A stretch of 64,000 nucleotides of DNA. Source: a bacterium. GTDB lineage: Bacteria; UBA8248. The position numbers and the translations under genes were made by a program. Of the stretch, positions 1-64,000 are shown in pieces. Location of the stretch: positions 2,656,001-2,720,000 of the forward strand of contig OZ244799.1 in assembly GCA_965219955.1 (NCBI GenBank), read 5' to 3'. The notes under the pieces were generated by a model. The model searched no databases and was not told the origin of the DNA. It was given only the letters and a program-made list of their open reading frames with translations. Within the stretch, counting starts at the first letter, position 1, and each line of letters begins with the position of its first letter.

Positions 1-35
1 TTCGCGCGAACCCCTGACCTCCCTCGTCGAAAGGC

Positions 36-490
36 ACCCCCCCCTACCCCCCCTTTGTCGGGGATGTTGAAAAAGCCCTAATTTCGTGATTGGACATATG
101 GAGCCGACCATCAAGGGATGAAACTTTACCCCTCCCTTGCAGAGCGCCAACCAACCACTCCCCCCTTGAGGGGGTCGGGCTTCCCGAGGGGAAAGCCCGA
201 CAGAAGCCGAGTGGTTTGTGCGAAGGCTGATGCGGTGGGGGGTGAATGCGTTTTACCGCCACCCGAATTCTCCCCCCCACCGATTCGCTTTCGGGCTAAC
301 GCCCTTAGCTCATCGACTCCCCCTCCAGGGGGGAGTGATTCCTCTCTCTTCGGGGTTTTTCAACAACCCCTTGGCAGGGGTGTAATGAAAAGGCGATGCG
401 CTCCGCCGGGCTGAGGGGGGGTTGCTTTTATGGGGCTTCCCTTTCAGGGAGGTTGCCATTACCCTCTCAGGGGGTTAATCAACAGCCCCC
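36..490. repeat. Composite intergenic palindromic repeat cluster (nested TIR element plus cruciform REP-like element)
   Basis: CCCCCCTACCCCCCTTTGTC arm, then GATGTTGAAAAA ... TTTTTCAACAACCCC TIR pair enclosing CACTCCCCCCTTGAGGGG...CCCCTCCAGGGGGGAGTG (156-337); similar organisation at 33790-34100. Confidence 0.85.
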
Positions 491-526
491 ACGGGGGCGT
501 CTCGGGAAAACGAGGAGGAATGATTC

Positions 527-1351
527 ATGAGCCGCTGGATACAGGAACTCACCTGGCCGGACGTGGAGGAATACCTGAAGCGCGGGGATACGGCGCTCGT
601 ACCCGTCGGCGCCACCGAGCAGCACGGCCCGCACTGCCCCATCGGAACGGACGCGGCCGAGGCCATCGCGACCGCAGAAGAGGTGGCGGAGCGCGCGGAC
701 GCCCTGGTCGCCGCCCCCCTGTGGTTCGGGTGGTCGCCCCATCACCTCGCGTTCCCGGGGACGATATCGCTCGCCGCGGAGACGCTCACGCGCGTCGTCG
801 AGGACGTGTGCAACAGCCTCGTGATCCACGGCTTCCGGCACATCGTGATCCTGAACGGGCACCGTGTCGCGAACCTCCCGCCGCTCGAGATCGCCGTCGT
901 CAGGGTCAGGAACCTGACGGGCGCGGCCATAGCCATCGTGGACCTGGCGCTCATCGCCGGCAAGGAGATTCGAGACGTTTGCGAGAGCCCCCCGGGCGGC
1001 GTCGGCCACGGGTGCGAATCCGAGACCTCCTTCATGCTCCATAAGTACGGCGATCAGGTGCGGATGGAGCGCGCGGTGGACGCGGTTCCCGAGGTGGGCG
1101 AATTCGAGCACCGCTTCGTGTCGGTGGACCACGCCGTCAACCGCGTCGAGAACCCCAAGCTCTCCTTTCCGCCGACGATAGAGGAATACGCGCGGAACCG
1201 GGAGGCGATGGGCGTCGGCGGCGCGGCGACCTTCGCATCGGCCGAGAAGGGAGAGAAAATCTTCGAGGCCATCGCCGCGAACACGACGAGGTTCGTGAAA
1301 ACCTTTCAAGAGACGCCCGTCTCCATCAAGGCGACCGCCCCGCCGCTGTAG
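527..1351 (+). CDS. Creatininase / creatinine amidohydrolase family protein
   Basis: Motifs PVGATEQHGPHCPIGTD, SPHHLAFPGTI, LNGH, GHGCESETS. Confidence 0.9.
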   Translation: MSRWIQELTWPDVEEYLKRGDTALVPVGATEQHGPHCPIGTDAAEAIATAEEVAERADALVAAPLWFGWSPHHLAFPGTISLAAETLTRVVEDVCNSLVIHGFRHIVILNGHRVANLPPLEIAVVRVRNLTGAAIAIVDLALIAGKEIRDVCESPPGGVGHGCESETSFMLHKYGDQVRMERAVDAVPEVGEFEHRFVSVDHAVNRVENPKLSFPPTIEEYARNREAMGVGGAATFASAEKGEKIFEAIAANTTRFVKTFQETPVSIKATAPPL

Positions 1352-1409
1352 GGCGGGAAGAAAACATCACACGGCCCGTAATGTTTTCGAGGATTTCGCG
1401 CAGAGCGGT

Positions 1410-1482
1410 GCAGGGACAGGTCGCGACCTGTCCGTCGGCGTCCCTCGATACGGCGCGCAAGCGCGCCTACTCGGGATGAGGG
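1410..1482. repeat. REP-like palindromes
   Basis: GGACAGGTCGCGACCTGTCC hairpin, then CGTCCCTCGATACGGCGCGCAAGCGCGCCTACTCGGGATGAG; the latter recurs at ~24245-24286 and inverted at ~26938-26980. Confidence 0.85.
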
Positions 1483-1530
1483 TTTGTGGCCGCCGGCGTG
1501 GTAGAAAGGGGAACCGCCGCGTATTCCATG

Positions 1531-1962
1531 TCAGAGATGTTCTTCCACATAATCCGTCAGCGTCACCACCGAGCCGCCGTGTTCGGTCCTTGCCAGCGCA
1601 TTCGCGAAACGCACATCCGCCGTAATCACTTGCGCGCCGACACGATGCGCCAGCGCCAGATAGACGCAATCGTAAACCGGCCTGTCGAGCGCCAGCGCGA
1701 GACGAATCGCGTCCGCGCAAAGCGTTTCGTCGACGTTCCAGCGAACGGGCATCTCCGTTAAAGCGGCCATCAATACGCCGGCCCGGTCGCGTCCTATCTC
1801 GCCGAGCCGGGCCTTGCGCCAAAGCGTGTTGGCCACCTCCGAGGCCATCAGGCGCGGTGCGAGCAAATCCTCGGCGCCCACCGCCAGTCGATTCGCAGAT
1901 TCCGAATCCTCTTCCGCAACCAGCCATTTGACCGCAACGCTGGCGTCGACCACGAGACTCAT
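1531..1962 (-). CDS. vapC: PIN-domain toxin (VapC/FitB family)
   Basis: VVDASVAVKW, SEVANTL, YDCVYLALA, ITAD: acidic PIN motifs; overlaps the antitoxin stop. Confidence 0.9.
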   Translation of the reverse strand: MSLVVDASVAVKWLVAEEDSESANRLAVGAEDLLAPRLMASEVANTLWRKARLGEIGRDRAGVLMAALTEMPVRWNVDETLCADAIRLALALDRPVYDCVYLALAHRVGAQVITADVRFANALARTEHGGSVVTLTDYVEEHL

Positions 1963-2219
1963 TGAATGACGCGATGTCCGCGTTCGCGATCTTCGCGAAT
2001 CAGGATCTCCGAAGGCGTTTGCTCGCGGCCTCCGGTCTCCCGCTGCAGCCGTTCGGCCAAAGCCGGGAAGGATGCGCGTTTCGCCGCCATGTCATCCTCG
2101 ACCGCGTTTTCGAGAATGTGGCGCACCTCGCCTTCCAGGGAACGGTTGTTGGCGGCGGCGCGCCGCTTGAGGCGCCGAACTACGTAGCCGTCGAGTTGCC
2201 GCACATTGAGCGTCGCCAT
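1959..2219 (-). CDS. Ribbon-helix-helix antitoxin (FitA-like)
   Basis: MATLNVRQLD...LKRRAAANNRSLEGEVRHIL...SEILIREDR; AGGAG SD upstream of ATG 2219; directly upstream of the PIN gene. Confidence 0.88.
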   Translation of the reverse strand: MATLNVRQLDGYVVRRLKRRAAANNRSLEGEVRHILENAVEDDMAAKRASFPALAERLQRETGGREQTPSEILIREDRERGHRVIQ

Positions 2220-2434
2220 CGCATTCTCCTTTTTCCTCAGAAACAAATGCCATCATTATGATGGCACGACAAGGTAAAACAAACAACCATCGCCCGGATG
2301 AGCAAGCGCTCAAGTCCATGCTGCAACGACTTCCCATTCGATACGACGGCAACAATACGGCGCTCGCAGGCGCGTAAGTCAAACGCGACTGACGAGGGAG
2401 CAATTGCGGTTTGCTGATTGAAGAATGTGGAATT

Positions 2435-2492
2435 CAGGGACAACCCCCCGTGGTTGTCCCTGGCGAGGACAGGCACAGGGGCCTGTCCCTAC
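2435..2492. repeat. GTAG-type REP pair
   Basis: GGGACAACC...GGTTGTCCC and GGACAGGCAC...GCCTGTCCCTAC; related copies at 21574-21650 and 57230-57326. Confidence 0.75.
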
Positions 2493-2576
2493 GTCCCGCC
2501 GTGCCCGACGGAATCCCGGCAAACAATTCTGGAATGAAGGGCCAAGTCGAAAAACGGATGAACCCACGCCGCCGCC

Positions 2577-4922
2577 CTACTCCCGTGTTCGCGCTTCCTT
2601 CTTCTTCGCCTTCATCAAAAACGCGCCCAGGGCGGGCAGGAGCGCGATGGCGCCGACCATGTTGACCAGGAACATGAACGAGAGCACCGTGCCCATGTCG
2701 GCCTGGAGCTTGAGCGCCGCGAAAATCCAGGTCACGACACCCACGGCCAGCGTGAAGCCGGTGAGCACCACGCCCGCCCCCGTTGTGGCGAGGGTGCGCT
2801 CATAAGCCGCGGCGAAATCGAGCCCCTCCCTCATATAGGCGAGAAGCCGCCCGCAGATGTATATCCCGTAATCCACGCCGATGCCGACCCCCAGGGCCAC
2901 CACGGGAAGCGTCGAGACCTTGAGGCCGATCTCCAGAAACGCCATCAGCGCGTAGGCGAGGAGCGATACGAGCGCCAGGGGCGCGACGATGCAGGCGGTC
3001 GCCGCCAACGAGCGGAAAGACAGCAGGCACAGCAGGATGACCGCGGCGTAGACGTAGCCCAGGATCGGGAACTGCGACGCCTCTATCTCCTCGTTCGTCG
3101 CCGCCATCACCCCGACGTTCCCCGCGGCGAGGCGGAAGGCGGCGCGCTCATCATTCTCCGTCCGGTTGAACGCCTTCACGGCGGCGACGACCCGGCTGAT
3201 GGTCTGCGCCTTGTGGTCGGCGGTGTAGATGAGCACGGGCATCGCCGAGCAGTCGCCGTTCAGGAGACCCGTGCTCGTCGGCACGAGGGAGACCGATTCG
3301 GCGAGCGCGTGGCGGTTGCGCGGCAGCGCGCGCCACTTGAGGTTTCCCTCGTTCCAGCCCGCGTTCAGCTTGCGGACGATCCCGGGGAGCGCGACCACCG
3401 AGCGCACGCCCTCGACGTTCCGCATGCGCCACTCGAACTCGTCGATCAGGCGCATCACGCGGTAATCCACGCACCCCTGCGGTATGGTCTCCACGATCAC
3501 CGTCAGCACGTCCACGCCGATGTTGAAGCGCTCGACGATGGCGGCGGTATCGCGGTTGTACGTGGAAGTCGCGCGCAACTCCGGCACGCCCTGGTGCTGG
3601 TCGCCCACGCGGACCTCGGGCGCGTAGCGCGCGCCGAGAGCGAGCAGGGCGGCGGCGACGGCTATCGTCGCGACTGCCGGGCGCGGCCTGGCCAGGCGCG
3701 CGGCGCGCTTCCAGAGACCCTCCAGAAACGGCGGGGAGGCCGCGCGCTCCTTTTCTCCTTCCGGTTCGAGATAGGAAAGCGCAACGGGGAGTAATCCCAA
3801 ATTCGTGAGGATGATCGCGGCCACGCCCAGGCCGGCGGTGACGGCGATCTCCTGGATGACGCGCACGGGGATGAGCGCGATGGCCACGAAGCCGATGGCG
3901 TCCGAGGCCAACGCCACCGAACCCGGCAGCAGCAGGCGGCGAAAGCTCGCCCGCGCGGCGCGGACGCCGCCGCCTCCTTCGGCCCTCACCGCGTTCACCA
4001 TCTGCACCCCGTGGCTGACCCCGATGGCGAACACCAGAAACGGCACCAGGATCGACATCGGGTCGACGCCGAAGCCCAGACCCGTGAGCGCGCCGAGCTG
4101 CCAGACCACCGCGACGAGCGAACATGCCAGCGGCATCGCCGTGAGGCGGACCGACCGGGTGTAGGCGTACACGAAAAGCGCGGTGATCACGACGGCCAGG
4201 CCGAAGAAGAGCAGCACCTGGGCCGCGCCGTCCGCTATCTCTCCCACGACCTTCGCGAACCCGATGATGTGGACTTTCGCGACGCCGCCCGCTTCCGCGT
4301 CCCGGCGGATGACCTCGAGCGCCCGCGCGACTTCGAGGTAGTCGAGCCGCTCGCCGGTGTCGGGGTGGAACTCCTGGAGTCTCGCGCTCACGAGCGCGCC
4401 CGAGAAATCGTTCGCCACGAGCCGGCCCACGACCCCCGCCTTGATGATGTTCTCGCGCACCCGCGCGAAGCCGGCTTTGGTCGGCTTGAAGTCCGCGGGC
4501 AGCACGTTGCCGGCGACGATGCCGTCCTCGACCACCTCGTTGTAGCGCACGTTCGGCGTCACCACGGAGTAGACCTGGGTGCGGTCCACGCCCGGCACGA
4601 AGAAAACGGCGTCGTTCACCTTCTGGAGCAGGGCGAAGAACTCAGGGGTGAAGATGTCGCCCTCCCGCGCCACGAGCGCCACCGCCACGCGGTCCGCCCC
4701 GCCGAAAGCGGCGCGGTGCTTGATGAAGGTGCGCATGTAGGAGTGTTCGAGCGGCACCAGCTTGGTGAAGCCCGCATCGACGCGCAGCCCCGTCGCCAGC
4801 CAGACCATCGCCAGCGTGACGATGAGGAACGCCGCGAGCACCCGCTTGCGGCGCGAGAACAGCGCGCGCTCCAGCCACGATGCGATGGAAAATGTCCCGG
4901 GAGAGGAGGAGGCGTCCGGCAT
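2577..4922 (-). CDS. RND/MMPL family transporter
   Basis: 781 aa, two hydrophobic TM blocks with large periplasmic loops; AIGVSHGVQ and GIGVDYGIY motifs. Confidence 0.9.
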   Translation of the reverse strand: MPDASSSPGTFSIASWLERALFSRRKRVLAAFLIVTLAMVWLATGLRVDAGFTKLVPLEHSYMRTFIKHRAAFGGADRVAVALVAREGDIFTPEFFALLQKVNDAVFFVPGVDRTQVYSVVTPNVRYNEVVEDGIVAGNVLPADFKPTKAGFARVRENIIKAGVVGRLVANDFSGALVSARLQEFHPDTGERLDYLEVARALEVIRRDAEAGGVAKVHIIGFAKVVGEIADGAAQVLLFFGLAVVITALFVYAYTRSVRLTAMPLACSLVAVVWQLGALTGLGFGVDPMSILVPFLVFAIGVSHGVQMVNAVRAEGGGGVRAARASFRRLLLPGSVALASDAIGFVAIALIPVRVIQEIAVTAGLGVAAIILTNLGLLPVALSYLEPEGEKERAASPPFLEGLWKRAARLARPRPAVATIAVAAALLALGARYAPEVRVGDQHQGVPELRATSTYNRDTAAIVERFNIGVDVLTVIVETIPQGCVDYRVMRLIDEFEWRMRNVEGVRSVVALPGIVRKLNAGWNEGNLKWRALPRNRHALAESVSLVPTSTGLLNGDCSAMPVLIYTADHKAQTISRVVAAVKAFNRTENDERAAFRLAAGNVGVMAATNEEIEASQFPILGYVYAAVILLCLLSFRSLAATACIVAPLALVSLLAYALMAFLEIGLKVSTLPVVALGVGIGVDYGIYICGRLLAYMREGLDFAAAYERTLATTGAGVVLTGFTLAVGVVTWIFAALKLQADMGTVLSFMFLVNMVGAIALLPALGAFLMKAKKKEARTRE

Positions 4923-4932
4923 CTGTGAGAGT

Positions 4933-5907
4933 CTATTCGGCCCGGGGCAGGCGCCTGGCCCCGAACTCTCCCAGGAGCAGCAGCCCGCCGTCCGTGAGCG
5001 CGAGCGCCGTCGAGATTCCCTGTCGGGAGGTCAGCGGCTTCAAGGCGGCGTCGACTGATACGCTGCGCCCCCCGTCGCGGCTGACGAGCAGGGTGCCTTC
5101 GAGGCCGGTGACGAGCATGAGGCCGGGCTTCACACGGAGCGCTCCCGTCAGGGTCGCTTTCGTCCGCGTGGGCACCCGCGTCCAGCTCTCGCCGCCGTCT
5201 TCGGAGCGAAACATGGTGCCCCGAAGGCCCAGCAGCAACAACCTGTCCGCATCGAGCGCGAGTGCGGAGAACCACGAACCCGTATAGGGCGAGGAGAGCT
5301 TGCGCCAGGTGTCGCCGCCGTCGTCGCTGCGGTAGATCGCGCCCGCCTCGCCTGCGATGAACAACCGCCCGGCTCCTGCGGGAACGATGGCGTTCAGGTG
5401 GAAATCATCCTTGTCGATCGTCCGCGGTTTCCAGGTGCGGCCTCCGTCGGTGGTGGCGAGGAAATAACCGTACGCCCCCACCGCGAAGCCGTTGCGTTCG
5501 TCGCGGAACCAGACGTCGAGCAGGGGGCGCTCTTCTTTGGGCGCGTAATGAGCCACGCTCCAGGTCGCGCCGCCGTCTTCGGTGCGGAGGATGACCGCGT
5601 CGTGCCCGACGGCCCAGCCGACGCGCGCATCGTGCATGTGCACGGCGGTCAGCAGGGCGCGGACGGGAACGCGGGCCTGCTTCCAGCTCACGCCGCCGTC
5701 TGCCGAGACCAGCACGTGGCCGCGCTCGCCGACCACCACCAGGCGCGAGCCGGCGGCGGCTCCGTCGAGAAGCAGGGATTGGGGCGCAAGGCGCGCCTGA
5801 ATGGCCGGCCCGGCGCTCGCTGCTCCAAAGGGCAGCAGGCAGGCGACCAGGCCGAGTAAAAGTCGACTACGCAATCCGCTCAAAATCCCGGGGGTCGCCG
5901 CCGTCAT
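4933..5907 (-). CDS. YCF48-like / BNR-repeat beta-propeller protein
   Basis: Signal peptide; repeated S/T-x-D-G-G-x-(T/S)-W Asp boxes; VVGERGHVL. Confidence 0.88.
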   Translation of the reverse strand: MTAATPGILSGLRSRLLLGLVACLLPFGAASAGPAIQARLAPQSLLLDGAAAGSRLVVVGERGHVLVSADGGVSWKQARVPVRALLTAVHMHDARVGWAVGHDAVILRTEDGGATWSVAHYAPKEERPLLDVWFRDERNGFAVGAYGYFLATTDGGRTWKPRTIDKDDFHLNAIVPAGAGRLFIAGEAGAIYRSDDGGDTWRKLSSPYTGSWFSALALDADRLLLLGLRGTMFRSEDGGESWTRVPTRTKATLTGALRVKPGLMLVTGLEGTLLVSRDGGRSVSVDAALKPLTSRQGISTALALTDGGLLLLGEFGARRLPRAE

Positions 5908-7262
5908 CTCCTGCCCATGCGGCGCAGCGCCGAAGGCGTGAAACCTCTGGACGAGTAGTTCGAGCCGAAGACGTTCATGGAATACTCGTTGTTGAGCCCC
6001 AGGGCGAGGTAGCGCCCCGCCTGAATATCGGTGTGCACCTCGAGGGTAAAGCCCGACAGGGGTTTTTCGTAGTAGTTGACGGAGTGCCCCTCGGATACGC
6101 GCCAGAGCTGATCCCTGTTGTCGTAAATGTCGGCGAGCAGGATCATCCAGGAGTCCTCGTCCACGTAGAACCGCCGTTTCTTGTAGAGGTGGCGCGCCCC
6201 TTCCTTGAGCGTCGCCTCGACCACCCAGACCCGGTGCAACTCATAGCGCAGATACTCAGGGTTGACGTGCAGCGGCTTCAGAACGTCGGCGAAGGTGATC
6301 TTGTCGCTGTGCAGCTTGTAGCTGTTGTAGGGCACGTACATCTCGCGCTTGCCGAGGAGCTTCCAGTCGTAGCGGTCAAGCGCCCCGTTGAACATGTCGA
6401 ACTGGTCGCTCGTCCTGAGCCCGTCCGCAGCGGTGCCCGGATTGTCGTAGGCGATGTTCGGCGCGCGGCGCACCCGCCGCTGGCCGGGGTTGTACACCCA
6501 GGCGTGGCGCGGCTCGGCGACCTGGTTGAGCGTCTCGTAGGCCAGCAGAATCCTTCCCGCCAGGCGCGCCGGCGCCGCCACCTTCTGCCTGAAAAGAATC
6601 ATCCGGTTGTTGAGTTTCGCCTCCGTCATACCCGGCAGGGAATAGCGCGCGAGGTATGCGTCCTCGAGCCGGACGAGCGTGTAGTCGCCGCTCCGGGTGA
6701 CGGCGGCCTGGCCGATGACGCGCGAGGCGGCTTCGCCCCGGTAGCGCAGCAGGTGATTCCAGATCACCTCTGCTCCGTTTTTGGGAACCGGAAACGGGAT
6801 CCCGATCACGGCGCCCGTGACGCCGTTGCCGCCCGCGGCGAGTTTCGCCGTGGCGGCGACGCGCCGGGTGGCGTCGTATATGCGCTGCGGAGCGGAGGCG
6901 CTGCGGCGGGTCGGATAGACGGGCAGCCGGAGCGTCGGATAAAGCTCCACCATCTTCTGGAGCCCGGCCGAGAGTTTCCCCCGGTATTTATCCAGGTTCG
7001 CGCGGGTGATGGTGAACAGGGGCTTGTCATCCGGATAGGGGTCGGGATGGTGGTCGCCCACCTTGTAGCCCGCCGGCGGGGTCGTGATGCCGCCCTTCCA
7101 CTCCGGAATGGTTCCCTCGGCGTTGGCCGCCCGCTCCCCGCCGAGGGGGGTCAGGTCCTTGCCGAGCCGGGCGATCTCGTCTGCGGAAATCGCGGCGGAG
7201 GCGCTGGTCGCCACGAGGGCGCAAAAGATCGCGACGATGGCTCTCAAAATGATGGTTTTCAT
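5904..7262 (-). CDS. DUF1329 family periplasmic protein
   Basis: Signal peptide; LGKDLTPLGGERAANAEGTIPEW, PFPVPKNGAEVIWNH, WVYNPGQRRVRRAP, RYELHRVWVVEATLK. Confidence 0.9.
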   Translation of the reverse strand: MKTIILRAIVAIFCALVATSASAAISADEIARLGKDLTPLGGERAANAEGTIPEWKGGITTPPAGYKVGDHHPDPYPDDKPLFTITRANLDKYRGKLSAGLQKMVELYPTLRLPVYPTRRSASAPQRIYDATRRVAATAKLAAGGNGVTGAVIGIPFPVPKNGAEVIWNHLLRYRGEAASRVIGQAAVTRSGDYTLVRLEDAYLARYSLPGMTEAKLNNRMILFRQKVAAPARLAGRILLAYETLNQVAEPRHAWVYNPGQRRVRRAPNIAYDNPGTAADGLRTSDQFDMFNGALDRYDWKLLGKREMYVPYNSYKLHSDKITFADVLKPLHVNPEYLRYELHRVWVVEATLKEGARHLYKKRRFYVDEDSWMILLADIYDNRDQLWRVSEGHSVNYYEKPLSGFTLEVHTDIQAGRYLALGLNNEYSMNVFGSNYSSRGFTPSALRRMGRR

Positions 7263-7291
7263 GGCGGTTACCCCATTTTCATCGCTGTTGG

Positions 7292-9505
7292 TCAGAACAG
7301 GTATTTGACGGTGGCGGAAACGAAGTCGCGGTCACTCGACTGATTGTGCCTTCCGGCGCCGCCGAACATGGTGAGGCTCACGTCGAAATGCCAGCGGTTG
7401 AGATAGCTCGCGCCCATCCCGAGGGTCACCGCGATTCGATCCTCTATGAACGGCCCGCCCGGACCGGGGCTGGTGCCCTTCACGTCATGCTGGAACGACA
7501 CGCGAGGCGAAATGTTCACCGCGCCGATGGCGTTGAGATACGACAAACGCGCCAACACCCTGTAGCCGTAGGAAGTGGAACTGGCGAACCGATCCAGCGG
7601 ATCGGCTGGCAGGCCGGCGTGCGCGCCCGTAGGCGTGGAATGAAAGGGCTCCCCGCTGGTCTGCGTGCCCGGCCCCTCGAGACGCAGTTCGCTCCTGTCC
7701 GGCATGTCGTGCACGTACATGAGCGCCGCCTCTGCGACGAACGCCAGGCTGTCCGCCCCAAACGTCGGGCCGAAAACCTTGGTGGCCGTGGCCTGAATCT
7801 GGCTCACGTCGCGCTCGATATAGCCCTGGACGTAGGTTTCGGGGCCGAAGACGCCGACCTGGTTCCGGCAGTAGCTGAAGCTATTCGAGCAAGGCGTGCC
7901 GGTCACGGGGTCGAAGGTGAGCGGCGTCAGGGCCGCGAAGAACACTTCGGCGTCGTCTATCTGCAGGGGCGCGTCCAGGCGGCGCGAGTATTCGCCCTGG
8001 AGCGCCCATCCCGAGGTTCCGAGCACGGTGTTGAAGCTCAGGCCGAGGAGATGGATGTCTTCGGGATATTCGGCGAAGTAGCCCGCCGTCTTCACGTAGC
8101 GATCGATGGCGAGAGAGCCGGCGATGGTGGCGACCTGACTGGCGACCTGGCCGGGGACGATACCGGCGACTTGTCTTCGAACTTCCGCCTGAATGGCCGC
8201 AGGCGGGGTGCCGGGCGGAACTTGCGCCGTGACCGCAGCGGTGACCTGCTGCGTGACCGCCTGCGTCACCGCCTGCGTCACCGCTCGTGCGGTCGTGGAA
8301 GTGGGCGAGCCGACCGCCGCGGCCGCAAAGAGGCCGTCCTGTATCCCCTGCACCGTGCCGGTGCGCCCGCTCAAAACGGGCAGTCGGCTGTGGTACTTCA
8401 CGAAGTAGAAGCCGAATTCGGTATTGTTGAGGCCGTCTGCGAGGTAGCGCAGCGCGAGCCCCCACTGGCCGGAGTCTTCGGGTTCGTTGTCCGCCCCGCG
8501 GAACACGTTCAGGAAATGGGGGTCGAAGTCCGGCTGCGCTCTCTGGGGCAGGGGCACGAGGGTTCCCGGCGCCGTGGGGCTGGGAATACGGAAGCCCGCG
8601 AGGTCGGCATTGATCGCCGCCGTGACGGGACCAAACCCTTGACCCGTGTCGGGGATGGCCCCCCAGCCGAGCACGACCCTCCTCCCGCCCGCGCCGACGA
8701 AATCGCTCGTCGAGAAGAAGCTGCCCGGCGGGTCGATCTCGGTCTTATCCCACTTCACCTGGTAGAAACCCTCGAGGGAGACGTTCTCGTTCAGCGCAGC
8801 CGAGACGGAGACCATCGGAACCGGCACGAGCCCGTCTCGCAGCTCTGCGCCCGGCGTTCTGAGCTTCGTCACGTCGAAGGGGTTGATGACGTTGATGCTG
8901 TTCTGGATGAAGGTGCTCTCGCCCCAGCTGATGACGTGATTACCGAGCCTGAGATCCACCGCCGCGCCGCCCAGGTCGAACGAGCCGGTGAGGTAGAGAT
9001 CGAGCACCTCGAAATCTTTCCCGACCAGGTCCTTCGCCTCGTCCGAGAGTTCGCCCCGCGCCCTGTCGCCGTTTTCGTTCTCGGAGTCGAAGAACCCGTG
9101 CACGCGGGCGAAGGCGCCGAAGTTTCGGTAGTTGAGATCGAGTTCGCCGATGAATTTCGAGGCGTTGCTCACGATGCCTCTGTCGAAGTTGAGGTTGCCG
9201 TCGTCGCTGTTGACGGAGGTCGCCGCGCCGCCGTTCGTGGCGCCGATCAGGCTCTCGTCGCGATCTCCGACGCGCAGGGTGACGCCGTGCGAAAGCGTGA
9301 TGTCGAGGCTGCCCTCAAGCTCGCCGTGGCTGAAATCCTCCGCACCCGCTGGCGCGGCGCACAAGGCGAAGACCAGAGCGAGCGCGCAGGCCGCAAAACG
9401 AAGCGAGCGGGAGATGGATTCGGAATCGCCCCCCCGGGAGAGGCTGTTCATTGGTCGCCCGGCGCGGTTGCGACGGGCGAAGTGGCTGGAGTGGGCTGGA
9501 TGCAT
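7292..9505 (-). CDS. DUF1302 family outer-membrane beta-barrel protein
   Basis: NSDDGNLNFDRG, LRLGNHVISWGESTFIQNSIN, YHSRLP, YFAEYPEDI, C-terminal DRDFVSATVKYLF. Confidence 0.9.
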   Translation of the reverse strand: MHPAHSSHFARRNRAGRPMNSLSRGGDSESISRSLRFAACALALVFALCAAPAGAEDFSHGELEGSLDITLSHGVTLRVGDRDESLIGATNGGAATSVNSDDGNLNFDRGIVSNASKFIGELDLNYRNFGAFARVHGFFDSENENGDRARGELSDEAKDLVGKDFEVLDLYLTGSFDLGGAAVDLRLGNHVISWGESTFIQNSINVINPFDVTKLRTPGAELRDGLVPVPMVSVSAALNENVSLEGFYQVKWDKTEIDPPGSFFSTSDFVGAGGRRVVLGWGAIPDTGQGFGPVTAAINADLAGFRIPSPTAPGTLVPLPQRAQPDFDPHFLNVFRGADNEPEDSGQWGLALRYLADGLNNTEFGFYFVKYHSRLPVLSGRTGTVQGIQDGLFAAAAVGSPTSTTARAVTQAVTQAVTQQVTAAVTAQVPPGTPPAAIQAEVRRQVAGIVPGQVASQVATIAGSLAIDRYVKTAGYFAEYPEDIHLLGLSFNTVLGTSGWALQGEYSRRLDAPLQIDDAEVFFAALTPLTFDPVTGTPCSNSFSYCRNQVGVFGPETYVQGYIERDVSQIQATATKVFGPTFGADSLAFVAEAALMYVHDMPDRSELRLEGPGTQTSGEPFHSTPTGAHAGLPADPLDRFASSTSYGYRVLARLSYLNAIGAVNISPRVSFQHDVKGTSPGPGGPFIEDRIAVTLGMGASYLNRWHFDVSLTMFGGAGRHNQSSDRDFVSATVKYLF

Positions 9506-9763
9506 GCCGAAGGCCTCCCCCTCTTGCGATCAAGGTTTTTTTAATTCCTGGATATCCATTCGTTCATTTTTTGATGTGCGCTTTGCAAGATATATTCAAC
9601 ATCTGGACGGAGTCAAGGGAAAATAAGCGGAAGACCCCGGAAAACAGCCTCTCGCGGAGAGATTTACGGATGAAGAGATGAACGCAGGAGCGGCGGCCGA
9701 CTCGCGCCGTTGCACGGGCGCGAAAGGCGCAAGACTTCTTCTAACGCTTGCTGAGGAGCGTGA

Positions 9764-10837
9764 TCAGCGAACGCGCGCTCCGTCGGGTTCGAAGAGGTAG
9801 ACGCGCTCGGAGTCGAAAGTGACGTTCAACCGCTCGCCCGCCTTGAAGCGGCCGCTCGCCTCGATGACGGCGATGGTCGGGCGCTCGGCGCCGTGCTCGA
9901 AGTAGAGCAGCGTGTCCTTGCCGAGCGGCTCGACGAGCTGGACGTCGCACGAGAAGGCGGCTTCCTGGCTCCCCACCACCACGTGCTCGGGCCGTACGCC
10001 GAGGGTGTACTCCCCTGAAGATACGCCCGCGTAGGCGTCGGGGAGCTTGAACTCGATGCCGGCGCCTGAGAAGGCGGCGGCGCCGTTCGATCCCTCCACC
10101 GTTCCCGCGATGAGGTTCATGGAGGGGCTGCCGAAGAAATCGGCCACGAAGTAGCTGACCGGGTCGTTGTAGATTTCGAGCGGCGTGCCGACCTGCTCGA
10201 TAACACCGTCGCGCATCACCACGATGCGGTCGGCGAGCGTCATGGCCTCCTCCTGATCGTGGGTGACGTAGACGAAGGTTTTCTTGAGTTCCTCGTGGAG
10301 CCTGTCGATCTCGGCGCGCATCTCGCGGCGGAGCTTGGCGTCAAGGCTCGAGAGCGGCTCGTCCAGCAGGAAGGCGGCGGGGTCGGTGATGAGGGTGCGG
10401 GCCAGCGCGGCGCGCTGCGCCTCGCCGCCCGAGCATTCGACGGGCAGCTTGTGGAGGAGGTGCGTGATGCGCACCATGTCGGCCACCTCGCGCACTTTCT
10501 GTTTGCGCGTCTCGGGCGGCACCTTCTTCATGCGCGGGCCGAACTCGATGTTCTCGGCTATCGTCTTGTGCGGGAACAGGGCGTGCGTCTGGAAGACCAT
10601 GCCGACGCCGCGGTCGCCGGGGTCTACGTCGTTCACGAGGCGGCCGTCGATGGAAATTTCACCGGCCGTTGGCTCCTCGAAACCCGCGACCATGCGCAGC
10701 GTGGTCGTTTTCCCGCATCCCGAAGGGCCGACGATGACGACGAACTCGCCTTCCTCGATGGTGAAGTCGAGGTTCTTCACGGCCTCGATGTTCCTGCCGA
10801 ATACCTTGCGTAAACCCTTGAGTTCGATTCTCGCCAT
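9764..10837 (-). CDS. ABC transporter ATP-binding protein (MalK/UgpC family)
   Basis: Walker A GPSGCGKTT, LLDEPLSSLDAKLR, YVTHDQEEAM; C-terminal TOBE-like domain. Confidence 0.95.
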   Translation of the reverse strand: MARIELKGLRKVFGRNIEAVKNLDFTIEEGEFVVIVGPSGCGKTTTLRMVAGFEEPTAGEISIDGRLVNDVDPGDRGVGMVFQTHALFPHKTIAENIEFGPRMKKVPPETRKQKVREVADMVRITHLLHKLPVECSGGEAQRAALARTLITDPAAFLLDEPLSSLDAKLRREMRAEIDRLHEELKKTFVYVTHDQEEAMTLADRIVVMRDGVIEQVGTPLEIYNDPVSYFVADFFGSPSMNLIAGTVEGSNGAAAFSGAGIEFKLPDAYAGVSSGEYTLGVRPEHVVVGSQEAAFSCDVQLVEPLGKDTLLYFEHGAERPTIAVIEASGRFKAGERLNVTFDSERVYLFEPDGARVR

Positions 10838-10844
10838 TGTCCTT

Positions 10845-11747
10845 TTACCTCTTCACCATTCCGAAAGTGAAACCTCGCACCAGGTGTTTTCGAATAAAGA
10901 TGCCGATGATCATGAGCGGCAGGGTGATGCCCACCGCCAGAGCGGCCTGATGGCCGTAGACGCGGCCCTCGTCGGAGCCTTCGTATTTCGCCAACTGGAC
11001 GGGCAGCGTCACCACGTCCACCTTGGAGAGCATGAGTGAGAGCAGATATTCGCTCCACGTCAGGATGAGGATGAACAGGAACGTCGCCACGATGCCGGAG
11101 CGTATGAGCGGGAATATCACCTCGCGGATCGCCTGCCACTTGGTGGCGCCCAGAATCTCGGCGGCCTGTTCGATCTCGACGGGAACCTCGTCCACGAAGC
11201 TCTTCGTCATCCAGACGGAATACGGCAACGTGGTGATGAAATAGACGATAATCAGCCCCAGCGCCGTGTCCATCAAATGGATCGCTGAATAATAGAGCGT
11301 CAGCGGCGCCGCCACCACAATGGGCGGAATCATCCTGAGCACAAGGAGCTGGAACATCCGTATCTCCGACAGTATCCGGTATCGAGAAACCCCGTAGGCC
11401 AGAATCGCGCCGAAGGCGACCGAAAGCGCCGTGGCGGTGATGGCGATGTAGAGGCTGTTCCAGAGCGCCTGCCAGGGCTTGTTCGCCGAGTGCGACTCAT
11501 AGCGGGCCGTCTGCGATTTCTCCTCAAGGCTTGTTCGGGGACTCTGCTCCCTGCCCCAAACCGCCTGGTAGTTGACCCAGGAGGCCTCCTGCGACCAGTA
11601 GACCGGCGGCCAGGCGTGCCACTCCCAGTCGGGTTTGAACGAGGTGGAAACGATCCAGAAAATCGGGAACGCCACGATCAGCGACCATATCAGAAGCATG
11701 GCGTAGCGGAATATGGTGAACAGGCGCGCCTTCTGTACTCGGTTCAT
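10845..11747 (-). CDS. Carbohydrate ABC transporter permease (MalG-like)
   Basis: Multi-TM; EAA loop VPVEIEQAAEILGA. Confidence 0.93.
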   Translation of the reverse strand: MNRVQKARLFTIFRYAMLLIWSLIVAFPIFWIVSTSFKPDWEWHAWPPVYWSQEASWVNYQAVWGREQSPRTSLEEKSQTARYESHSANKPWQALWNSLYIAITATALSVAFGAILAYGVSRYRILSEIRMFQLLVLRMIPPIVVAAPLTLYYSAIHLMDTALGLIIVYFITTLPYSVWMTKSFVDEVPVEIEQAAEILGATKWQAIREVIFPLIRSGIVATFLFILILTWSEYLLSLMLSKVDVVTLPVQLAKYEGSDEGRVYGHQAALAVGITLPLMIIGIFIRKHLVRGFTFGMVKR

Positions 11748-12712
11748 GCCAGGCCTCCCGGTCGCGACGTTTCATGCAGGGCGTCGAGCGCCCGCTTCTC
11801 GCGGCGCAGCACGTAGATCGCCGTGAGAACGATGAAAATCATGATGACCATGACGACGTAGGACATCGCCGCGCCCTTCGATATGTCGAACGACACCCAG
11901 GTCGTGAAATAGAGATAGATGGGCAGCGTCTCAGTGGCGGTGCCCGGCCCTCCCTGGATGAGGCCCCACGTTTTGGGAAACTCCGCCATGGCCTCCAGGA
12001 AGCGCAAAATGAGCGCCAGGAATATGACGGGGCGCAGGAGCGGGAGCTGGATCTCGCGGAAAATCTGCAAGCGGCTCGCCCCCAGGATGCGGGCGGCCTC
12101 CACCGGCTCCGTCGGCAGCGAGGAAAGACCCGCCAGCATGATGATGAAGACGAAAGGCGTCCAGTTCCATATTTCGAGCAGGATAATCGTGAAGATGGCG
12201 AAATTGGGATTCGAGAGCCAGGTGAACTTCGAGAGGTCCCCCGGCAGGAAATAGCTCAGGAACCCGTTGATGGGCCCTTTTTCATACAAGAGCATGTCGG
12301 CGGTGTAGGCGATGACCACGGGCACCGTCAGCATGGGGAGGATGAAGAGAATGTAGAAGAACGCCTGTCCCCGGAAGGGCTTGTACATCAACAGCGCCAG
12401 CGCGAAGCCGGCAATGAAGCAACCCAGCGTCGAGAGGCCCGCGAACAGGAGCGAGCGCCCCATGGCATTCCAGAAACGCCCTTCGGTCAACACCTCCTGG
12501 AACAACTCCAGCCCCACGAACTCCGCGTCGAACCAGGTGGAGAGATAGACCGTCCATGAATGGAACGAAAAATATATCTGAAGGAGAAAAACCGGTATCA
12601 GGAACGCGAATAGGAGAATCAGCGGAGAGAGCACGCTCCATTTGAATATGCGCACGCCCCGGGCACGGGTGGAGCGTCTACCCTTGGGCTGCGCAATTGT
12701 GGCTGTCGCCAT
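11744..12712 (-). CDS. Carbohydrate ABC transporter permease (MalF-like)
   Basis: Multi-TM; IWNWTPFVFIIMLAGL, EAARILGAS. Confidence 0.93.
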   Translation of the reverse strand: MATATIAQPKGRRSTRARGVRIFKWSVLSPLILLFAFLIPVFLLQIYFSFHSWTVYLSTWFDAEFVGLELFQEVLTEGRFWNAMGRSLLFAGLSTLGCFIAGFALALLMYKPFRGQAFFYILFILPMLTVPVVIAYTADMLLYEKGPINGFLSYFLPGDLSKFTWLSNPNFAIFTIILLEIWNWTPFVFIIMLAGLSSLPTEPVEAARILGASRLQIFREIQLPLLRPVIFLALILRFLEAMAEFPKTWGLIQGGPGTATETLPIYLYFTTWVSFDISKGAAMSYVVMVIMIFIVLTAIYVLRREKRALDALHETSRPGGLA

Positions 12713-12785
12713 TCAAAAAGACTCCTGCGGTATCGAATGAATCGGAGCGTACGCCGGGAACCATTCGGAAGCGATAATCGCGTCG

Positions 12786-12824
12786 GCGGCCGGGGCGGGC
12801 GATTCCCCGCCGGCCCCGGCCGTC
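12786..12824 (-). other. GC-rich hairpin between the solute-binding and permease genes (possible mRNA stabiliser/attenuator)
   Basis: GGCGGCCGGGGCGGG...CCCGCCGGCCCCGGCCGTC inverted repeat; the role is inferred from position. Confidence 0.4.
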
Positions 12825-12876
12825 GAAACATGGAATCCCTCCCCGGAGCCTCGCCCCGGGGAGAGGAGTTTACGTT

Positions 12877-14325
12877 CTACGAAGGAACGTCCACCTTCGG
12901 CATCATGGCCTTGTAGAAGGGAATCTCCCTCTTGAGCTTGCGCTTGCCGACCTTGCGGATGATCTTGGCCCATTCGTTCTGAATGTCGCCCATGACCTTC
13001 TTGGCGCCCTTCTTGCGGCCCGCGTAGGCCTCGGAGAGGTTCCGGTCGACGACTTCCTTGAACTCCTGGTAGCCGGTCACATACGGCGGCGGGCATGTGA
13101 CGAGGAGGTTGTCCTCCACGGACTTGATTCCCGGCTTCGTGTAGACCTTCGTCACCTGCGGGTCGGTCATGTGCTTGGGATGCCAGGGGTCGTGGAAGGT
13201 GAACTTCGGATGGCCCACGACCTCTGCGCTGTTCTTGTAGGTACTCATGTACATGGCCCATGCGACGGCCTGCTTCTTGCGCGGGCTGTGCTTGTTGACA
13301 ACCATGGCCATCACGGGCGCGGAGAAGGCGCGGTGGATGAGCTTGCCGGAGAACTTCGAACCCGGAACGAGGCCGTAATGCCACATGCCCCTGGTCTTGG
13401 TCTTCGCCGTCGGGCTTTCGATGAGCGCGATAATCCCGTCCCAGTACTGGCAGGAGAAAATCTTGCCGTTGCGTATCCGCGGGATCATCTGCGGCGAACC
13501 CCAGGCGCTCGCCTCGGGGTGGGATACCTGCTTGCGGGCGAGCCAGGTGTCGAAGGCGTAATGCGCGGCAGGCGTGTTCAGCGTCGGGTTGGCGTCGTCG
13601 TCGAACGGGAAGCCGCCCGCGCTGTAGAGATACATCCAGTACCAGAAGCTGCTGTTCGCCTTGTCCCGCAGGCCGCCGAAGCCGTAGAGCTCCTTGTCGG
13701 GCCTGTGGAAGTGCTTCATGACTTCGAGTTCGTCTTCCCATGTGACCGGCCACTTCAAGGGCTTGCCGTGCTTGTCGGCGAAGGCCTTGCGCTCATCGGG
13801 ATTGTCGAACAGGTCCTTGCGGATGAACTGGGGGCAGACGTTTCCGTCCGTGGGCATCGCGTAGGTCTTGCCCTGATACTGCATGAAGGTCTCAAAGTTC
13901 CCCACCATCTTGAGGTCGAAGCCGGCGGACTTCATATAGCCGTCGAGAGGCTCGAGCATGCCCGCTGCAGCGAGGGAGGGAATCATCATGGACTCGACGT
14001 GAAAGATGTCGAACTTGCCCGAGCGCGTGATGGCCTCGGCCATGGCCCGCTGGGGAATCTGCAGGTTGGGAACGTCACTGACCTTGTCCATGGAGATGCC
14101 GGTGGCTTTGTTGAACTCGCGGTTGAGGTCGGGGTAGTTGCGCCAGTAGAGGCCCCACATCATTCCATTCAGCTTGGCGCCGCCCAGCTTCTTGCCGGCT
14201 TTGATGACGGCGTCCTCCTCGGGTCCGGCATGGGCCTTGCCGGCGCCGAGAACGGCGGGACCCGCAACAGCGGTGGCCAGACCGGCCTTGAGGAGGCTTC
14301 TTCTTTTGATCTGCTTCTCGCTCAT
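12877..14325 (-). CDS. ABC transporter extracellular solute-binding protein, Tat-exported
   Basis: Twin-arginine-like leader KRRSLLK...AHA; family-1 SBP features (YAMPTDG, RKDLFD, PVTWED); first gene of the ABC operon. Confidence 0.9.
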   Translation of the reverse strand: MSEKQIKRRSLLKAGLATAVAGPAVLGAGKAHAGPEEDAVIKAGKKLGGAKLNGMMWGLYWRNYPDLNREFNKATGISMDKVSDVPNLQIPQRAMAEAITRSGKFDIFHVESMMIPSLAAAGMLEPLDGYMKSAGFDLKMVGNFETFMQYQGKTYAMPTDGNVCPQFIRKDLFDNPDERKAFADKHGKPLKWPVTWEDELEVMKHFHRPDKELYGFGGLRDKANSSFWYWMYLYSAGGFPFDDDANPTLNTPAAHYAFDTWLARKQVSHPEASAWGSPQMIPRIRNGKIFSCQYWDGIIALIESPTAKTKTRGMWHYGLVPGSKFSGKLIHRAFSAPVMAMVVNKHSPRKKQAVAWAMYMSTYKNSAEVVGHPKFTFHDPWHPKHMTDPQVTKVYTKPGIKSVEDNLLVTCPPPYVTGYQEFKEVVDRNLSEAYAGRKKGAKKVMGDIQNEWAKIIRKVGKRKLKREIPFYKAMMPKVDVPS

Positions 14326-14471
14326 CTGGGTGTTCCTCCTTCATTCTTGGGGTGGCCGGGAGGCGAAAAATCTGCATTGAGCGCCCATCGCAGGATGAGA
14401 CGCTCGCCGCTGGATGGATAAACCCGCCCCACGGCCCGTATATGCAACTCATAATGCCTTTGTAACAGCGC

Positions 14472-14499
14472 ATTTTAGGGAAGCGAAGATTTTTGTCAA
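14472..14499 (-). promoter_or_regulatory. Sigma70-type promoter of the ABC operon
   Basis: Minus strand TTGACA-N16-TAAAAT, ~150 bp upstream of the SBP start. Confidence 0.65.
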
Positions 14500-14541
14500 C
14501 AAGCGAAGCGAGGCCATCGGCAAATGTGAAAGCACCGCGAA

Positions 14542-14890
14542 GGGGGCTGCCGAAAAAGTTCCTTTTTCAGGGGGTAGAGGGGACGCTCCTCTCGCCCTGA
14601 AAACCACCCCCCCCCTACCCCCCCTTGTCAGGGGTCAAAACCGACCGAAGAGGGAGGTTTTGCAAGACGATGTGTTTCTCGTCAATGGCTCATGCAAACG
14701 CTCGTTCATCACTCGCGTTTGACCCCTGGCAAGGGGGGGTAGGGGGGGGTGCCTTTATCCCCTGAGGAGGGGGACTTTTTGGGCAACCCCGACGAGGGGG
14801 GGTTGCTCCTTTGACAAAGGCTTCTTCAACAGCCCGCGCAAGGGGGGTAAAAGCGATGCTTCCCATCGAGGGGTTGTTCAGCAGCCGCGG
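14542..14890. repeat. Composite palindromic repeat cluster
   Basis: CCCCCCTACCCCCCTTGTCAGGGG ... CCCCTGGCAAGGGGGGGTAGGGGGG inverted pair inside degenerate TIRs; segments homologous to 34130-34280. Confidence 0.8.
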
Positions 14891-14896
14891 ACGGCG

Positions 14897-14941
14897 AAAA
14901 AAACCGCCCTCCCCGGCGCGGTTCCGGAGCCGGAGAGGGCG
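14897..14941 (-). terminator. Rho-independent terminator after the usp gene
   Basis: CGCCCTCCCCGGC...GCCGGAGAGGGCG stem preceded by A7 on the plus strand (U-tract on minus). Confidence 0.55.
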
Positions 14942-14959
14942 ATGCGGTGCGGCTGGAAT

Positions 14960-15472
14960 CTAGCTCTCGACCGATTCCGCTTCCATTTCCTCCAGCTTTT
15001 TCAGGGCCACCTTGTCCCTCAGCAGGAACACCGGGCAGGGCGCGCGCCGGAGAACCTGCTCGGAGACGCTGCCGATCAGGAAGCGGCTCACCATGTTGTG
15101 GCCGTGCGTTCCCATGACGAGGAGGTCGAAATCCCCCGTGTCGGCGAACTGGACGATCTCCCTCACCGGTTCGCCGAAGACGACGAGGGTCTCGATGGGC
15201 ACGGCCGATTCGATTTGTTTCGTCATCACGTCGAGGTTGCTCTCCAGCTCGATGCGCGTATCCTCGAGCAGCCGGCTCGGAGAGATGGTGCCCACGAGTT
15301 CCGCGCCGTAGCCGCCGTATTTGGCCGCGTAGTCGGGGTTCCTGGCCACGTGGATGGCCATGACTTCCGCGTTGCGGTTCTCCCCGATCTCCGCCGCGAC
15401 CTTCAGGACGCCACGGCTGAGTTCCGAGAAATCCACGGCTGCCAGAACTTTCTTTGGGTCATATATTCGCAT
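14960..15472 (-). CDS. Universal stress protein
   Basis: KVLAAVDFSELS, DLLVMGTHG, IGSVSEQVLRRAPCPV. Confidence 0.93.
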   Translation of the reverse strand: MRIYDPKKVLAAVDFSELSRGVLKVAAEIGENRNAEVMAIHVARNPDYAAKYGGYGAELVGTISPSRLLEDTRIELESNLDVMTKQIESAVPIETLVVFGEPVREIVQFADTGDFDLLVMGTHGHNMVSRFLIGSVSEQVLRRAPCPVFLLRDKVALKKLEEMEAESVES

Positions 15473-15766
15473 GGCTTTTCCCTCCGATATGAATGAAATA
15501 CTATGCGCCCGTCCGTGCGCCAAGCAAAAAGCGGAGCCTCCGGAGGCCCCGCTTTCAGGATGGTTCCTGTTCTTCCGCCTTCGCTTCGCGCGATGACCTT
15601 CCGGATGCCTTGCGCCGGCTATCTTTTGACATCCCCCGAGAGGCCGGCGCGCTGCTTCAGGGGACTAGACTTCATCACTCCATCAACCCCCTATGGTCTG
15701 TTTCAAATATAGGCCCTCATGCGCCATCTTTCAAGGAGATTCTGCGCGCAGGCGGCCCCGCATCCC

Positions 15767-16750
15767 TCAATCGATCTCCACCACCACGTTCCCGACGTTC
15801 GCGAAATTCTCCATGATCTCGTGCGCGGCGGCGGTATCCTCCAGGGAAAAGCGCGCGCCGATGTGGTGGGTGAGCGCCCCCGCCCCGCACGCGGCGTTGA
15901 TGTCGGCGCAGGCCTGGGCGATGGCGGAATCCGGCATGGTGTAGACAAACACCATGCGGATGGCCGTGTTCTCGGGCATCATCTGGTACCAGGGCAGCGC
16001 CGGCTCGGGAACGCGCGTGGAGCCGTAGGCCGCGACGGTCCCGTTCCCCTTGAGCACCTTGCGGGTGACGTCGAGGTTCTCGCCGAAATCCACCTCGCAG
16101 ATCCTGTCCACGCCCGCCCCGTTTGTGATCTCCATGATGCGTGCAGCGGCGTCCTCATCGCGGTAGTTCACGACGTGGTCCGCGCCCGCATCGCGCGCGA
16201 TCCGCGCCTTCTCCTCGTTGCTCACGGTGGCGATGACGTCGGCGCCGCCCCATTTGGCGAGCTGTACGCCGTAGCGCCCCACCGCGCCCGCCCCGCCGGT
16301 GACGAGTGCGGTCTGCCCGATGATCGGCCCGTCGAGAAAAAGCGCCCTGTGGGCGGTCATCGCCGGGATCGCCAGACACGCGCCCTGGGCGAAATCCACC
16401 GAATCCGCCAGCGGCACCGCCTGCCGCTCGGGCACGACGATGAATTCGGCCGCCGTGCCGTAGGGCCTTTGCCACTGTCCGTTGAATATCCAGACGCGCT
16501 CGCCCACGCGGGCCGCGTCCACCCCCTCGCCCGCGCTCTCGATGACGCCCGCGCCGTCGGAGTGCGGGATGACTCTCGGCCAGCCCATCTCGCCGCGCGA
16601 ACCCAGGCGCGCCTTGTAGTCCGAAGGATTCGCGCCCGAGGCGTGGAGGCGCACGCGCACCTCGCCCGCACCGGGCTCGGGGGTTTCGAGTTCACCGAAT
16701 TTCAGCACCTCTTTCGCCGGGCCATACGCTTCATACCAGACGGCTCGCAT
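15767..16750 (-). CDS. NADPH:quinone reductase (zeta-crystallin/MDR family)
   Basis: GEVRVRLHASGANPSD, IPHSDGAG, VTGGAGAVG. Confidence 0.92.
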   Translation of the reverse strand: MRAVWYEAYGPAKEVLKFGELETPEPGAGEVRVRLHASGANPSDYKARLGSRGEMGWPRVIPHSDGAGVIESAGEGVDAARVGERVWIFNGQWQRPYGTAAEFIVVPERQAVPLADSVDFAQGACLAIPAMTAHRALFLDGPIIGQTALVTGGAGAVGRYGVQLAKWGGADVIATVSNEEKARIARDAGADHVVNYRDEDAAARIMEITNGAGVDRICEVDFGENLDVTRKVLKGNGTVAAYGSTRVPEPALPWYQMMPENTAIRMVFVYTMPDSAIAQACADINAACGAGALTHHIGARFSLEDTAAAHEIMENFANVGNVVVEID

Positions 16751-16844
16751 AATCTCTCCTTCATATGATCAGTATGGATTGCCTGACAGGGTAAAGAACG
16801 GAAAACGCCTCCCGCCCATGAAAGCGCAAAACCTTGCGCCGGTC

Positions 16845-17963
16845 TTACGCCGCGGTTCGCTCGCGCTCTATCAGTTCCTTGATTCGGGGGATGAGGTCGC
16901 GCGCGGCGCGGTGGCATTCCTCCACGTGGGGGTAGCCCGAGAGGATGAACTCGTCGATGCCCAGCCGCCAGTAGCCGAGAAGCTCTTCTGCGATTTGCCC
17001 GGGCGTTCCCACGAGCGCCGAGCCGCAGTTCACCCGCACCTGGGAGATGCCGTTCCAAAGATGCGGCCCGACCCGGAAATCCTCGAACGCGCGCGCCTGC
17101 GCGGCGGCGCCCACCATGGCCGTTCCGGCCACCAGCGCGCCGCGCTGCGCTTTTACGGAATCATCCGCGCGGCTGAGCAGTTCATGCGTCTCCTCCCACG
17201 CTTCCTCCTCGGTGTCGCGCATCACCAGATGGGAGCGCACGCCGAAGACGGGCGTTCGCCCCGCCTCGGCGAAAGAGGCCCGCGCGCGCTCCAGGTGTTT
17301 TCTGGTCTCCTCCACCGGCCCTATCCAGCCGAGATAGACGTCCGACTGGGTGCCCGCGAGCTTGAGCGCGGCGGGGGATGCGCCGCCTAAATAGAATTTG
17401 GGCGCCTCTCCCGCCGGGCCGGGCGAGCAGTGCACGTCGCTCAGCTTCACGAATTTCCCGTCGAAGCTGACGGGTTCGGGCCGCTCCCATAGCTTTCGGA
17501 TGGCGGCGATGAACTCTTCCGCCCGCTCGTAGCGCGTATCGTGGTCGATCCGCTCGCCCATTTTTTCGAACTCGCCCTTGATGCCGCCGGGCACGACGTT
17601 CAAGTCCACGCGCCCGCCCGTTATCTGGCTGAGCGTGGCCGCCATCTGCGCGAAAAGGCCCGGGTTCACGAAGCCGGGGCGCACGGCGATGAGGAAGCGT
17701 ATCTTCTCGCTTCGCGCCGCGAGGGCCGTCACCATCGTCCAGGTCTCCGCCAGCGGCGCCCCCTGGTCGAAAAGCCCGTTGGCGAAGCGCGTGGGGATGA
17801 GCATGGAGTAGAAACCGTTCTCCTCCGCCGCCTTCACCACTTGGCTCAGGTATTCATACGTGGGCGGACGCTCGGCCTGCAGCGTGCCGATGTGCTCGCC
17901 GTCGCCGTCTATCGGGATGAACCAGTCGAAGCGAGGCGCCGGGCGTTCGTGATTGTTGGCCAT
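16845..17963 (-). CDS. LLM-class flavin-dependent oxidoreductase (SsuD-like)
   Basis: FDWFIPIDGD, KAAEENGF, FLIAVRPG, YLGGASPAA, GIDEFILSGYPH. Confidence 0.88.
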   Translation of the reverse strand: MANNHERPAPRFDWFIPIDGDGEHIGTLQAERPPTYEYLSQVVKAAEENGFYSMLIPTRFANGLFDQGAPLAETWTMVTALAARSEKIRFLIAVRPGFVNPGLFAQMAATLSQITGGRVDLNVVPGGIKGEFEKMGERIDHDTRYERAEEFIAAIRKLWERPEPVSFDGKFVKLSDVHCSPGPAGEAPKFYLGGASPAALKLAGTQSDVYLGWIGPVEETRKHLERARASFAEAGRTPVFGVRSHLVMRDTEEEAWEETHELLSRADDSVKAQRGALVAGTAMVGAAAQARAFEDFRVGPHLWNGISQVRVNCGSALVGTPGQIAEELLGYWRLGIDEFILSGYPHVEECHRAARDLIPRIKELIERERTAA

Positions 17964-18084
17964 GCGGAATACTCCCCTGCGTTTTCAGTGTTTAGTTCCG
18001 GCGATTCTATTACAGAAGCAGGGGGCTTGAAAGGCGGGGGCGCTCCGCGATTCCAGTCGCTTCCGGACCCGCAATTACTTCACA

Positions 18085-18192
18085 CAGCAGGGGCGGTTCG
18101 CGAACTGTGTGACAGCCCCGAGGAGGGGCTGTCACTACGGCGAATGCTGTTTTGTTCGTCATTCCGAGCGAGGAGGCTTTTTCAACAGCCCC
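18085..18192. repeat. Degenerate REP/TIR cluster
   Basis: GCAGGGGCGGTTCGCGAAC (also ~31553), GTGACAGCCCC...GGGGCTGTCAC hairpin, TTTTTCAACAGCCCC TIR end. Confidence 0.65.
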
Positions 18193-18242
18193 TGCCAAAG
18201 GGGGATACCCACAAAGAATGGAGAACGAGGAACAGGCTGCTT

Positions 18243-18271
18243 TTGACTTCCCGGTCCAAAATCGCTAGGCT
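18243..18271 (+). promoter_or_regulatory. Putative sigma70 promoter of the coiled-coil gene
   Basis: TTGACT-N17-TAGGCT, 50 bp upstream of ATG 18322. Confidence 0.45.
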
Positions 18272-18321
18272 CTGTGTGGAGGACCCGTACGCTTTCTCAC
18301 TCACCGGAGGCGGGCGGAACC

Positions 18322-18936
18322 ATGCAAAAACTCTTCGATCATTTCAAAACCAACGCCGGCGTATGGACGTTCGGGCTGTTCATGGCCGCGATAGCGGGCG
18401 GCATCTATCAATTCACGGTATTCATGGTCAGCGCCCAGGTCACGCCCGTCAGCGAGCGCGTCGCCGCGGAAGTCAAGAGGCTCGACGCGGCGGACGGGAA
18501 CACGAACGGCAACTTCGCCCGCTTCGAGAAGCAGATGAACGAGCATTTCGGCCAATTGCGTGAAGCTATCGGGCAGAACAGAGAAAGAATAGACCTGCTG
18601 AATGAGCAAATCGACACGAAAACAAGTCAGTTGAACCAGACGGTCGACACGAAAATTACCCGGTTGAGCCAGAAGATCGACACGAAAATAAGCCAGTTGA
18701 ACCAGAAGTTCGATAGCAAGATAACGATGCTGGATCGGAAACTAGATAAGAAAATAGAAGTACTGGACCAGAAAATCGAGAAGAAATTCGGCCAGTTGGA
18801 TCAGAAAATCAGCCGTCTGGACGAGAAGATGGACAAGAAATTCGACCTTATGGATGCGAAAATCGACAAGAAATTCGACCTTATGGACGAGAAGTTCAAC
18901 CTCATCCTGCTGAGGCTACCGCCGCTTAAAAAATAG
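18322..18936 (+). CDS. Membrane-anchored coiled-coil protein with 11-residue repeats
   Basis: GGAGG SD; one N-terminal TM; repeats such as KISQLNQKFDS and KFDLMDAKIDK. Confidence 0.7.
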   Translation: MQKLFDHFKTNAGVWTFGLFMAAIAGGIYQFTVFMVSAQVTPVSERVAAEVKRLDAADGNTNGNFARFEKQMNEHFGQLREAIGQNRERIDLLNEQIDTKTSQLNQTVDTKITRLSQKIDTKISQLNQKFDSKITMLDRKLDKKIEVLDQKIEKKFGQLDQKISRLDEKMDKKFDLMDAKIDKKFDLMDEKFNLILLRLPPLKK

Positions 18937-18989
18937 TTTTCAGATATCGGTCTATGAGCGCTCACGCTCGAATACCCGCCGCATAACCC

Positions 18990-19601
18990 TCAGGCCAGCG
19001 TTTCGCCGAGAGCCGCCAGTTCATCGAGCGCATCCCTGGCGAAGGAACTCTGGAAGACGGCCTCTGCGGAAGCCCCCGGATAGACGGCGCACAGCGCGCC
19101 CTCCTCGCAGAGCAGGATGGTGGTGAGAGGACGCAGGACCATCGCGCCTACGGTTTCGTGCACGTCGGGCCGGTTGCTCCACCGGCGGAACGAGGCTTCG
19201 CAGTCTGCCGCAAGTGCGAGTTCCGAGTCCCAGAGCGGATCGCCCGAATAGAAGTTCTGAAGATTCGGGCCGGCGATTTCATTCTCAAGATATGCGCGCT
19301 CGGGCGGCTGGAGGCTTTCCGTTTTCTTGTGGATTCTGAACGAATGAGAAGCCGCGCAGGCGACGCCGATCCGCATCGCGGCGGGGTTGCCGCGGGTTTG
19401 CGCGCGATACTCGAACCTCACGCTTTTGCCCGAATACCGGCCCGTCAACCGCCCGCCTTCGAGACGGGCCGTGCCCGCATCCAGAATTTCTGCCAGCGGC
19501 TTCATGCGGCGAGTCAGCCGCACGTCGCGAAAGAAGACGTAATAGACGACCGCGCCGAGAACCACCGCCAGGGCGAGGAGGCTCGGCCCGTCGATCAGCA
19601 T
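18990..19601 (-). CDS. Hypothetical protein with N-terminal membrane anchor
   Basis: Hydrophobic N-terminus; overlaps the stop of the upstream VOC gene. Confidence 0.6.
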   Translation of the reverse strand: MLIDGPSLLALAVVLGAVVYYVFFRDVRLTRRMKPLAEILDAGTARLEGGRLTGRYSGKSVRFEYRAQTRGNPAAMRIGVACAASHSFRIHKKTESLQPPERAYLENEIAGPNLQNFYSGDPLWDSELALAADCEASFRRWSNRPDVHETVGAMVLRPLTTILLCEEGALCAVYPGASAEAVFQSSFARDALDELAALGETLA

Positions 19602-20101
19602 TCATCCTCCCGCGCATCCCGCCAGGCGGGCCGGCTACCGGGGAACATGTCCGAATCGTGAAACACCTCGATGCGGTTGCCGTCGGGGTCCAGAAAGTAG
19701 ATGCCCTCGTGCCCGCCCCAGAGGCCGTTGCTCGCATCGAGCCGCAAGGGGCCCCATACGACCTCGATGTCGGGGCGCGAGCGGATGTAGGCCACCGCGT
19801 CGTCGAACGCCCCTTGATCCGCCACCTCGAACGCCAGGTGGTGCAGGCCTACGTCGCGGCGCGGCACGGTGTCCTCTCCCTCCTCATCCACCCAGTCCTC
19901 GGGCACGCTGAAAATCGCCAGTTGGTGGTGGTAGTCGTCCAGGTACAGGAACGCCGAGCCGAACGGAGCCGCCGGGTGGCTGCCCGCCTCGTGGCGCGAG
20001 CGCAGCTTGAAGCCCAGGACTTCGGAGTAGAATTTGATGGCGCGGTCCAGATCGCGCACCTTTATCCCTAAGTGCTGCAGGCGGATGGAGCGAATCATCA
20101 A
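19595..20101 (-). CDS. VOC family protein (glyoxalase / extradiol dioxygenase-like)
   Basis: LQHLGIKVRDLDRAIKFYSEVLG, GLHHLAFEV, IYFLDPDGNRIEV. Confidence 0.9.
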   Translation of the reverse strand: MMIRSIRLQHLGIKVRDLDRAIKFYSEVLGFKLRSRHEAGSHPAAPFGSAFLYLDDYHHQLAIFSVPEDWVDEEGEDTVPRRDVGLHHLAFEVADQGAFDDAVAYIRSRPDIEVVWGPLRLDASNGLWGGHEGIYFLDPDGNRIEVFHDSDMFPGSRPAWRDAREDEC

Positions 20102-20340
20102 AGGCCTCCCGGGATTTTAATCACGAATGGGGACGCGACCCATTCATCCTGATTTGCGGCGGCGCTGCTTCATGGGGCGAGAATACGCCGTTCGCCCCTG
20201 AAAGTCATGGCGTCCGGCGCCGGAGCGGTTCAACCCCGCCATCGACTTGACGGAGCATGACGAGGCGGGATAAGGCTCGGGAACATCAACGCTCCGGCCT
20301 CACCCTCTTACCGAACTCAAGCCGTGAGGAGATACGACCC

Positions 20341-21363
20341 ATGCAGATAGGCCTCCGTATCGGACCCCAGAACGAATTCACGCCGATCCCGGAATATCTG
20401 AAATTCGTGCAGCGCGCGGAAGCGCTCGGCTTCGACCCGCTGCTGTTCTCCGACACGGTTTCCCTGTCGCACTTCCACCTGCGCGATCCCTTCGTCGTCA
20501 TGGCGCTTGCCGCCGGGGCGACCGGGCGCGCCGGGATTGGAACCGGCGTGACCGTCCCCTTCATCCGGCACCCGGCGGTCGTCGCCAACGCGTTCGGGTC
20601 GATCGATGACGCGATCGCCCCGCGGCGCACGTTCCTCGGGATCGGCTCCGGCGATACGGCGGTATACCTGCTCGGCAAGCGCGCCGCCCGTCTGGCGGAA
20701 ATGCGGGAATACCTCTCCGCAATCCGGGGGTTGCTGGACGGCGAGCCCGTAACCTACGAGGGTGCGCGTATGCGGTCCAACTGGCGGAAGCCGCACGTGC
20801 CGATTTGTCTCGCTGCCGACGGGCCGAAGATGCTGGCCGTCGCCGGAGAACTGGCCGATGCGGTCATCCTCGGAGCGGGCGCGACGCCCGAGGTCATCGA
20901 GTGGGCGCGGGGCTGCATCGCGGAGGGTGAGGCGCGCGCCGGCCGCGAACCCGGCCACGCGCCGATCTGGTTCGATTTCATCGTCAGCGTCGGCGAAGAC
21001 CGCGACGCGGTTCGCCGGGCGATTCGGTCGCGCCTGTGCAACCGGGCCAATCATAACTTTCGCATGGGCTTCCATGCGGTGCCGGAAGAGCACCTTCCCG
21101 ACGTGCAGGCATTTCGCGAGAATTATGACGAGAGCGATGTAGGCCACAAGACGAAAAACGCAAGCCTCATCACCGATTACATGGTGGACCGCTTCGCCGT
21201 CGTCGGCACGCCGAACGACGTCGTCGCCCGCTTCGAGACGCTGCACGAGATGGGGGTGGAGAAGGTCGTCGTCGCCATGCCTTTCCGGCTCGAAGAACGC
21301 TACGAAATTATCGAGACCCTGGCCCGTGAAGTCATGCCCCGCTTCGCGGAAACAGGCGCATAA
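20341..21363 (+). CDS. LLM-class oxidoreductase (Mer-like, possibly F420-dependent)
   Basis: RAEALGFD, IGTGVTVPFIRHPAVVA, LGIGSGD, AADGPKMLAVAGELADAV. Confidence 0.85.
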   Translation: MQIGLRIGPQNEFTPIPEYLKFVQRAEALGFDPLLFSDTVSLSHFHLRDPFVVMALAAGATGRAGIGTGVTVPFIRHPAVVANAFGSIDDAIAPRRTFLGIGSGDTAVYLLGKRAARLAEMREYLSAIRGLLDGEPVTYEGARMRSNWRKPHVPICLAADGPKMLAVAGELADAVILGAGATPEVIEWARGCIAEGEARAGREPGHAPIWFDFIVSVGEDRDAVRRAIRSRLCNRANHNFRMGFHAVPEEHLPDVQAFRENYDESDVGHKTKNASLITDYMVDRFAVVGTPNDVVARFETLHEMGVEKVVVAMPFRLEERYEIIETLAREVMPRFAETGA

Positions 21364-21529
21364 GCAGCGCACGACAAAAAAGCGGGCCGGCGTCATCACC
21401 CGGGCGGGCTTCTCGGAGGTTGTTGAAAAAGTCCTCCTCGCCCGGAATGGACCACTGCCGACGCGGCTACGGGCTTCTCCCTTGTACTCATTGCCAATCG
21501 ACGAGAGAGAAGAAAATCACTCCCCTCAA

Positions 21530-21935
21530 GGAGTTGTTGAAAAACCCCTTTCCGACCTTCGAGATTGTTCGCCGTAGGGACAGGCCTCCGTGCCTGTCCT
21601 CACGAAGGACAACCACGAAAGGCAGGACAGGCGCAGGGGCCTGTCCGCTACAGAACCACCGCGCCAGTCCGTAATCACTCCCCCCTTGAGGGGGAGTCGA
21701 AGAGGCCGAGCGTTTTTTGCGAAGGCCGATTCGGTGGGGGGTGAAACGCGTTTTATCGCCACCCGAATTATCCCCCCCACCGAGTCAGCCTTCACCTGTC
21801 GGTTCGGCTTCCTCGTCTGGCTTTCCCCTCGGGAAGCCAGACCCTCAAGGGGGGAGTGATTCCTTTCTTCTCGGTTGCCGATGACTCTCAAGGGGAGAGT
21901 GGTCCCCCTCTCCTCGGACTTCCTCAACAGCCCCC
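21530..21935. mobile_element. MITE-like TIR element with TCAA target duplication, carrying REP cargo
   Basis: CCCC-TCAA-[GGAGTTGTTGAAAAA ... TCAACAGCCCCC]-TCAA-GGGAG; interior holds a GTAG-REP pair (21574-21650) and a cruciform element (21676-21858); another TIR-like end at ~21417. Confidence 0.7.
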
Positions 21936-22098
21936 TCAAGGGAGGTGGTATTCCAGTCAAGCCGGGCGGTCCCCTCATGGCCGATCCCCCGCCGCTCTTG
22001 CCGAGACAGCCCAAGTGGAGTATTTCATGGAGGCACGAGCACCCATATCGGTCGATTCCGCAATTTCAGTTGTTTTTCCTCGAATGGAGGTCTTCGCC

Positions 22099-22884
22099 TT
22101 GCCCATCATCACGAACGAGACGAAAAGAAAATCCTACGCCGGTGAGGTCACCCTGGGCGCGGGCGTACGCATGGCGCGAACGGTGGAGGTCGGCCTCGCC
22201 ATGAAGGCAGCCGGCTTCGACTGGCTCTTCATCGATCTCGAGCACGGACCCTTCGACCTGGAAACCGCGCAGCAGATATCCATCGCCGCCCTGACGCAAG
22301 GGATCACGCCGCTGGTGCGCGTGGCGTCGCTCGACGGACACCTGAGCACGCGGATTCTGGACTCCGGCGCGCAGGGCATCGTCCTACCGCACGTGAACAA
22401 CGCGCAGGAGGCCGCCGAGTTCGTGAAAATCTGCAAATTCCCGCCCGAGGGCGGACGCAGCGCGGGCGGAGGGCTGGCCCACGGCCGCTTCGAGGCCATC
22501 GACGCAGCCGGGATGCTGAGCGGCATCAACGACGAGACGCTGCTCGTCGCCATGATCGAGACGCCCGAAGCCGGCGATGAGGCGGACGCCATCGCCGCCG
22601 TGGACGGGATCGACGTGCTGCTCATCGGCACGAACGATTTGAGCACGGGCATGGGCATCGTCGGCCAGCACGACCACCCCCGGGTCAACAAGGTATATGA
22701 CCAGGTGAACGCCGCGTGTCAGAAGCACGGCAAGATAGCGGGCATGGGCGGATCCTATGATCCCGAGATGATCGAGCGCAGAATCAAGGAGGGGATGCGC
22801 TTCATCCTGTCGGGCAGCGACTTGAACTTCATGATCGCAGGCGCCAGGGCCCAGGCGGGCATGATTCGCGAACTCGCGGGCTGA
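22099..22884 (+). CDS. HpcH/HpaI aldolase family protein
   Basis: AGFDWLFIDLEHG, RILDSGAQGIVLPHV, MIETPEA, IGTNDLS; TTG start after GGAGG. Confidence 0.9.
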   Translation: MPIITNETKRKSYAGEVTLGAGVRMARTVEVGLAMKAAGFDWLFIDLEHGPFDLETAQQISIAALTQGITPLVRVASLDGHLSTRILDSGAQGIVLPHVNNAQEAAEFVKICKFPPEGGRSAGGGLAHGRFEAIDAAGMLSGINDETLLVAMIETPEAGDEADAIAAVDGIDVLLIGTNDLSTGMGIVGQHDHPRVNKVYDQVNAACQKHGKIAGMGGSYDPEMIERRIKEGMRFILSGSDLNFMIAGARAQAGMIRELAG

Positions 22885-22929
22885 AATTCCAATTTCCATT
22901 CGCAATTTTCATGATAACGGAGAGAGAAA

Positions 22930-23772
22930 ATGAAACTGCTTACCTATGAATCGGATACGGGGCCGCGCGTCGCCGTCTTGACGGAAAACGGCGTGGAGGA
23001 CGTCGTCCCCCGGACGGGCGACGCGGCGGAAGTCATCGCCCGGGGCGGAACGCCCGAGACCAGCGGCGAGCCGGTGGCGTTCGAATCCATCAAGATGCTC
23101 GCGCCGGTGGCGAAACTCGCGCGGCCCGTCATCGCCGTGGGCCTCAACTACAAGAAACACGCCGATGAGGGCGCGCGCAAATACGGACGCCCGGTGGGCG
23201 TCTACCCCGAGATTCCGGTGTTCTTCTGCAAGTGGCCGGGTTCGCACAACAGGCCGGACGGGGAGATCATCCTCCACTCCAACGTGAACGAGTTGGATTA
23301 TGAGTGCGAACTCGTCATCGTGATCGGCAAGGAGGGGATCAACATCCCGGTGGAAGACGCCATGGACCACGTATACGGCTACACCATCATGAACGAGGTC
23401 TCGGCCCGCGACGTGCAGCGCGCCCACGGCCAGTGGTTCAAGGGCAAGGCGCTCGACAGCTTCGGCCCGCTGGGGCCGTGGATCGTCACCAGGGACGAGG
23501 CGGGCGACGGGAACAACCTGGCCGTGACCACGCGCGTGAACGGGCAGACGCGGCAAAGCTCGAACACGAACGACATGATCTTCGATATCGCCACCGTCGT
23601 CTCGGTGCTTTCGGAGAGCTTCACGCTCGTGCCCGGCGACATGATCGCCACCGGAACGCCCGAGGGCGTGGGCTTCGCTATGGATCCGCCGGGGCTCCTC
23701 AGCGTGGGCGACGTGGTGGAGTGCGAGATCGAAAACATCGGCGTGCTCAGAAGCACCGTCACCGCGCCGTAG
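22930..23772 (+). CDS. Fumarylacetoacetate hydrolase family protein
   Basis: VGLNYKKH, LDYECEL, GYTIMNEVSARD, WFKGK, GDMIATGTPEGVG. Confidence 0.93.
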   Translation: MKLLTYESDTGPRVAVLTENGVEDVVPRTGDAAEVIARGGTPETSGEPVAFESIKMLAPVAKLARPVIAVGLNYKKHADEGARKYGRPVGVYPEIPVFFCKWPGSHNRPDGEIILHSNVNELDYECELVIVIGKEGINIPVEDAMDHVYGYTIMNEVSARDVQRAHGQWFKGKALDSFGPLGPWIVTRDEAGDGNNLAVTTRVNGQTRQSSNTNDMIFDIATVVSVLSESFTLVPGDMIATGTPEGVGFAMDPPGLLSVGDVVECEIENIGVLRSTVTAP

Positions 23773-23900
23773 GGGGGTTGGTTTTCCAGTCAAGCGGGGC
23801 GTTCCCTTTCGCCGGAACGACGAGCAAAACCGCGTTCATCCGTAGGGGAAACCCATTCCCTGCTTCCGGGGGCTTTTTCAACAACCACTCCCCCCCTTGA

Positions 23901-24304
23901 GAGGCCTGTTGAAAAAGCCCCTCGATGCAGGAAAACCACCGTCATTCCGGCGAAAGCCGGAATCCATTTTCGCCTTTCGTCTTTGATCGTTATTCCGGCG
24001 TCAGCCCCGCTCGGGGCGGGAGAGAATGCGAGGTTCGGAGCCGATGAGGGCGGATACGTTCAGGCGTTTGATTGCGGCTTTGTCCGAGCATGAATCAATG
24101 CGAAAAGCAAAAGTCAAAATGGATTCCGGCTTTCGCCGGAATGACGAACAAAACCACGCCGCCTCACCCTGAGTAGCCGCCGAAGGCGGCGTATCGAAGG
24201 GCGCTCCCCTTCGAGAATCTCAGGCCCGGCTTCCGGCTCTCCCTCGTCCCTCGATACGGCGCGCAAGCGCGCCTACTCGGGATGAGGGGGTTTTTCAACA
24301 GTCC
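23901..24304. mobile_element. MITE-like TIR element with TTGA target duplication, carrying REP cargo
   Basis: CCCCCC-TTGA-[GAGGCCTGTTGAAAAA ... TTTTTCAACAGTCC]-TTGA-GGGGGAG; interior has the GTCATTCCGGCGAAAGCCGGAATCCA inverted pair (23941-23966 / 24120-24145) and a CCCTGAGTAG...TACTCGGGATGAG pair. Confidence 0.75.
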
Positions 24305-24384
24305 TTGAGGGGGAGTGAATCCACTCTACTGAATTGGGAAAGACCTCAAGGGGGGCGTAATTTTCCTCTCTCGCCGATCGAACC

Positions 24385-24885
24385 TTACGTCAGCGTCAGC
24401 TTGAGGTAGGGCACGAGGCCGCCCGCCTTCACCATGTCCATGATGTGATCGGGGAGGGGCTCGGCCTGGAGCGTCTCGCCCTTGGTGAGGTTCTCGACCC
24501 TTCCCGCGATGGGATCGACGCGGACGCGGTCGCCCTGCTCAATCGATTCCGCGTCGGCGCAGATGAGCACGGGCAATCCGATACACAGCGAGTTCCTGAA
24601 AAAATTCCTGGCGAACGTCCGCGCGATGACGGCGCCCACGCCCGCGTGCTTGATGCCGCGCGGGGCCGTCTCCCGGCTCGAGCCGCAGCCGAAGTTCCGC
24701 CCGCCGATGATGACGTCGCCCGACTGCACGTTTTTCGGGAAATCGGGGTCGATGCCCTCCATGGCGTGCGCGGCCAGTTCCTCATCGGGCAGGCTCGCGT
24801 ATTTGGACGGCATGATGTAGCCCGTATCCACGTTGTCGCCGAACACCCAGGCGCCGCCCTCGATGGTTTGCGTTTCGCTGCTCAT
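24385..24885 (-). CDS. leuD: 3-isopropylmalate dehydratase / homoaconitase small subunit
   Basis: WVFGDNVDT, GRNFGCGSSRE, FARNFFRN, GGLVPY; ATGA overlap with the large subunit; substrate not determinable. Confidence 0.85.
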   Translation of the reverse strand: MSSETQTIEGGAWVFGDNVDTGYIMPSKYASLPDEELAAHAMEGIDPDFPKNVQSGDVIIGGRNFGCGSSRETAPRGIKHAGVGAVIARTFARNFFRNSLCIGLPVLICADAESIEQGDRVRVDPIAGRVENLTKGETLQAEPLPDHIMDMVKAGGLVPYLKLTLT

Positions 24886-26147
24886 GAGATGAACTCCCTC
24901 GGGTCGGCCACGCGGCCCTTGACGGCGCTCGCCGCCACGGTGGCGGCCGAAGCCAGGTATATCGACGCCTCCGCGCTGCCCATGCGTCCCTTGTAGTTGC
25001 GGTTGGCCGAGGAGATGCACACCTCCCCGGCTCCGAGTTGTCCCGGCCCCCGGCCCGCGCATACCCCGCAGGTGGTGGGCAGGAGCACGCCGCCCGCGTC
25101 GATGATCGCGCCGAGCGTCCCGTCGTCCATGGCCTTGCGCATGATGTCCTTGCTGGCGGGCGCGATGAGAAGCTGCATCCCGTGGGCGACCCGCCTGCCC
25201 TTCAAGACCGCCGCCGCCGCCCGCAGGTCGAGGAGCTTCGCCCCCGTGCACGAGCCGATGTGCGCGCGATGGAGCGGCGGCGAGTCCACCTCCTCGACCG
25301 GCGATACGTTGTCCATCCTGTGGGGACACGCCACCTGGGGCGACATATCCGACACGTCGTATTCATACGATGCGGCGTAGGCGGCGTCCGCGTCGGAGGA
25401 AAAGGCCTCCCAGCCTTCCTCCACCCCTGCGTTCGCCAGATACGCCGCCGTCGCCTCGTCCACGTCCATGATGGCGCTCTTGGCGCTGAACTCCGCCGCC
25501 ATGTTCGAGAGCGTCATGCGGTCCTCGACGGGAAGCTGCATGAGCGGCTCGCCCGAGAATTCGAGCACCTTGTACTCCGCCCCGTCGACCTTGAGGTCCT
25601 TGAGCGCGCGCAGCACCATGTCCTTGCCGTACACGCCTTCGGGAACCCGGCCCGTGTAGTGGACCCGTATCGTCTCGGGCACGCGGAGCCATACCTCCCC
25701 CTTGGCAAGCACGCCGATGCTCTCCGTCGGGCCTATCGCCACGCCCAGCGCGCCGAGCGCGCCCGTGTTGGTGGTGTGGCTGTCGGTGCCCGTGACGAGC
25801 GCGCCCGGGCGCACGAAGCCCTTCTCCGCCATCAGGATGTGGCAGATGCCCTCCGCGTCGTAGAAATGGGAGAGTTCCTGCTCGGACGCCCAGGCTCTCG
25901 TGACGTTCAGCACCTTCGACTGCGAGTCGCCGGTGGGCGGGTTGTGGTGGTCGGCCGTGAGCATGAAGCGATCCTTGTTCCAGATGGGAAGTCCGAGTTC
26001 GGCGAAGTCCTTCCCCATGCGGAACGGCCCCTGGTTGTCGTGCATGACGTGGGCGTCGACCTTGGCCCATACGATGTCACCCACGTCCACGCGCTCGCGC
26101 CCGCTGGCGCGGGCCAGGATTTTCTGTGTAGCGGTATCCCCGGACAA
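24882..26147 (-). CDS. leuC: 3-isopropylmalate dehydratase / homoaconitase large subunit
   Basis: HD, DH, GICH, GTDSHT, IGSCT, CGVC, NRNYKGRMG motifs; substrate not determinable. Confidence 0.85.
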   Translation of the reverse strand: MSGDTATQKILARASGRERVDVGDIVWAKVDAHVMHDNQGPFRMGKDFAELGLPIWNKDRFMLTADHHNPPTGDSQSKVLNVTRAWASEQELSHFYDAEGICHILMAEKGFVRPGALVTGTDSHTTNTGALGALGVAIGPTESIGVLAKGEVWLRVPETIRVHYTGRVPEGVYGKDMVLRALKDLKVDGAEYKVLEFSGEPLMQLPVEDRMTLSNMAAEFSAKSAIMDVDEATAAYLANAGVEEGWEAFSSDADAAYAASYEYDVSDMSPQVACPHRMDNVSPVEEVDSPPLHRAHIGSCTGAKLLDLRAAAAVLKGRRVAHGMQLLIAPASKDIMRKAMDDGTLGAIIDAGGVLLPTTCGVCAGRGPGQLGAGEVCISSANRNYKGRMGSAEASIYLASAATVAASAVKGRVADPREFIS

Positions 26148-26251
26148 AGAGGCTCTCCTTCAGATGAGGGGATGCGAAAACGCGACAGTCTTGTATACTC
26201 GCCTTGTCGCACACTATCGGACGCGAAGCAAGACTCGGGCGCGAGGACGAA

Positions 26252-26857
26252 ATGGCCGAAGACAAGCAAATCGACCGCAAGGCGTTCTTCAAGGAGGGCC
26301 CCCTCTCCTTCATGCGCGCCTTCATGCAGGGGGTGCACCAGGGGGAAACGAGAATCCAGCCCTCGAACCTGGAAGGCCCCGTTCTGCGCCCGCCGGGCGC
26401 GGCGGCGGAAGCCGATTTCCTGGACCTCTGCACGGGCAGTGCGCAATGCGCGCTCGCGTGCCCTGCAGACGCCATCCTCATGCTGCCCCGCGAGGACGGC
26501 TCGGGCTTGGAAGCCCCCCGCATCATCCCCGTGGACGGGGCCTGCGTGGTGTGCGACGACCTCTCCTGCATGAAGGTCTGCCCCACGGGCGCACTCACCC
26601 TCGTGCCGCGCGAGGAGATTCGGGTGGGCCTCGCGGAAGTGAACCACGAGACCTGCTACGCCTGGAACGGGACGGACGAGGAATGCAACTTCTGCGTGAC
26701 GCGCTGCCCCATCGGGGAGAGCGCGATACGGGTCGAGGAGCGAGAGGACGGAAAAGGCCCCGTCATCGGCGAGACCTGCGTGGGCTGCGGCACCTGCGAG
26801 CAGCACTGCCCCGAATACCCGGGCGCGGTGCGCGTGTTCCCCATCCAAACTTCCTGA
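26252..26857 (+). CDS. Multi-[4Fe-4S] ferredoxin (NapG/MauM-like)
   Basis: LRPPGA, CTGSAQCALACP, CMKVCPTGAL, CNFCVTRCP, CVGCGTCEQHCP. Confidence 0.85.
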   Translation: MAEDKQIDRKAFFKEGPLSFMRAFMQGVHQGETRIQPSNLEGPVLRPPGAAAEADFLDLCTGSAQCALACPADAILMLPREDGSGLEAPRIIPVDGACVVCDDLSCMKVCPTGALTLVPREEIRVGLAEVNHETCYAWNGTDEECNFCVTRCPIGESAIRVEEREDGKGPVIGETCVGCGTCEQHCPEYPGAVRVFPIQTS

Positions 26858-26915
26858 AACGGAAACGCCCGAAAAACGCCCGTGCCCTGCCCCGGACGGG
26901 GAACCCGGCTCAAGC

Positions 26916-27413
26916 GGGGGCTGTTGGAAAAGGCATCCTCATCCCGAGTAGGCGCGCTTGCGCGCCGTATCGAGGGACGGGCATGCGCCCTTCGATACGC
27001 CGCCTTCGGCGGCTACTCAGGGTGACGGAAGAAGGGTTTGTGGTGGACACGCAGGGTGAGGGGCGCGGTGGATTCGCCCCTCGGGGCGGAAGCGCGGGTC
27101 CGCCCCTGCGAAGGGTGTGGTTTTGTTCGTCATTCCGGCGAAAGCCGGAATCCATTTGCGGATGCGGACGAATGAACGACGGCGTTTCATTCCCCGCCGA
27201 TGCGCGGGAACCCTGACGAAAAGCAAAAGGCGTAAAAATGGATTCCGGCTTTCGCCGGAATGACGGGTGTTGTGATCTCTCCGGAAGGGTGTCGTAGGGG
27301 CGCTTCGTGAAGCGCCCGTTTCTCCGGCAAGGGCCGTTCTCGAACGTGGGCCGTTCACGAGAACGGCCCACTACGGAACAAACCTCTCCCTCATCGGACT
27401 TTTTCAACGGCCC
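26916..27413. mobile_element. MITE-like TIR element filled with three REP-like families
   Basis: GGGGGCTGTTGGAAAA ... TTTTTCAACGGCCC ends; inverted pairs at 26938-27025, 27129-27154 / 27239-27264, and GTAGGGGCGCTTCGTGAAGCGCCC ... GGCCCACTAC (27294-27374). Confidence 0.7.
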
Positions 27414-27416
27414 GGA

Positions 27417-27917
27417 TCAGGAGAATTCCTCTTTCAGGATCTCGTGGATGAACCGCTGGACGGCGAGGGGGTAGTACCGGATGTCCGGCGTGCGGACGAC
27501 GGCGGTATCGGTGGTCTCCAGGCGCGCGAGTTCGTTCAGCACCTTCTCCACCAAGACCTCCGGGCTCCACTCGTGGTGGGTGATCTTGAGGTGTTCGTTC
27601 TCGATGTTGAAATTGCCCGCCGCCACGGCGGGGAACGCGAACACGCGGCCGATGAGGTCGGAATCCATCATCTCCGAATCCTCGAAAATTTCGCCGAACG
27701 TCTTCTGCGCCTCGGCGGGCGTCCACACCAGCTTGGGAGAGACCAGCAGCTTGCCGGATATCTGGACCGAGCCCGCCTGCTCTTCCACCTCGGGGCCCAG
27801 CACCCGGTAGCCGAGTTCGTGATAGCCGGACACGATGCCCACGTAAGGCCGCTGGAGGATGCGTATCTCCTCGTTCACCTGCCTGTGGAAATCGCGCTGC
27901 ATGTCGTCGTCGAACAT
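27417..27917 (-). CDS. Hypothetical protein
   Basis: Host-like codon usage; GGAGA SD before ATG 27917; co-oriented downstream of hemY. Confidence 0.7.
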   Translation of the reverse strand: MFDDDMQRDFHRQVNEEIRILQRPYVGIVSGYHELGYRVLGPEVEEQAGSVQISGKLLVSPKLVWTPAEAQKTFGEIFEDSEMMDSDLIGRVFAFPAVAAGNFNIENEHLKITHHEWSPEVLVEKVLNELARLETTDTAVVRTPDIRYYPLAVQRFIHEILKEEFS

Positions 27918-28041
27918 CGAAACGTCTCCGCTGGGAACGAAAACCAAAAAACGCAGGCAGCCGTTGATACCAAATGCCGCTGCGCCGGGTCAAACAAAGC
28001 GGGACCACGGACGCGCCTCTTCTCTATTCTCTTCTTTTTCC

Positions 28042-29478
28042 TCAGGAATTGATAGTCCTGAGATCGCCGAGAATCTTCTCCGCCGCTTCACCCGCCGATT
28101 TCACGCAATCGGGAATCCCGACGCCCCGGTAGGCGTTGCCCGCGAGAGCGAGACCCGGCGTCGCCTCAATCGCGCTTTCCATGCGTTCCACCTTCTCCAA
28201 GTGGCCCACCAGATAATGCGGCAGGGATTCCTCGTAGCGGTAAAAACGGCTCGCCTCGGGTTCTCCGGTGATCCCCAGAATCGGGCGAAGCTCATCGATC
28301 AGCCGCCGGGTCAACTCTTCATCCGAAAGCCCGGCCCGGGAGGCGGCCTCGCCCCCGGCGAAGGCGCGGATGAGCACTTTCCCACCGGGCGCTCTGCCCG
28401 CGAACTTGGTGCTCGAAAACGAGCACGCGAGGAGGGTCTTGTTCTCTATCGCCGGCACGACGAAGCCCATCGCGTGGAGCGGATTCGCCACCTGCCCGGC
28501 CCGGCAGACGAGGTTTAGCGTCGCCAGAGAACCGCTCGGGATGCTCATCAACTCTCCCGAGATGGCGGGTGCTGCTTTCTCCAGCATCCGCGCCGCCGCG
28601 CGGGGCGGCAGGGTGACGCAAACCGCGTCGGCGTCCACCTCCTCTCCGTCCTGCAGGCGAACGCGCCAGCCTTGTTCTTGTCTCTCTAACGCTTCCGCCC
28701 GGCATCCCAAGCGAACCGAGACGCCCCCAATCTTCTCCGCCAGGGCGTCCGCCAGGGCGCCCATGCCGCGCGCGAAACTCACGAACAGGCCGTACCGCGG
28801 CCCGCTCGCCGAGACGCCCTCGCCCGAAACGCGCCTTTGCATCCGCTTCCTGAGTCCCAGGATGAGGCTCCTGTGCTCGCGCTCTATCTCGTGGAACTGC
28901 GGCATGGTGGCTTTCAGGCTTAAAGTTTCAGGGTCGGCCGAATAGATGCCCGCCACCATGGGCTGGGCCATTCTTTCCAACGCCTCGCGCCCGAAACGCC
29001 TGCGCACGAAATCGGCCAGGGATTCATCCGCATCCCCGCGCCTTCCGGGCAGCAGCACGTCCATCGCCATCCTGAGCTTGCCGAGCGGGCTGAAGACAGG
29101 ACTCATCAAGAACGGGCCGATCTGGTATGGCGCGAGAAGGTAATATCCCTGGGGCACGGGGAGCAGTTCGTCGCCCCTTAAGACGAAGCTGCGGCGATGG
29201 CGCTCGTTCGTGCCGATGAGTTGTTCCCCGAGCCCCAGTTCCTCGCACAGCTCGACGCCTTCGGGTTTCGAGGTGAGGAAACAATCGGGGCCTTTCTCCA
29301 TCAGGACGCCGTCTGCGAACTCGGTCTCGATGACGCCGCCGAGCCGGGAAGACGCTTCGATGAGATGAATATCCAGAGAGAGATTCTGCTCTTTGGAAGC
29401 CTTAAGGAGCCGGTAGCAGGCGACAAGCCCCGTAACGCCTCCGCCGAGCACGACCACCCGCCGGGTTTTTGCGGTCAA
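28042..29478 (-). CDS. hemY: HemY-type copro-/protoporphyrinogen oxidase
   Basis: VVVLGGGVTGL, EASSRLGGVI, EKGPDCF, AGNAYRGVGIPDCV; TTG start overlapping the hemH stop. Confidence 0.93.
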   Translation of the reverse strand: MTAKTRRVVVLGGGVTGLVACYRLLKASKEQNLSLDIHLIEASSRLGGVIETEFADGVLMEKGPDCFLTSKPEGVELCEELGLGEQLIGTNERHRRSFVLRGDELLPVPQGYYLLAPYQIGPFLMSPVFSPLGKLRMAMDVLLPGRRGDADESLADFVRRRFGREALERMAQPMVAGIYSADPETLSLKATMPQFHEIEREHRSLILGLRKRMQRRVSGEGVSASGPRYGLFVSFARGMGALADALAEKIGGVSVRLGCRAEALERQEQGWRVRLQDGEEVDADAVCVTLPPRAAARMLEKAAPAISGELMSIPSGSLATLNLVCRAGQVANPLHAMGFVVPAIENKTLLACSFSSTKFAGRAPGGKVLIRAFAGGEAASRAGLSDEELTRRLIDELRPILGITGEPEASRFYRYEESLPHYLVGHLEKVERMESAIEATPGLALAGNAYRGVGIPDCVKSAGEAAEKILGDLRTINS

Positions 29479-30434
29479 TTTCCGCTCTCCGCCATCTTCG
29501 CGCGCACCAGGTCCGAGAGCATCCCGATGAAGGCGGGGTGCGTGCCCACCGTGGGCGCGCGGTAGAAGCGTAGCCCCGCCTCCTCGGCGGCCTCGCGCGC
29601 CTCGATATCGAGATCGAAGAGCACCTCCACGTGGTCGCATATGAAGCCGACCGGAACGAGCAGGACGGCCTTTGCGCCGCCGGCGGCGCTTTCGATCACG
29701 TCCACCACGTCCGGGCCGAGCCAGGTGCCGGGAGGAACGTCCGGGCTGCTTTGAAAGCCGACCTCGTAGCCCGGCAAACCCAGCTTCTGCGCCGCGAGAG
29801 CCGCCGTCTCGCGGAATTCCTCCTCGTAAGAAGAGGCCTTCGCCATGGAAACGGGTATGGAGTGGGCGGTAAAGATGACTCTCACTTCATCCAGTCCCTC
29901 CTCTTCGGGGAGGGCCTGCCTCATCCGCTCGGCGACGGCGTCGATGAAGCCCGGATGCGTATGCCAGGGCATCTCCAGGAACTCGGTCTCGGGCGCGTCT
30001 GCGCCCAACGCCTCGCGCGCCGACGCGACGGCGCCCCGGTAGGCCTCCCAGCTTATTTTCGTGCGGTGAGGGGCCAGTATGACGCCCAGGGCGTGCCTGA
30101 GTCCGCGCCTGCCCATCTCGGCCAGCGTCTCTTCCACGTAGGGCGTCCAGAAGCGATAGCCCGTATAGACGGGAACGCCCGCGCCCGCTCGTTCGAGCGC
30201 CATCTCGAGTGCGCCCGCCTGTTTCTGGGAGAAAAACGTGAACGGCGAGACGCCGCCGAAATGTTCGTAGTGCGCGGCCACCTCTCTTATGCGTTCGGGG
30301 CCGCCCGACCTCTGTCCCACGATGCCCTCCACGTAGCAATACGCCTCGCCCGGGCATTCCTCGTAGCGGCGGCAGCAGCCCCGCGTGGGGCCGCCGAAGC
30401 CGATCATGATGACGGAATCGAACGGGACTTTCAT
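29475..30434 (-). CDS. hemH: Ferrochelatase
   Basis: GFGGP, HYEHFGGVSP, IFTAHSIP, FQS, WLGPD, PVGFICDHVEVLFDLDIE. Confidence 0.92.
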   Translation of the reverse strand: MKVPFDSVIMIGFGGPTRGCCRRYEECPGEAYCYVEGIVGQRSGGPERIREVAAHYEHFGGVSPFTFFSQKQAGALEMALERAGAGVPVYTGYRFWTPYVEETLAEMGRRGLRHALGVILAPHRTKISWEAYRGAVASAREALGADAPETEFLEMPWHTHPGFIDAVAERMRQALPEEEGLDEVRVIFTAHSIPVSMAKASSYEEEFRETAALAAQKLGLPGYEVGFQSSPDVPPGTWLGPDVVDVIESAAGGAKAVLLVPVGFICDHVEVLFDLDIEAREAAEEAGLRFYRAPTVGTHPAFIGMLSDLVRAKMAESGN

Positions 30435-31495
30435 CCGGTCCCCGCCTCCCATTCCTGAACGAACGCGATGAGTCTCTTGACGTTGTCGACCGGCGTGCCC
30501 GGCAATATCCCGTGCCCCAGGTTGAAGATGTGGCCCGGACGCGCGGCCCCCTGCCGCAGGATGTCCTCCGCTCGCTCCAGGATATATTCAGGCGCCGCGA
30601 ACAGGACGCACGGGTCGAGATTTCCCTGAACGCCCATATCGCCCAGACGCTCACGAGCGTCGGCCAGTTCCACCCGGAAATCCACCCCCGCCACGTCGCC
30701 GCCCGCTCCCGCGAACGCTTCGAGATAGGGCGCGGTGCCCGTGCCGAAGTGGATGACGGGCGCGCCCTTCTCGATTCCCGCGATCAGCGCGCGACTGTGG
30801 GGCAGGACGAACTCCCGGAAATCGCCCGGCGAGAGGCAACCCACCCAGCTGTCGAAAATCTGCACCGCCTGCGCGCCCGCGCGAATCTGTTCGTTCAGGT
30901 AGACGCTCAGCCCGCGCACGAGTTTTTCCATGAGCGCGTGCCACGCGCCCGAATCGGCGTACATGAGCCTCTTGGTATTCTCGAAATTGCGCGAGCCGCC
31001 GCCTTCGATCATGTACGACGCCAGCGTGAAGGGCGCGCCGCAAAAGCCGATGAGCGGAAGGGCGGGGTTCATCCCCTCCCTGGTCTTCCGGACCGCCTCG
31101 AAGACAAAGCCGAGGCTCTCGCGCGGCTCCGCTTCTCTCAACCGCTCCACGTCCCGAGCCTCCCGGACCGGGTTGTGGAGAACGGGGCCGCCCTCCGGGT
31201 ATTCCAGGTCCATGCCCATGGGTTGCAGGATGAGCAGAATGTCCGAGAACAGGATGGCGGCGTCCGCACCGATGGCGTCTAAGGCCGTGACGGCGACCTC
31301 GGCGGCCAGATCGGGCGTGCGGCAAAGCTCGATGAAGGAGACCTTCTCGCGCACGGCGCGGTACTCGCGCATGTACCTGCCCGCCTGACGCATGAGCCAG
31401 ACGGGCGTCCTCGCGTTGGGCAGCCCCCGGCAGGCGCGCATGAAGGCGGAATCCGCATGCGCGGGCGCGTTTTCCACTGCTGGGTGCGCCGGCAT
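30431..31495 (-). CDS. hemE: Uroporphyrinogen decarboxylase
   Basis: PVWLMRQAGRYMREY, DAAILFSDIL, GFCGAPFTLASY, QGNLDP, HIFNLGHG. Confidence 0.97.
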   Translation of the reverse strand: MPAHPAVENAPAHADSAFMRACRGLPNARTPVWLMRQAGRYMREYRAVREKVSFIELCRTPDLAAEVAVTALDAIGADAAILFSDILLILQPMGMDLEYPEGGPVLHNPVREARDVERLREAEPRESLGFVFEAVRKTREGMNPALPLIGFCGAPFTLASYMIEGGGSRNFENTKRLMYADSGAWHALMEKLVRGLSVYLNEQIRAGAQAVQIFDSWVGCLSPGDFREFVLPHSRALIAGIEKGAPVIHFGTGTAPYLEAFAGAGGDVAGVDFRVELADARERLGDMGVQGNLDPCVLFAAPEYILERAEDILRQGAARPGHIFNLGHGILPGTPVDNVKRLIAFVQEWEAGTG

Positions 31496-31770
31496 GAACC
31501 CCTCCCGTGAATGAGTGAAAACCCGGCCGCCCCGGTTTTCGCTGCGGCGGCCGCAGGGGCGGTTCGCGAACCGCCCTCCTCCATCCCGTCACGTCCGCGC
31601 TTCCCGGGGAATGACGGGCCCTGGAAGGCCAGTCTAATCCAAAAGCCGCGCGCTCGCCTATCGGGAGAGCGGTATGGACATCGAGTGAGAAAACCGCCGC
31701 TCGCTGGACAACGCCGGTTCAGGTAGGATAATAAAGATTCTTGATTTCGGGCGTCACGCCCCGACACCCC

Positions 31771-31845
31771 GGCGCCATAGCCAAGTGGTAAGGCAGAGGA
31801 CTGCAAATCCTTTATTCCCCGGTTCGAATCCGGGTGGCGCCTCCA
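31771..31845 (+). tRNA. tRNA-Cys (GCA)
   Basis: GGCGCCATAGCCAAGTGGTAAGGCAGAGGACTGCAAATCC...GGTTCGAATCCGGGTGGCGCCTCCA; cloverleaf with encoded CCA. Confidence 0.98.
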
Positions 31846-31913
31846 ACTGAATCCGCCGGTATTAGCCCTCTCTAACAGGCGAGGAGTCATGCAACCGAAA
31901 CCATACTTTTACA

Positions 31914-32621
31914 TTATTTACTAGCTCTATCGTTCAACCATTCTTTGGCACGGCGAAAAGCCATTTCTTTTAAAATGGGCGGCACCTTTTTCGAAAGGGC
32001 GTTCAACCTTTGAACCGCCTGCCAAGACCGCGGGCCAGCGAGTTGGTACCACATGAGCGCCAACACATAATCCTGGGGAACGCCTTGCCCTTTCTCATAC
32101 ATCATGCCCAGATGAAACTGCGCTCTTTTTAAGTTCTGTTCCGCCGCTTGTCGGAGCAATAGCGCCGCTTCTCTATAATCTATGGAAACTCCGCGCCCTT
32201 CTTTATACATCATGCCCAAATTATACTGCGCGCGTACGAAGTTCCTCTCCGCAGCTTTTCGGTACCATCGCGTCGCTTCCTTATAGTTTTGGGTAACTCC
32301 TTCTCCCTTCTCATACATTACACCCAGATTATACTGCGCTTGTTTCACGTTATTCTCTGCCGCTTTTCGATACCATTGCGCCGCCTCTCCAAAGTCCCGA
32401 GGAACACCCTCTCCTGAGTCATACATTGCGCCCAGGTAAAACTGCGCCGTTGCGTCTCCCGCCTTCGCAAGCAATCTAAACTCTTTCAGTGCCGAAGCGT
32501 AATCCTGCCTTTCGTATGCGGCCACCCCTTCCTTTAACCCGCTCTCCGCAAGCTGATACGCACCAGAACAAACGATAAATACGATCAAAAACAATGTTTT
32601 GCTCAGGCGATATATTTTCAT
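31914..32621 (-). CDS. Secreted Sel1-repeat protein
   Basis: Signal peptide; four AQ(Y/F)xLGxMYxxGxGVxxD/NY...A..WY repeats; AT-richer than flanks. Confidence 0.93.
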   Translation of the reverse strand: MKIYRLSKTLFLIVFIVCSGAYQLAESGLKEGVAAYERQDYASALKEFRLLAKAGDATAQFYLGAMYDSGEGVPRDFGEAAQWYRKAAENNVKQAQYNLGVMYEKGEGVTQNYKEATRWYRKAAERNFVRAQYNLGMMYKEGRGVSIDYREAALLLRQAAEQNLKRAQFHLGMMYEKGQGVPQDYVLALMWYQLAGPRSWQAVQRLNALSKKVPPILKEMAFRRAKEWLNDRASK

Positions 32622-32888
32622 TTCGATTGACCTCCAAACGAGAGTTTTGGGACCAATTTTCCAACAGAAATAAAATATGACGAATCTTGGTAAGCATGCA
32701 ACGATAAAAAATCAACCAAACATCCAAACTGCTCAAAAATAATCCAATCTACTTAAATCAATATCCAACACTGCTTCATAAAAATACACAACTTTCTCTA
32801 AAAACCGCCAATTTTTCTTGCTAGCTTGAAAACCGCGAATAAAAGTTTAATATATGTATCATTATCTACGTATAGGGGAGACGATTCG

Positions 32889-33521
32889 ATGGAGCAGAAG
32901 ACAGCGTCCAAAATAGAAACGAAAGAAGAGCTTCGCGAGTTCTACGGCCCGGCCAACGAGCGCAGCGTCAAGAAACAGATGGCGAAGCTCGACGAGCACG
33001 CCAGGAACTTCATCGCGCTCTCTCCGTTCATGGTCATTTCCTCCGCCACGGCGGAAGGCGCGGACGCATCACCCAAGGGAGACCCGGCCGGATTCGTCAA
33101 GGTGCTCGACGACAGCACCCTGATCATCCCCGACAGGCCGGGCAACAACCGCGTCGACACCATGAGCAACATCGTGGAGAACAACCACGTCGGCCTCCTC
33201 TTCCTCGTGCCCGGCATGTGCGAGACGCTGCGCGTGAACGGGCGCGCGCGCATCACCACCGACCCCGAAGTCCTCGAACCGCACTCGGTGAAGGGCAGGC
33301 TGCCCCGGTCTGCGATGATCGTCGACGTGGACGACGTGTATCTCCACTGCGGAAAGGCCCTCATCCGCGCGGACCTCTGGAACGCGGAAAAACACATCGA
33401 AAGAAAGTCTTTCCCCTCGATGGGGCAGATGCTCTCCGATCAGATAGCCGAAGACGACTACGGCGACGGAGAGGAACTCAACAAGGGCATCCAGGAGAGG
33501 TACAAGACGGACCTGTATTAG
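32889..33521 (+). CDS. Pyridoxamine 5'-phosphate oxidase-like split-barrel flavoprotein (MSMEG_1061-like)
   Basis: FIALSPF, DASPKGDPAGFV, IPDRPGNNRVD, ETLRVNG, YLHCGKALIRADLW. Confidence 0.9.
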   Translation: MEQKTASKIETKEELREFYGPANERSVKKQMAKLDEHARNFIALSPFMVISSATAEGADASPKGDPAGFVKVLDDSTLIIPDRPGNNRVDTMSNIVENNHVGLLFLVPGMCETLRVNGRARITTDPEVLEPHSVKGRLPRSAMIVDVDDVYLHCGKALIRADLWNAEKHIERKSFPSMGQMLSDQIAEDDYGDGEELNKGIQERYKTDLY

Positions 33522-33529
33522 AAACAAAC

Positions 33530-34280
33530 AGGGCGGACAGGCGGGTCCGCCTCTGATAAAATATTGCGTTTTCGTTTCTCCGTAGGGGCGCTTCGCGAAG
33601 CGCCCAACCCCTCCGACAAGGGGCTGTTGAAATAGTCCTCCCCGGTTGGTATTCACCACCGTCGTCATTCCGGCATCAGTCCCGACTGATAAAGGAGGGA
33701 TTGACCGGAATCCATTTTCAGGCAGAAAGACAATACACCGGCTTTCCATCTCCCCGTTATCGGTGGGAACCAATCAGAAAATCAAATACAAAGGCAACCC
33801 CCCCCCTACCCCCCTTGTCAGGGCTGTTGAAAAAGTCCCGTGGAGCGATTTTGGTTGAGCGCAAGTTTTTGAATTTCACTCCCCCCTTGAGGGGGAGTCG
33901 AAGAGGCCGAGCGTTTTTTACGAAGGCCGATTCGGTGGGGGGTGAAATGTGTTTATCGCCATCTGAATTATCCCCCCCACCGAATCGCTTTCGGGCTTAC
34001 GCCCTCAGCTCTTCGACTCCCCCTCAAGGGGGGAGTGATTCCTCTCTCCTCGGGGTTTTTCAACAACCCCGACAAGGGGGGTAAAAAAGGCGATGCGCCC
34101 TCGTCGGGCTGAGGGGGGTTTTGCTCTTTCTTGCCCCTCTGACAAGGGGGGGTAGGGGGGGTTGGTTTTCAGGGCGAAAGGAGCATCTCCTCCACCCCTT
34201 GAACAGGGAGCTTTTTCAACGGCCCCGACAAAGGGGGTTGCCTTTATCCCCTGAGGGGGGGACTTTTTGAACAGCCCCGC
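33530..34280. repeat. Large nested REP/TIR repeat cluster between convergent genes
   Basis: GTAG REP (33582-33605), TIR starts at ~33622 and ~33821, cruciform element 33877-34037, TIR ends at ~34070, ~34226 and ~34278. Confidence 0.85.
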
Positions 34281-34309
34281 CTCGGGCGCGTGCGGGGGTT
34301 CTCCCCCGC

Positions 34310-36226
34310 CTAATGCGTCTCTCTCAGGTAAACGACCGCGAGGGGGGGCAGCGTGATCTCTATCGAATAGGGCTGGTCGTTCAGGGGCGCCGCCGCCGCG
34401 TGGCAGCCGTCGGGATTCCCCACCCCGCCGCCGCCGTAGATCTCCGAATCGCTGTTCAGCACCTCGATCCAATCGCCGTCGGCGGGAACCCCCATCCGGT
34501 AACCCGTCCGGGGCACGGGCGTCAGGTTCGCCGCCACGAGCAGCATGGGTTCATCCTCCGTGGCGATCCGCACGAAGCCCAGCACGCTGTCGTCGGCCGC
34601 ATCCGCCGCCACCCACTTGAACCCACGCGGGTCGTAATCCCTCCGGAACAGGGCGCGCTCCTGATGGTAGAAGGCGTTCAGGTCGCGCACCCACTTCATC
34701 AGCCCCGCTCGTAAAGGCTCCTGGGCGAGGTTCCAGTCGAGCGCGCCGTCGTGGTTCCATTCGCGCCACTGGCCGAATTCCCCGCCCATGAAGAGGAGCT
34801 TCTTGCCGGGCTGGGCGAACATCAGCCCGTAGAGCGCGCGAAGGTTCGCGAATTTCCGCACGCCCTCTCCCGGCATTTTCCCGAGCAGGGAACTCTTGCC
34901 GTGCACCACCTCGTCGTGGGAGAGCGGCAGCACGAAATTCTCGTTGTAGGCGTAGAGCATCCGGAACGTGAGGAGGTTGTGGTGAAATTTGCGGTGAACG
35001 GGGTCTTTTTTCATGTATTCGAGCGAATCGTGCATCCAGCCCATGTCCCACTTCATGCCGAAACCCAGCCCCCCCGTATCCACGGGTCTCGATACCATCG
35101 GCCAGGAAGTGGATTCTTCCGCGATGGTCTGCACGTCGGGAAAGCGGCGATAGACTTCCGTGTTCAGCCGCCTGAGGAAAGAGATGGCCTCGAGGTTCTC
35201 CCGGCCCCCCTCTTCGTTGGGAAGCCACTCGCCCTCTTTTCTCGAATAATCGAGATAGAGCATGGAGGCCACGCCGTCGACGCGCAGCCCGTCGGCGTGG
35301 AAATACTCCAGCCAGTACATGGCGCTGCTTATGAGGAAGGCGGCGACCTCGTTGCGCCCGTAATTGAAGATGTGGCTTTGCCAGTCGGGATGAAACCCCA
35401 GCCTGGGGTCGGCGTGTTCGTAGAGGTGGGTCCCGTCGAAAAAGCCCAGCCCGTGCCCGTCCGTGGGAAAGTGCGAGGGCACCCAGTCGAGTATCACGCC
35501 CAGGCCGCGCTGGTGGAGATAATCGATGAGATACATCAGGTCCTGCGGCGTCCCGAAGCGGCTCGTGGGAGAGAAGAAGCCGGTGATCTGGTATCCCCAC
35601 GAACCGTTGAAGGGGTGCTCCATCACCGGCAGGAATTCCACGTGGGTGAACCCCATGTGGAGCATGTGCTCGGCGAGTTGGGGAGCCAGCTCCCTGTAGG
35701 TGAGGGGCCGGTCCTCCTCATGCGGCGCCCGCCGCCAGGAGCCGATATGAAGCTCATAGATGGAAATGGGCGCTTCGCGGCCGTTGCACGCGCCCCGGCA
35801 CTCCATCCAGTTTCCATCCCCCCATTCGTAATCGAGATTCCAGACGACCGAGCCGCTCTTGGGGGAAACCTCGCTGTAGAACCCGAAAGGATCCGCCTTC
35901 TCGACGCGATAATCCCCGAACGGCGAATGAATCCGGTATTTGTATACCTCACCCGTTCCCACGCCCGGGATGAACCCCGCCCATATGCCCGAGCTTTCCA
36001 CCGGAGCCAGCGGGTGACGCTCCTCGTCCCAGCCGTTGAAATCCCCGATGACGCTCACGGAATCCGCGTTCGGCGCCCATACGGCGAAGTGAACGCCCTC
36101 CTCCCCGTCCACCGTCATGGGGTGCGCGCCCATTTTATCGTACAAGGTGAAGTGGGAGCCCTGGTTGAAGAGGTAGATGTCGTAATCCGTGATGTAGGAA
36201 AGCGCAGGGTAATGGACGATGCTCAC
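34310..36226 (-). CDS. glgB: 1,4-alpha-glucan branching enzyme (GH13)
   Basis: FAVWAPNA, IYELHIGSW, SWGYQ, DGLRVDGVASMLY, IAEEST, LPLSHDEVVHGK. Confidence 0.97.
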   Translation of the reverse strand: MSIVHYPALSYITDYDIYLFNQGSHFTLYDKMGAHPMTVDGEEGVHFAVWAPNADSVSVIGDFNGWDEERHPLAPVESSGIWAGFIPGVGTGEVYKYRIHSPFGDYRVEKADPFGFYSEVSPKSGSVVWNLDYEWGDGNWMECRGACNGREAPISIYELHIGSWRRAPHEEDRPLTYRELAPQLAEHMLHMGFTHVEFLPVMEHPFNGSWGYQITGFFSPTSRFGTPQDLMYLIDYLHQRGLGVILDWVPSHFPTDGHGLGFFDGTHLYEHADPRLGFHPDWQSHIFNYGRNEVAAFLISSAMYWLEYFHADGLRVDGVASMLYLDYSRKEGEWLPNEEGGRENLEAISFLRRLNTEVYRRFPDVQTIAEESTSWPMVSRPVDTGGLGFGMKWDMGWMHDSLEYMKKDPVHRKFHHNLLTFRMLYAYNENFVLPLSHDEVVHGKSSLLGKMPGEGVRKFANLRALYGLMFAQPGKKLLFMGGEFGQWREWNHDGALDWNLAQEPLRAGLMKWVRDLNAFYHQERALFRRDYDPRGFKWVAADAADDSVLGFVRIATEDEPMLLVAANLTPVPRTGYRMGVPADGDWIEVLNSDSEIYGGGGVGNPDGCHAAAAPLNDQPYSIEITLPPLAVVYLRETH

Positions 36227-38361
36227 AGGATCGGTTCCCCCCGCGCCACGGGCGGTTCGTTGCGGCCCCTCAGCAGGACCAGCGACTCTCCGGCGAGATG
36301 GTAGGAATCGCCCGAGTGGATCCGCCAGGTCCAGCCTTTTTCATCGACCTGGGATGTATCCATCACCACCGTCCACCTCTTCTGTCTGTCTTCATCGAGG
36401 AAAAAGAAGGGTATCGCCTCATGATGCGCGTTCATGAGAACCATGAAAATATCACGATTCCTGGGGCCAAGCCGAGAAAAATGTTCGCCGCCCGGCGCCT
36501 CTCTCAGCCTGAAGCCGAAACACTTCATGAAGTGCACATCCCACTCTTCGGCGCTCATTTCATGGCCCAGGTGGTGAAGCCAGACGATCCCGGGCCTGTC
36601 CGTCCCGTGCAGGCTTCTTTTCGGGAAAATCTCCATCCGCCGAAACGCCGTCTGGGACCCGGTCCAGCGGATCAGGTGTTTGACGAAAGAGAGCAGGTTC
36701 CCGTTTTTTTCCGCCAGTTCCCAGTCCACCCAGGAGGTCTCGTTGTCCTGGCAATAGGCGTTGTTGTTCCCGGACTGCGTGCGTCCGAACTCGTCTCCCG
36801 CCTGGAGCATCGGCACGCCCTGGGCGAGGAACAGGCTCGCGAGCATATTCTTCTGGCGCCGCGCGCGCATGGTCGATACGAAGGGGTCGTCCGTCGGGCC
36901 CTCCACCCCGCCGTTCCAGCTGTGGTCATCATCCGCGCCGTCTTTGTTGCCCTCCCCGTTCGCTTCGTTGTGCTTGTGCTGGAAGCTCACCAGATCCTCG
37001 AGCGTGAGCCCGTCGTGGCAGGCGACGAAGTTCAGGCTCGCCTGGGGTGAACGCTCGCCGGCCTCGAAAACGTCGCTGCTCCCCGTCAGGCGCGTGGCGA
37101 ACTCCGCCGCCTGGTTGAAATCCGCGCGCCAGAACCGGCGCGCCGCGTCCCGGAACGCACCGTTCCACTCCGTCCAGCCCTTCGGGAAATTCCCCAGTTG
37201 ATAGCCCTCCTCGCCCAAATCCCAGGGCTCGGCGATGAGCTTGCGCTTCGAGAGTACCGGGTCGTCCGAAATCGTCTTGAAAAACGCCGATTCGGGGTCG
37301 AAGGCACTCCCGGTCCGCGCGAGGGTGGGAGCGAGATCGAACCGGAAGCCATCGACGTGAAATTCCTCCGCCCAGTAGCGCAGGCTGTCCACGACGAGGC
37401 GCAAGACCATCGGGTGCGAGACGTTCAGCGAATTGCCGCAGCCGGTGGTGTCGACGTAGCGGATTTTATCCTCAGGCTTCACGCGGTAATAGACCCTGTT
37501 GTCGAGCCCGCGAAAAGAGAGGTGCGGCCCCCTGGAATCCCCCTCCCCGGTGTGGTTGTAGGCCACGTCGAGAATCACCTCGATCCCCGCGCGGTGATAC
37601 GCCTTCACCATCTCCTTGAACTCATCGACCTGCCCGCCCCTGTCGCCGCGGCTGGAAAAGCGCGCATCGGGCGCGAAAAAGCCGAGCGTCGCGTACCCCC
37701 AATAATTGGAAAGCCCCAGCATCTGGAGACGCTGCTCCGAGACCCGGTGATGAACGGGCAGAAGCTCGATGGCCGTCACGCCCAGATCTTTCAGGTATTC
37801 GACCACGGCAGGGTGGGCCAGACCCGAATACGTGCCCCGGAGTTCTTCGGGCACGTCGGGATGCCGCATGGTGAAGCCTTTGACGTGCAGCTCGTAGACG
37901 ATGGTGTCAGACCAGGGCGTGCCGGGCGCGGAGACGTCCTCCCAATCGAAGGAAGAATCCACGAGCACGCTCTTGGGCGCCGCGTGGGCGTTGTCCCTTG
38001 CGTCGAAGTGGTGGATGTCGCCATCCCGGTAGGCGTACATCTCCTCGCACCAGTGAACGCCGCCCGCGATCGCCCGCGCATAAGGGTCCAGCAGCACCTT
38101 GTAACCGTTGAAGCGATGTCCATGCGCGGGCGCATAGGGGCCGTGGACGCGGAATCCATAGGGCTGCCCCGCCCCCAGGCCTTCCATCTCCACGCGCCAG
38201 ACGTCGCCATGCCGTTCGAGAGGAGCCCGCGCCGTCTCCCTGCCGGGGTCATCCGCCTCGAACAGGCAAAGCTCGACCCCCTCCGCGTGTTCCGAGAAAA
38301 GGGAAAACCGCACGCCCCCATCCATCCATTCGGCGCCCAGGCGCCCTTCCGGCTGATCCAT
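36223..38361 (-). CDS. glgX: Glycogen debranching enzyme (GH13)
   Basis: YELHVKGFT, NYWGY, DVAYNHTGEG, DGFRFDLA, IAEPWD, CHDG, QSGNNNAYCQDN. Confidence 0.96.
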   Translation of the reverse strand: MDQPEGRLGAEWMDGGVRFSLFSEHAEGVELCLFEADDPGRETARAPLERHGDVWRVEMEGLGAGQPYGFRVHGPYAPAHGHRFNGYKVLLDPYARAIAGGVHWCEEMYAYRDGDIHHFDARDNAHAAPKSVLVDSSFDWEDVSAPGTPWSDTIVYELHVKGFTMRHPDVPEELRGTYSGLAHPAVVEYLKDLGVTAIELLPVHHRVSEQRLQMLGLSNYWGYATLGFFAPDARFSSRGDRGGQVDEFKEMVKAYHRAGIEVILDVAYNHTGEGDSRGPHLSFRGLDNRVYYRVKPEDKIRYVDTTGCGNSLNVSHPMVLRLVVDSLRYWAEEFHVDGFRFDLAPTLARTGSAFDPESAFFKTISDDPVLSKRKLIAEPWDLGEEGYQLGNFPKGWTEWNGAFRDAARRFWRADFNQAAEFATRLTGSSDVFEAGERSPQASLNFVACHDGLTLEDLVSFQHKHNEANGEGNKDGADDDHSWNGGVEGPTDDPFVSTMRARRQKNMLASLFLAQGVPMLQAGDEFGRTQSGNNNAYCQDNETSWVDWELAEKNGNLLSFVKHLIRWTGSQTAFRRMEIFPKRSLHGTDRPGIVWLHHLGHEMSAEEWDVHFMKCFGFRLREAPGGEHFSRLGPRNRDIFMVLMNAHHEAIPFFFLDEDRQKRWTVVMDTSQVDEKGWTWRIHSGDSYHLAGESLVLLRGRNEPPVARGEPIL

Positions 38362-38620
38362 CTTTCCCTCACCTGAAAAATTTCATCCCCCGCGATGCGC
38401 AAAATCGCGAGCCGTCAAACGTAACCACCATGCCAGGGAGCATCATACCCGATTTTTGTTGTGGTTTTATTACACGGGCCTTCAAAAACCGGGTTGAATC
38501 GCCCTTCGCCTGTTTCAAGGCTTTCGCGGCGCCCGGCTCCGCTTCACCTTTGCCCCGGACAGGCTGTAGAATCCCCGCGTTCACGAGAAGCGCAACGCCA
38601 AATCGAAACGGGAGAGAATC

Positions 38621-39790
38621 TTGAAGATCATCGACATCCGCGAGACGGTGGTTCCCATTCAATCGGACCTGAGAAACGCGTTCATCGATTTTTCCCTGAT
38701 GACGGTGAGCGTCGCCGCCCTCGTCACGGACGTGGTGCGCGACGGCAAGCGCGTCGTCGGCTTCGGCTTCAACTCGAACGGGCGCTACGCCCAGCAGGGG
38801 CTTTTGCGCGAGCGCTTCATCCCCAGGCTCCGGGAAGCGGAGCCCGAGTCGCTGCTGAACGAGGAAGGCTCGAACTTCGAGCCATCTAAAATCTGGGACT
38901 GCATGATGAAGAATGAAAAGCCCGGCGGGCACGGCGACCGCTCCGTCGCCGTGGGCATTATCGACATGGCGGTCTGGGACATGGTGGCCAAGATCGAGGA
39001 GAAACCGCTCTACCGCCACCTCGCGGACACCTATCGCGGCGGAGCGTGCGATGAGAAGGTATCCGTCTACGCCGCCGGGGGCTATTACTACCCGGGCAAG
39101 GACCTGAAAGCCCTCCAGAACGAGATGAGGAGCTATCTCGATCGCGGCTACACCACCGTCAAGATGAAGATCGGCGGTGAGGCGCTCGACGACGACCTGA
39201 GGAGAATCGAGGCGGTGCTCGAGGTCGTGGGCGAGGGGCGGAACCTCGCGGTGGACGCCAACGGGAAATTCGATCTGGAAACCGCTATCGCCTACGCGGA
39301 GGCGCTCGCGCCCTACGACCTCCACTGGTACGAGGAGGCGGGCGACCCGCTCGATTACGCGCTTCAGGCCGAACTCGCCCGGCATTACGACAAGCCCATG
39401 GCGACGGGCGAGAACCTCTTCTCCACCCAGGACGCGAGAAACCTGATCCGCTACGGGGGGATGCGCCCGGGCGTGGACATCCTGCAGTTCGACTGCGCGC
39501 TGAGCTACGGCCTGGTGGAATACCTGAGAACGCTGGATATGGCGGAGGAGCACGGCTGGTCGGCCCGCTCGTTCATCCCCCACGGCGGACACCAGCTCTC
39601 GCTCAACATCGCGGGCGGGCTGGGCCTGGGAGGCAGCGAGTCCTACCCCGACGTGTTCAAGCCCTTCAACGGCTTCGCCGACTCCGTGGCGGTGGAAGAC
39701 GGCTGCGTGGGCTTTCCCGACCTGCCCGGTCTCGGCATCGAGGACAAGGCGGCGCTGAAAGACGTGCTGAAGGAACTCTCTGAAACCTAG
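38621..39790 (+). CDS. Mandelate racemase/enolase superfamily protein (D-tartrate dehydratase-like)
   Basis: RNAFIDFSLMTVS, GFNSNGRYAQ, NEKPGGHGDRSVAVG, KMKIGG, VDANG, WYEE, TGEN, PHGGH. Confidence 0.88.
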   Translation: MKIIDIRETVVPIQSDLRNAFIDFSLMTVSVAALVTDVVRDGKRVVGFGFNSNGRYAQQGLLRERFIPRLREAEPESLLNEEGSNFEPSKIWDCMMKNEKPGGHGDRSVAVGIIDMAVWDMVAKIEEKPLYRHLADTYRGGACDEKVSVYAAGGYYYPGKDLKALQNEMRSYLDRGYTTVKMKIGGEALDDDLRRIEAVLEVVGEGRNLAVDANGKFDLETAIAYAEALAPYDLHWYEEAGDPLDYALQAELARHYDKPMATGENLFSTQDARNLIRYGGMRPGVDILQFDCALSYGLVEYLRTLDMAEEHGWSARSFIPHGGHQLSLNIAGGLGLGGSESYPDVFKPFNGFADSVAVEDGCVGFPDLPGLGIEDKAALKDVLKELSET

Positions 39791-39812
39791 ACGAACGCGG
39801 GCATCACCTCTT
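39786..39812 (+). repeat. 27-bp direct repeat, copy 1
   Basis: CCTAGACGAACGCGGGCATCACCTCTT, identical to 41164-41190. Confidence 0.9.
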
Positions 39813-41116
39813 CACGACACCCGAAGCGCGACCCGGTGCATCGTGTTGTTGAGGTATCCCTTCGGGTTCCAGTCGATGGCGTGGGGCTGCATCACTCCCG
39901 CGCTGTCGGTCGCCCGCGCCCAGATCTCGTAGTACCCGGCCTCGGGAAGTTTTACGTCGGCGCGGAAGTTCTGCCAGGCGCCGTCGTTCACGGGGGCGTC
40001 CAGCGCAGCCGGCTCCCAGGTCGCGCCGAAGTCATGGGAGAGCTCGACCGAGGCGACCGTCCGGTCTCCCGACCAGGCATGGCCGCGCACCTCCACGGCG
40101 CGCCCCGCCGCCGCCCCGTTCGCGGGGTGGGTGATCAGCGATTTGACGGGCATCCGCTCGATGATGACGAAATCTTTCTCCTCCACCTTCTCGCCCGGTT
40201 CGATCCTGTATCGCGGCACGCGGTAGGAGGCGCCGGTCATCCTGGGGCCGTCATGCACGACGTCGCGGAGGTAGATGCGGCGCAGCCATTTCTGGGAGCA
40301 CGACCCCGGCCAGCCGGGGACGACGAGCCGCAGCGGCGCCCCGTTCATCGGATGAATCGGGCCGCCGTTCTGGCCGAAGGCGATGAGCACGCCCTCCGTC
40401 ATCGCCTTGGCGATCGGCACGCCGCGCGAGATGGGCAGCCTGCCGGGCTCACCGGAGAGGTCCCCGTCAGCGCCGACGTGGGCGGTGTAGACGACGCCGG
40501 GCCGCACGCCGGCCGCCGCCAGCACGTCCTTGAGCCGCACCCCCGTCCACTCCGAACAGGCGACCGCGCCGTGGGTCCACTGGGTGCCCTTCACCGGCGG
40601 TTTGAAGAAGGCCCGTCCGTTGCCCCCGCATTCGATGACGAGGGCCTTCGTGACGACTTCGAACCTCGAGCGCAACTCGGCGATCGACAAGGTCACGGGG
40701 CGTTCCACGAGGCCATCGACGGTGAGGGTCCAGGCGTCCGCTGACGCTTCAGCGGGCGGAACGCCGTTGTTGCGAATGAAGTGCCGGGATGTCGGGGTGA
40801 TCGGGTCATCGAGCAGATGCGGCGGGGTTTCGGCATTGAGCGGCCGCTCGTTCAGCAGCGTCAGGCCGTCCTTCCCGACCAGCACGCTCTCGCCGGCGAA
40901 TGCCGCCGGAATGAGGCCCGCCGGCATGTTGCGGTGAAACGGGATCGCCGCCCCCACCATCGCCGTCATGGCGGCAAGCCCCGCGCCCCGCAGAAAGCCG
41001 CGCCGGTCGAGACAGGATTCCCGTCCGAAAAAGGCGCGGTCCGCCGCCGCCGGGTCCCCGGCGAAGAATTCGTGCATATCCGGGTTTTCAGAGGATGCGG
41101 ATTCCTCTTTCGGCAT
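39812..41116 (-). CDS. Sulfite oxidase family molybdoenzyme (SorT/SoxC-like), Tat-exported
   Basis: LDRRGFL Tat motif, RPLNAETP, FIRNNG, IECGGNGR, GAPLRLVVPGWPGSCSQKW, WNPKGYLNN. Confidence 0.92.
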   Translation of the reverse strand: MPKEESASSENPDMHEFFAGDPAAADRAFFGRESCLDRRGFLRGAGLAAMTAMVGAAIPFHRNMPAGLIPAAFAGESVLVGKDGLTLLNERPLNAETPPHLLDDPITPTSRHFIRNNGVPPAEASADAWTLTVDGLVERPVTLSIAELRSRFEVVTKALVIECGGNGRAFFKPPVKGTQWTHGAVACSEWTGVRLKDVLAAAGVRPGVVYTAHVGADGDLSGEPGRLPISRGVPIAKAMTEGVLIAFGQNGGPIHPMNGAPLRLVVPGWPGSCSQKWLRRIYLRDVVHDGPRMTGASYRVPRYRIEPGEKVEEKDFVIIERMPVKSLITHPANGAAAGRAVEVRGHAWSGDRTVASVELSHDFGATWEPAALDAPVNDGAWQNFRADVKLPEAGYYEIWARATDSAGVMQPHAIDWNPKGYLNNTMHRVALRVS

Positions 41117-41163
41117 GGCGTCCTCCTCTTGCGGACTACCGCTCGGAGAAAATCGCACTGAAT

Positions 41164-41190
41164 CCTAGACGAACGCGGGCATCACCTCTT
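41164..41190 (+). repeat. 27-bp direct repeat, copy 2 (3' end of the LLM gene)
   Basis: CCTAGACGAACGCGGGCATCACCTCTT; on the minus strand it encodes ...EVMPAFV-stop. Confidence 0.9.
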
Positions 41191-42169
41191 TGGCGAAGCG
41201 CTCGAGCGTCCTCAGGACGAGTTCCTGCGGCATCCCCGGCCACTGCACCCGGAACGCCATGTGGTCCACGCCCAGTTCTTCGCGGTGGCGCGCGATATCC
41301 TCGGCCACGTCTTCCGCCGAACCGATGAGGAACCTGTCGGAGCGAAGCTCGTCGAGCGGCATCCGGAGCGTGTCGCTGCTCGGCAGCGCCTCGCTCTGGC
41401 CCCACTTCACATAAACGTCGTATTTCACCGCCAGGTAATCCGCGCATTCGCGAAAGGCGCTCTCCCTGTCCGCGCCGATGAACATCTCCTTGATCACCGG
41501 CGTCGCATCGGGCGCGCCCTTGCCGTGGGCCTCGCGCTCTTCGTGGAACATCTCCATCTGGCGCTTCAGGGTGTCGAAGCGCGCGTGGGGGTTCAGGAAC
41601 CACGCCTCTCCCATCCTGGCCGCGCGCTTCACCGCGCCGTCGCCGTTCGCCGCTATCCAGATGGGCGGCCTGGGCTTCTGGATGGGCCGCATGGTGAGAT
41701 TGACGTCCTCGAGCTTTACCACCTCGCCCTCATAATCGAGCGTTCCCTCCTCCAGCAGGCGGGTGACGGCTTCGAGTTTCTCCTCGAACGCCTTCACGCG
41801 GTAAGGCTTCGTGAGGCCGAACGCGCGGTATTCGGGTTCGCGGTAGCCCAGCCCCACGCCGAGCACGAAGCGGCCCTTCGTCATGGCGTCGAGCGTGGCG
41901 ACCTGCTCCGCCACGTCCACCGGATTGTGAAGCGCGAGTAGCAGGATGCCCGTGCCGACGGTCATATCGCCCGCGTGGGCGGCCACCTGTGCGACGCTCG
42001 GCCAGGTCTGCATCATCCACACGCCCTCGGTGAGGTAGTGCTGGCCGCACCACACGCTGTGAAAGCCCAGGTCCCTGATGAGGCGCACCTGCTCCAGATG
42101 CTCCTCCCAGCGCTGCGCGGGGTCGTCCCCCAAGGCGTGCTGGTTCATGACGAACATGCCGAATTTCAT
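41165..42169 (-). CDS. LLM-class flavin/F420-dependent oxidoreductase
   Basis: MKFGMF, LGFHSVWCGQHY, HNPVDVAEQVATLD, GRFVLGVGLGYR, PIQKPRPPIWIA. Confidence 0.9.
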   Translation of the reverse strand: MKFGMFVMNQHALGDDPAQRWEEHLEQVRLIRDLGFHSVWCGQHYLTEGVWMMQTWPSVAQVAAHAGDMTVGTGILLLALHNPVDVAEQVATLDAMTKGRFVLGVGLGYREPEYRAFGLTKPYRVKAFEEKLEAVTRLLEEGTLDYEGEVVKLEDVNLTMRPIQKPRPPIWIAANGDGAVKRAARMGEAWFLNPHARFDTLKRQMEMFHEEREAHGKGAPDATPVIKEMFIGADRESAFRECADYLAVKYDVYVKWGQSEALPSSDTLRMPLDELRSDRFLIGSAEDVAEDIARHREELGVDHMAFRVQWPGMPQELVLRTLERFAKEVMPAFV

Positions 42170-42191
42170 GTCATCCCCTCGTTTTGTCGCG

Positions 42192-43097
42192 TCAATCCTT
42201 GGTTCCGAAATCACCGGCCAGGGCGATGACTTTTTCCGCCGCCTCGACCACGGGATAGTCGATCATGCGCCCGCCGACGGAGACGCTCGCCTCCCCGCGC
42301 GCCGCCGCTTCTGCAAAAGCGACGACCACCTCGCGCGCCTTTTCGACCTCTTCTTTCGTCGGCGTGAAGGCGTGGTTCACGATCTCCACCTGCTTGGGAT
42401 GGATGCAGAACTTGCCGAACATGCCGAGCGCGCGGCACCGCACGGCGCTCGCCGCGAGGCCTTCCTGATCGTCCAGCGCAATCCATACCGTGTCGAGCGG
42501 CTTCTCGAGTCCCGCGGATCGTGAGGCCACCGCGATGCGCGAGCGCGGGTAGTCGAAGGTGAACTCATCGCGCGGCCATTCGGTATCCAGATCGTTAGTG
42601 TAATCCCCCGCCCCGAAGGCGAGCTGGAAACGACGCTCCCCCGTATCGGCGGAGGCGATGGAGAAGGCGTCCTCCACACCTTTGGCGTTTTCGAGGATGG
42701 CGAGCAGATGAACGCTCCCCGCCTCACAGCCCGCCGCTCTCTCCGCATCGCGAAGCAGCCTGTCCGCCGCGAGTATCTGGCCGGCGTTCTCCGCCTTGGG
42801 CAGCACGATTCCCCGCAGCGCAGGCCCCACCACCGCCGCGATGTCCTCAGGCCCGCAGGCGATGGAAAAACCCGTGACGTCGTCCAGCGGATTCACCCTC
42901 ACGAAAACGTCCGCCCCGTCTTCTTCGGCTATCGTCTTGACCGCCGCGTCGAGCGCGGCGCGCGTCGAATCCTTCTCATCGGCGGGAACCGCGTCTTCCA
43001 GGTCCAGAACGACGGCGTCGGCCCCGGCCTTGCCGACTTTCGCGAGCATTCTCTCCCTGTTGCCGGGAGCGAAGAGAATCGTCCGGTAGAGTTTCAT
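42192..43097 (-). CDS. CitE/HpcH family CoA-ester lyase
   Basis: RTILFAPG, DAVVLDLEDAV, VRVN, LPKAE, GKFCIHPKQ, RMIDYPV. Confidence 0.92.
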   Translation of the reverse strand: MKLYRTILFAPGNRERMLAKVGKAGADAVVLDLEDAVPADEKDSTRAALDAAVKTIAEEDGADVFVRVNPLDDVTGFSIACGPEDIAAVVGPALRGIVLPKAENAGQILAADRLLRDAERAAGCEAGSVHLLAILENAKGVEDAFSIASADTGERRFQLAFGAGDYTNDLDTEWPRDEFTFDYPRSRIAVASRSAGLEKPLDTVWIALDDQEGLAASAVRCRALGMFGKFCIHPKQVEIVNHAFTPTKEEVEKAREVVVAFAEAAARGEASVSVGGRMIDYPVVEAAEKVIALAGDFGTKD

Positions 43098-43204
43098 GAA
43101 AATCTCCTTTGCTTTCATCGTCTCAGGTGATGTGCTTTTACCCCTGATGGCGGCGCTTGCCAAGCGGGGGAGGCTTCCCCTGGTGACCTGACAGGTGCAT
43201 CATG

Positions 43205-43650
43205 GGTTGTTGAAAAAGCCCCGTATGCGTCCACCGGAAACCGCCAACGCCTCTTTCCTCGCCCTGAGTAGACGCCGAAGGTCAAACGCGACTGAGAAAG
43301 GAGCGTTTGTATCGAAGGGCGAGGAACTCGCACCGGGCGGCGCAATCACTTCCGAATTGGGTGCGATTGACATTCGATATCCGGCTTCGCCGCTACTCAG
43401 GATGAGGCGGTGCGGTTTTGCTCGTCATTCCGGCAATCAATGCCGACCGAGGAGGGAGGGATTGCCCGGAATCCATTTACGGATGTGGGTGAATACACAG
43501 CGGTGTTTCATTCCCCGCCGATGCGCGGGAACCCGGACGAGAGGCGAAAGGCGTAAAAAATGGATTCCGGCTTTCGCCGGAATGACGGTGAACATTCTCG
43601 ATTGGGGGGGAATCAGCAACTCCTTGGGGAAACTTTTTCAACAACCCCCA
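43205..43650. mobile_element. MITE-like TIR element with REP cargo
   Basis: GGGTTGTTGAAAAA ... TTTTTCAACAACCCC ends; CCCTGAGTAG...TACTCAGGATGAG pair and GTCATTCCGG.../TGGATTCCGGCTTTCGCCGGAATGAC (43561-43586). Confidence 0.7.
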
Positions 43651-43757
43651 TCAGGGGGGTCATCGCAATTTGGGATGAGTGCGCGACTTCGTTTCTGCTC
43701 CTCCGTCACCTGGAATATAATCGCCCGAAACCAACGAAACCCCTTTGGAGAGTTTTC

Positions 43758-45434
43758 ATGAAACCCGACGAACTGCTGCACCGCCCCATCACGGAACTGG
43801 CCTCATTGATCCAAAACGGCGAAGCGAAGCCGAGCGAGGTGCTCGAAAGCCACGTCGCCAGAATCGAGGCCGCCGACCCGACCATCAACGCATTTATAAA
43901 GACCACATTCGATCTCGCCAGGGAACAGGCAGGGCGGCTGGATTCAGAAATCGCCGGGGGAAACTACCGGGGGCCACTCCACGGGATTCCCATAGCACTC
44001 AAGGACCTGTTCGACCTGGAGGGCCACCCGACCACGGCGGGCAGCCGGATTCTCGGAAAAACCGCGGCGCTCGAGACGGCGGACTGCGTGCGCAGACTTA
44101 TAGATGCCGGGGCGGTGATCGTCGGGAAGACGAACCTGCAGGAATTCGCGCGCGGCGGCACCGGGGCGAACAGCGCGTTCGGCCCGGCGCGAAACCCCTG
44201 GAGCCTCGAACACACGCCCGGGGGAAGCAGCAGCGGCTCGGCCGCCTGCGTGGCGGCGGGGATGGCGGCTGCCGCGCTCGGCTCCGACACGGGCGGCTCG
44301 GTGCGCCTGCCCGCTTCGTTCTGCAATCTGGTGGGTATCCGCTCCACCTATGGCCGGGTGAGCCGGGCGGGGGCCGTGCCGCTGGGTCTGAGCTTCGACA
44401 ACGTGGGTCCCCTCGCGCGCACGGTGGAGGACGCCGCCCTCATCCTGGGAGCCATCGCAGGTCCCGACCCCAAAGACCCGACGACGGGAACCAGGCCCGC
44501 GCCTGATTTTTTGGGAAATATGAACGAGGGCGTGCGCGGCATGACGCTGGGCGTTCCGACGAACCACTTCTGGCCGGGCGAGGACGCAGAAGCCGAAGCG
44601 GTCGTCCGCGAGAGCATCGCCCGGTTCGAGAAGCTGGGGGCGGAAATCATAGAGGTGGAAATCCCCTGGGCGAGGCTCGGCCAGGTGGCCTACGCCGCAA
44701 CCGTGGGGCCCGAGGGTGCGGAATACCACCGCAAATTCCTCGAAAACCACCGGGACGGGTACGTCTCCCCCGGGGCGGATTTCTTCGAGTACAGTCTCTT
44801 CATTCCGGGCTGGCGCTACGTGCAGGCGCAAAAGGCGCGAACTTTCTTCATCCGGCAGGCGGCGGAGGTTTTCAGACGTGTGGACGCCGTGCTCACGCCC
44901 ACCGTCGCAATCGCGCCGCCCACCATCGCGGATTGTCTCGACGGCATGAAGATGTGGCCGATAGTGAGCGACAACACGGCCGCCTTCAGCACCATCGGCA
45001 ACCCCGTCCTCCAGGTCCCCTGCGGGTTCACGAAAGCGGGCCTGCCCGTCGGCCTCCAGATAGCGGGAAGATGGGGGGATGAGGCGCGTCTGTTCCGCAT
45101 CGGCAAGGCGCTGGAAGACGACAATCCGCTGTGGAAGATGCGCCCGCCCGAAGTCGACGAGCAGCCGCCTCCCGAACCATTCCTGGACGAAGGCTCCGCT
45201 TCCTCATCCCAGGAAGCATCGGAAACAGAAGCCGCCGCCCACACCCTCGCCATGGCGAAGACCATGGGCTATGCGATCGACAGGGATAAGATCTCGCCGG
45301 AGGGACTCGCACAGGGCGTCTCGAACATGCTCGCGGGACTGGAAAAACTCGACGACCTCGACCTTGATGACTGCGAGCGCGCCGAGACGCTCAACCTGCT
45401 CGAAATGGATTTTGACTCCATCCCGCCTCCGTGA
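43758..45434 (+). CDS. Amidase-signature family enzyme with C-terminal extension
   Basis: GPLHGIPIALKD, GKTN, TPGGSSSGSAA, GSDTGGSVRLPA (Ser-cisSer-Lys triad), GLPVGLQI. Confidence 0.92.
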   Translation: MKPDELLHRPITELASLIQNGEAKPSEVLESHVARIEAADPTINAFIKTTFDLAREQAGRLDSEIAGGNYRGPLHGIPIALKDLFDLEGHPTTAGSRILGKTAALETADCVRRLIDAGAVIVGKTNLQEFARGGTGANSAFGPARNPWSLEHTPGGSSSGSAACVAAGMAAAALGSDTGGSVRLPASFCNLVGIRSTYGRVSRAGAVPLGLSFDNVGPLARTVEDAALILGAIAGPDPKDPTTGTRPAPDFLGNMNEGVRGMTLGVPTNHFWPGEDAEAEAVVRESIARFEKLGAEIIEVEIPWARLGQVAYAATVGPEGAEYHRKFLENHRDGYVSPGADFFEYSLFIPGWRYVQAQKARTFFIRQAAEVFRRVDAVLTPTVAIAPPTIADCLDGMKMWPIVSDNTAAFSTIGNPVLQVPCGFTKAGLPVGLQIAGRWGDEARLFRIGKALEDDNPLWKMRPPEVDEQPPPEPFLDEGSASSSQEASETEAAAHTLAMAKTMGYAIDRDKISPEGLAQGVSNMLAGLEKLDDLDLDDCERAETLNLLEMDFDSIPPP

Positions 45435-45436
45435 TG

Positions 45437-45725
45437 GGTTGTTGAAATAGTCCGGAACTCTGGATTTGTCGTATGTAACCGACCGACGAGAGAGAAAAAT
45501 CACTCCCCCCTTGAGGGGGAGTCGATGAAGCCGAGCGGTTTGTGCGAAGGCTGAATCGGTGGGGGGTGAATCGCGTTTTATCGGCACTCCGAATTATACC
45601 CCCCACCGAATCGCTTGCGGGCTTACGCCCTTAGCTCTTCGACTCCCCCTCAAGGGGGGAGTGAATCTTGCTCTTTCATTGGACGAGTCAAATCCTCGTT
45701 AATCGGGGTTTCTCAACAGCCCCCG
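45437..45725. mobile_element. MITE-like TIR element enclosing a cruciform REP-like element
   Basis: GGGTTGTTGAAATA ... TTTCTCAACAGCCCCC ends; CACTCCCCCCTTGAGGGGGAGTCG...CGACTCCCCCTCAAGGGGGGAGTG at 45501-45663. Confidence 0.7.
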
Positions 45726-45735
45726 TAAGAAAGGC

Positions 45736-46860
45736 CTAATCCGGCTTGAGCAGGACTTTCAGGCACTCCCCCGTTCCGGTGACCTCGATGCCCGCCTGCA
45801 CCTGGGAGAGGGGCAGGCGGTGGGTGAAGATGTCGTCAATCGGCAGGTCCGTTCTCAGGAGCATGTCCATCGCCGGCTCGAACTGCACCTGGGGATAGGC
45901 CCATGAGCCGCAGATGTCCACGTCCTTGTTGCACACCTGGTGGGGCCTGATCTCCACCCCGCCCGGGTCGCCGTAGTGCCCGACCTCCACCAGCTTCCCG
46001 CCCCGGCGGACGATGTCCAGCCCCTCGGCGAAGGCCGCGGGAACGCCCGCCGCCTCGACGACCACGTCGGGCCCCACGCCGTCCGTCCAGGAGAGGATCT
46101 GCTCTTTTCTCTCTTCCGGCGTGAGCGCCGCCAGGCTCACCGTCTTCGTGGCGCCGAATTTTTTCGAGAACGCGAGCCTTTCCTCGGTCATGTCCACCGC
46201 GATGATCTCGCCCGCCCCCATCGTCTTGAGAGCGGCCACCACCAGCAGCCCGATGGGGCCGACGCCCATGACGGCGCAGCGCGCGCCCACGCCGAACCCC
46301 TCCCCCGCGTAGGGGATGCCCGGCGAGAGCGAGCGCCCCGCCGCCCTCTGGGCCACGGCCAGGGGTTCGCAGAGCGTGGCCCGCTCGAGCGAGAGGCCCT
46401 CGGGCAGCTTCAGGACGAAGGAATTTCCGGGAATATACATGTATTCGGAAAACGCCCCGAAAAGGTGCGGCGCCTCGGCGGAGGAGCGGAAGCCGAAGAC
46501 CGTGCGGTTCGGGCACAACTGGGGCCGGTGCGGCGTGTGAATGCAGAACCAGCATTTTCCGCACGCCTGGCTGCCCGGCGCCACGGTGATGGCGTCGCCC
46601 TCCTCGATGGGGCCGCCCACGATCTTCATGTTCGCATTCGCCTGCGGCCCCAATTTCTCGACGACCCCGCTGAACTCATGGCCCGGGATCACCGGCCACG
46701 CTAGATCCAGGTTCCCCCCGTACATGTGCTTGTCCGAACCGCAGACGCCGACGGCGGCCACCCGCATCAAAAGGGCGTCGTCCTCAATCTCGGGCATGGG
46801 GTATTCGCGCAGGGCGATTTCGCCCGGCTGTAGAATCGTGGCGGCCTGAACGGTGGACAT
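45736..46860 (-). CDS. Zinc-dependent alcohol/polyol dehydrogenase (MDR)
   Basis: GVCGSD, GHEFSG, CGKCWFC...C, GVGPIG. Confidence 0.93.
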   Translation of the reverse strand: MSTVQAATILQPGEIALREYPMPEIEDDALLMRVAAVGVCGSDKHMYGGNLDLAWPVIPGHEFSGVVEKLGPQANANMKIVGGPIEEGDAITVAPGSQACGKCWFCIHTPHRPQLCPNRTVFGFRSSAEAPHLFGAFSEYMYIPGNSFVLKLPEGLSLERATLCEPLAVAQRAAGRSLSPGIPYAGEGFGVGARCAVMGVGPIGLLVVAALKTMGAGEIIAVDMTEERLAFSKKFGATKTVSLAALTPEERKEQILSWTDGVGPDVVVEAAGVPAAFAEGLDIVRRGGKLVEVGHYGDPGGVEIRPHQVCNKDVDICGSWAYPQVQFEPAMDMLLRTDLPIDDIFTHRLPLSQVQAGIEVTGTGECLKVLLKPD

Positions 46861-47010
46861 CGAATCCGTCTCCTCGAATAATGACTTTACACTTAAGAAA
46901 AACGGGCGCTAAGCGTCTCGGGATGTTGTGATGCGCGCTACTTTAGCGTATCTCTGATTCGCGCCACAACGAACGCAGTGGAAGCGAACCCCGAATCTCT
47001 TGAGGAACCC

Positions 47011-47874
47011 ATGCCGCTCGAGAAGACGCTCGCCATCTTCGGCTACCCCCTGGGGCATACGCTCTCGCCCGTCATGCACAACGCGGCGGCGCAGGCGCTG
47101 GGCCTGCCCTACCGCTTCCAGGCCTACGAGGTTCACCCGGACCGCTACGAAGAAGCGGTGCGCGGGGCGGCGGCGATGGGTTTCGCGGGCTTTTGCGTCA
47201 CCATCCCCCACAAGGTGGCCACCTTCCGGCTGGTGGACGAGTTGAGTGAGGATGCGAGGCTCATGGGCGCGGTGAACATGGTGACCTTCGAGGAGGGCGG
47301 CAAACTCAAGGGCCACAACACCGACGGCGCGGGCTGGCTGCGCTCCCTGGAAGAGGAAACGGGGGTATCTCCTGAAGGGAAAAGATGCCTGCTCCTCGGT
47401 GCTGGCGGCGCCGCGCGGGCCATCGCCATCAAGCTCGCGCAAACAGGCGCCGCGCACGTCGAGATTCGCAACCGCACGGCGGAAAAAGCCGCCTCGCTGG
47501 CAAGCGAGGTGAAATCGCACTTTCCGGGCGTCGAAATCGGCGGAGGCGGTCTGGATGAGCTTGAAACCGCCGCCCGGGGGCGGGATATTATCGTCAACAC
47601 GACGAGCCTGGGGATGACCGGCGATAAGGAGAGAGAGGCGGCCTGCCCCCTGCCCGAGGAATACATACCGCCTGAGAGCATCTGCGCCGATGCGGTCTAC
47701 AACCCGCTCGACACCCCGTTCCTGAAGGCCGCCCGCCGGAGAGGCGCGCGCGCCGTCTCGGGGGTCGGCTGGCTTTTGCACCAGGGGGCGCTTGGCTGGG
47801 AGCTTTGGACCGGCACGCAGATGCCGGTCGAGCACGTGCTGGAGAAGATGCTCGAAGCGCTTGGGAACCGATAA
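47011..47874 (+). CDS. aroE: Shikimate dehydrogenase
   Basis: GYPLGHTLSPVMHN, VTIPHK, GAVN, GHNTD, GAGGAARA, NRT, NTTSLGM. Confidence 0.92.
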   Translation: MPLEKTLAIFGYPLGHTLSPVMHNAAAQALGLPYRFQAYEVHPDRYEEAVRGAAAMGFAGFCVTIPHKVATFRLVDELSEDARLMGAVNMVTFEEGGKLKGHNTDGAGWLRSLEEETGVSPEGKRCLLLGAGGAARAIAIKLAQTGAAHVEIRNRTAEKAASLASEVKSHFPGVEIGGGGLDELETAARGRDIIVNTTSLGMTGDKEREAACPLPEEYIPPESICADAVYNPLDTPFLKAARRRGARAVSGVGWLLHQGALGWELWTGTQMPVEHVLEKMLEALGNR

Positions 47875-47905
47875 CACTCACTGAACAAGGAGCCTGAGAG
47901 ATTCC

Positions 47906-49096
47906 ATGAGTATGCCGCTTGAGGGGATTCGCGTCCTCGATCTTTCCAGAATACTGGCGGGGCCGTTCTGCACCATGATGCTCGGCGACATGGGCGCCGA
48001 AGTCATCAAGGTCGAAAACCCCGTCGGCGGAGACGACACGCGCGGCTGGCCGCCTTTTTACGAGGGGGGCGAGAGCAGCTATTTCCAGTCCGTGAACAGG
48101 AACAAGAAAAGCCTGACGCTCAACCTGAAGGCCGAAGAGGGAAAGTCAATCTTAAGGGGGCTCGTCGAGAAGTCGGACATCCTCATCCAGAACTTCCGGC
48201 CCGGCGCCATCGAGCGGCTCGGCTTCGACTGGGATACCTGCCACGCCCTCAACCCCCGGCTCATCTACGCCAGCGTCTCGGGCTACGGCCAGAGCGGCCC
48301 CTCGAAAGAGAGACCCGCCTACGACATCCTCTTACAAGGCGAGGGCGGACTCATGAGCATCACGGGCGCCGAGGGGGGCGGGGGCTTCAAGACGGGCATC
48401 GCCATCGCCGACCTCACCACCGCCATGTTCGCGACCCAGGGGATTCTGCTGGCCATCATCGCCCGCGAGAAGACGGGGGAGGGCCAGTACGTCGACACGG
48501 CCATCCAGGATGGACAGGCCGCGCTGATGAGCCACGCCGCGGGGAACTATTTCGCCACGGGCACACCGCCCGGTCGGCTGGGGAACCGCCACCCGAGCAT
48601 CGCGCCGTACCGCGATTTTCCCTGCTCGGACGGGGAACTCATCGTCGCGGCGGCCAACGACTCCTTGTGGCAGCGCTTCGCCCGCGCCATCGGCAGGGCC
48701 GATCTGGCGGACGACTCCAAATGGGATACGAACGCGGCGCGCGTCTCGGGGCGCGATGAACTCGAAGCCGAGATCGAGGAGACCATGCGGGCCAGGACAC
48801 GCGCGGAGTGGGCCGAAATCGTATCGGACGCGGGCGTGCCCTGCGGGCCGGTGCGGACGATAGAGGAGTTGTGCGCGGACCCGCAGATCCATCACCGCGA
48901 GATGGTCGTCGAGATGGAGCACGCGAGAACCGGCGTCCTGAAGGTGATGGGAAACCCCATGAAGCTCTCGGACACGCCCGGCGAACTCCGCATGCCCCCT
49001 CCCCTGCTGGGCGAGCATACGGAAGAGGTCCTCGGCGGCCTGCTCGGCAAGTCGGACGGGGAAATCGCCGCGTTAAAGGAAAAGGGCGTCGCCTAG
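47906..49096 (+). CDS. Family III CoA-transferase (CaiB/BaiF)
   Basis: PLEGIRVLDLSRILAGP, GAEVIKVE, NRNKKS, NFRPG, PPLLGEHT. Confidence 0.95.
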   Translation: MSMPLEGIRVLDLSRILAGPFCTMMLGDMGAEVIKVENPVGGDDTRGWPPFYEGGESSYFQSVNRNKKSLTLNLKAEEGKSILRGLVEKSDILIQNFRPGAIERLGFDWDTCHALNPRLIYASVSGYGQSGPSKERPAYDILLQGEGGLMSITGAEGGGGFKTGIAIADLTTAMFATQGILLAIIAREKTGEGQYVDTAIQDGQAALMSHAAGNYFATGTPPGRLGNRHPSIAPYRDFPCSDGELIVAAANDSLWQRFARAIGRADLADDSKWDTNAARVSGRDELEAEIEETMRARTRAEWAEIVSDAGVPCGPVRTIEELCADPQIHHREMVVEMEHARTGVLKVMGNPMKLSDTPGELRMPPPLLGEHTEEVLGGLLGKSDGEIAALKEKGVA

Positions 49097-49190
49097 CGTT
49101 CATGGGGAGCCAAGCCTTGTCAGACGCGGCCCTCGCCGATAGGATGCGGGAGAAATTGCGGACTTGACTCGATAAAAACGGAGAAACGCC

Positions 49191-50192
49191 CTGAGAACGG
49201 TCACGTATTCATTCAACTTCACCCTGCCCATCACGAACTGGTGCGTGAACCACTGCGGCTATTGCAGCTTCCGCAGCAATGTTCCGCTCCTGCTCTCCAT
49301 GGAGGAGTGCGAGCGGCTCGCGCGGCAGGCCTACGCGCAGGGCGTGGTCGAGGCGCTCGTCATGACGGGCGAGGGGATCGACCGCCACAAGGGCCTCAAG
49401 AACCAGCTCAAGGAATGGGGGTATGACTCCTACGCCGCCTATACGGCCGAGGTGTGCCGGATGTGCCTCGAAGTCGGCCTGCTGCCCCACGCCAACATCG
49501 GCACGCTGGAGGAGTGGGAGTACGAGATTCTCAAACCCTACAACGTCTCGATGGGCATGATGATGGAGACCGTCAGCGCCGAAGCCACGCGTATCGCCCA
49601 CCGGGCGGCGCCGACGAAAACGCCCGAGGTCCGGCTCGCCTCCCTGGAAGCGGCGGGCAAGCTCGGAGTCGCGTTCACGACGGGAATCCTCGTCGGCATC
49701 GGGGAATCGCCCGAAGAGCGGGTCGAGACGCTGGAGGCCATCGCCGAGGTGCACGGGCGCTACGGGCATATCCAGGAGATTATTTTGCAGCCCCTGAACC
49801 CCCAGCCTTTAACCCCCATGGCCAGGTGGACCCGCCCGCCGGATGAGGATATCGCGGCGCTTATCCCGGAAGTCAAAAAGCTCATGCCGGGCGTACACAT
49901 ACAGGTTCCGCCGAACCTGGTGGACGACCTGCTCGGCCTCATCATGGCGGGTGCGGACGACATCGGCGGCATCGCGCCGGAGCCCGATCACATCAACCCG
50001 AACCGCGGCTGGCCCAAGCTGGGGAATCTGGACCAGTCCCTCCATCAGGAGGACATCGCCCTGCGCCTCAGGATGCCGGTGTATGACGAATTCATCGAGG
50101 CGGGCTGGTGCCCGCCCGAAACCATGCCCGCGCTCCGACGGATGCTGGAGCGTCGCGAAGCGCAGGAAGCCCTGCCCGTGGAGATCGCATGA
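49191..50192 (+). CDS. cofG: FO synthase subunit CofG (radical SAM), probable CTG start
   Basis: In-frame TVTYSFNFTLPITNWCVNHCGYCSF (CX3CX2C), LPHANIG, SMGMMME, FTTGILVGIGE, YGHIQEIILQ, QVPPNL. Confidence 0.9.
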   Translation: MRTVTYSFNFTLPITNWCVNHCGYCSFRSNVPLLLSMEECERLARQAYAQGVVEALVMTGEGIDRHKGLKNQLKEWGYDSYAAYTAEVCRMCLEVGLLPHANIGTLEEWEYEILKPYNVSMGMMMETVSAEATRIAHRAAPTKTPEVRLASLEAAGKLGVAFTTGILVGIGESPEERVETLEAIAEVHGRYGHIQEIILQPLNPQPLTPMARWTRPPDEDIAALIPEVKKLMPGVHIQVPPNLVDDLLGLIMAGADDIGGIAPEPDHINPNRGWPKLGNLDQSLHQEDIALRLRMPVYDEFIEAGWCPPETMPALRRMLERREAQEALPVEIA

Positions 50193-51442
50193 ACGCCCTT
50201 TTCGCCCATGAAATTCTGGACGCCTTCGAGGCGGGAGAGGAAATCTCGCGCGAGGGCGCGACCGCCCTGCTCGCCGAGCGGGATGAGGAGCTCACCGAGC
50301 GCCTTTACGAGACGGCGGACGCGGAGAGGAAGAAGACCGTCGGCGACGAGGTGAGCTACGTCATCAACGCGAACGTGAATTTCACGAACGTGTGCTACAC
50401 CGACTGCAAGTACTGCGGCTTCTGGCGTCGGCCGAACGCGCCGGACGCCTATACGCACGACGACGACGTGCTGCGCGAGAAATTCGAGCGCGCCAGGGAC
50501 TTCGGCGTGCGCGAAATCTGCATGCAGGGGGGCTTGAACCCCCAGATATCCATCGACCGCTACGAGGAAGTGCTCAGGCTCGCGCGCGAAGTCATCCCCG
50601 GCGTCCACATGCACGCCTATTCGCCCGCGGAAGTCGACCACATCCAGCGGAAAACCCGGCTGCCCCTCGAAGTGGTGCTCACGCGTCTCAAGGAAGCGGG
50701 CCTCGGCTCCGTCCCCGGAACGGCGGCAGAGATACTCGTGGAGAGGGTGAAGAAGCTCATCAGTCCGGGAAGAATCCCCGTCGAGAGGTGGTGCGAGATC
50801 ATCCGCACCGCCCACGCCGTGGGCATCCCGACGACTTCCACCGTCATGTACGGCCACATCGAGAGCAGCGCCGACCTGGCCGAGCACATGGATATCCTCC
50901 GAAAGATGCAAAAAGACTCGCTCCAGACGGACGGGGAGGGTCGGTTCACGGAGTTCGTTCCCCTCCCCTTCATCCCGTACGACAACAAGATGGGCGAGGA
51001 GTTCGGCATCGAGGAGATGGCGGATCTGGAAACCATTTTCAGGCTCCATGCCGTGGCGCGGCTCTTCTTCCGGGGGACCATCGCCAACATCCAGGTGGCG
51101 TGGCCCAAGATCGGTATCGACGCCGCGCAGAAGGCGCTCTCCCTCGGGGTGAACGACCTGGGCGGAACGCTGATCGAGGAGAACATCTCGCGCGAGTCGG
51201 GTTCCGAATACGGGCAAAGCCTGAGCCCCAGGCAGTTCAACGACGCCATCCTGGGGGCGGGGCGCACTCCCGTTCAGCGCACAACCACCTACGACATCAT
51301 CCGCGAAGACGACCCGAGATACCGCCACCCCCGCCTGGATGACGAGACGCTGCTCGGCGCCGGCTTCTCCGGTGGGCAAAAGTCGGGCGACTTCATCCCG
51401 GAAACCCACCTGGGCGTCTCGAATACCGAACGCCCCCGCTAA
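50189..51442 (+). CDS. cofH: FO synthase subunit CofH (radical SAM)
   Basis: SYVINANVNFTNVCYTDCKYCGF, GLGSVPGTAAEIL, TSTVMYGH, FTEFVPLPF, NDLGGTLIEENISR; ATGA overlap with cofG. Confidence 0.93.
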   Translation: MNALFAHEILDAFEAGEEISREGATALLAERDEELTERLYETADAERKKTVGDEVSYVINANVNFTNVCYTDCKYCGFWRRPNAPDAYTHDDDVLREKFERARDFGVREICMQGGLNPQISIDRYEEVLRLAREVIPGVHMHAYSPAEVDHIQRKTRLPLEVVLTRLKEAGLGSVPGTAAEILVERVKKLISPGRIPVERWCEIIRTAHAVGIPTTSTVMYGHIESSADLAEHMDILRKMQKDSLQTDGEGRFTEFVPLPFIPYDNKMGEEFGIEEMADLETIFRLHAVARLFFRGTIANIQVAWPKIGIDAAQKALSLGVNDLGGTLIEENISRESGSEYGQSLSPRQFNDAILGAGRTPVQRTTTYDIIREDDPRYRHPRLDDETLLGAGFSGGQKSGDFIPETHLGVSNTERPR

Positions 51443-51461
51443 CAGGCCGGAGAAAGAATCC

Positions 51462-52904
51462 TTGAGCGAACTTCACCACCATTCCTTCAAAGACATGATG
51501 AACGACGTGGTGGACGCGGGCAGTTGCTGCGAGTGCGGCAGCTGCGTCCTCGTCTGCCCGCACAACGTCATCGAATACATCGACGCCAAGCCCAAGCAGA
51601 CGGCCAAGGCGAAGGCCGACTTCGATTTCTGCGGCATCAGCGTGGGGGTGGGCTGCGACGTATGCGCGTCTGTGTGCCCGAGGCTCTGGCCGAGGGAGAA
51701 CCACCTGAAAGACGCCACCTTCGGTGAGACGAGAAGCGAGACGTACGAGGGCATCTTCGGCCCATACCAGCACATCTTCATGGCGAGGACCAAGCGCGAC
51801 GACGTGATGGAGCGCGCCCAGGACGGCGGCATCGTCACGGCGCTGCTCGCTTGGGCGCTCGAGGCGGGCGTCATCGACGGGGCGGTGGTCTCCGCCGTCG
51901 GGGAAGACGACCCGCCGTGCGACCCGAGCCCCAAGGTCGCCACGACGTACGAGGAGATTCGCGCGAGCGCGGGGAGCTGGTACACATACTGCGCGAACAA
52001 CCTGGCGCTCGAAGAGGTGAAAGAAAGGGATTTGAAAAAAGTGGGCTTCGTGGGCGTCCCCTGCCAGATCACCCCGCTTCGCAAGATGGAGCTCATCGAC
52101 CCCGCTTTTCTGGTCTCCCACAAGAAAAGGCCCCAGCACATCGAGAAACAGCGCGGCTTCCTGAGAGGCTTCTCGGAGCGCGTGGCGTTTCAGATCGGCC
52201 TGTTCTGCACGGAGGTGTTCACCTTCGACCTCATGACAGAGAAAATCGAAAAGGACCTCGGCATCCCCCTCACGGACGTGGCGAAATTCAACGTGAAGGG
52301 CGAGGTGCTCGTGCACAAGAAAGACGGGGAACTCGTCACCTTCTCGCTCCAGGAGGCGATGGAAAACTACCAGCGCCCCGAATGCCAGCACTGCGCGGAT
52401 TTCTCCGCCGAACTCGCGGACATCGCCTGCGGCGGCGTGGGAACGCGGGGCTGGACCATCGTGGTCCTGCGCACTGAAAAGGGCAAGGAGATCTGGAGCG
52501 AATTCGAAAAAGAGGGCCTCGTGGAGATCCAGCCGATACAGGAGAACCGGCGGGCCTGGAACATCCTGCACATTCTGGCAAGAAGACAGCGCAACCGCGT
52601 GCCGACGATGGGACCCAGGAGCGGCACGCCGGAGGGCCTCCCCCAATACGACCCCTTCGACGGCGCCGGTTTCGCCGCGCAAAGAATGGTCGACAGCCCC
52701 AAGACGCCCGAGGAACTGGAAGAATGCCTCGACACGGCCTACGGGGAGGAGGCGCGCCCGGAGGGCGTGCGCGGCTTCCTGGCGGGCCAGCCGATACCGG
52801 ACGACCCGGGAGACCCGCCTCCCGGGGAGAAGCGCAAACTTCCCCCGCCCCCGAGCCCGGCCCAGGGCGGCGCGCCGCCGGGCTGGGAGGTCCAAGAGTC
52901 ATAA
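51462..52904 (+). CDS. FrhB/FdhB family (F420 hydrogenase/dehydrogenase beta subunit-like) Fe-S flavoprotein
   Basis: CCECGSCVLVCP, CDVCASVCPR, AQDGGIVTALL, AGSWY, VGVPCQI, IGLFC, CQHCADFSAELADIACGG; TTG start after GGAG. Confidence 0.88.
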   Translation: MSELHHHSFKDMMNDVVDAGSCCECGSCVLVCPHNVIEYIDAKPKQTAKAKADFDFCGISVGVGCDVCASVCPRLWPRENHLKDATFGETRSETYEGIFGPYQHIFMARTKRDDVMERAQDGGIVTALLAWALEAGVIDGAVVSAVGEDDPPCDPSPKVATTYEEIRASAGSWYTYCANNLALEEVKERDLKKVGFVGVPCQITPLRKMELIDPAFLVSHKKRPQHIEKQRGFLRGFSERVAFQIGLFCTEVFTFDLMTEKIEKDLGIPLTDVAKFNVKGEVLVHKKDGELVTFSLQEAMENYQRPECQHCADFSAELADIACGGVGTRGWTIVVLRTEKGKEIWSEFEKEGLVEIQPIQENRRAWNILHILARRQRNRVPTMGPRSGTPEGLPQYDPFDGAGFAAQRMVDSPKTPEELEECLDTAYGEEARPEGVRGFLAGQPIPDDPGDPPPGEKRKLPPPPSPAQGGAPPGWEVQES

Positions 52905-52905
52905 G

Positions 52906-53541
52906 TTGGATACCCCCGGACTCACAGACAAAAAACCGGCGCTGAGCATTCCTCTCGATGAGGCGCTGCGCAAAAGACGCTCCATCCGGCATTTCACGGC
53001 TAAACCCGTACCGATGGAGATACTGGAAACCGCCCTCGCCGCCGCGTGTCTGGCTCCCAGCCCGCACGGGACGAGTCCCTGGCGGTTTTGCATCCTCGAT
53101 TCCAAAGAGGCGAAGGAGACCCTGGCCGCCGAGATGGGCAAGGATTTTCTGCGCGACATGGAGGCGGAGGGCGTTCCCGAAGAAGAACGAATGCGCAGGC
53201 ACCGGGGGAGCATCCGCCTGCTGACGGGCGCGCCCGCGCTCATCATGGCGGCGCTCTCCTTCGCGGATCTGGACGATTACGAAGAACCCGATAAACAGGC
53301 CAATGAATACATGATGGCCGAACACAGCCTGGGCGGCGCTCTCCAGAACCTGATGCTGGCCTTAGCAGCCCAAGGGGTGGGTTCGGTGTGGCGCTGCGCT
53401 CCCCTGTTCTGTCCCGAAACGGCCAGAGGGGCCCTGGACCTGCCCGCCGACTGGGTGCCCAGGGCGCTCATCGTCGCGGGCTACCCCTCGCAGCAGCCCG
53501 CTCCCAAAGAAACGCCCGAGCCGGTGCTGATCGTCCGATGA
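52906..53541 (+). CDS. Nitroreductase family protein (FbiB C-terminal-like dehydro-F420 reductase)
   Basis: RRSIRHF, LAPSPHGTSPWRF, LQNLMLALAAQGVGSVWRCAPLFCPE; inside the cof operon. Confidence 0.82.
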   Translation: MDTPGLTDKKPALSIPLDEALRKRRSIRHFTAKPVPMEILETALAAACLAPSPHGTSPWRFCILDSKEAKETLAAEMGKDFLRDMEAEGVPEEERMRRHRGSIRLLTGAPALIMAALSFADLDDYEEPDKQANEYMMAEHSLGGALQNLMLALAAQGVGSVWRCAPLFCPETARGALDLPADWVPRALIVAGYPSQQPAPKETPEPVLIVR

Positions 53542-54494
53542 GCTCTTCCGGCCCGGTCGTCGCGCTCGCAGGCGGAGTGGGAGGCGCCAAGCTCGCCGTC
53601 GGCCTCGCCCACGCGCTGCCCGAGGGGGCGCTCACCGTCGTCGTGAACACGGCGGACGACCTGGTGCTGCACGGCCTGCACATCAGCCCCGACATCGACA
53701 CCGTGATGTACAACCTCGCCGGCATGTCGAACCCCGAGACGGGCTGGGGCATCGACGGCGACCGGACAAGCGCGCTCGACCTCCTGGGACGCTACGGGGG
53801 GCCGACCTGGTTCCGGCTGGGCGATCAGGACCTGGCGACCCACATCCGCCGGACCCAGCGCCTCGCCGAGGGCGCGCGCTTAACAGAAGTGACGCGCGAA
53901 CTCGCCGCCTCCTTAGGGCTAAAGGCGAACATCCTGCCCATGACGGATTCATCCATCGCCACGCGCGTGAAGACGCCCGAGGGCGAACTCGAGTTTCAGG
54001 ATTACTTCGTGGCCAGGGGAACGCGGCCGAGCGTATGCGGGGTGCGTTTTCAGGGGGCGGATGAGGCGCGCGCCACGCCGGAGGTCATGCGCGCGTTCGA
54101 TGAGGCGGGCGCCATCGTTTTCTGTCCGTCGAACCCGATCGTGAGTATCGGCCCCATTCTCGCGATCTCGGACATCCACGAACTCCTGCGCAGTGCGTCC
54201 GCGCCGCGCGTGGGGGTGAGCCCTATCATCGGGGGCGCCGCCCTGAGAGGCCCCGCCGCCGAGATGCTCAAGAGCCTGGGGCATGAGGTGTCGGCTCTGG
54301 GCGTCGCCCGGATTCTCGAAGACGTGCTCGACGGGTTCGTCGTGGACGCCGAGGATGAGGCCCTGGTCACGTCCATCGAAGAGCTGGGGCTTCGGAGCAC
54401 CGCGCTGCCCAGCATCATGACCGACGTTGATTCCAAGAAAAAACTCGCGCAGGGCGTTTTGGCGTTCGCCTCATCGGTGCGAAAGATGGCATAA
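53538..54494 (+). CDS. cofD: 2-phospho-L-lactate/PEP transferase CofD (FbiA)
   Basis: LAGGVGGAKL, VNTADD, HISPDIDTVMY, WFRLGDQDLATH, FQDYFV, CPSNPIVSIGPIL. Confidence 0.95.
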   Translation: MSSSGPVVALAGGVGGAKLAVGLAHALPEGALTVVVNTADDLVLHGLHISPDIDTVMYNLAGMSNPETGWGIDGDRTSALDLLGRYGGPTWFRLGDQDLATHIRRTQRLAEGARLTEVTRELAASLGLKANILPMTDSSIATRVKTPEGELEFQDYFVARGTRPSVCGVRFQGADEARATPEVMRAFDEAGAIVFCPSNPIVSIGPILAISDIHELLRSASAPRVGVSPIIGGAALRGPAAEMLKSLGHEVSALGVARILEDVLDGFVVDAEDEALVTSIEELGLRSTALPSIMTDVDSKKKLAQGVLAFASSVRKMA

Positions 54495-54545
54495 GAGGTT
54501 TCAGGTATACTCGAAAACACGTTTTCTCTTACACCTCCGGGATGG

Positions 54546-55202
54546 ATGATGAGTCTTTCAAGCCATTGCGTCGCCCTGATACCGGTTCGCGATTTCAGGA
54601 CCGGAAAATCGAGGCTCGCGCAGACGCTGGACGAGAACGCCAGAAACGAATTGGGCCGCTGGATGCTCGAGCGCGTCCTGAAGGCCGTCGGCTCTGCTCA
54701 GCGTATCGACGAGATCGCGGTGCTGAGCGATTCCCCGGAAGTCCTGACCCTCGCCGGTGAACACGGCGCGGTCGGTTTGCTCCAGGAATCAGGCGGCCTG
54801 AACCACGATCTGGAAATCGGCCGCGCCTGGGCGAGGGGGAGAAACGCCCGTTCCTTGTTGATCGTCCACGGAGATTTGCCGTTTCTGACGACTGAAGAAG
54901 TGAATGAGCTTCTCCAGGGACTCGAACCATCAAAGAATTCCGGGCGCGAGGTACGCATCGCCCGCTCGAAGGACGGCGGCACGACCGCGCTGCTCACCCG
55001 GCCAATTGACGCGATTCCCTTCTCGTTCGGCGAGCAGAGCTTCGAGAAGCACCGCGCCGCAGCGAGGAGATACGGCTGCGAGGCCCAGTCCTGTGAATCG
55101 TTCGGCTTCGCGCACGACATCGACTCGCCCGAGGACCTCGAATTCCTGCTCTCCCGCGAAAAAGAAGCCCCCGCGTGGCTCGCTTCCGCTCCCATGAGAT
55201 GA
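54546..55202 (+). CDS. cofC: 2-phospho-L-lactate/PEP guanylyltransferase CofC (FbiD)
   Basis: IPVRDFRTGKSRLA, GLN, HGDLP, DGGTTAL, FGEQSFEKH, DIDSPEDL. Confidence 0.92.
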   Translation: MMSLSSHCVALIPVRDFRTGKSRLAQTLDENARNELGRWMLERVLKAVGSAQRIDEIAVLSDSPEVLTLAGEHGAVGLLQESGGLNHDLEIGRAWARGRNARSLLIVHGDLPFLTTEEVNELLQGLEPSKNSGREVRIARSKDGGTTALLTRPIDAIPFSFGEQSFEKHRAAARRYGCEAQSCESFGFAHDIDSPEDLEFLLSREKEAPAWLASAPMR

Positions 55203-55960
55203 ACAACGTCGAAATCATCCCCGTCACCGGGTTGCCGGAAATCAAGGAGGGCGACGCGCTCGCGCCCATGATTCTGGAAGCGCTCGAGGCGGGCGGCGTG
55301 GACATCCGGGATCGGGACGTGCTCGTCCTCGCGCAAAAGATCGTCAGCAAGGCCGAAGGCAGGATTCTGGACTTGAGAAATATAGAGCCATCGCGCGATG
55401 CGATCGATATCGCGAACCGCGACGGGCGCGACCCCAGGCTCGTGGAGGCGGTGCTGAGGGAATCGAACGAGATCGTCGTAGCGTCTGAGCGCGCGCTCAT
55501 CGTGGAGCACCACACCGGCGCGGTGTGCGCCCATGCGGGGATAGACCGCTCAAACGTCGGAGGGGATGAAGATCAGGTGCTGCTTCTGCCCCGCGACGCC
55601 GACGCTTCCGCCCGGAAACTCCACGAAGAGATCAAGAGCGCGGCGGGCGCATTCGTTCCCGTCCTCATCGCCGACACGCAGGGACGCGCCTTTCGCCGGG
55701 GCGTCGTCGGCGTGGCGATAGGGTGCGCCGGCCTGGAGCCCCTGGTGGACTTGAGAGGCGAGAAAGACCGCAGCGGCCGCGCGCTCGAAATCACCATCCT
55801 CGCCCATGCGGATGAAATCGCGGCGGCGGCGAGCCTCGTGATGGGACAGGACAAGCAGGGCGTTCCCGCCGTCCTGATTCGCGGGCTCGGGTATCACGAG
55901 GGAGACGCTCCCGCCCGCGCGCTCTACCGCACGAAAGAAGAAGACTTGTTTCGCCCATGA
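55199..55960 (+). CDS. cofE: F420-0:gamma-glutamyl ligase CofE
   Basis: PVTGLPEIKEGDAL, AQKIVSKAEGR, AGIDRSNV, LLPRDADASA, IADTQGRAFRRG, ADEIAAAA, EEDLFR. Confidence 0.95.
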   Translation: MNNVEIIPVTGLPEIKEGDALAPMILEALEAGGVDIRDRDVLVLAQKIVSKAEGRILDLRNIEPSRDAIDIANRDGRDPRLVEAVLRESNEIVVASERALIVEHHTGAVCAHAGIDRSNVGGDEDQVLLLPRDADASARKLHEEIKSAAGAFVPVLIADTQGRAFRRGVVGVAIGCAGLEPLVDLRGEKDRSGRALEITILAHADEIAAAASLVMGQDKQGVPAVLIRGLGYHEGDAPARALYRTKEEDLFRP

Positions 55961-55990
55961 AACCACAACCTTTCATATAAGGATGCGCCC

Positions 55991-56323
55991 ATGGCCATAC
56001 TGCATTGGAACGACGTCGAGGAAAGGCAACTGAACAACATCATCCGGGGCAGAATCGTCAAGACGGACAACGTGATGGCGTGCCGGATCACGGCCAAGAC
56101 CGGAAGCCCCATCAAGACCCACACCCACGAGTTCGACCAGATAACGCACATGATCCGCGGAAAACTGAAGTTCCACTCGGGAGACGAGGAGCATAAAGTC
56201 GTTCAGGCGGGAGACGTCATGATCTTTCCGGCGGGGACTCCCCACGGAGGCGAGGTCCTCGAAGAAGCGGAGTACATCGACATGTTCTCGCCGCCGAACC
56301 CGGATTTCCAGTGGGATAAATAA
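55991..56323 (+). CDS. Cupin domain protein
   Basis: HTHEFDQ, GDVMIFPAGTPHG, DMFSPP. Confidence 0.9.
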   Translation: MAILHWNDVEERQLNNIIRGRIVKTDNVMACRITAKTGSPIKTHTHEFDQITHMIRGKLKFHSGDEEHKVVQAGDVMIFPAGTPHGGEVLEEAEYIDMFSPPNPDFQWDK

Positions 56324-56413
56324 TAGACGGGCTGGAATATCTCTCTTAACTGGGAAAATATCGACCGCCCGGCAAGAAGAGTCGGCCCTTCTCATATCGG
56401 GAAAGCCGGTTCT

Positions 56414-56615
56414 CTAGCTCTTGAATCGCCTGAGATTGGTACTTTTCCCCGGCTCCCGACGGCTCATCCGCTCCAGGGCCAGGCCGGCTTCGAGCACCTC
56501 CTGGTTGAAGCGAAACTCCTCCCAGGAGCAACGCGCCAGCAGGTGCGGGGGGAGGCCATAGGTCTTCGCCTGGAAATGAATGACCGCCAGCAGCTCCTTT
56601 CTACGCCTGCGGAAA
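56414..56615 (-). CDS. Putative frameshift extension of the tail assembly chaperone (gpT-like) or small separate ORF
   Basis: Open +1 frame FRRRRKELLAVIHFQAKTYGLPPHLLARCSWEEFRFNQEVL overlapping the end of the chaperone at GCG-TTT-CCG. Confidence 0.5.
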
Positions 56616-56993
56616 CGCGTCGCCTTCCGGCGCGCCCTCCCCGGGGACAGGGGCCGCCGCCTCGTTCTGAAGCGCCGTGACGGCGGTGAAGATGGCGTCG
56701 GCATCCGCCGGGGCGAGTTCATGGATGCTCAGTTCATCCGGCAGGCATCGGCCCGGTTCCTTATCCGTCATCGAGCCGCGCTCGGGAACGAAGCAGCGCC
56801 TCAGGATGCAGTGCACCCACTCCCCGGTAAGCGCGTATTGCTCCTCCTCGCCCGCGGCGCCATTCGAGACGCCCGCGAACAGCTTGGGATACGCCGCCAT
56901 GTCCAGGAGATTCGGCGCGCGCACGAAACCCTTGAGCCCCGAGGGCAGGGTGATGGGCTTGCGGCCATGATTTCTGTATTCCGATATTTCCAC
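56601..56993 (-). CDS. Putative phage tail assembly chaperone (gpG-like)
   Basis: ~130 aa acidic protein directly after the tail tube; ITLPSG..VRAP start; GTG after GGGAGG; call rests mainly on position. Confidence 0.6.
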   Translation of the reverse strand: MEISEYRNHGRKPITLPSGLKGFVRAPNLLDMAAYPKLFAGVSNGAAGEEEQYALTGEWVHCILRRCFVPERGSMTDKEPGRCLPDELSIHELAPADADAIFTAVTALQNEAAAPVPGEGAPEGDAFPQA

Positions 56994-57057
56994 GATTCCT
57001 CCCGTTCGTTTTCGCTGGATCAAGACTTGACCAGGATGAAGAAGAATCCGCCTTTAT

Positions 57058-57414
57058 TGGCGGCTGTTGAAAAACCCCTCGCCGGGGGCTCCGCCTTTAC
57101 CCCCCTGTTAAGGGGGGTAGGGGGGGTTGCCTTGCAGGGCGAGAGCCTGCGCCGCCGCTTAACCCCCCAACCCCCCTTGTCGAGGTTGTTGAAAAAGTCC
57201 TCTCAAGCGGTGGGGGGTACGATGGTTTTGTAGCAGGACAACCCAAAAGGGTTGTCCTGGCCTCCGTGCCTGTCCTGCCCTCCGTGGTTCTCCTTCGTCA
57301 GGACAGGCACGGAGGCCTGTCCCTACGGTAAACAATTCGATGATCGGGATTCCCTCCCTTCCTCGGGAGGGGTTTTTCAACAAACCCTTGTCAGGGAGGC
57401 TTTTTCAACCACCC
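57058..57414. mobile_element. Two nested MITE-like TIR elements inside the phage-like operon
   Basis: Outer GGCTGTTGAAAAA...TTTTTCAACCACCC flanked by TTAT (57054-57057 / 57415-57418); inner 57182-57387 GAGGTTGTTGAAAAA...TTTTTCAACAAACCC flanked by TTGTC (57177-57181 / 57388-57392). Confidence 0.75.
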
Positions 57415-57426
57415 TTATGGCGGAGG

Positions 57427-58566
57427 CTAGGTGAAGACGATGGCAATCTCGTCATCGCCCGCATCGCGGGCCAGGCGGAAGGGGGCGTCGTAGGTCAGCA
57501 AACCGTCGCGATCCGAAAAGCCCATATCCGCATACTGGCATTTGGGCGCGGTGATGGTGCAGATGTTCCCGGCCCTGTGGCCGACCTGCACTTTCAGGGG
57601 GAGCCTCGCGCCGTCTTCCCAATCGGCGAACACGTCGTCGGTGGCCTTGAGCACGGCCTCGGGGTCGAAGGAACCCGAGGGCGCGCGGCCCGTCACCATG
57701 GCGTTCAAGTGCCCGCCCGATATATTGGCGCTTTGGCGCAAGACCACCTCGTTGTTCATGGCGAAGCGGATGTTCGCCGCGTCGAAATGGAAGCCTCCGA
57801 ACGAAAAGCCGCTCATGAGAACGGGTTCGGGCGCCTGCGCGTCGTAGGACGCGCCGTCAGGGAGGGCTGCGTCGCTCACTTCGAAATCGGCCGCCTCGAA
57901 CTCCCAATCCACCGTGGGAACGCCGTCCAGGGGACAGTTGATGGAAAAACTCCCCATGCAGCCCAGATACATGACTTGTAAACCGTCGATGAACGCCGTC
58001 AGGCAGATCCTCGTATAGCCCGATTTATCGGAGACGGGCGCATAGGCGACGGAGGCGTCCTCGACGACGGTTTCCTTCATCGCGCACGCCTTGAACAGCA
58101 ATCCGTAATCCGGCGCGACGCCCGCTGCGCCCGAACCGCGCAACTCGGTGGTAAAGGAGATCTGCGCGGAGCGCTTTCCGGGAATCGAGGGAAATGGCGA
58201 GAGGCTCGCATCCTTCACCGCGCGCTCCAGCTGCTCCACGCTGATCTCGTGGGCGAAGTTGCCCGCCCGGAACAGTTCAGAAGCCCCGGCGGGCCTGTCC
58301 AGCAGATAGGCCGTGCCCGCAGCGGGGGCGGCGTCCCAGGCGTCGTCCACCGTGAGCGTCTCCGAGGCCGCGTCGAAACCGCTCACCTTTCTTCTTTGAC
58401 CGACGCCCATCCCCCGAATCGTGCGCAGCACCGAGCCGTTCCAGAAACCATCATCCTCTGAGAGCGCGGCGTCCACCAGGGTGGAAGCGTCTGCGGAGTC
58501 CGCCGCCAGTTCCTTTTCTTCCGTCGCGCCGATAGTCTGCCGATCCATCAAAATCGTATCGCCCAT
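57427..58566 (-). CDS. Phage major tail tube protein (siphovirus-type)
   Basis: ISFTTELRGSGAAGVAPDYGLLFKAC, GCMGSFSIN, VTGRAPSGSFDPEA, GNICTITAP..QY, DRDG, GDDEIAIVFT. Confidence 0.8.
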   Translation of the reverse strand: MGDTILMDRQTIGATEEKELAADSADASTLVDAALSEDDGFWNGSVLRTIRGMGVGQRRKVSGFDAASETLTVDDAWDAAPAAGTAYLLDRPAGASELFRAGNFAHEISVEQLERAVKDASLSPFPSIPGKRSAQISFTTELRGSGAAGVAPDYGLLFKACAMKETVVEDASVAYAPVSDKSGYTRICLTAFIDGLQVMYLGCMGSFSINCPLDGVPTVDWEFEAADFEVSDAALPDGASYDAQAPEPVLMSGFSFGGFHFDAANIRFAMNNEVVLRQSANISGGHLNAMVTGRAPSGSFDPEAVLKATDDVFADWEDGARLPLKVQVGHRAGNICTITAPKCQYADMGFSDRDGLLTYDAPFRLARDAGDDEIAIVFT

Positions 58567-58638
58567 ACCTGGTTCTCCTCCGTCTGTTTTTAGGGGCGAA
58601 GGCGCATCCTTCGCCGGATATTATTCTCTGCTCCCGAA

Positions 58639-59172
58639 TCAATCCCGCCGAATCCGCTCTATCGCCCGGAGCCTGATCTCGGCGTAATGGCAAAGCACGT
58701 TCCCGAACGTCCTCAGTTCAATCAGGTCCACCTGCGGAGGCTGAAGACGCTCCAGGGAGCGGACGCGCGGGGCGCCTGATTCATCGAGGAGGCGAAGGGC
58801 TTTATCGTCCCGGAAGCGGTCGCAAATCTCCTCGATCAGCTCCTGAAAGGCCGCCTCGCTGCCCGCCGCGTCCTCGGCGCTCATGATGCCGAACAGCAGG
58901 AACGTGTGGGTTCGCCTAGCGATGCCGGCGGGCGTGAAGCCGCCGGACGCATTCGAGCCGAGCGACGCGGCCTCCTCCCCTGCTCTCTCGCGCGTCAGCA
59001 CCCAGCCCCTGATCTGGGCGAGGCCGCCGCCCGCCTCCCACCGGAACAGGTCCAGGTATTTCCCCAGATCGGCCGACCAGCGCTGATAGGCGTGCACCCG
59101 CCCCGCCTCCGGCACGCTCGATATTTCCGCCAAAACGGCGTCGCCGATTTCCCTGTATCGTGATTTAGCCAC
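58639..59172 (-). CDS. Putative phage tail terminator/completion protein
   Basis: SSVPEAGRVHAYQRW, IRGW, FQELIEEICDRFR, FGNVLCHYAEIRL; position between neck gene and tail tube. Confidence 0.7.
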   Translation of the reverse strand: MAKSRYREIGDAVLAEISSVPEAGRVHAYQRWSADLGKYLDLFRWEAGGGLAQIRGWVLTRERAGEEAASLGSNASGGFTPAGIARRTHTFLLFGIMSAEDAAGSEAAFQELIEEICDRFRDDKALRLLDESGAPRVRSLERLQPPQVDLIELRTFGNVLCHYAEIRLRAIERIRRD

Positions 59173-59674
59173 CGACTCTCCTCGCTATCTCGTCAAGCAG
59201 TTCACGAATGCGCTTATCGACTCGACCCTGGTTTTCCTCCAAGGCGCGCGCGAACATGCGGCGTCCCGGTATTCCGCGCCGGGCGATCGCGCGGGCGACG
59301 AGGAAGGACACCCTCTCGACAGACTCATCGGGCGGCCCCGGTTTGTAGGCAACCCACCGGTACAGCGGCGTACCCTCCCTCCAGGGCGGCATTCCGCCGC
59401 CCGGCCGGCGTCCGAATTCCACGTACCCGGCGTATGGAACGCGCGAGGCGACCACGCCGCGCAACACGCCTGGGTTCTCTCCCTTGATTTCGGTGTAAAT
59501 ACCGCCCCTGAGGTTCCCGCTCACGCCGGCGGGCGTTCGCGTCATGACCTCGCGCCTGAGCATTCCGGTGATCCCGGCCATCGCCTCGCGCGCGAGGCGG
59601 AAAACCTCCGCTTGCTCCCGCGCGATCGGCGGCGCCTCCACAAGGGTTTCCAGCGTTGTATATCGACGACGCAC
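59165..59674 (-). CDS. Phage neck protein, HK97 gp10-like
   Basis: RTPAGVSGNLRGGI, PYAGYVEFGRRPG, VARAIARRGIPGRRMF. Confidence 0.82.
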   Translation of the reverse strand: MRRRYTTLETLVEAPPIAREQAEVFRLAREAMAGITGMLRREVMTRTPAGVSGNLRGGIYTEIKGENPGVLRGVVASRVPYAGYVEFGRRPGGGMPPWREGTPLYRWVAYKPGPPDESVERVSFLVARAIARRGIPGRRMFARALEENQGRVDKRIRELLDEIARRVGG

Positions 59675-59692
59675 CTTGACTCCCCTCCCGGC

Positions 59693-60403
59693 CTAGCGGT
59701 CTTTGGACGCGCCGTGCGTGAAGTACTCGCCGCGCGCCATGGAGAGGAGCGCGTCCCAATCGAGAGACGCGCCCGCCGGACCCGCCACTTCGCCCTCCTT
59801 GCGTCCGAGATGGTTCTGGTATTTGCGCTCGAGTTCCCGGCCCAGGCGCGTGTATTCTCCAGACTTGCTCTGGTAGTCCGCAGAATCCGCGGCGAGGGTC
59901 GGGGTCGAGGACTGGGCGAAGCGGCGGGCCAGGAGGTGACATCCCTCCGCGGCGGCCAGCCACGCCACGGCGGTCAGATCGTTTTCAGGAACGCTCGTGC
60001 GCGCATCGTCGGCCGTGTGCTTTCGCGTATAGAACAGGCGTAGCGTCCGGCCCATTTGAGGGACGAAATACACGAGTCGGAACTTCGCCGCCGGGGTCCC
60101 TTTCGCATAGATGATCCAGGCGCTCCTCCGTAAATAAGAGGGCTTTCTCTCCCCCTGGGGATATTCCACCTCCCGGATGAAGGAGAGGGAATCGTCCCAG
60201 TCTTCGGGCAGGGGAAAATCGAAGGTCTCGCTGTCACCCGCATAATCGGCGAACGAGACGAGCGGCCTGTCCCTGCTGTAGCGCGTGAGCGCGGCGTTAA
60301 CCAGATCGGCGTAGTCCGCCTCCTCGACACCGAACTCCCGGGGCAGCGCGCCCGCCTTCAACAAGACCTTCACTTCCTTGATGATCGTCTGCCTGCCGGC
60401 CAT
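59693..60403 (-). CDS. Putative phage head-tail adaptor protein
   Basis: ALTRYSRDRP, LPEDW, VEYPQG, AVAWLAAA, TLAADSADYQSKSGEY; position after capsid/decoration genes; GAGGAG SD. Confidence 0.7.
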   Translation of the reverse strand: MAGRQTIIKEVKVLLKAGALPREFGVEEADYADLVNAALTRYSRDRPLVSFADYAGDSETFDFPLPEDWDDSLSFIREVEYPQGERKPSYLRRSAWIIYAKGTPAAKFRLVYFVPQMGRTLRLFYTRKHTADDARTSVPENDLTAVAWLAAAEGCHLLARRFAQSSTPTLAADSADYQSKSGEYTRLGRELERKYQNHLGRKEGEVAGPAGASLDWDALLSMARGEYFTHGASKDR

Positions 60404-60444
60404 TTCTGCATTTCTCCTCTGTCTTACCGACTGATGCGGCGGCT

Positions 60445-60786
60445 CTAAGTCTTCAGCGTGAGCTTGGCCTCGAACGTGAACGAAGACTCCTCCCCGCCGA
60501 CGGCCCACACAAGCCTGAGCCAGGGGCCGATGTTCGCGAGCTTGACGAGGGTTTTCCCGGTCGAGGTGATTTCCGCGGATTCGGTATGGACGAAAACCGC
60601 TTCATCGTCCGCCGGCCCGGTCTGCACCTCGAAATCGAGCACCGGCGCGACGCCCGAGACCGCCGTCACGTCGATGAACAAGAGCGCCTCGGTGAAGCGG
60701 CTCACCTCGAACGCCGTGCTGCCTCCCTCGGCGACGCGGGCCGCGGGAGGAGCGAGGACTATGGTGTGGGTTCGCCTGTCGGACAT
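60445..60786 (-). CDS. Small beta-sandwich virion protein (capsid decoration/cement-like)
   Basis: 113 aa, beta-rich LFIDVTAVSGVAPVLDFEVQ...WLRLVWAVGG..SFTF; directly after the capsid gene; GAGGAG SD. Confidence 0.6.
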   Translation of the reverse strand: MSDRRTHTIVLAPPAARVAEGGSTAFEVSRFTEALLFIDVTAVSGVAPVLDFEVQTGPADDEAVFVHTESAEITSTGKTLVKLANIGPWLRLVWAVGGEESSFTFEAKLTLKT

Positions 60787-60818
60787 GGCTTCTCCTCTGA
60801 AGGGCAAACGCCGCGCGA

Positions 60819-62897
60819 CTACTCGGGCGCGCCGCGGTAGAAGCCGCGGAAATCCAGGACGGCGCCGCCGTAGACGTGCCTGATCTTGTAGCGAATCTTG
60901 TCCGCGCTGAACCCGCTGCCGGCCGAGGGGTTGTCCTCGATGAACAGTTCGGGCTCGCGCATGTCGTCCATGAAGCCGATCTCGATGGTGTCCATGAGGC
61001 TCGGGTCGGCGATCATGTACCAGTCGTTCGCTTCGGTGAGTTCCGGCACCCACAAGGGCTCGACCCCCAGGCGGCTGATGAAGCTCGGCTGGTTGGAGTT
61101 TCCGCCCTCGACGACCTTGACGGGCGACTGGGTGACGTCGAACGCCTCTTCGAGCAATTCGGTCGGGTGAATGAGATATTTGGGCCGCGCCTGCGCCGCC
61201 ACCTCGACGCCGTCTTCCCCGTAAAACGTCTGCTGGCCCATCGTCTTGACGCCGGCAATGACGTTGTCGTACGTGAGCTCGTTCGTGGAGGTGTTGTTGT
61301 GGTCGGCGTGGAACAGCGCGTCCCCGTCGTAGATGTCCGCGTTGGACGCCAGGAAATCGAACACGAAGCCGTTCAGGGTGCGCTGGGCCGCGCGGGCGAG
61401 GCGCTGGGGAATCATGCGGATCGCGCCCATGTCGTCGTTCTGGATCATCTCCCAGGTGAGGTCTTCCACGCCGCCGCGCTTGGCCACGGCGTACGTCACC
61501 TCCTCATCCGTCGGGGAGGCAAGCGCCGGGTAGGTGGCCTGTTCGGCGACCGTTTGCAGATCGCCGTAACCGCCGACGCGCACCCGGCGGTTGGTGCGGA
61601 AATCCTTGACGGGAACCACGGCCGAGACGATCTTCTTCCACTGGTGGAACCGCTCGTCCCTGAAATCGCCCAGCATGGCGCGGCGGATGGAATCCCCGAA
61701 CGCCTCGCCCCACGTGCTCGTCTGCAAGGAGGCGGAGAGTCGGCGCACCCCGTTCCAGTCCTCGGCGGCGCGGTGATAGTGGAACGTCTCGGCGAAGAAC
61801 TGGCGCGGGGTGAGGCGGTGGCCCGTGAAATCCTGAAACGCCTCGCTCATGAAGCGGTAGGGCCGCTCTCCGTCTACCGCCTCGTCGCGCGAACTCCAAA
61901 GCCCGTCCAGAGCCGCCCGCTTGCGGTCCGCCTCGTCGCGCATCACCTCGGCACTCGCGCCGAAACCACGGAGCGCTCCGCTCGCCGTGAGTTTTTCCAG
62001 CGTGGCCGCCTCGACCCGGATCGCCTCCTCGATTTCCTCCTCCGTGAAGCTCCCGTCCCTGAACCGGTCGCGGACCTTCTCCTGAACGGCTTCGGGAAGT
62101 GCCGAGGCCGCGAGTTTCCGGGCGAGCATTCCGCGCGCAGCAGCCCCGGCTTCCGTTCCATCCTCCACGGATTCTTCTCCTTTTTTCTTCAGGTCCAGCT
62201 CGAGGCCTGCATCCTCACAGGCAGCGAGGAACTGTTGCGGCGTCCACGCGTCGCCGAGCTTCTTGCCCGATTCGGGCGCCACGCTTTTGAGTTTTTTCCC
62301 GAGTTTTTCGAACATCTTCACCTCCGATTGAATGGAATGAGTGGCGGCGAGACCCAGAATCCCGCCCCCGAGCTTGCCTTTGTGCACGACGTCGACGGAG
62401 TGAACCGCCAGAATCTTTTCGAAATGCAATACGAGCCCGTCGGCCTCTTCGCGGAACTCCGCCTGCGCGAGCACGTCGAAGGAAAAGCCGAAAGGCTCAT
62501 CGAGGCCCCGGGCCAGCGCATCGTGCGCCAGCGCCTGGAACCAGGCCGCTGAGCGCGAAACCGCAAACGTGCTCAAAAGCCCCTCCTCGCCCATGCGGAC
62601 CTCGCGGTGCCAGCCGACCAGGTTCCTGATGTCGGGGCCGCTCGAGGCGGCGTGGTTCGCAAACGCCTGCGCGCCCTCGAACAGGGGAGCGGCCTCGCGC
62701 AGCACGTCGCGGGGCAGGAACCACTCCCCGTCCCTCGAGTAGCCGGCCTTTGCGATCAGCACGTCGAAATCCCAGGCTTCGTCCGGCGGCTGCGCCTCTT
62801 TCGCCACCGCGCGGATGAGGTGGCCATGCAGCCTGAGAGGGTGAGAATCCTTCTGCGCCTCCGCGCGCGCCCAAATGCGGTTCATCCATTTTTTCAA
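60819..62897 (-). CDS. Prohead protease-scaffold-major capsid fusion (HK97 fold, Mu gpT-like capsid domain)
   Basis: N-terminal AGYS..G...VLREAAPLFEG...NH...GFSFD...SVDVV protease-like region; charged helical middle; capsid motifs VKDFR, GGYGDL..VAE, LTWEMIQNDD, LARAAQRT, DGDALFHADHNN, WYMIADP, IRYKIRHVYGG..LDFRGFY. Confidence 0.88.
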   Translation of the reverse strand: MKKWMNRIWARAEAQKDSHPLRLHGHLIRAVAKEAQPPDEAWDFDVLIAKAGYSRDGEWFLPRDVLREAAPLFEGAQAFANHAASSGPDIRNLVGWHREVRMGEEGLLSTFAVSRSAAWFQALAHDALARGLDEPFGFSFDVLAQAEFREEADGLVLHFEKILAVHSVDVVHKGKLGGGILGLAATHSIQSEVKMFEKLGKKLKSVAPESGKKLGDAWTPQQFLAACEDAGLELDLKKKGEESVEDGTEAGAAARGMLARKLAASALPEAVQEKVRDRFRDGSFTEEEIEEAIRVEAATLEKLTASGALRGFGASAEVMRDEADRKRAALDGLWSSRDEAVDGERPYRFMSEAFQDFTGHRLTPRQFFAETFHYHRAAEDWNGVRRLSASLQTSTWGEAFGDSIRRAMLGDFRDERFHQWKKIVSAVVPVKDFRTNRRVRVGGYGDLQTVAEQATYPALASPTDEEVTYAVAKRGGVEDLTWEMIQNDDMGAIRMIPQRLARAAQRTLNGFVFDFLASNADIYDGDALFHADHNNTSTNELTYDNVIAGVKTMGQQTFYGEDGVEVAAQARPKYLIHPTELLEEAFDVTQSPVKVVEGGNSNQPSFISRLGVEPLWVPELTEANDWYMIADPSLMDTIEIGFMDDMREPELFIEDNPSAGSGFSADKIRYKIRHVYGGAVLDFRGFYRGAPE

Positions 62898-63019
62898 GGG
62901 AAACTCCTTTCTCGCTGGCCTTCCAGAAATCCGGCTTCCGGCGATGCGCCGGAGACCGCCGCCCGGAAAAAAAGTAGCGGGCGCAACGGCGACAAACTAG
63001 CGCAAGGAGTCTCGAAGGC

Positions 63020-63140
63020 GGGCCGCGCAAATGCGGGGAAATGCGCATTTGAAGCCTTTTTTTGCGGAATTTTGAATTTGCTAATTGAAAAATTTAAGAA
63101 AATGCGGTAAATTACGGAAAATTCTGGAGTTGCGGACAAT
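63020..63140. promoter_or_regulatory. AT-rich divergent regulatory region between the virion operon and cdaA
   Basis: A/T tracts and repeated TGCGG-like motifs at 63032, 63042, 63063, 63103, 63113, 63123, 63131. Confidence 0.45.
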
Positions 63141-63255
63141 GTGGGTGGTCCCGGCGTCTACCAATTCTGGATACTTCGCCCGCCACTCAGGAATTACCAG
63201 GATTCGCCGAGCAGCCAAGACCGCCCCTTGAACAAGACGGACGAGGTTTGATCTC

Positions 63256-64000
63256 ATGTGGGGCGTCGCTCAACCGGCCTTGAATTTCTTCCAGAAACTC
63301 TCCTGGAACCATATGCTCGACATCGGGATCATGTGGTTCCTGCTCTATCAGGTCTACATACGCTTCAGGGGCACCCAGGCGATGCGCCTCCTCGTGCGCG
63401 TGTTCGCGGTGTGGCTCATCTATCTCGCCTCCCAGGCCGCGGGTCTGCACCTGACTTCTTTCCTGCTATGGGCCATCTGGATAGCCGTGCTCATCCTGTT
63501 TCTCATCAATTTCCACGGCGAGATCCAGAAGATATTCTTCCAGCTCAACCCGGTGCGCAGAATCTCCATCCTGCTGCGCCGGGCGATGCGCATCCGCCTG
63601 CCGGACGAGAGCGTCGCCACCATCGCCGGCGCCGCCTTTTCGCTCGCGGCGAAGCACATGGGCGCCATCATCGTCGTGGAGCACCGGGATGTGACCGATT
63701 CACTGCTGAGAAGTCCGGGCGAAGAGATCGAGGCGGACATTCAGCCGGCGCTGCTGGAAACCATCTTCTTCAAGGGGTCGCCCTACCATGACGGCGCCGC
63801 CGTGGTTCGCGAGAACAAGGTCTCGCGCGCGGGATGCGTTTTGCCCCTTTCCGAGAACCACGCTCTGCCGCCCGAGTTCGGCACGCGCCACAGGGCGGCG
63901 GTCGGCATCACGGAGCGCTGCGACGCCCTGGCAATCGTCATCTCCGAGGAACGCGGAGAGATCACCTGCGTGGAAGGCGGCAACGCAAAGGCGATCCAGG
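63256..64000 (+). CDS. cdaA: Diadenylate cyclase (CdaA/DacA-type, N-terminal TM helices), truncated by the window end
   Basis: Manual translation from ATG 63256: LDIGIMWFLLYQVY..FRGTQA, GAIIVVE, SPYHDGA, GCVLPLS, GTRHRAAVGITE, VISEERG (DGA and RHR catalytic motifs); absent from the ORF track because it has no stop in the window. Confidence 0.92.
   Translation, partial: MWGVAQPALNFFQKLSWNHMLDIGIMWFLLYQVYIRFRGTQAMRLLVRVFAVWLIYLASQAAGLHLTSFLLWAIWIAVLILFLINFHGEIQKIFFQLNPVRRISILLRRAMRIRLPDESVATIAGAAFSLAAKHMGAIIVVEHRDVTDSLLRSPGEEIEADIQPALLETIFFKGSPYHDGAAVVRENKVSRAGCVLPLSENHALPPEFGTRHRAAVGITERCDALAIVISEERGEITCVEGGNAKAIQ

What the first reader, a model, noticed from the sequence alone, without database searches (positions are those of the whole stretch)
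56414..62897. Stand-alone, intact phage head-neck-tail-tube operon without packaging or mobility genes: candidate domesticated GTA-like particle module
Seen: seven to eight co-oriented uninterrupted ORFs, most with clear SD sequences or gene overlaps, in canonical siphovirus order (protease-scaffold-capsid fusion, decoration, adaptor, gp10-like neck, terminator, tail tube, chaperone plus extension). Composition looks like the host's. The block begins cleanly at its own ~350-bp AT-rich upstream region facing cdaA and ends against a cupin/F420 operon. No terminase or portal lies upstream, no tape measure, tail tip or lysin downstream, and there is no integrase, att repeat or gene debris at either edge. 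The only insertion is a host MITE that landed intergenically. Known: tailed phages carry portal/terminase just before the head genes and the tape measure just after the chaperones; gene transfer agents such as RcGTA are host-fixed virion genes that can be split over several loci. Inference: a long-resident, selected module, either part of a split GTA from a different phage lineage than RcGTA (fused Mu-gpT-like capsid) or a repurposed capsid/tube nanostructure.
Basis: partly seen in the sequence, partly recalled or inferred. Interest (0 to 1): 0.85.

Follow-up and report, generated by a model that had tools for sequence, protein, structure and literature searches.

The report
Split, host-fixed phage particle gene set
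This intact phage head, neck and tail-tube operon is one of three scattered, vertically inherited operons that together encode a whole tailed-phage particle in a group of uncultured marine, sponge and coral bacteria, which makes it a strong candidate for a new, independently domesticated gene transfer agent.

Summary
The eight co-oriented minus-strand ORFs are real and in siphovirus order. They encode a prohead protease–scaffold–capsid fusion, then proteins of 113, 236, 169 (HK97 gp10-like) and 177 aa, a tail tube, and a chaperone with a +1-frame extension.

The block is not stand-alone. A terminase large subunit (two ORFs) plus portal operon lies 9.9 kb upstream on the same strand, just past the window end. 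A tape-measure plus tail-tip operon lies 2.4 Mb away.

- **Distribution:** capsid, portal and one tail gene each occur in the same 20 of 22 species genomes of the genus. The two genomes lacking them have clean empty sites.
- **Synteny:** the cdaA | module | cupin–cofE arrangement is conserved.
- **Selection:** dN/dS is 0.13–0.51, against 0.06–0.19 for most flanking host genes. Module and host trees agree.
- **Regulation:** all three operons carry the same conserved direct-repeat promoter motif.
- **Missing genes:** no integrase, replication or lysogeny genes accompany them.

The best reading is a multi-locus domesticated particle system of the GTA type, from a lineage unrelated to RcGTA. DNA packaging and transfer are untested. 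No small terminase or lysis genes were identified, and some species carry disrupted copies.

The parts
63028..63045 (-). Direct-repeat promoter motif CGCATTTCCCCGCATTTG. It sits 130 nt upstream of the capsid start codon.
   Evidence: The motif is conserved in the alignment of 16 genus genomes. The 21-mer that includes it occurs exactly twice in the 4.28-Mb genome: here and 82 nt upstream of the terminase gene. A copy with 2 mismatches lies 63 nt upstream of the tail operon.
62994..62999 (-). Candidate -10 hexamer TAGTTT, 28 nt downstream of the motif.
   Evidence: The same spacing to TATATT, TATAGT or TATGAT hexamers is seen at the other motif sites. Promoter function is inferred, not shown.
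60819..62897 (-). Prohead protease - helical scaffold-like linker - major capsid protein fusion, 692 aa. It has a TTG start with an AAAGGAG Shine-Dalgarno sequence.
   Evidence: Phage_capsid_4, E 6.7e-44 for residues 391-688. NCBIfam scaf_prot_MCP2, 6.8e-54. The N-terminal domain of the model (about residues 17-172, pLDDT 65-90 per ten-residue block apart from two short dips to 43-52) matches the T4 gp21 prohead protease 5jbl, with Foldseek E 7e-6, probability 1.00 and TM-target 0.61. Herpesvirus proteases follow in the list. The gene is intact in 25 of 25 related loci.
60445..60786 (-). 113-aa protein in the decoration or head-accessory position.
   Evidence: No family was found. It is conserved in 20 of 22 loci, with dN/dS 0.33. 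The role is inferred from position only.
59693..60403 (-). 236-aa protein in the head-tail adaptor position.
   Evidence: It is 29% identical to the gene after the capsid gene in phage Mae-JY22. It is intact in 23 of 23 loci, with dN/dS 0.13. No Pfam or PHROG family was found.
59165..59674 (-). HK97 gp10-like neck or tail-completion protein, 169 aa.
   Evidence: PF04883, E 3.3e-5, above the cut-off. phrog_5, 1.1e-14. It has the highest dN/dS of the module, 0.51.
58639..59172 (-). 177-aa protein in the tail terminator position.
   Evidence: It is 30% identical to the corresponding Mae-JY22 gene. It is intact in 23 of 23 loci, with dN/dS 0.19.
57427..58566 (-). Tail tube protein, 379 aa.
   Evidence: Phage_tube_2, 2.7e-10. 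phrog_290, 4.9e-19. dN/dS is 0.16. It is intact in 20 of 23 loci. One copy is interrupted by a 1.78-kb insertion (G012), one has an in-frame stop (G029), and the third (L041) aligns over only 41% near the end of its contig.
57024..57426 (.). Intergenic multicopy repeat (MITE-like) insertion between the tube and chaperone genes.
   Evidence: 348 blastn matches in the genome. A depth spike in DNA runs, and a contig of a relative in metatranscriptome run X20 that lacks it. Most relatives have only a 40-50 nt spacer here.
56601..57023 (-). Tail assembly chaperone, 140 aa.
   Evidence: Position after the tube gene. dN/dS is 0.16. No family was found.
56414..56620 (-). Chaperone extension read in the +1 frame. 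This is a candidate programmed frameshift at the conserved sequence GCG-TTT-CCN just before the chaperone stop codon.
   Evidence: In 10 of 10 genomes inspected the conserved extension (…ELLA.IHFQAKTYGLPPHLL…) lies in the +1 frame. In 9 of 10 the TTTCC string lies within about 20 nt of the stop codon. The frameshift itself is inferred.

Best explanation
The window block is the central head, neck and tail-tube operon of a chromosomally fixed phage-particle system spread over three operons.

**The three operons**
- Operon 1 lies 9.9 kb upstream, beyond a block of host genes. It encodes a lambda-gpA-type terminase large subunit as two translationally coupled ORFs (ATPase, then nuclease), followed by a portal.
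- Operon 2 is the block in the window. It encodes the self-processing protease-scaffold-capsid fusion, the neck proteins, the tube and the frameshifted chaperone.
- Operon 3 lies 2.4 Mb away. It encodes the first post-tape-measure tail protein, five further tail-tip proteins and a 561-aa tape measure.

**Proposed mechanism**
All three operons carry the same direct-repeat motif about 28 nt upstream of a -10-like hexamer. I infer that one activator switches them on together. The products would then assemble a tailed, DNA-filled particle. Its genes are scattered over 2.4 Mb, and no replication, integration or lysogeny genes accompany them. Such a particle cannot carry its own genome, so whatever DNA it packages is host DNA. 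That makes it a GTA-like viriform.

**Shown here**
- The gene content.
- The three-locus layout.
- Vertical inheritance.
- Purifying selection.
- Co-presence and co-loss of the loci.
- The shared motif.

**Inferred, not shown**
- Co-regulation of the three operons.
- Particle assembly.
- Packaging of host DNA.
- Transfer to other cells.
For: **The missing parts exist elsewhere in the genome**
- Portal: G000 2728778-2730133 (-), phrog_10963, E 2.1e-47.
- Terminase halves: 2730774-2731832 (GpA_ATPase, 4.6e-18; phrog_675 positions 21-342) and 2730130-2730777 (phrog_675 positions 362-550).
- Tail operon: 302624-309397. It includes a 561-aa protein with two GEAGPE tape-measure motifs (the motif name is recalled, not from a call), TMP PHROG matches at 1.2e-7 and an RcGTA_tape domain match at 7e-10.

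**Co-distribution**
- Capsid, portal and tail gene each occur in the same 20 of 22 genus genomes.
- Of the 36 other family genomes, 26 have all three, 6 have none, and 4 have only some. Those 4 are all assemblies of 350-540 contigs.

**Clean empty sites**
- G009 and G010 have cofE|(cupin)|cdaA with no module between them.

**Synteny**
- All eight module genes lie in the same order in 21 of 28 loci. Six of the rest are cut by contig ends, and one (L045) has seven of the eight, with no match to the 113-aa gene.
- cdaA is adjacent in 21 of 23 loci.
- Operons 1 and 3 are syntenic in 7 of 7 complete relatives.

**Selection and trees**
- dN/dS (NG86, against G000): module 0.13-0.51, terminase 0.19-0.21, portal 0.16, tail genes 0.16-0.31. 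Most host flanks are 0.06-0.19.
- Module and host-flank trees have the same supported groupings and similar branch lengths.

**Terminase**
- The two-ORF layout is identical in 8 of 8 genus genomes.
- Walker A-like, Walker B and nuclease GIDTG motifs are retained.

**Shared promoter motif**
- It lies upstream of all three operons.
- It is conserved in 16 of 16 relatives at the capsid operon, 6 of 7 at the terminase operon and 7 of 7 at the tail operon.

**Origin**
- In genus g8 (G029) portal, capsid, tube, chaperone, TMP and tail tip are still nearly contiguous.
- In another family of the class the homologous module sits in full TerL-portal-…-TMP clusters with patchy distribution (3 of 7 genomes), as expected of real prophages.

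**Other**
- The flanks are host metabolic genes, and no integrase is conserved next to any locus.
- Contigs from two metatranscriptome runs, 90-97% identical, cover 22 of 30 and 13 of 30 bins of the module. This is only a weak hint of expression.
Against: - There are no experimental data of any kind, and the host is uncultured.
- No small terminase, lysis genes or regulator were identified.
- The terminase is of the lambda gpA type, which in phages cuts at cos sites. Packaging could therefore be sequence-specific rather than random.
- A terminase split between its ATPase and nuclease domains might be non-functional, even though the split is conserved.
- Six of the seven tail-operon proteins have no significant phage family. 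t331 and t160 have only weak matches to PHROGs of unknown function. Only position, language-model leads and LamG fusions in some homologues support a tail-tip role.
- The system is dispensable in some lineages.
  - It is lost in G009, G010 and four other family genomes.
  - In G012 the tube gene is interrupted by an insertion.
  - In G015 the portal is in three pieces with a stop, the 113-aa gene is truncated and the tail gene is split.
  - In G029 the terminase, the 113-aa gene and the tube gene carry extra frame breaks. Some of these may be assembly errors.
- The promoter motif is not specific to the system. The 18-nt pattern has 36 sites in the genome, several next to IS-like, integrase and unrelated metabolic genes.
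- The RNA evidence comes from contigs only, with no control on a silent stretch.
Confidence: 0.6

Rival explanations
1. A PBSX-like defective-prophage 'killer particle', or phage-derived bacteriocin. The same three operons would build tailed particles that the host keeps because they kill competing strains. Any packaged host DNA would be incidental and would not be delivered productively.
For: All the evidence for a selected, complete particle gene set applies equally here. Homologues of the 403-aa tail protein in some relatives carry a LamG lectin-like domain, as expected of a receptor-binding, strain-targeting tip. The tail operon has somewhat higher dN/dS (0.16-0.31) than the head genes.
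Against: Nothing separates this reading from a GTA by sequence. Killing by tailed particles usually needs no capsid, portal or terminase, yet those genes are as conserved here as the tail genes. No lysis or immunity genes were seen next to any locus.
Confidence: 0.15
2. A repurposed capsid and tail nanostructure with a function other than DNA transfer, for example protein or signal delivery to the animal host or to other microbes, or a compartment.
For: The bacteria occur in sponge, coral and marine metagenomes. The split terminase might have lost packaging activity. The tail-tip proteins are restricted to this lineage: 40 homologues in 5.8 billion clusters, and every one that carries a source name is labelled Nitrospinae, Tectomicrobia or 'bacterium'.
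Against: The terminase ATPase and nuclease motifs and the portal are conserved under purifying selection (dN/dS 0.16-0.21). That is hard to explain unless DNA is packaged.
Confidence: 0.1
3. An old, inactive prophage remnant that is simply decaying slowly and has no function for the host.
For: Losses and disrupted copies occur in several species (G009, G010, G012, G015, G029). No lysis, regulator or small-terminase genes were identified.
Against: - All eight module genes are present in 21 of 28 loci, with the capsid intact in 25 of 25.
- dN/dS is 0.13-0.51, similar to the neighbouring housekeeping genes, over divergences down to about 70% protein identity.
- The loci show an all-or-none distribution.
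- The promoter motif is conserved at all three loci.

Neutral decay would have destroyed most of these ORFs.
Confidence: 0.08
4. Part of a still-mobile element, either a functional prophage or a helper-dependent satellite such as a capsid-forming PICI.
For: An integrase gene lies about 3 kb beyond the terminase operon in this genome. The promoter motif also occurs next to integrase and IS-like genes.
Against: - That integrase was not found in the 12-kb loci of 7 relatives.
- The three loci are 2.4 Mb apart.
- The flanks are conserved host genes in about 20 species.
- There is a single copy per genome.
- No close relative was found among 50,697 phage records (best 32% identity) or in IMG/VR with this query.
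Confidence: 0.03

Closest known systems
RcGTA of Rhodobacter capsulatus and the family Rhodogtaviriformidae (definition read in passages of PMC9662315)
   Same: - Genes derived from a caudoviricete.
- The same structural order: TerL, portal, protease, capsid, neck, tube, chaperones, TMP, tail tip.
- Fully endogenised over several loci.
- Vertical inheritance with the host.
- Purifying selection.
- No replication or integration genes.
- Occasional loss in some lineages.
   Different: - No membership by sequence. The only RcGTA family match is a 39-bit domain hit to RcGTA_tape, against a cut-off of 220.
- The capsid is Phage_capsid_4, fused to its protease and scaffold.
- The terminase is gpA-type and split into two ORFs.
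- The host is a bacterium labelled Nitrospinota or Tectomicrobia, not an alphaproteobacterium.
- Regulation appears to use a different direct-repeat motif.
- Function has not been tested.
Microcystis phage Mae-JY22 (PP438414.1) and the TerL-portal-MuF/protease-capsid…TMP clusters in genomes G039 and G044
   Same: - The same fused capsid family: 32% identity over 94% of the protein in Mae-JY22, and 36-38% in G039 and G044.
- Collinear adaptor, gp10-like, terminator and tube genes.
- Portal 31-33% identical to those of G039 and G044.
   Different: - These are complete phage genomes or contiguous phage-like clusters. The TMP sits directly after the chaperones, and a MuF-like or ClpP-like gene follows the portal. 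Mae-JY22 also carries Gam and a methylase.
- Their distribution within genera is patchy.
- The window's system has none of those extra genes, and it is dispersed and fixed.
PBSX-type defective prophages of Bacillus (from recall; no paper read)
   Same: A chromosomally fixed, species-wide set of tailed-particle genes that cannot propagate and that packages host DNA.
   Different: PBSX is one contiguous block with its own repressor and lysis genes, and it acts as a killing particle. Here the genes are in three operons, and no lysis or repressor genes were identified.
NCBIfam NF045541 / NF045540 prohead protease-major capsid fusion proteins
   Same: The C-terminal two thirds of the protein (residues 252-688) match at E 6.8e-54 and 5.4e-44.
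   Different: The scores (183 and 151 bits) are far below the curated cut-offs (525 and 475). The N-terminal protease part does not align to either model. Its protease identity rests on the fold match to T4 gp21.

Membership tests
Gene transfer agent (GTA viriform), six features listed in PMC9662315 | Uses proteins derived from a caudoviricete ancestor to form tailed particles. | tested here: met
   Capsid, gp10-like, tube, terminase, portal and TMP family matches. Particle formation itself has not been observed.
Gene transfer agent (GTA viriform) | Mostly encapsidates random pieces of host DNA. | not testable with these tools
   This needs particle purification and sequencing, or virome read mapping.
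Gene transfer agent (GTA viriform) | Genome fully endogenised in the host genome, often across multiple loci. | tested here: met
   There are three operons, at G000 302624-309397, 2712414-2718897 and 2728778-2731832. All are flanked by conserved host genes.
Gene transfer agent (GTA viriform) | Its own genes cannot be fully packaged into one particle. | tested here: inconclusive
   The loci are 2.4 Mb apart, so one head cannot hold them all. This follows from the layout. Head capacity and the length of packaged DNA are unknown.
Gene transfer agent (GTA viriform) | Mostly vertical inheritance and co-diversification with the host. | tested here: met
   Conserved synteny. The module tree (13 rows) and the host-flank tree (15 rows) share their supported groupings. 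Presence in 20 of 22 genus genomes.
Gene transfer agent (GTA viriform) | Encapsidated DNA is delivered to other cells. | not testable with these tools
   Experimental only.
Rhodogtaviriformidae (RcGTA-like) | Homology of the head-tail cluster genes to RcGTA genes. | tested here: not met
   In the NCBIfam scan of 10 proteins, only t561 matched RcGTA_tape, at 39 bits against a cut-off of 220. The capsid family differs. The neck proteins were not scanned in NCBIfam.
Functional temperate prophage | One contiguous element with integration, lysogeny, replication and lysis modules, patchy among relatives. | tested here: not met
   The system is dispersed over three loci, and no such genes are conserved at the flanks. 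It is near-universal in the genus at one position.
Tailocin (phage-tail-like bacteriocin) | Tail genes only, with no capsid, portal or terminase. | tested here: not met
   Capsid, portal and terminase are present and conserved.

The most novel reading that the evidence does not exclude
This would be an independently domesticated gene transfer agent in uncultured bacteria labelled Nitrospinota or Tectomicrobia that live in sponges, corals and seawater. It would be a further GTA lineage in a phylum where none is known.

It would be built from a Mae-JY22-like siphovirus with a fused protease-scaffold-capsid. It would be driven by a terminase whose ATPase and nuclease are separate polypeptides. 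One activator would switch on its three scattered operons through a shared direct-repeat promoter. It would move random host DNA between symbiont cells inside animal hosts.
Probability: 0.4. Interest if true: 0.85.

Novelty: new variant of a known kind. Interest (0 to 1): 0.72.

Why it matters
Only a handful of independent GTA lineages are known, and nearly all mechanistic knowledge comes from alphaproteobacteria. A separately domesticated system would matter for four reasons.

- It would show that domestication of tailed phages into host-controlled particles recurs across bacterial phyla.
- It offers a natural experiment on how a phage gene set is broken up. The cluster is contiguous in one genus and lies in three operons in another.
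- It raises testable questions about a terminase split between its motor and its nuclease.
- It points to a possible route of gene exchange among uncultured symbionts of sponges and corals.

The shared promoter motif also gives a handle for finding the regulator.

Tried and rejected
- **Pfam searches of the own genome.** Phage_portal and PhageMin_Tail found nothing. The Portal_Mu search also found nothing, but its control rang nowhere, so it says nothing. The portal and tail genes were found only with proteins from distant relatives.
- **My first label 'TMP' for the 381-aa tail protein was wrong.** In G039 and G029 its homologue follows the tape measure. The 561-aa protein is the tape measure.
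- **Mae-JY22 proteins.** Its upstream (candidate packaging) proteins, tape measure and tail proteins have no match in this genome.
- **IMG/VR.** The scan with the capsid found no relative. It only reaches close relatives.
- **Small terminase.** The search upstream of the terminase gene found only a host yajQ-like gene. It is intact in five relatives and degraded here and in G002.
- **The 313-aa ORF between portal and capsid in G029.** It looks spurious. It is unlike MuF and has no match in G000.
- **Sequence searches of the PDB.** Searches with the capsid, the 561-aa protein and a profile of the 403-aa protein gave nothing significant.
- **Structure of the 403-aa tail protein.** The model failed (mean pLDDT 33) and was not searched.
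- **Capsid fusion model.** It is poor overall (mean pLDDT 48.7). Only the N-terminal domain was used.
- **Language-model look-alikes.** The hits for the 403-aa and 381-aa proteins are viral clusters, and some carry Phage-tail_3 on 20-45% of members. These are leads only.
- **Collagen-repeat genes.** Two paralogues carry the same promoter motif and looked like candidate fibres. Their neighbour gene occurs in only 7 of 22 genus genomes, so I do not count them as part of the system. Their PHROG 'tail fiber' hits rest on the collagen repeats.
- **RNA runs.** X19 and X20 gave only short contigs, so nothing can be said about transcript ends or levels, and uncovered bins mean nothing.
- **Literature searches.**
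  - 'gene transfer agent' + Nitrospinota: 1 paper, on desert salt pans (listing and abstract seen; unrelated).
  - 'gene transfer agent' + Tectomicrobia: 0 papers.
  - 'gene transfer agent' + sponge + symbiont: 37 papers, 15 listed. By their titles and abstracts these deal with alphaproteobacterial symbionts, RcGTA or unrelated topics, and none mentions Nitrospinota or Tectomicrobia.
  - A broader search for new or domesticated GTAs: 20 listed, none on this lineage.

Full report
**What is in the window.**

The minus strand between 56414 and 62897 carries eight co-oriented, uninterrupted ORFs.

- **Capsid fusion (692 aa).** Its C-terminal part is a Phage_capsid_4 domain (E 6.7e-44). The protein matches PHROGs and NCBIfam models for prohead protease–major capsid fusions (phrog_4523, 2.2e-50; NF045541, 6.8e-54, well below that model's curated cut-off). 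The Mu-like gpT match is below Pfam's threshold.
- **N-terminal protease.** An AlphaFold model from 16 related sequences is poor overall (mean pLDDT 48.7), but residues 17-172 are mostly confident. That domain matches the T4 prohead protease gp21 (Foldseek E 7e-6, probability 1.00), with herpesvirus proteases next in the list. A helical linker lies between the protease and the capsid domain.
- **Other recognised genes.** The 169-aa protein is HK97 gp10-like. The 379-aa protein is a Phage_tube_2 tail tube.
- **Genes placed by position only.** The 113-, 236-, 177- and 140-aa proteins have no family. Their roles (decoration, adaptor, terminator, chaperone) rest on position and on collinearity with Microcystis phage Mae-JY22. 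That phage's capsid and next three genes match in order at 29-34% identity.
- **Chaperone extension.** The last ORF overlaps the chaperone in the +1 frame. In 10 of 10 genomes inspected the conserved extension is in that frame. In 9 of 10 a TTTCC string lies just before the chaperone stop codon, which fits a programmed +1 shift. This is an inference.
- **Composition and flanks.** GC and GC3 are host-like. The flanks are host genes: cdaA on one side and cupin plus the F420 genes cofE, cofC and cofD on the other.
- **Tube–chaperone spacer.** It is a multicopy repeat. It has 348 matches in the genome, shows a depth spike in DNA runs, and is absent from most relatives.

**What the window hid.**

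The window ends 1.1 kb upstream of the capsid gene. Homologous modules in two genomes of another family of the same class (G039, G044) sit inside full clusters: TerL, portal, a MuF-like or ClpP-like gene, capsid, the neck genes, tube and chaperone. In G039 a tape measure and the next tail gene follow. In G044 only that tail-gene homologue was recognised after the chaperone. I searched the window's own genome with their proteins.

- **Portal.** A homologue lies at G000 2728778-2730133, on the same strand as the module and 9.9 kb upstream of the capsid start (phrog_10963, 2.1e-47).
- **Terminase.** The portal is preceded by a terminase large subunit that reads as two ORFs overlapping by ATGA. 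The first is the gpA-type ATPase (352 aa; PF05876, 4.6e-18). The second is the nuclease part (215 aa; phrog_675 positions 362-550).
- **Host genes in between.** Between the portal and the capsid lie plus-strand host genes. They are cdaA, a dehydrogenase, a luciferase-like oxidoreductase, a UGSC-family gene and one gene with no family match.
- **Tail operon.** A second match led to a seven-gene minus-strand operon at 302624-309397, 2.4 Mb away. Its last gene (561 aa) has two GEAGPE motifs, tape-measure PHROG matches and a weak RcGTA_tape domain match. Its first gene (381 aa) is the homologue of the gene that follows the tape measure in G039 and G029. The other five proteins have no significant family match. 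The 403-aa protein has only 40 homologues in the large protein collection. Those that carry a source name are from MAGs labelled Nitrospinae, Tectomicrobia or 'bacterium'. Four of the 40 are fused to a LamG domain.

**Conservation.**

Record titles label the relatives as Nitrospinota, Nitrospinaceae or Candidatus Tectomicrobia MAGs.

- **Co-distribution.** Among 60 related species genomes, the capsid, the portal and the 381-aa tail gene each occur in the same 20 of 22 genomes of the genus. G009 and G010 lack all three. Of the 36 other genomes of the family, 26 have all three, 6 have none, and 4 highly fragmented assemblies have only some.
- **Empty sites.** G009 and G010 have cofE, then cupin in G010 only, then cdaA, with nothing in between. 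On a tree of flanking host genes G010 is nested among carriers and G009 branches deeply. More distant genera carry the system, so at least two losses are implied.
- **Synteny of the module.** All eight genes lie in the same order in 21 of 28 related loci. Six of the rest are cut by contig ends, and L045 has seven of the eight. cdaA is adjacent in 21 of 23 loci that reach upstream. Cupin is adjacent in 19 of 21 that reach downstream.
- **Synteny of the other two operons.** Both sit between the same host genes in 7 of 7 complete relatives.
- **Terminase layout.** The two-ORF layout is identical in 8 of 8 genus genomes. The Walker A-like, Walker B and nuclease motifs are retained.

**Selection and descent.**

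I computed pairwise NG86 dN/dS against G000, keeping pairs with dS between 0.05 and 1.5. These pairs are not independent.

| Gene or group | dN/dS |
|---|---|
| Capsid | 0.17 |
| Adaptor-position protein | 0.13 |
| Tube | 0.16 |
| Terminator-position protein | 0.19 |
| Chaperone | 0.16 |
| 113-aa protein | 0.33 |
| gp10-like protein | 0.51 |
| Terminase halves | 0.21 and 0.19 |
| Portal | 0.16 |
| Tail genes | 0.16-0.31 |
| Most flanking host genes | 0.06-0.19 |

- **Trees.** A tree of four concatenated module proteins has 13 rows. A tree of five flanking host proteins has 15 rows. Loci without 85% or more coverage of every chosen gene were left out. The two trees share their supported groupings and have similar branch lengths.
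- **Copy number and phage relatives.** There is one copy per genome. No phage record is more than 32% identical, and no IMG/VR relative was found with this query.

**History.**

- In G029, which belongs to another genus of the family, the order is still nearly contiguous and canonical. It runs portal, capsid, tube, chaperone, a 485-aa tape measure, and then the 381-aa and 403-aa homologues. The terminase there lies 10 kb away.
- In the window's genus the cluster has been cut in two places, and the tape measure now sits at the end of the tail operon.
- In the other family the homologous clusters are patchy within genera (3 of 7 genomes). That pattern is what one expects of ordinary prophages.

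**A shared control element.**

- **At the capsid gene.** Aligning the region upstream of the capsid gene in 16 genomes shows a conserved direct repeat, CGCATTTnCCCGCATTTGC, followed about 28 nt later by a -10-like hexamer.
- **In the genome.** The exact 21-mer occurs only twice in the genome. One copy is here, and the other is 82 nt upstream of the terminase gene. A copy with 2 mismatches lies 63 nt upstream of the tail operon.
- **In relatives.** The motif is present upstream of the terminase gene in 6 of 7 relatives and upstream of the tail operon in 7 of 7. G029 has a GAATTT variant twice inside its cluster.
- **Not private to the system.** The 18-nt pattern has 36 sites, almost all intergenic. 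Some lie next to IS-like, integrase, collagen-repeat and metabolic genes. I therefore read it as the site of a regulator with a wider regulon. The three operons share it, but I do not read it as a dedicated switch.

**Expression and habitat.**

- A sponge metagenome run and a coral metagenome run cover the whole stretch with long contigs of close relatives.
- Two metatranscriptome runs give short contigs, 90-97% identical, over 22 of 30 and 13 of 30 bins.
- This is only a hint of transcription. No silent control stretch could be laid.

**Interpretation.**

The gene set is that of a complete tailed, DNA-packaging particle, although the tail-tip roles rest on position. It is fixed in the chromosome at three places, inherited vertically, kept by selection, and lost as a unit. 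No replication, integration or lysogeny genes accompany it. Because its genes lie 2.4 Mb apart, no particle could carry them all.

The definition of GTAs in PMC9662315 (passages read) lists six features.

- **Met here (three):** caudoviricete-derived proteins, endogenisation over several loci, and co-diversification with the host.
- **Follows only from the layout (one):** the system's own genes cannot be packaged together.
- **Needs experiments (two):** packaging of random host DNA, and delivery to other cells.

I put 0.6 on a GTA-like particle system. The main rivals are a PBSX-like killing particle (0.15), a particle with a function other than DNA transfer (0.1), a functionless remnant (0.08) and a still-mobile element (0.03).

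**Against the reading.**

- No small terminase, lysis genes or regulator were found.
- The terminase is of the cos-cutting lambda type and is split.
- Most tail-operon proteins are orphans.
- Several species carry broken copies. G012 has a 1.78-kb insertion in the tube gene. G015 has a broken portal and a truncated 113-aa gene. G029 has extra frame breaks in the terminase, the 113-aa gene and the tube gene. Some of these may be assembly errors.

**Novelty.**

- The system does not belong to the RcGTA family by sequence.
- My literature searches found no report of a GTA or GTA-like element in Nitrospinota or Tectomicrobia.
- I rate it a new variant of a known kind: an independently domesticated, multi-locus particle system with a fused capsid, a split terminase and its own promoter type.

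Noticed in passing
G000:C1:2730130-2731832 (equivalent to window 74130-75832, outside the window): The terminase large subunit is encoded as two ORFs, an ATPase of 352 aa and a nuclease of 215 aa. They overlap by ATGA, with the second ORF in the -1 frame relative to the first. The layout is identical in 8 of 8 genus genomes. The ATPase part also carries a CxxC…CxxC insertion that the single-ORF terminases of G039 and G044 lack.
   Followed up: partly
G000:C1:110338-111015 and 2645165-2645896 (loci L073, L074): Two paralogous acidic proteins with collagen triple-helix repeats. Each has the same promoter motif 64-79 nt upstream, and each is followed by a 190-aa phosphoribosyltransferase-like gene. 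The neighbour gene is found in only 7 of 22 genus genomes, so the pair is probably not part of the conserved system.
   Followed up: partly
G000 genome-wide, for example 204721-206250, 2292236-2293504, 2062031-2062294, 3089964-3090173: A repeated ORF family shares the peptide …MEMKI(I/M)(L/I)F(P/S)VK(F/L)DKF…. It has no Pfam or PHROG match for the one member scanned. It lies about 100-195 nt downstream of copies of the same direct-repeat motif. It may be an unrecognised IS or other mobile-element family.
   Followed up: no
G000:C1:2734841-2735911 (locus L056 14841-15911): A tyrosine integrase gene lies about 3 kb beyond the terminase operon, after an ammonium transporter gene. It was not found in the 12-kb loci of 7 relatives, so it probably belongs to an unrelated island.
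   Followed up: partly
G000:C1:2731833-2732889 (between the terminase gene and amt): Five relatives have an intact 161-aa gene here whose sequence I recognise from recall as yajQ-like. In this genome and in G002 only a frame-shifted remnant is left.
   Followed up: partly
L036 15040-16820 (genome G012): A 1.78-kb insertion carrying an ORF of about 495 aa splits the tail tube gene after residue 236. It is probably an IS element. It was not annotated.
   Followed up: no
window 57024-57426: The MITE-like spacer is composite. A core of about 40 bp has about 267 copies in the genome, while only 8 matches exceed 200 bp.
   Followed up: partly
G000:C1:309727-310953 (locus L055 10727-11953): Two ORFs of 234 and 171 aa lie upstream of the tail operon and have no family. 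They are present in 5 of 8 genus genomes. Their dN/dS is above 1 or they carry stops in relatives, so they are probably not genes or not part of the system.
   Followed up: partly
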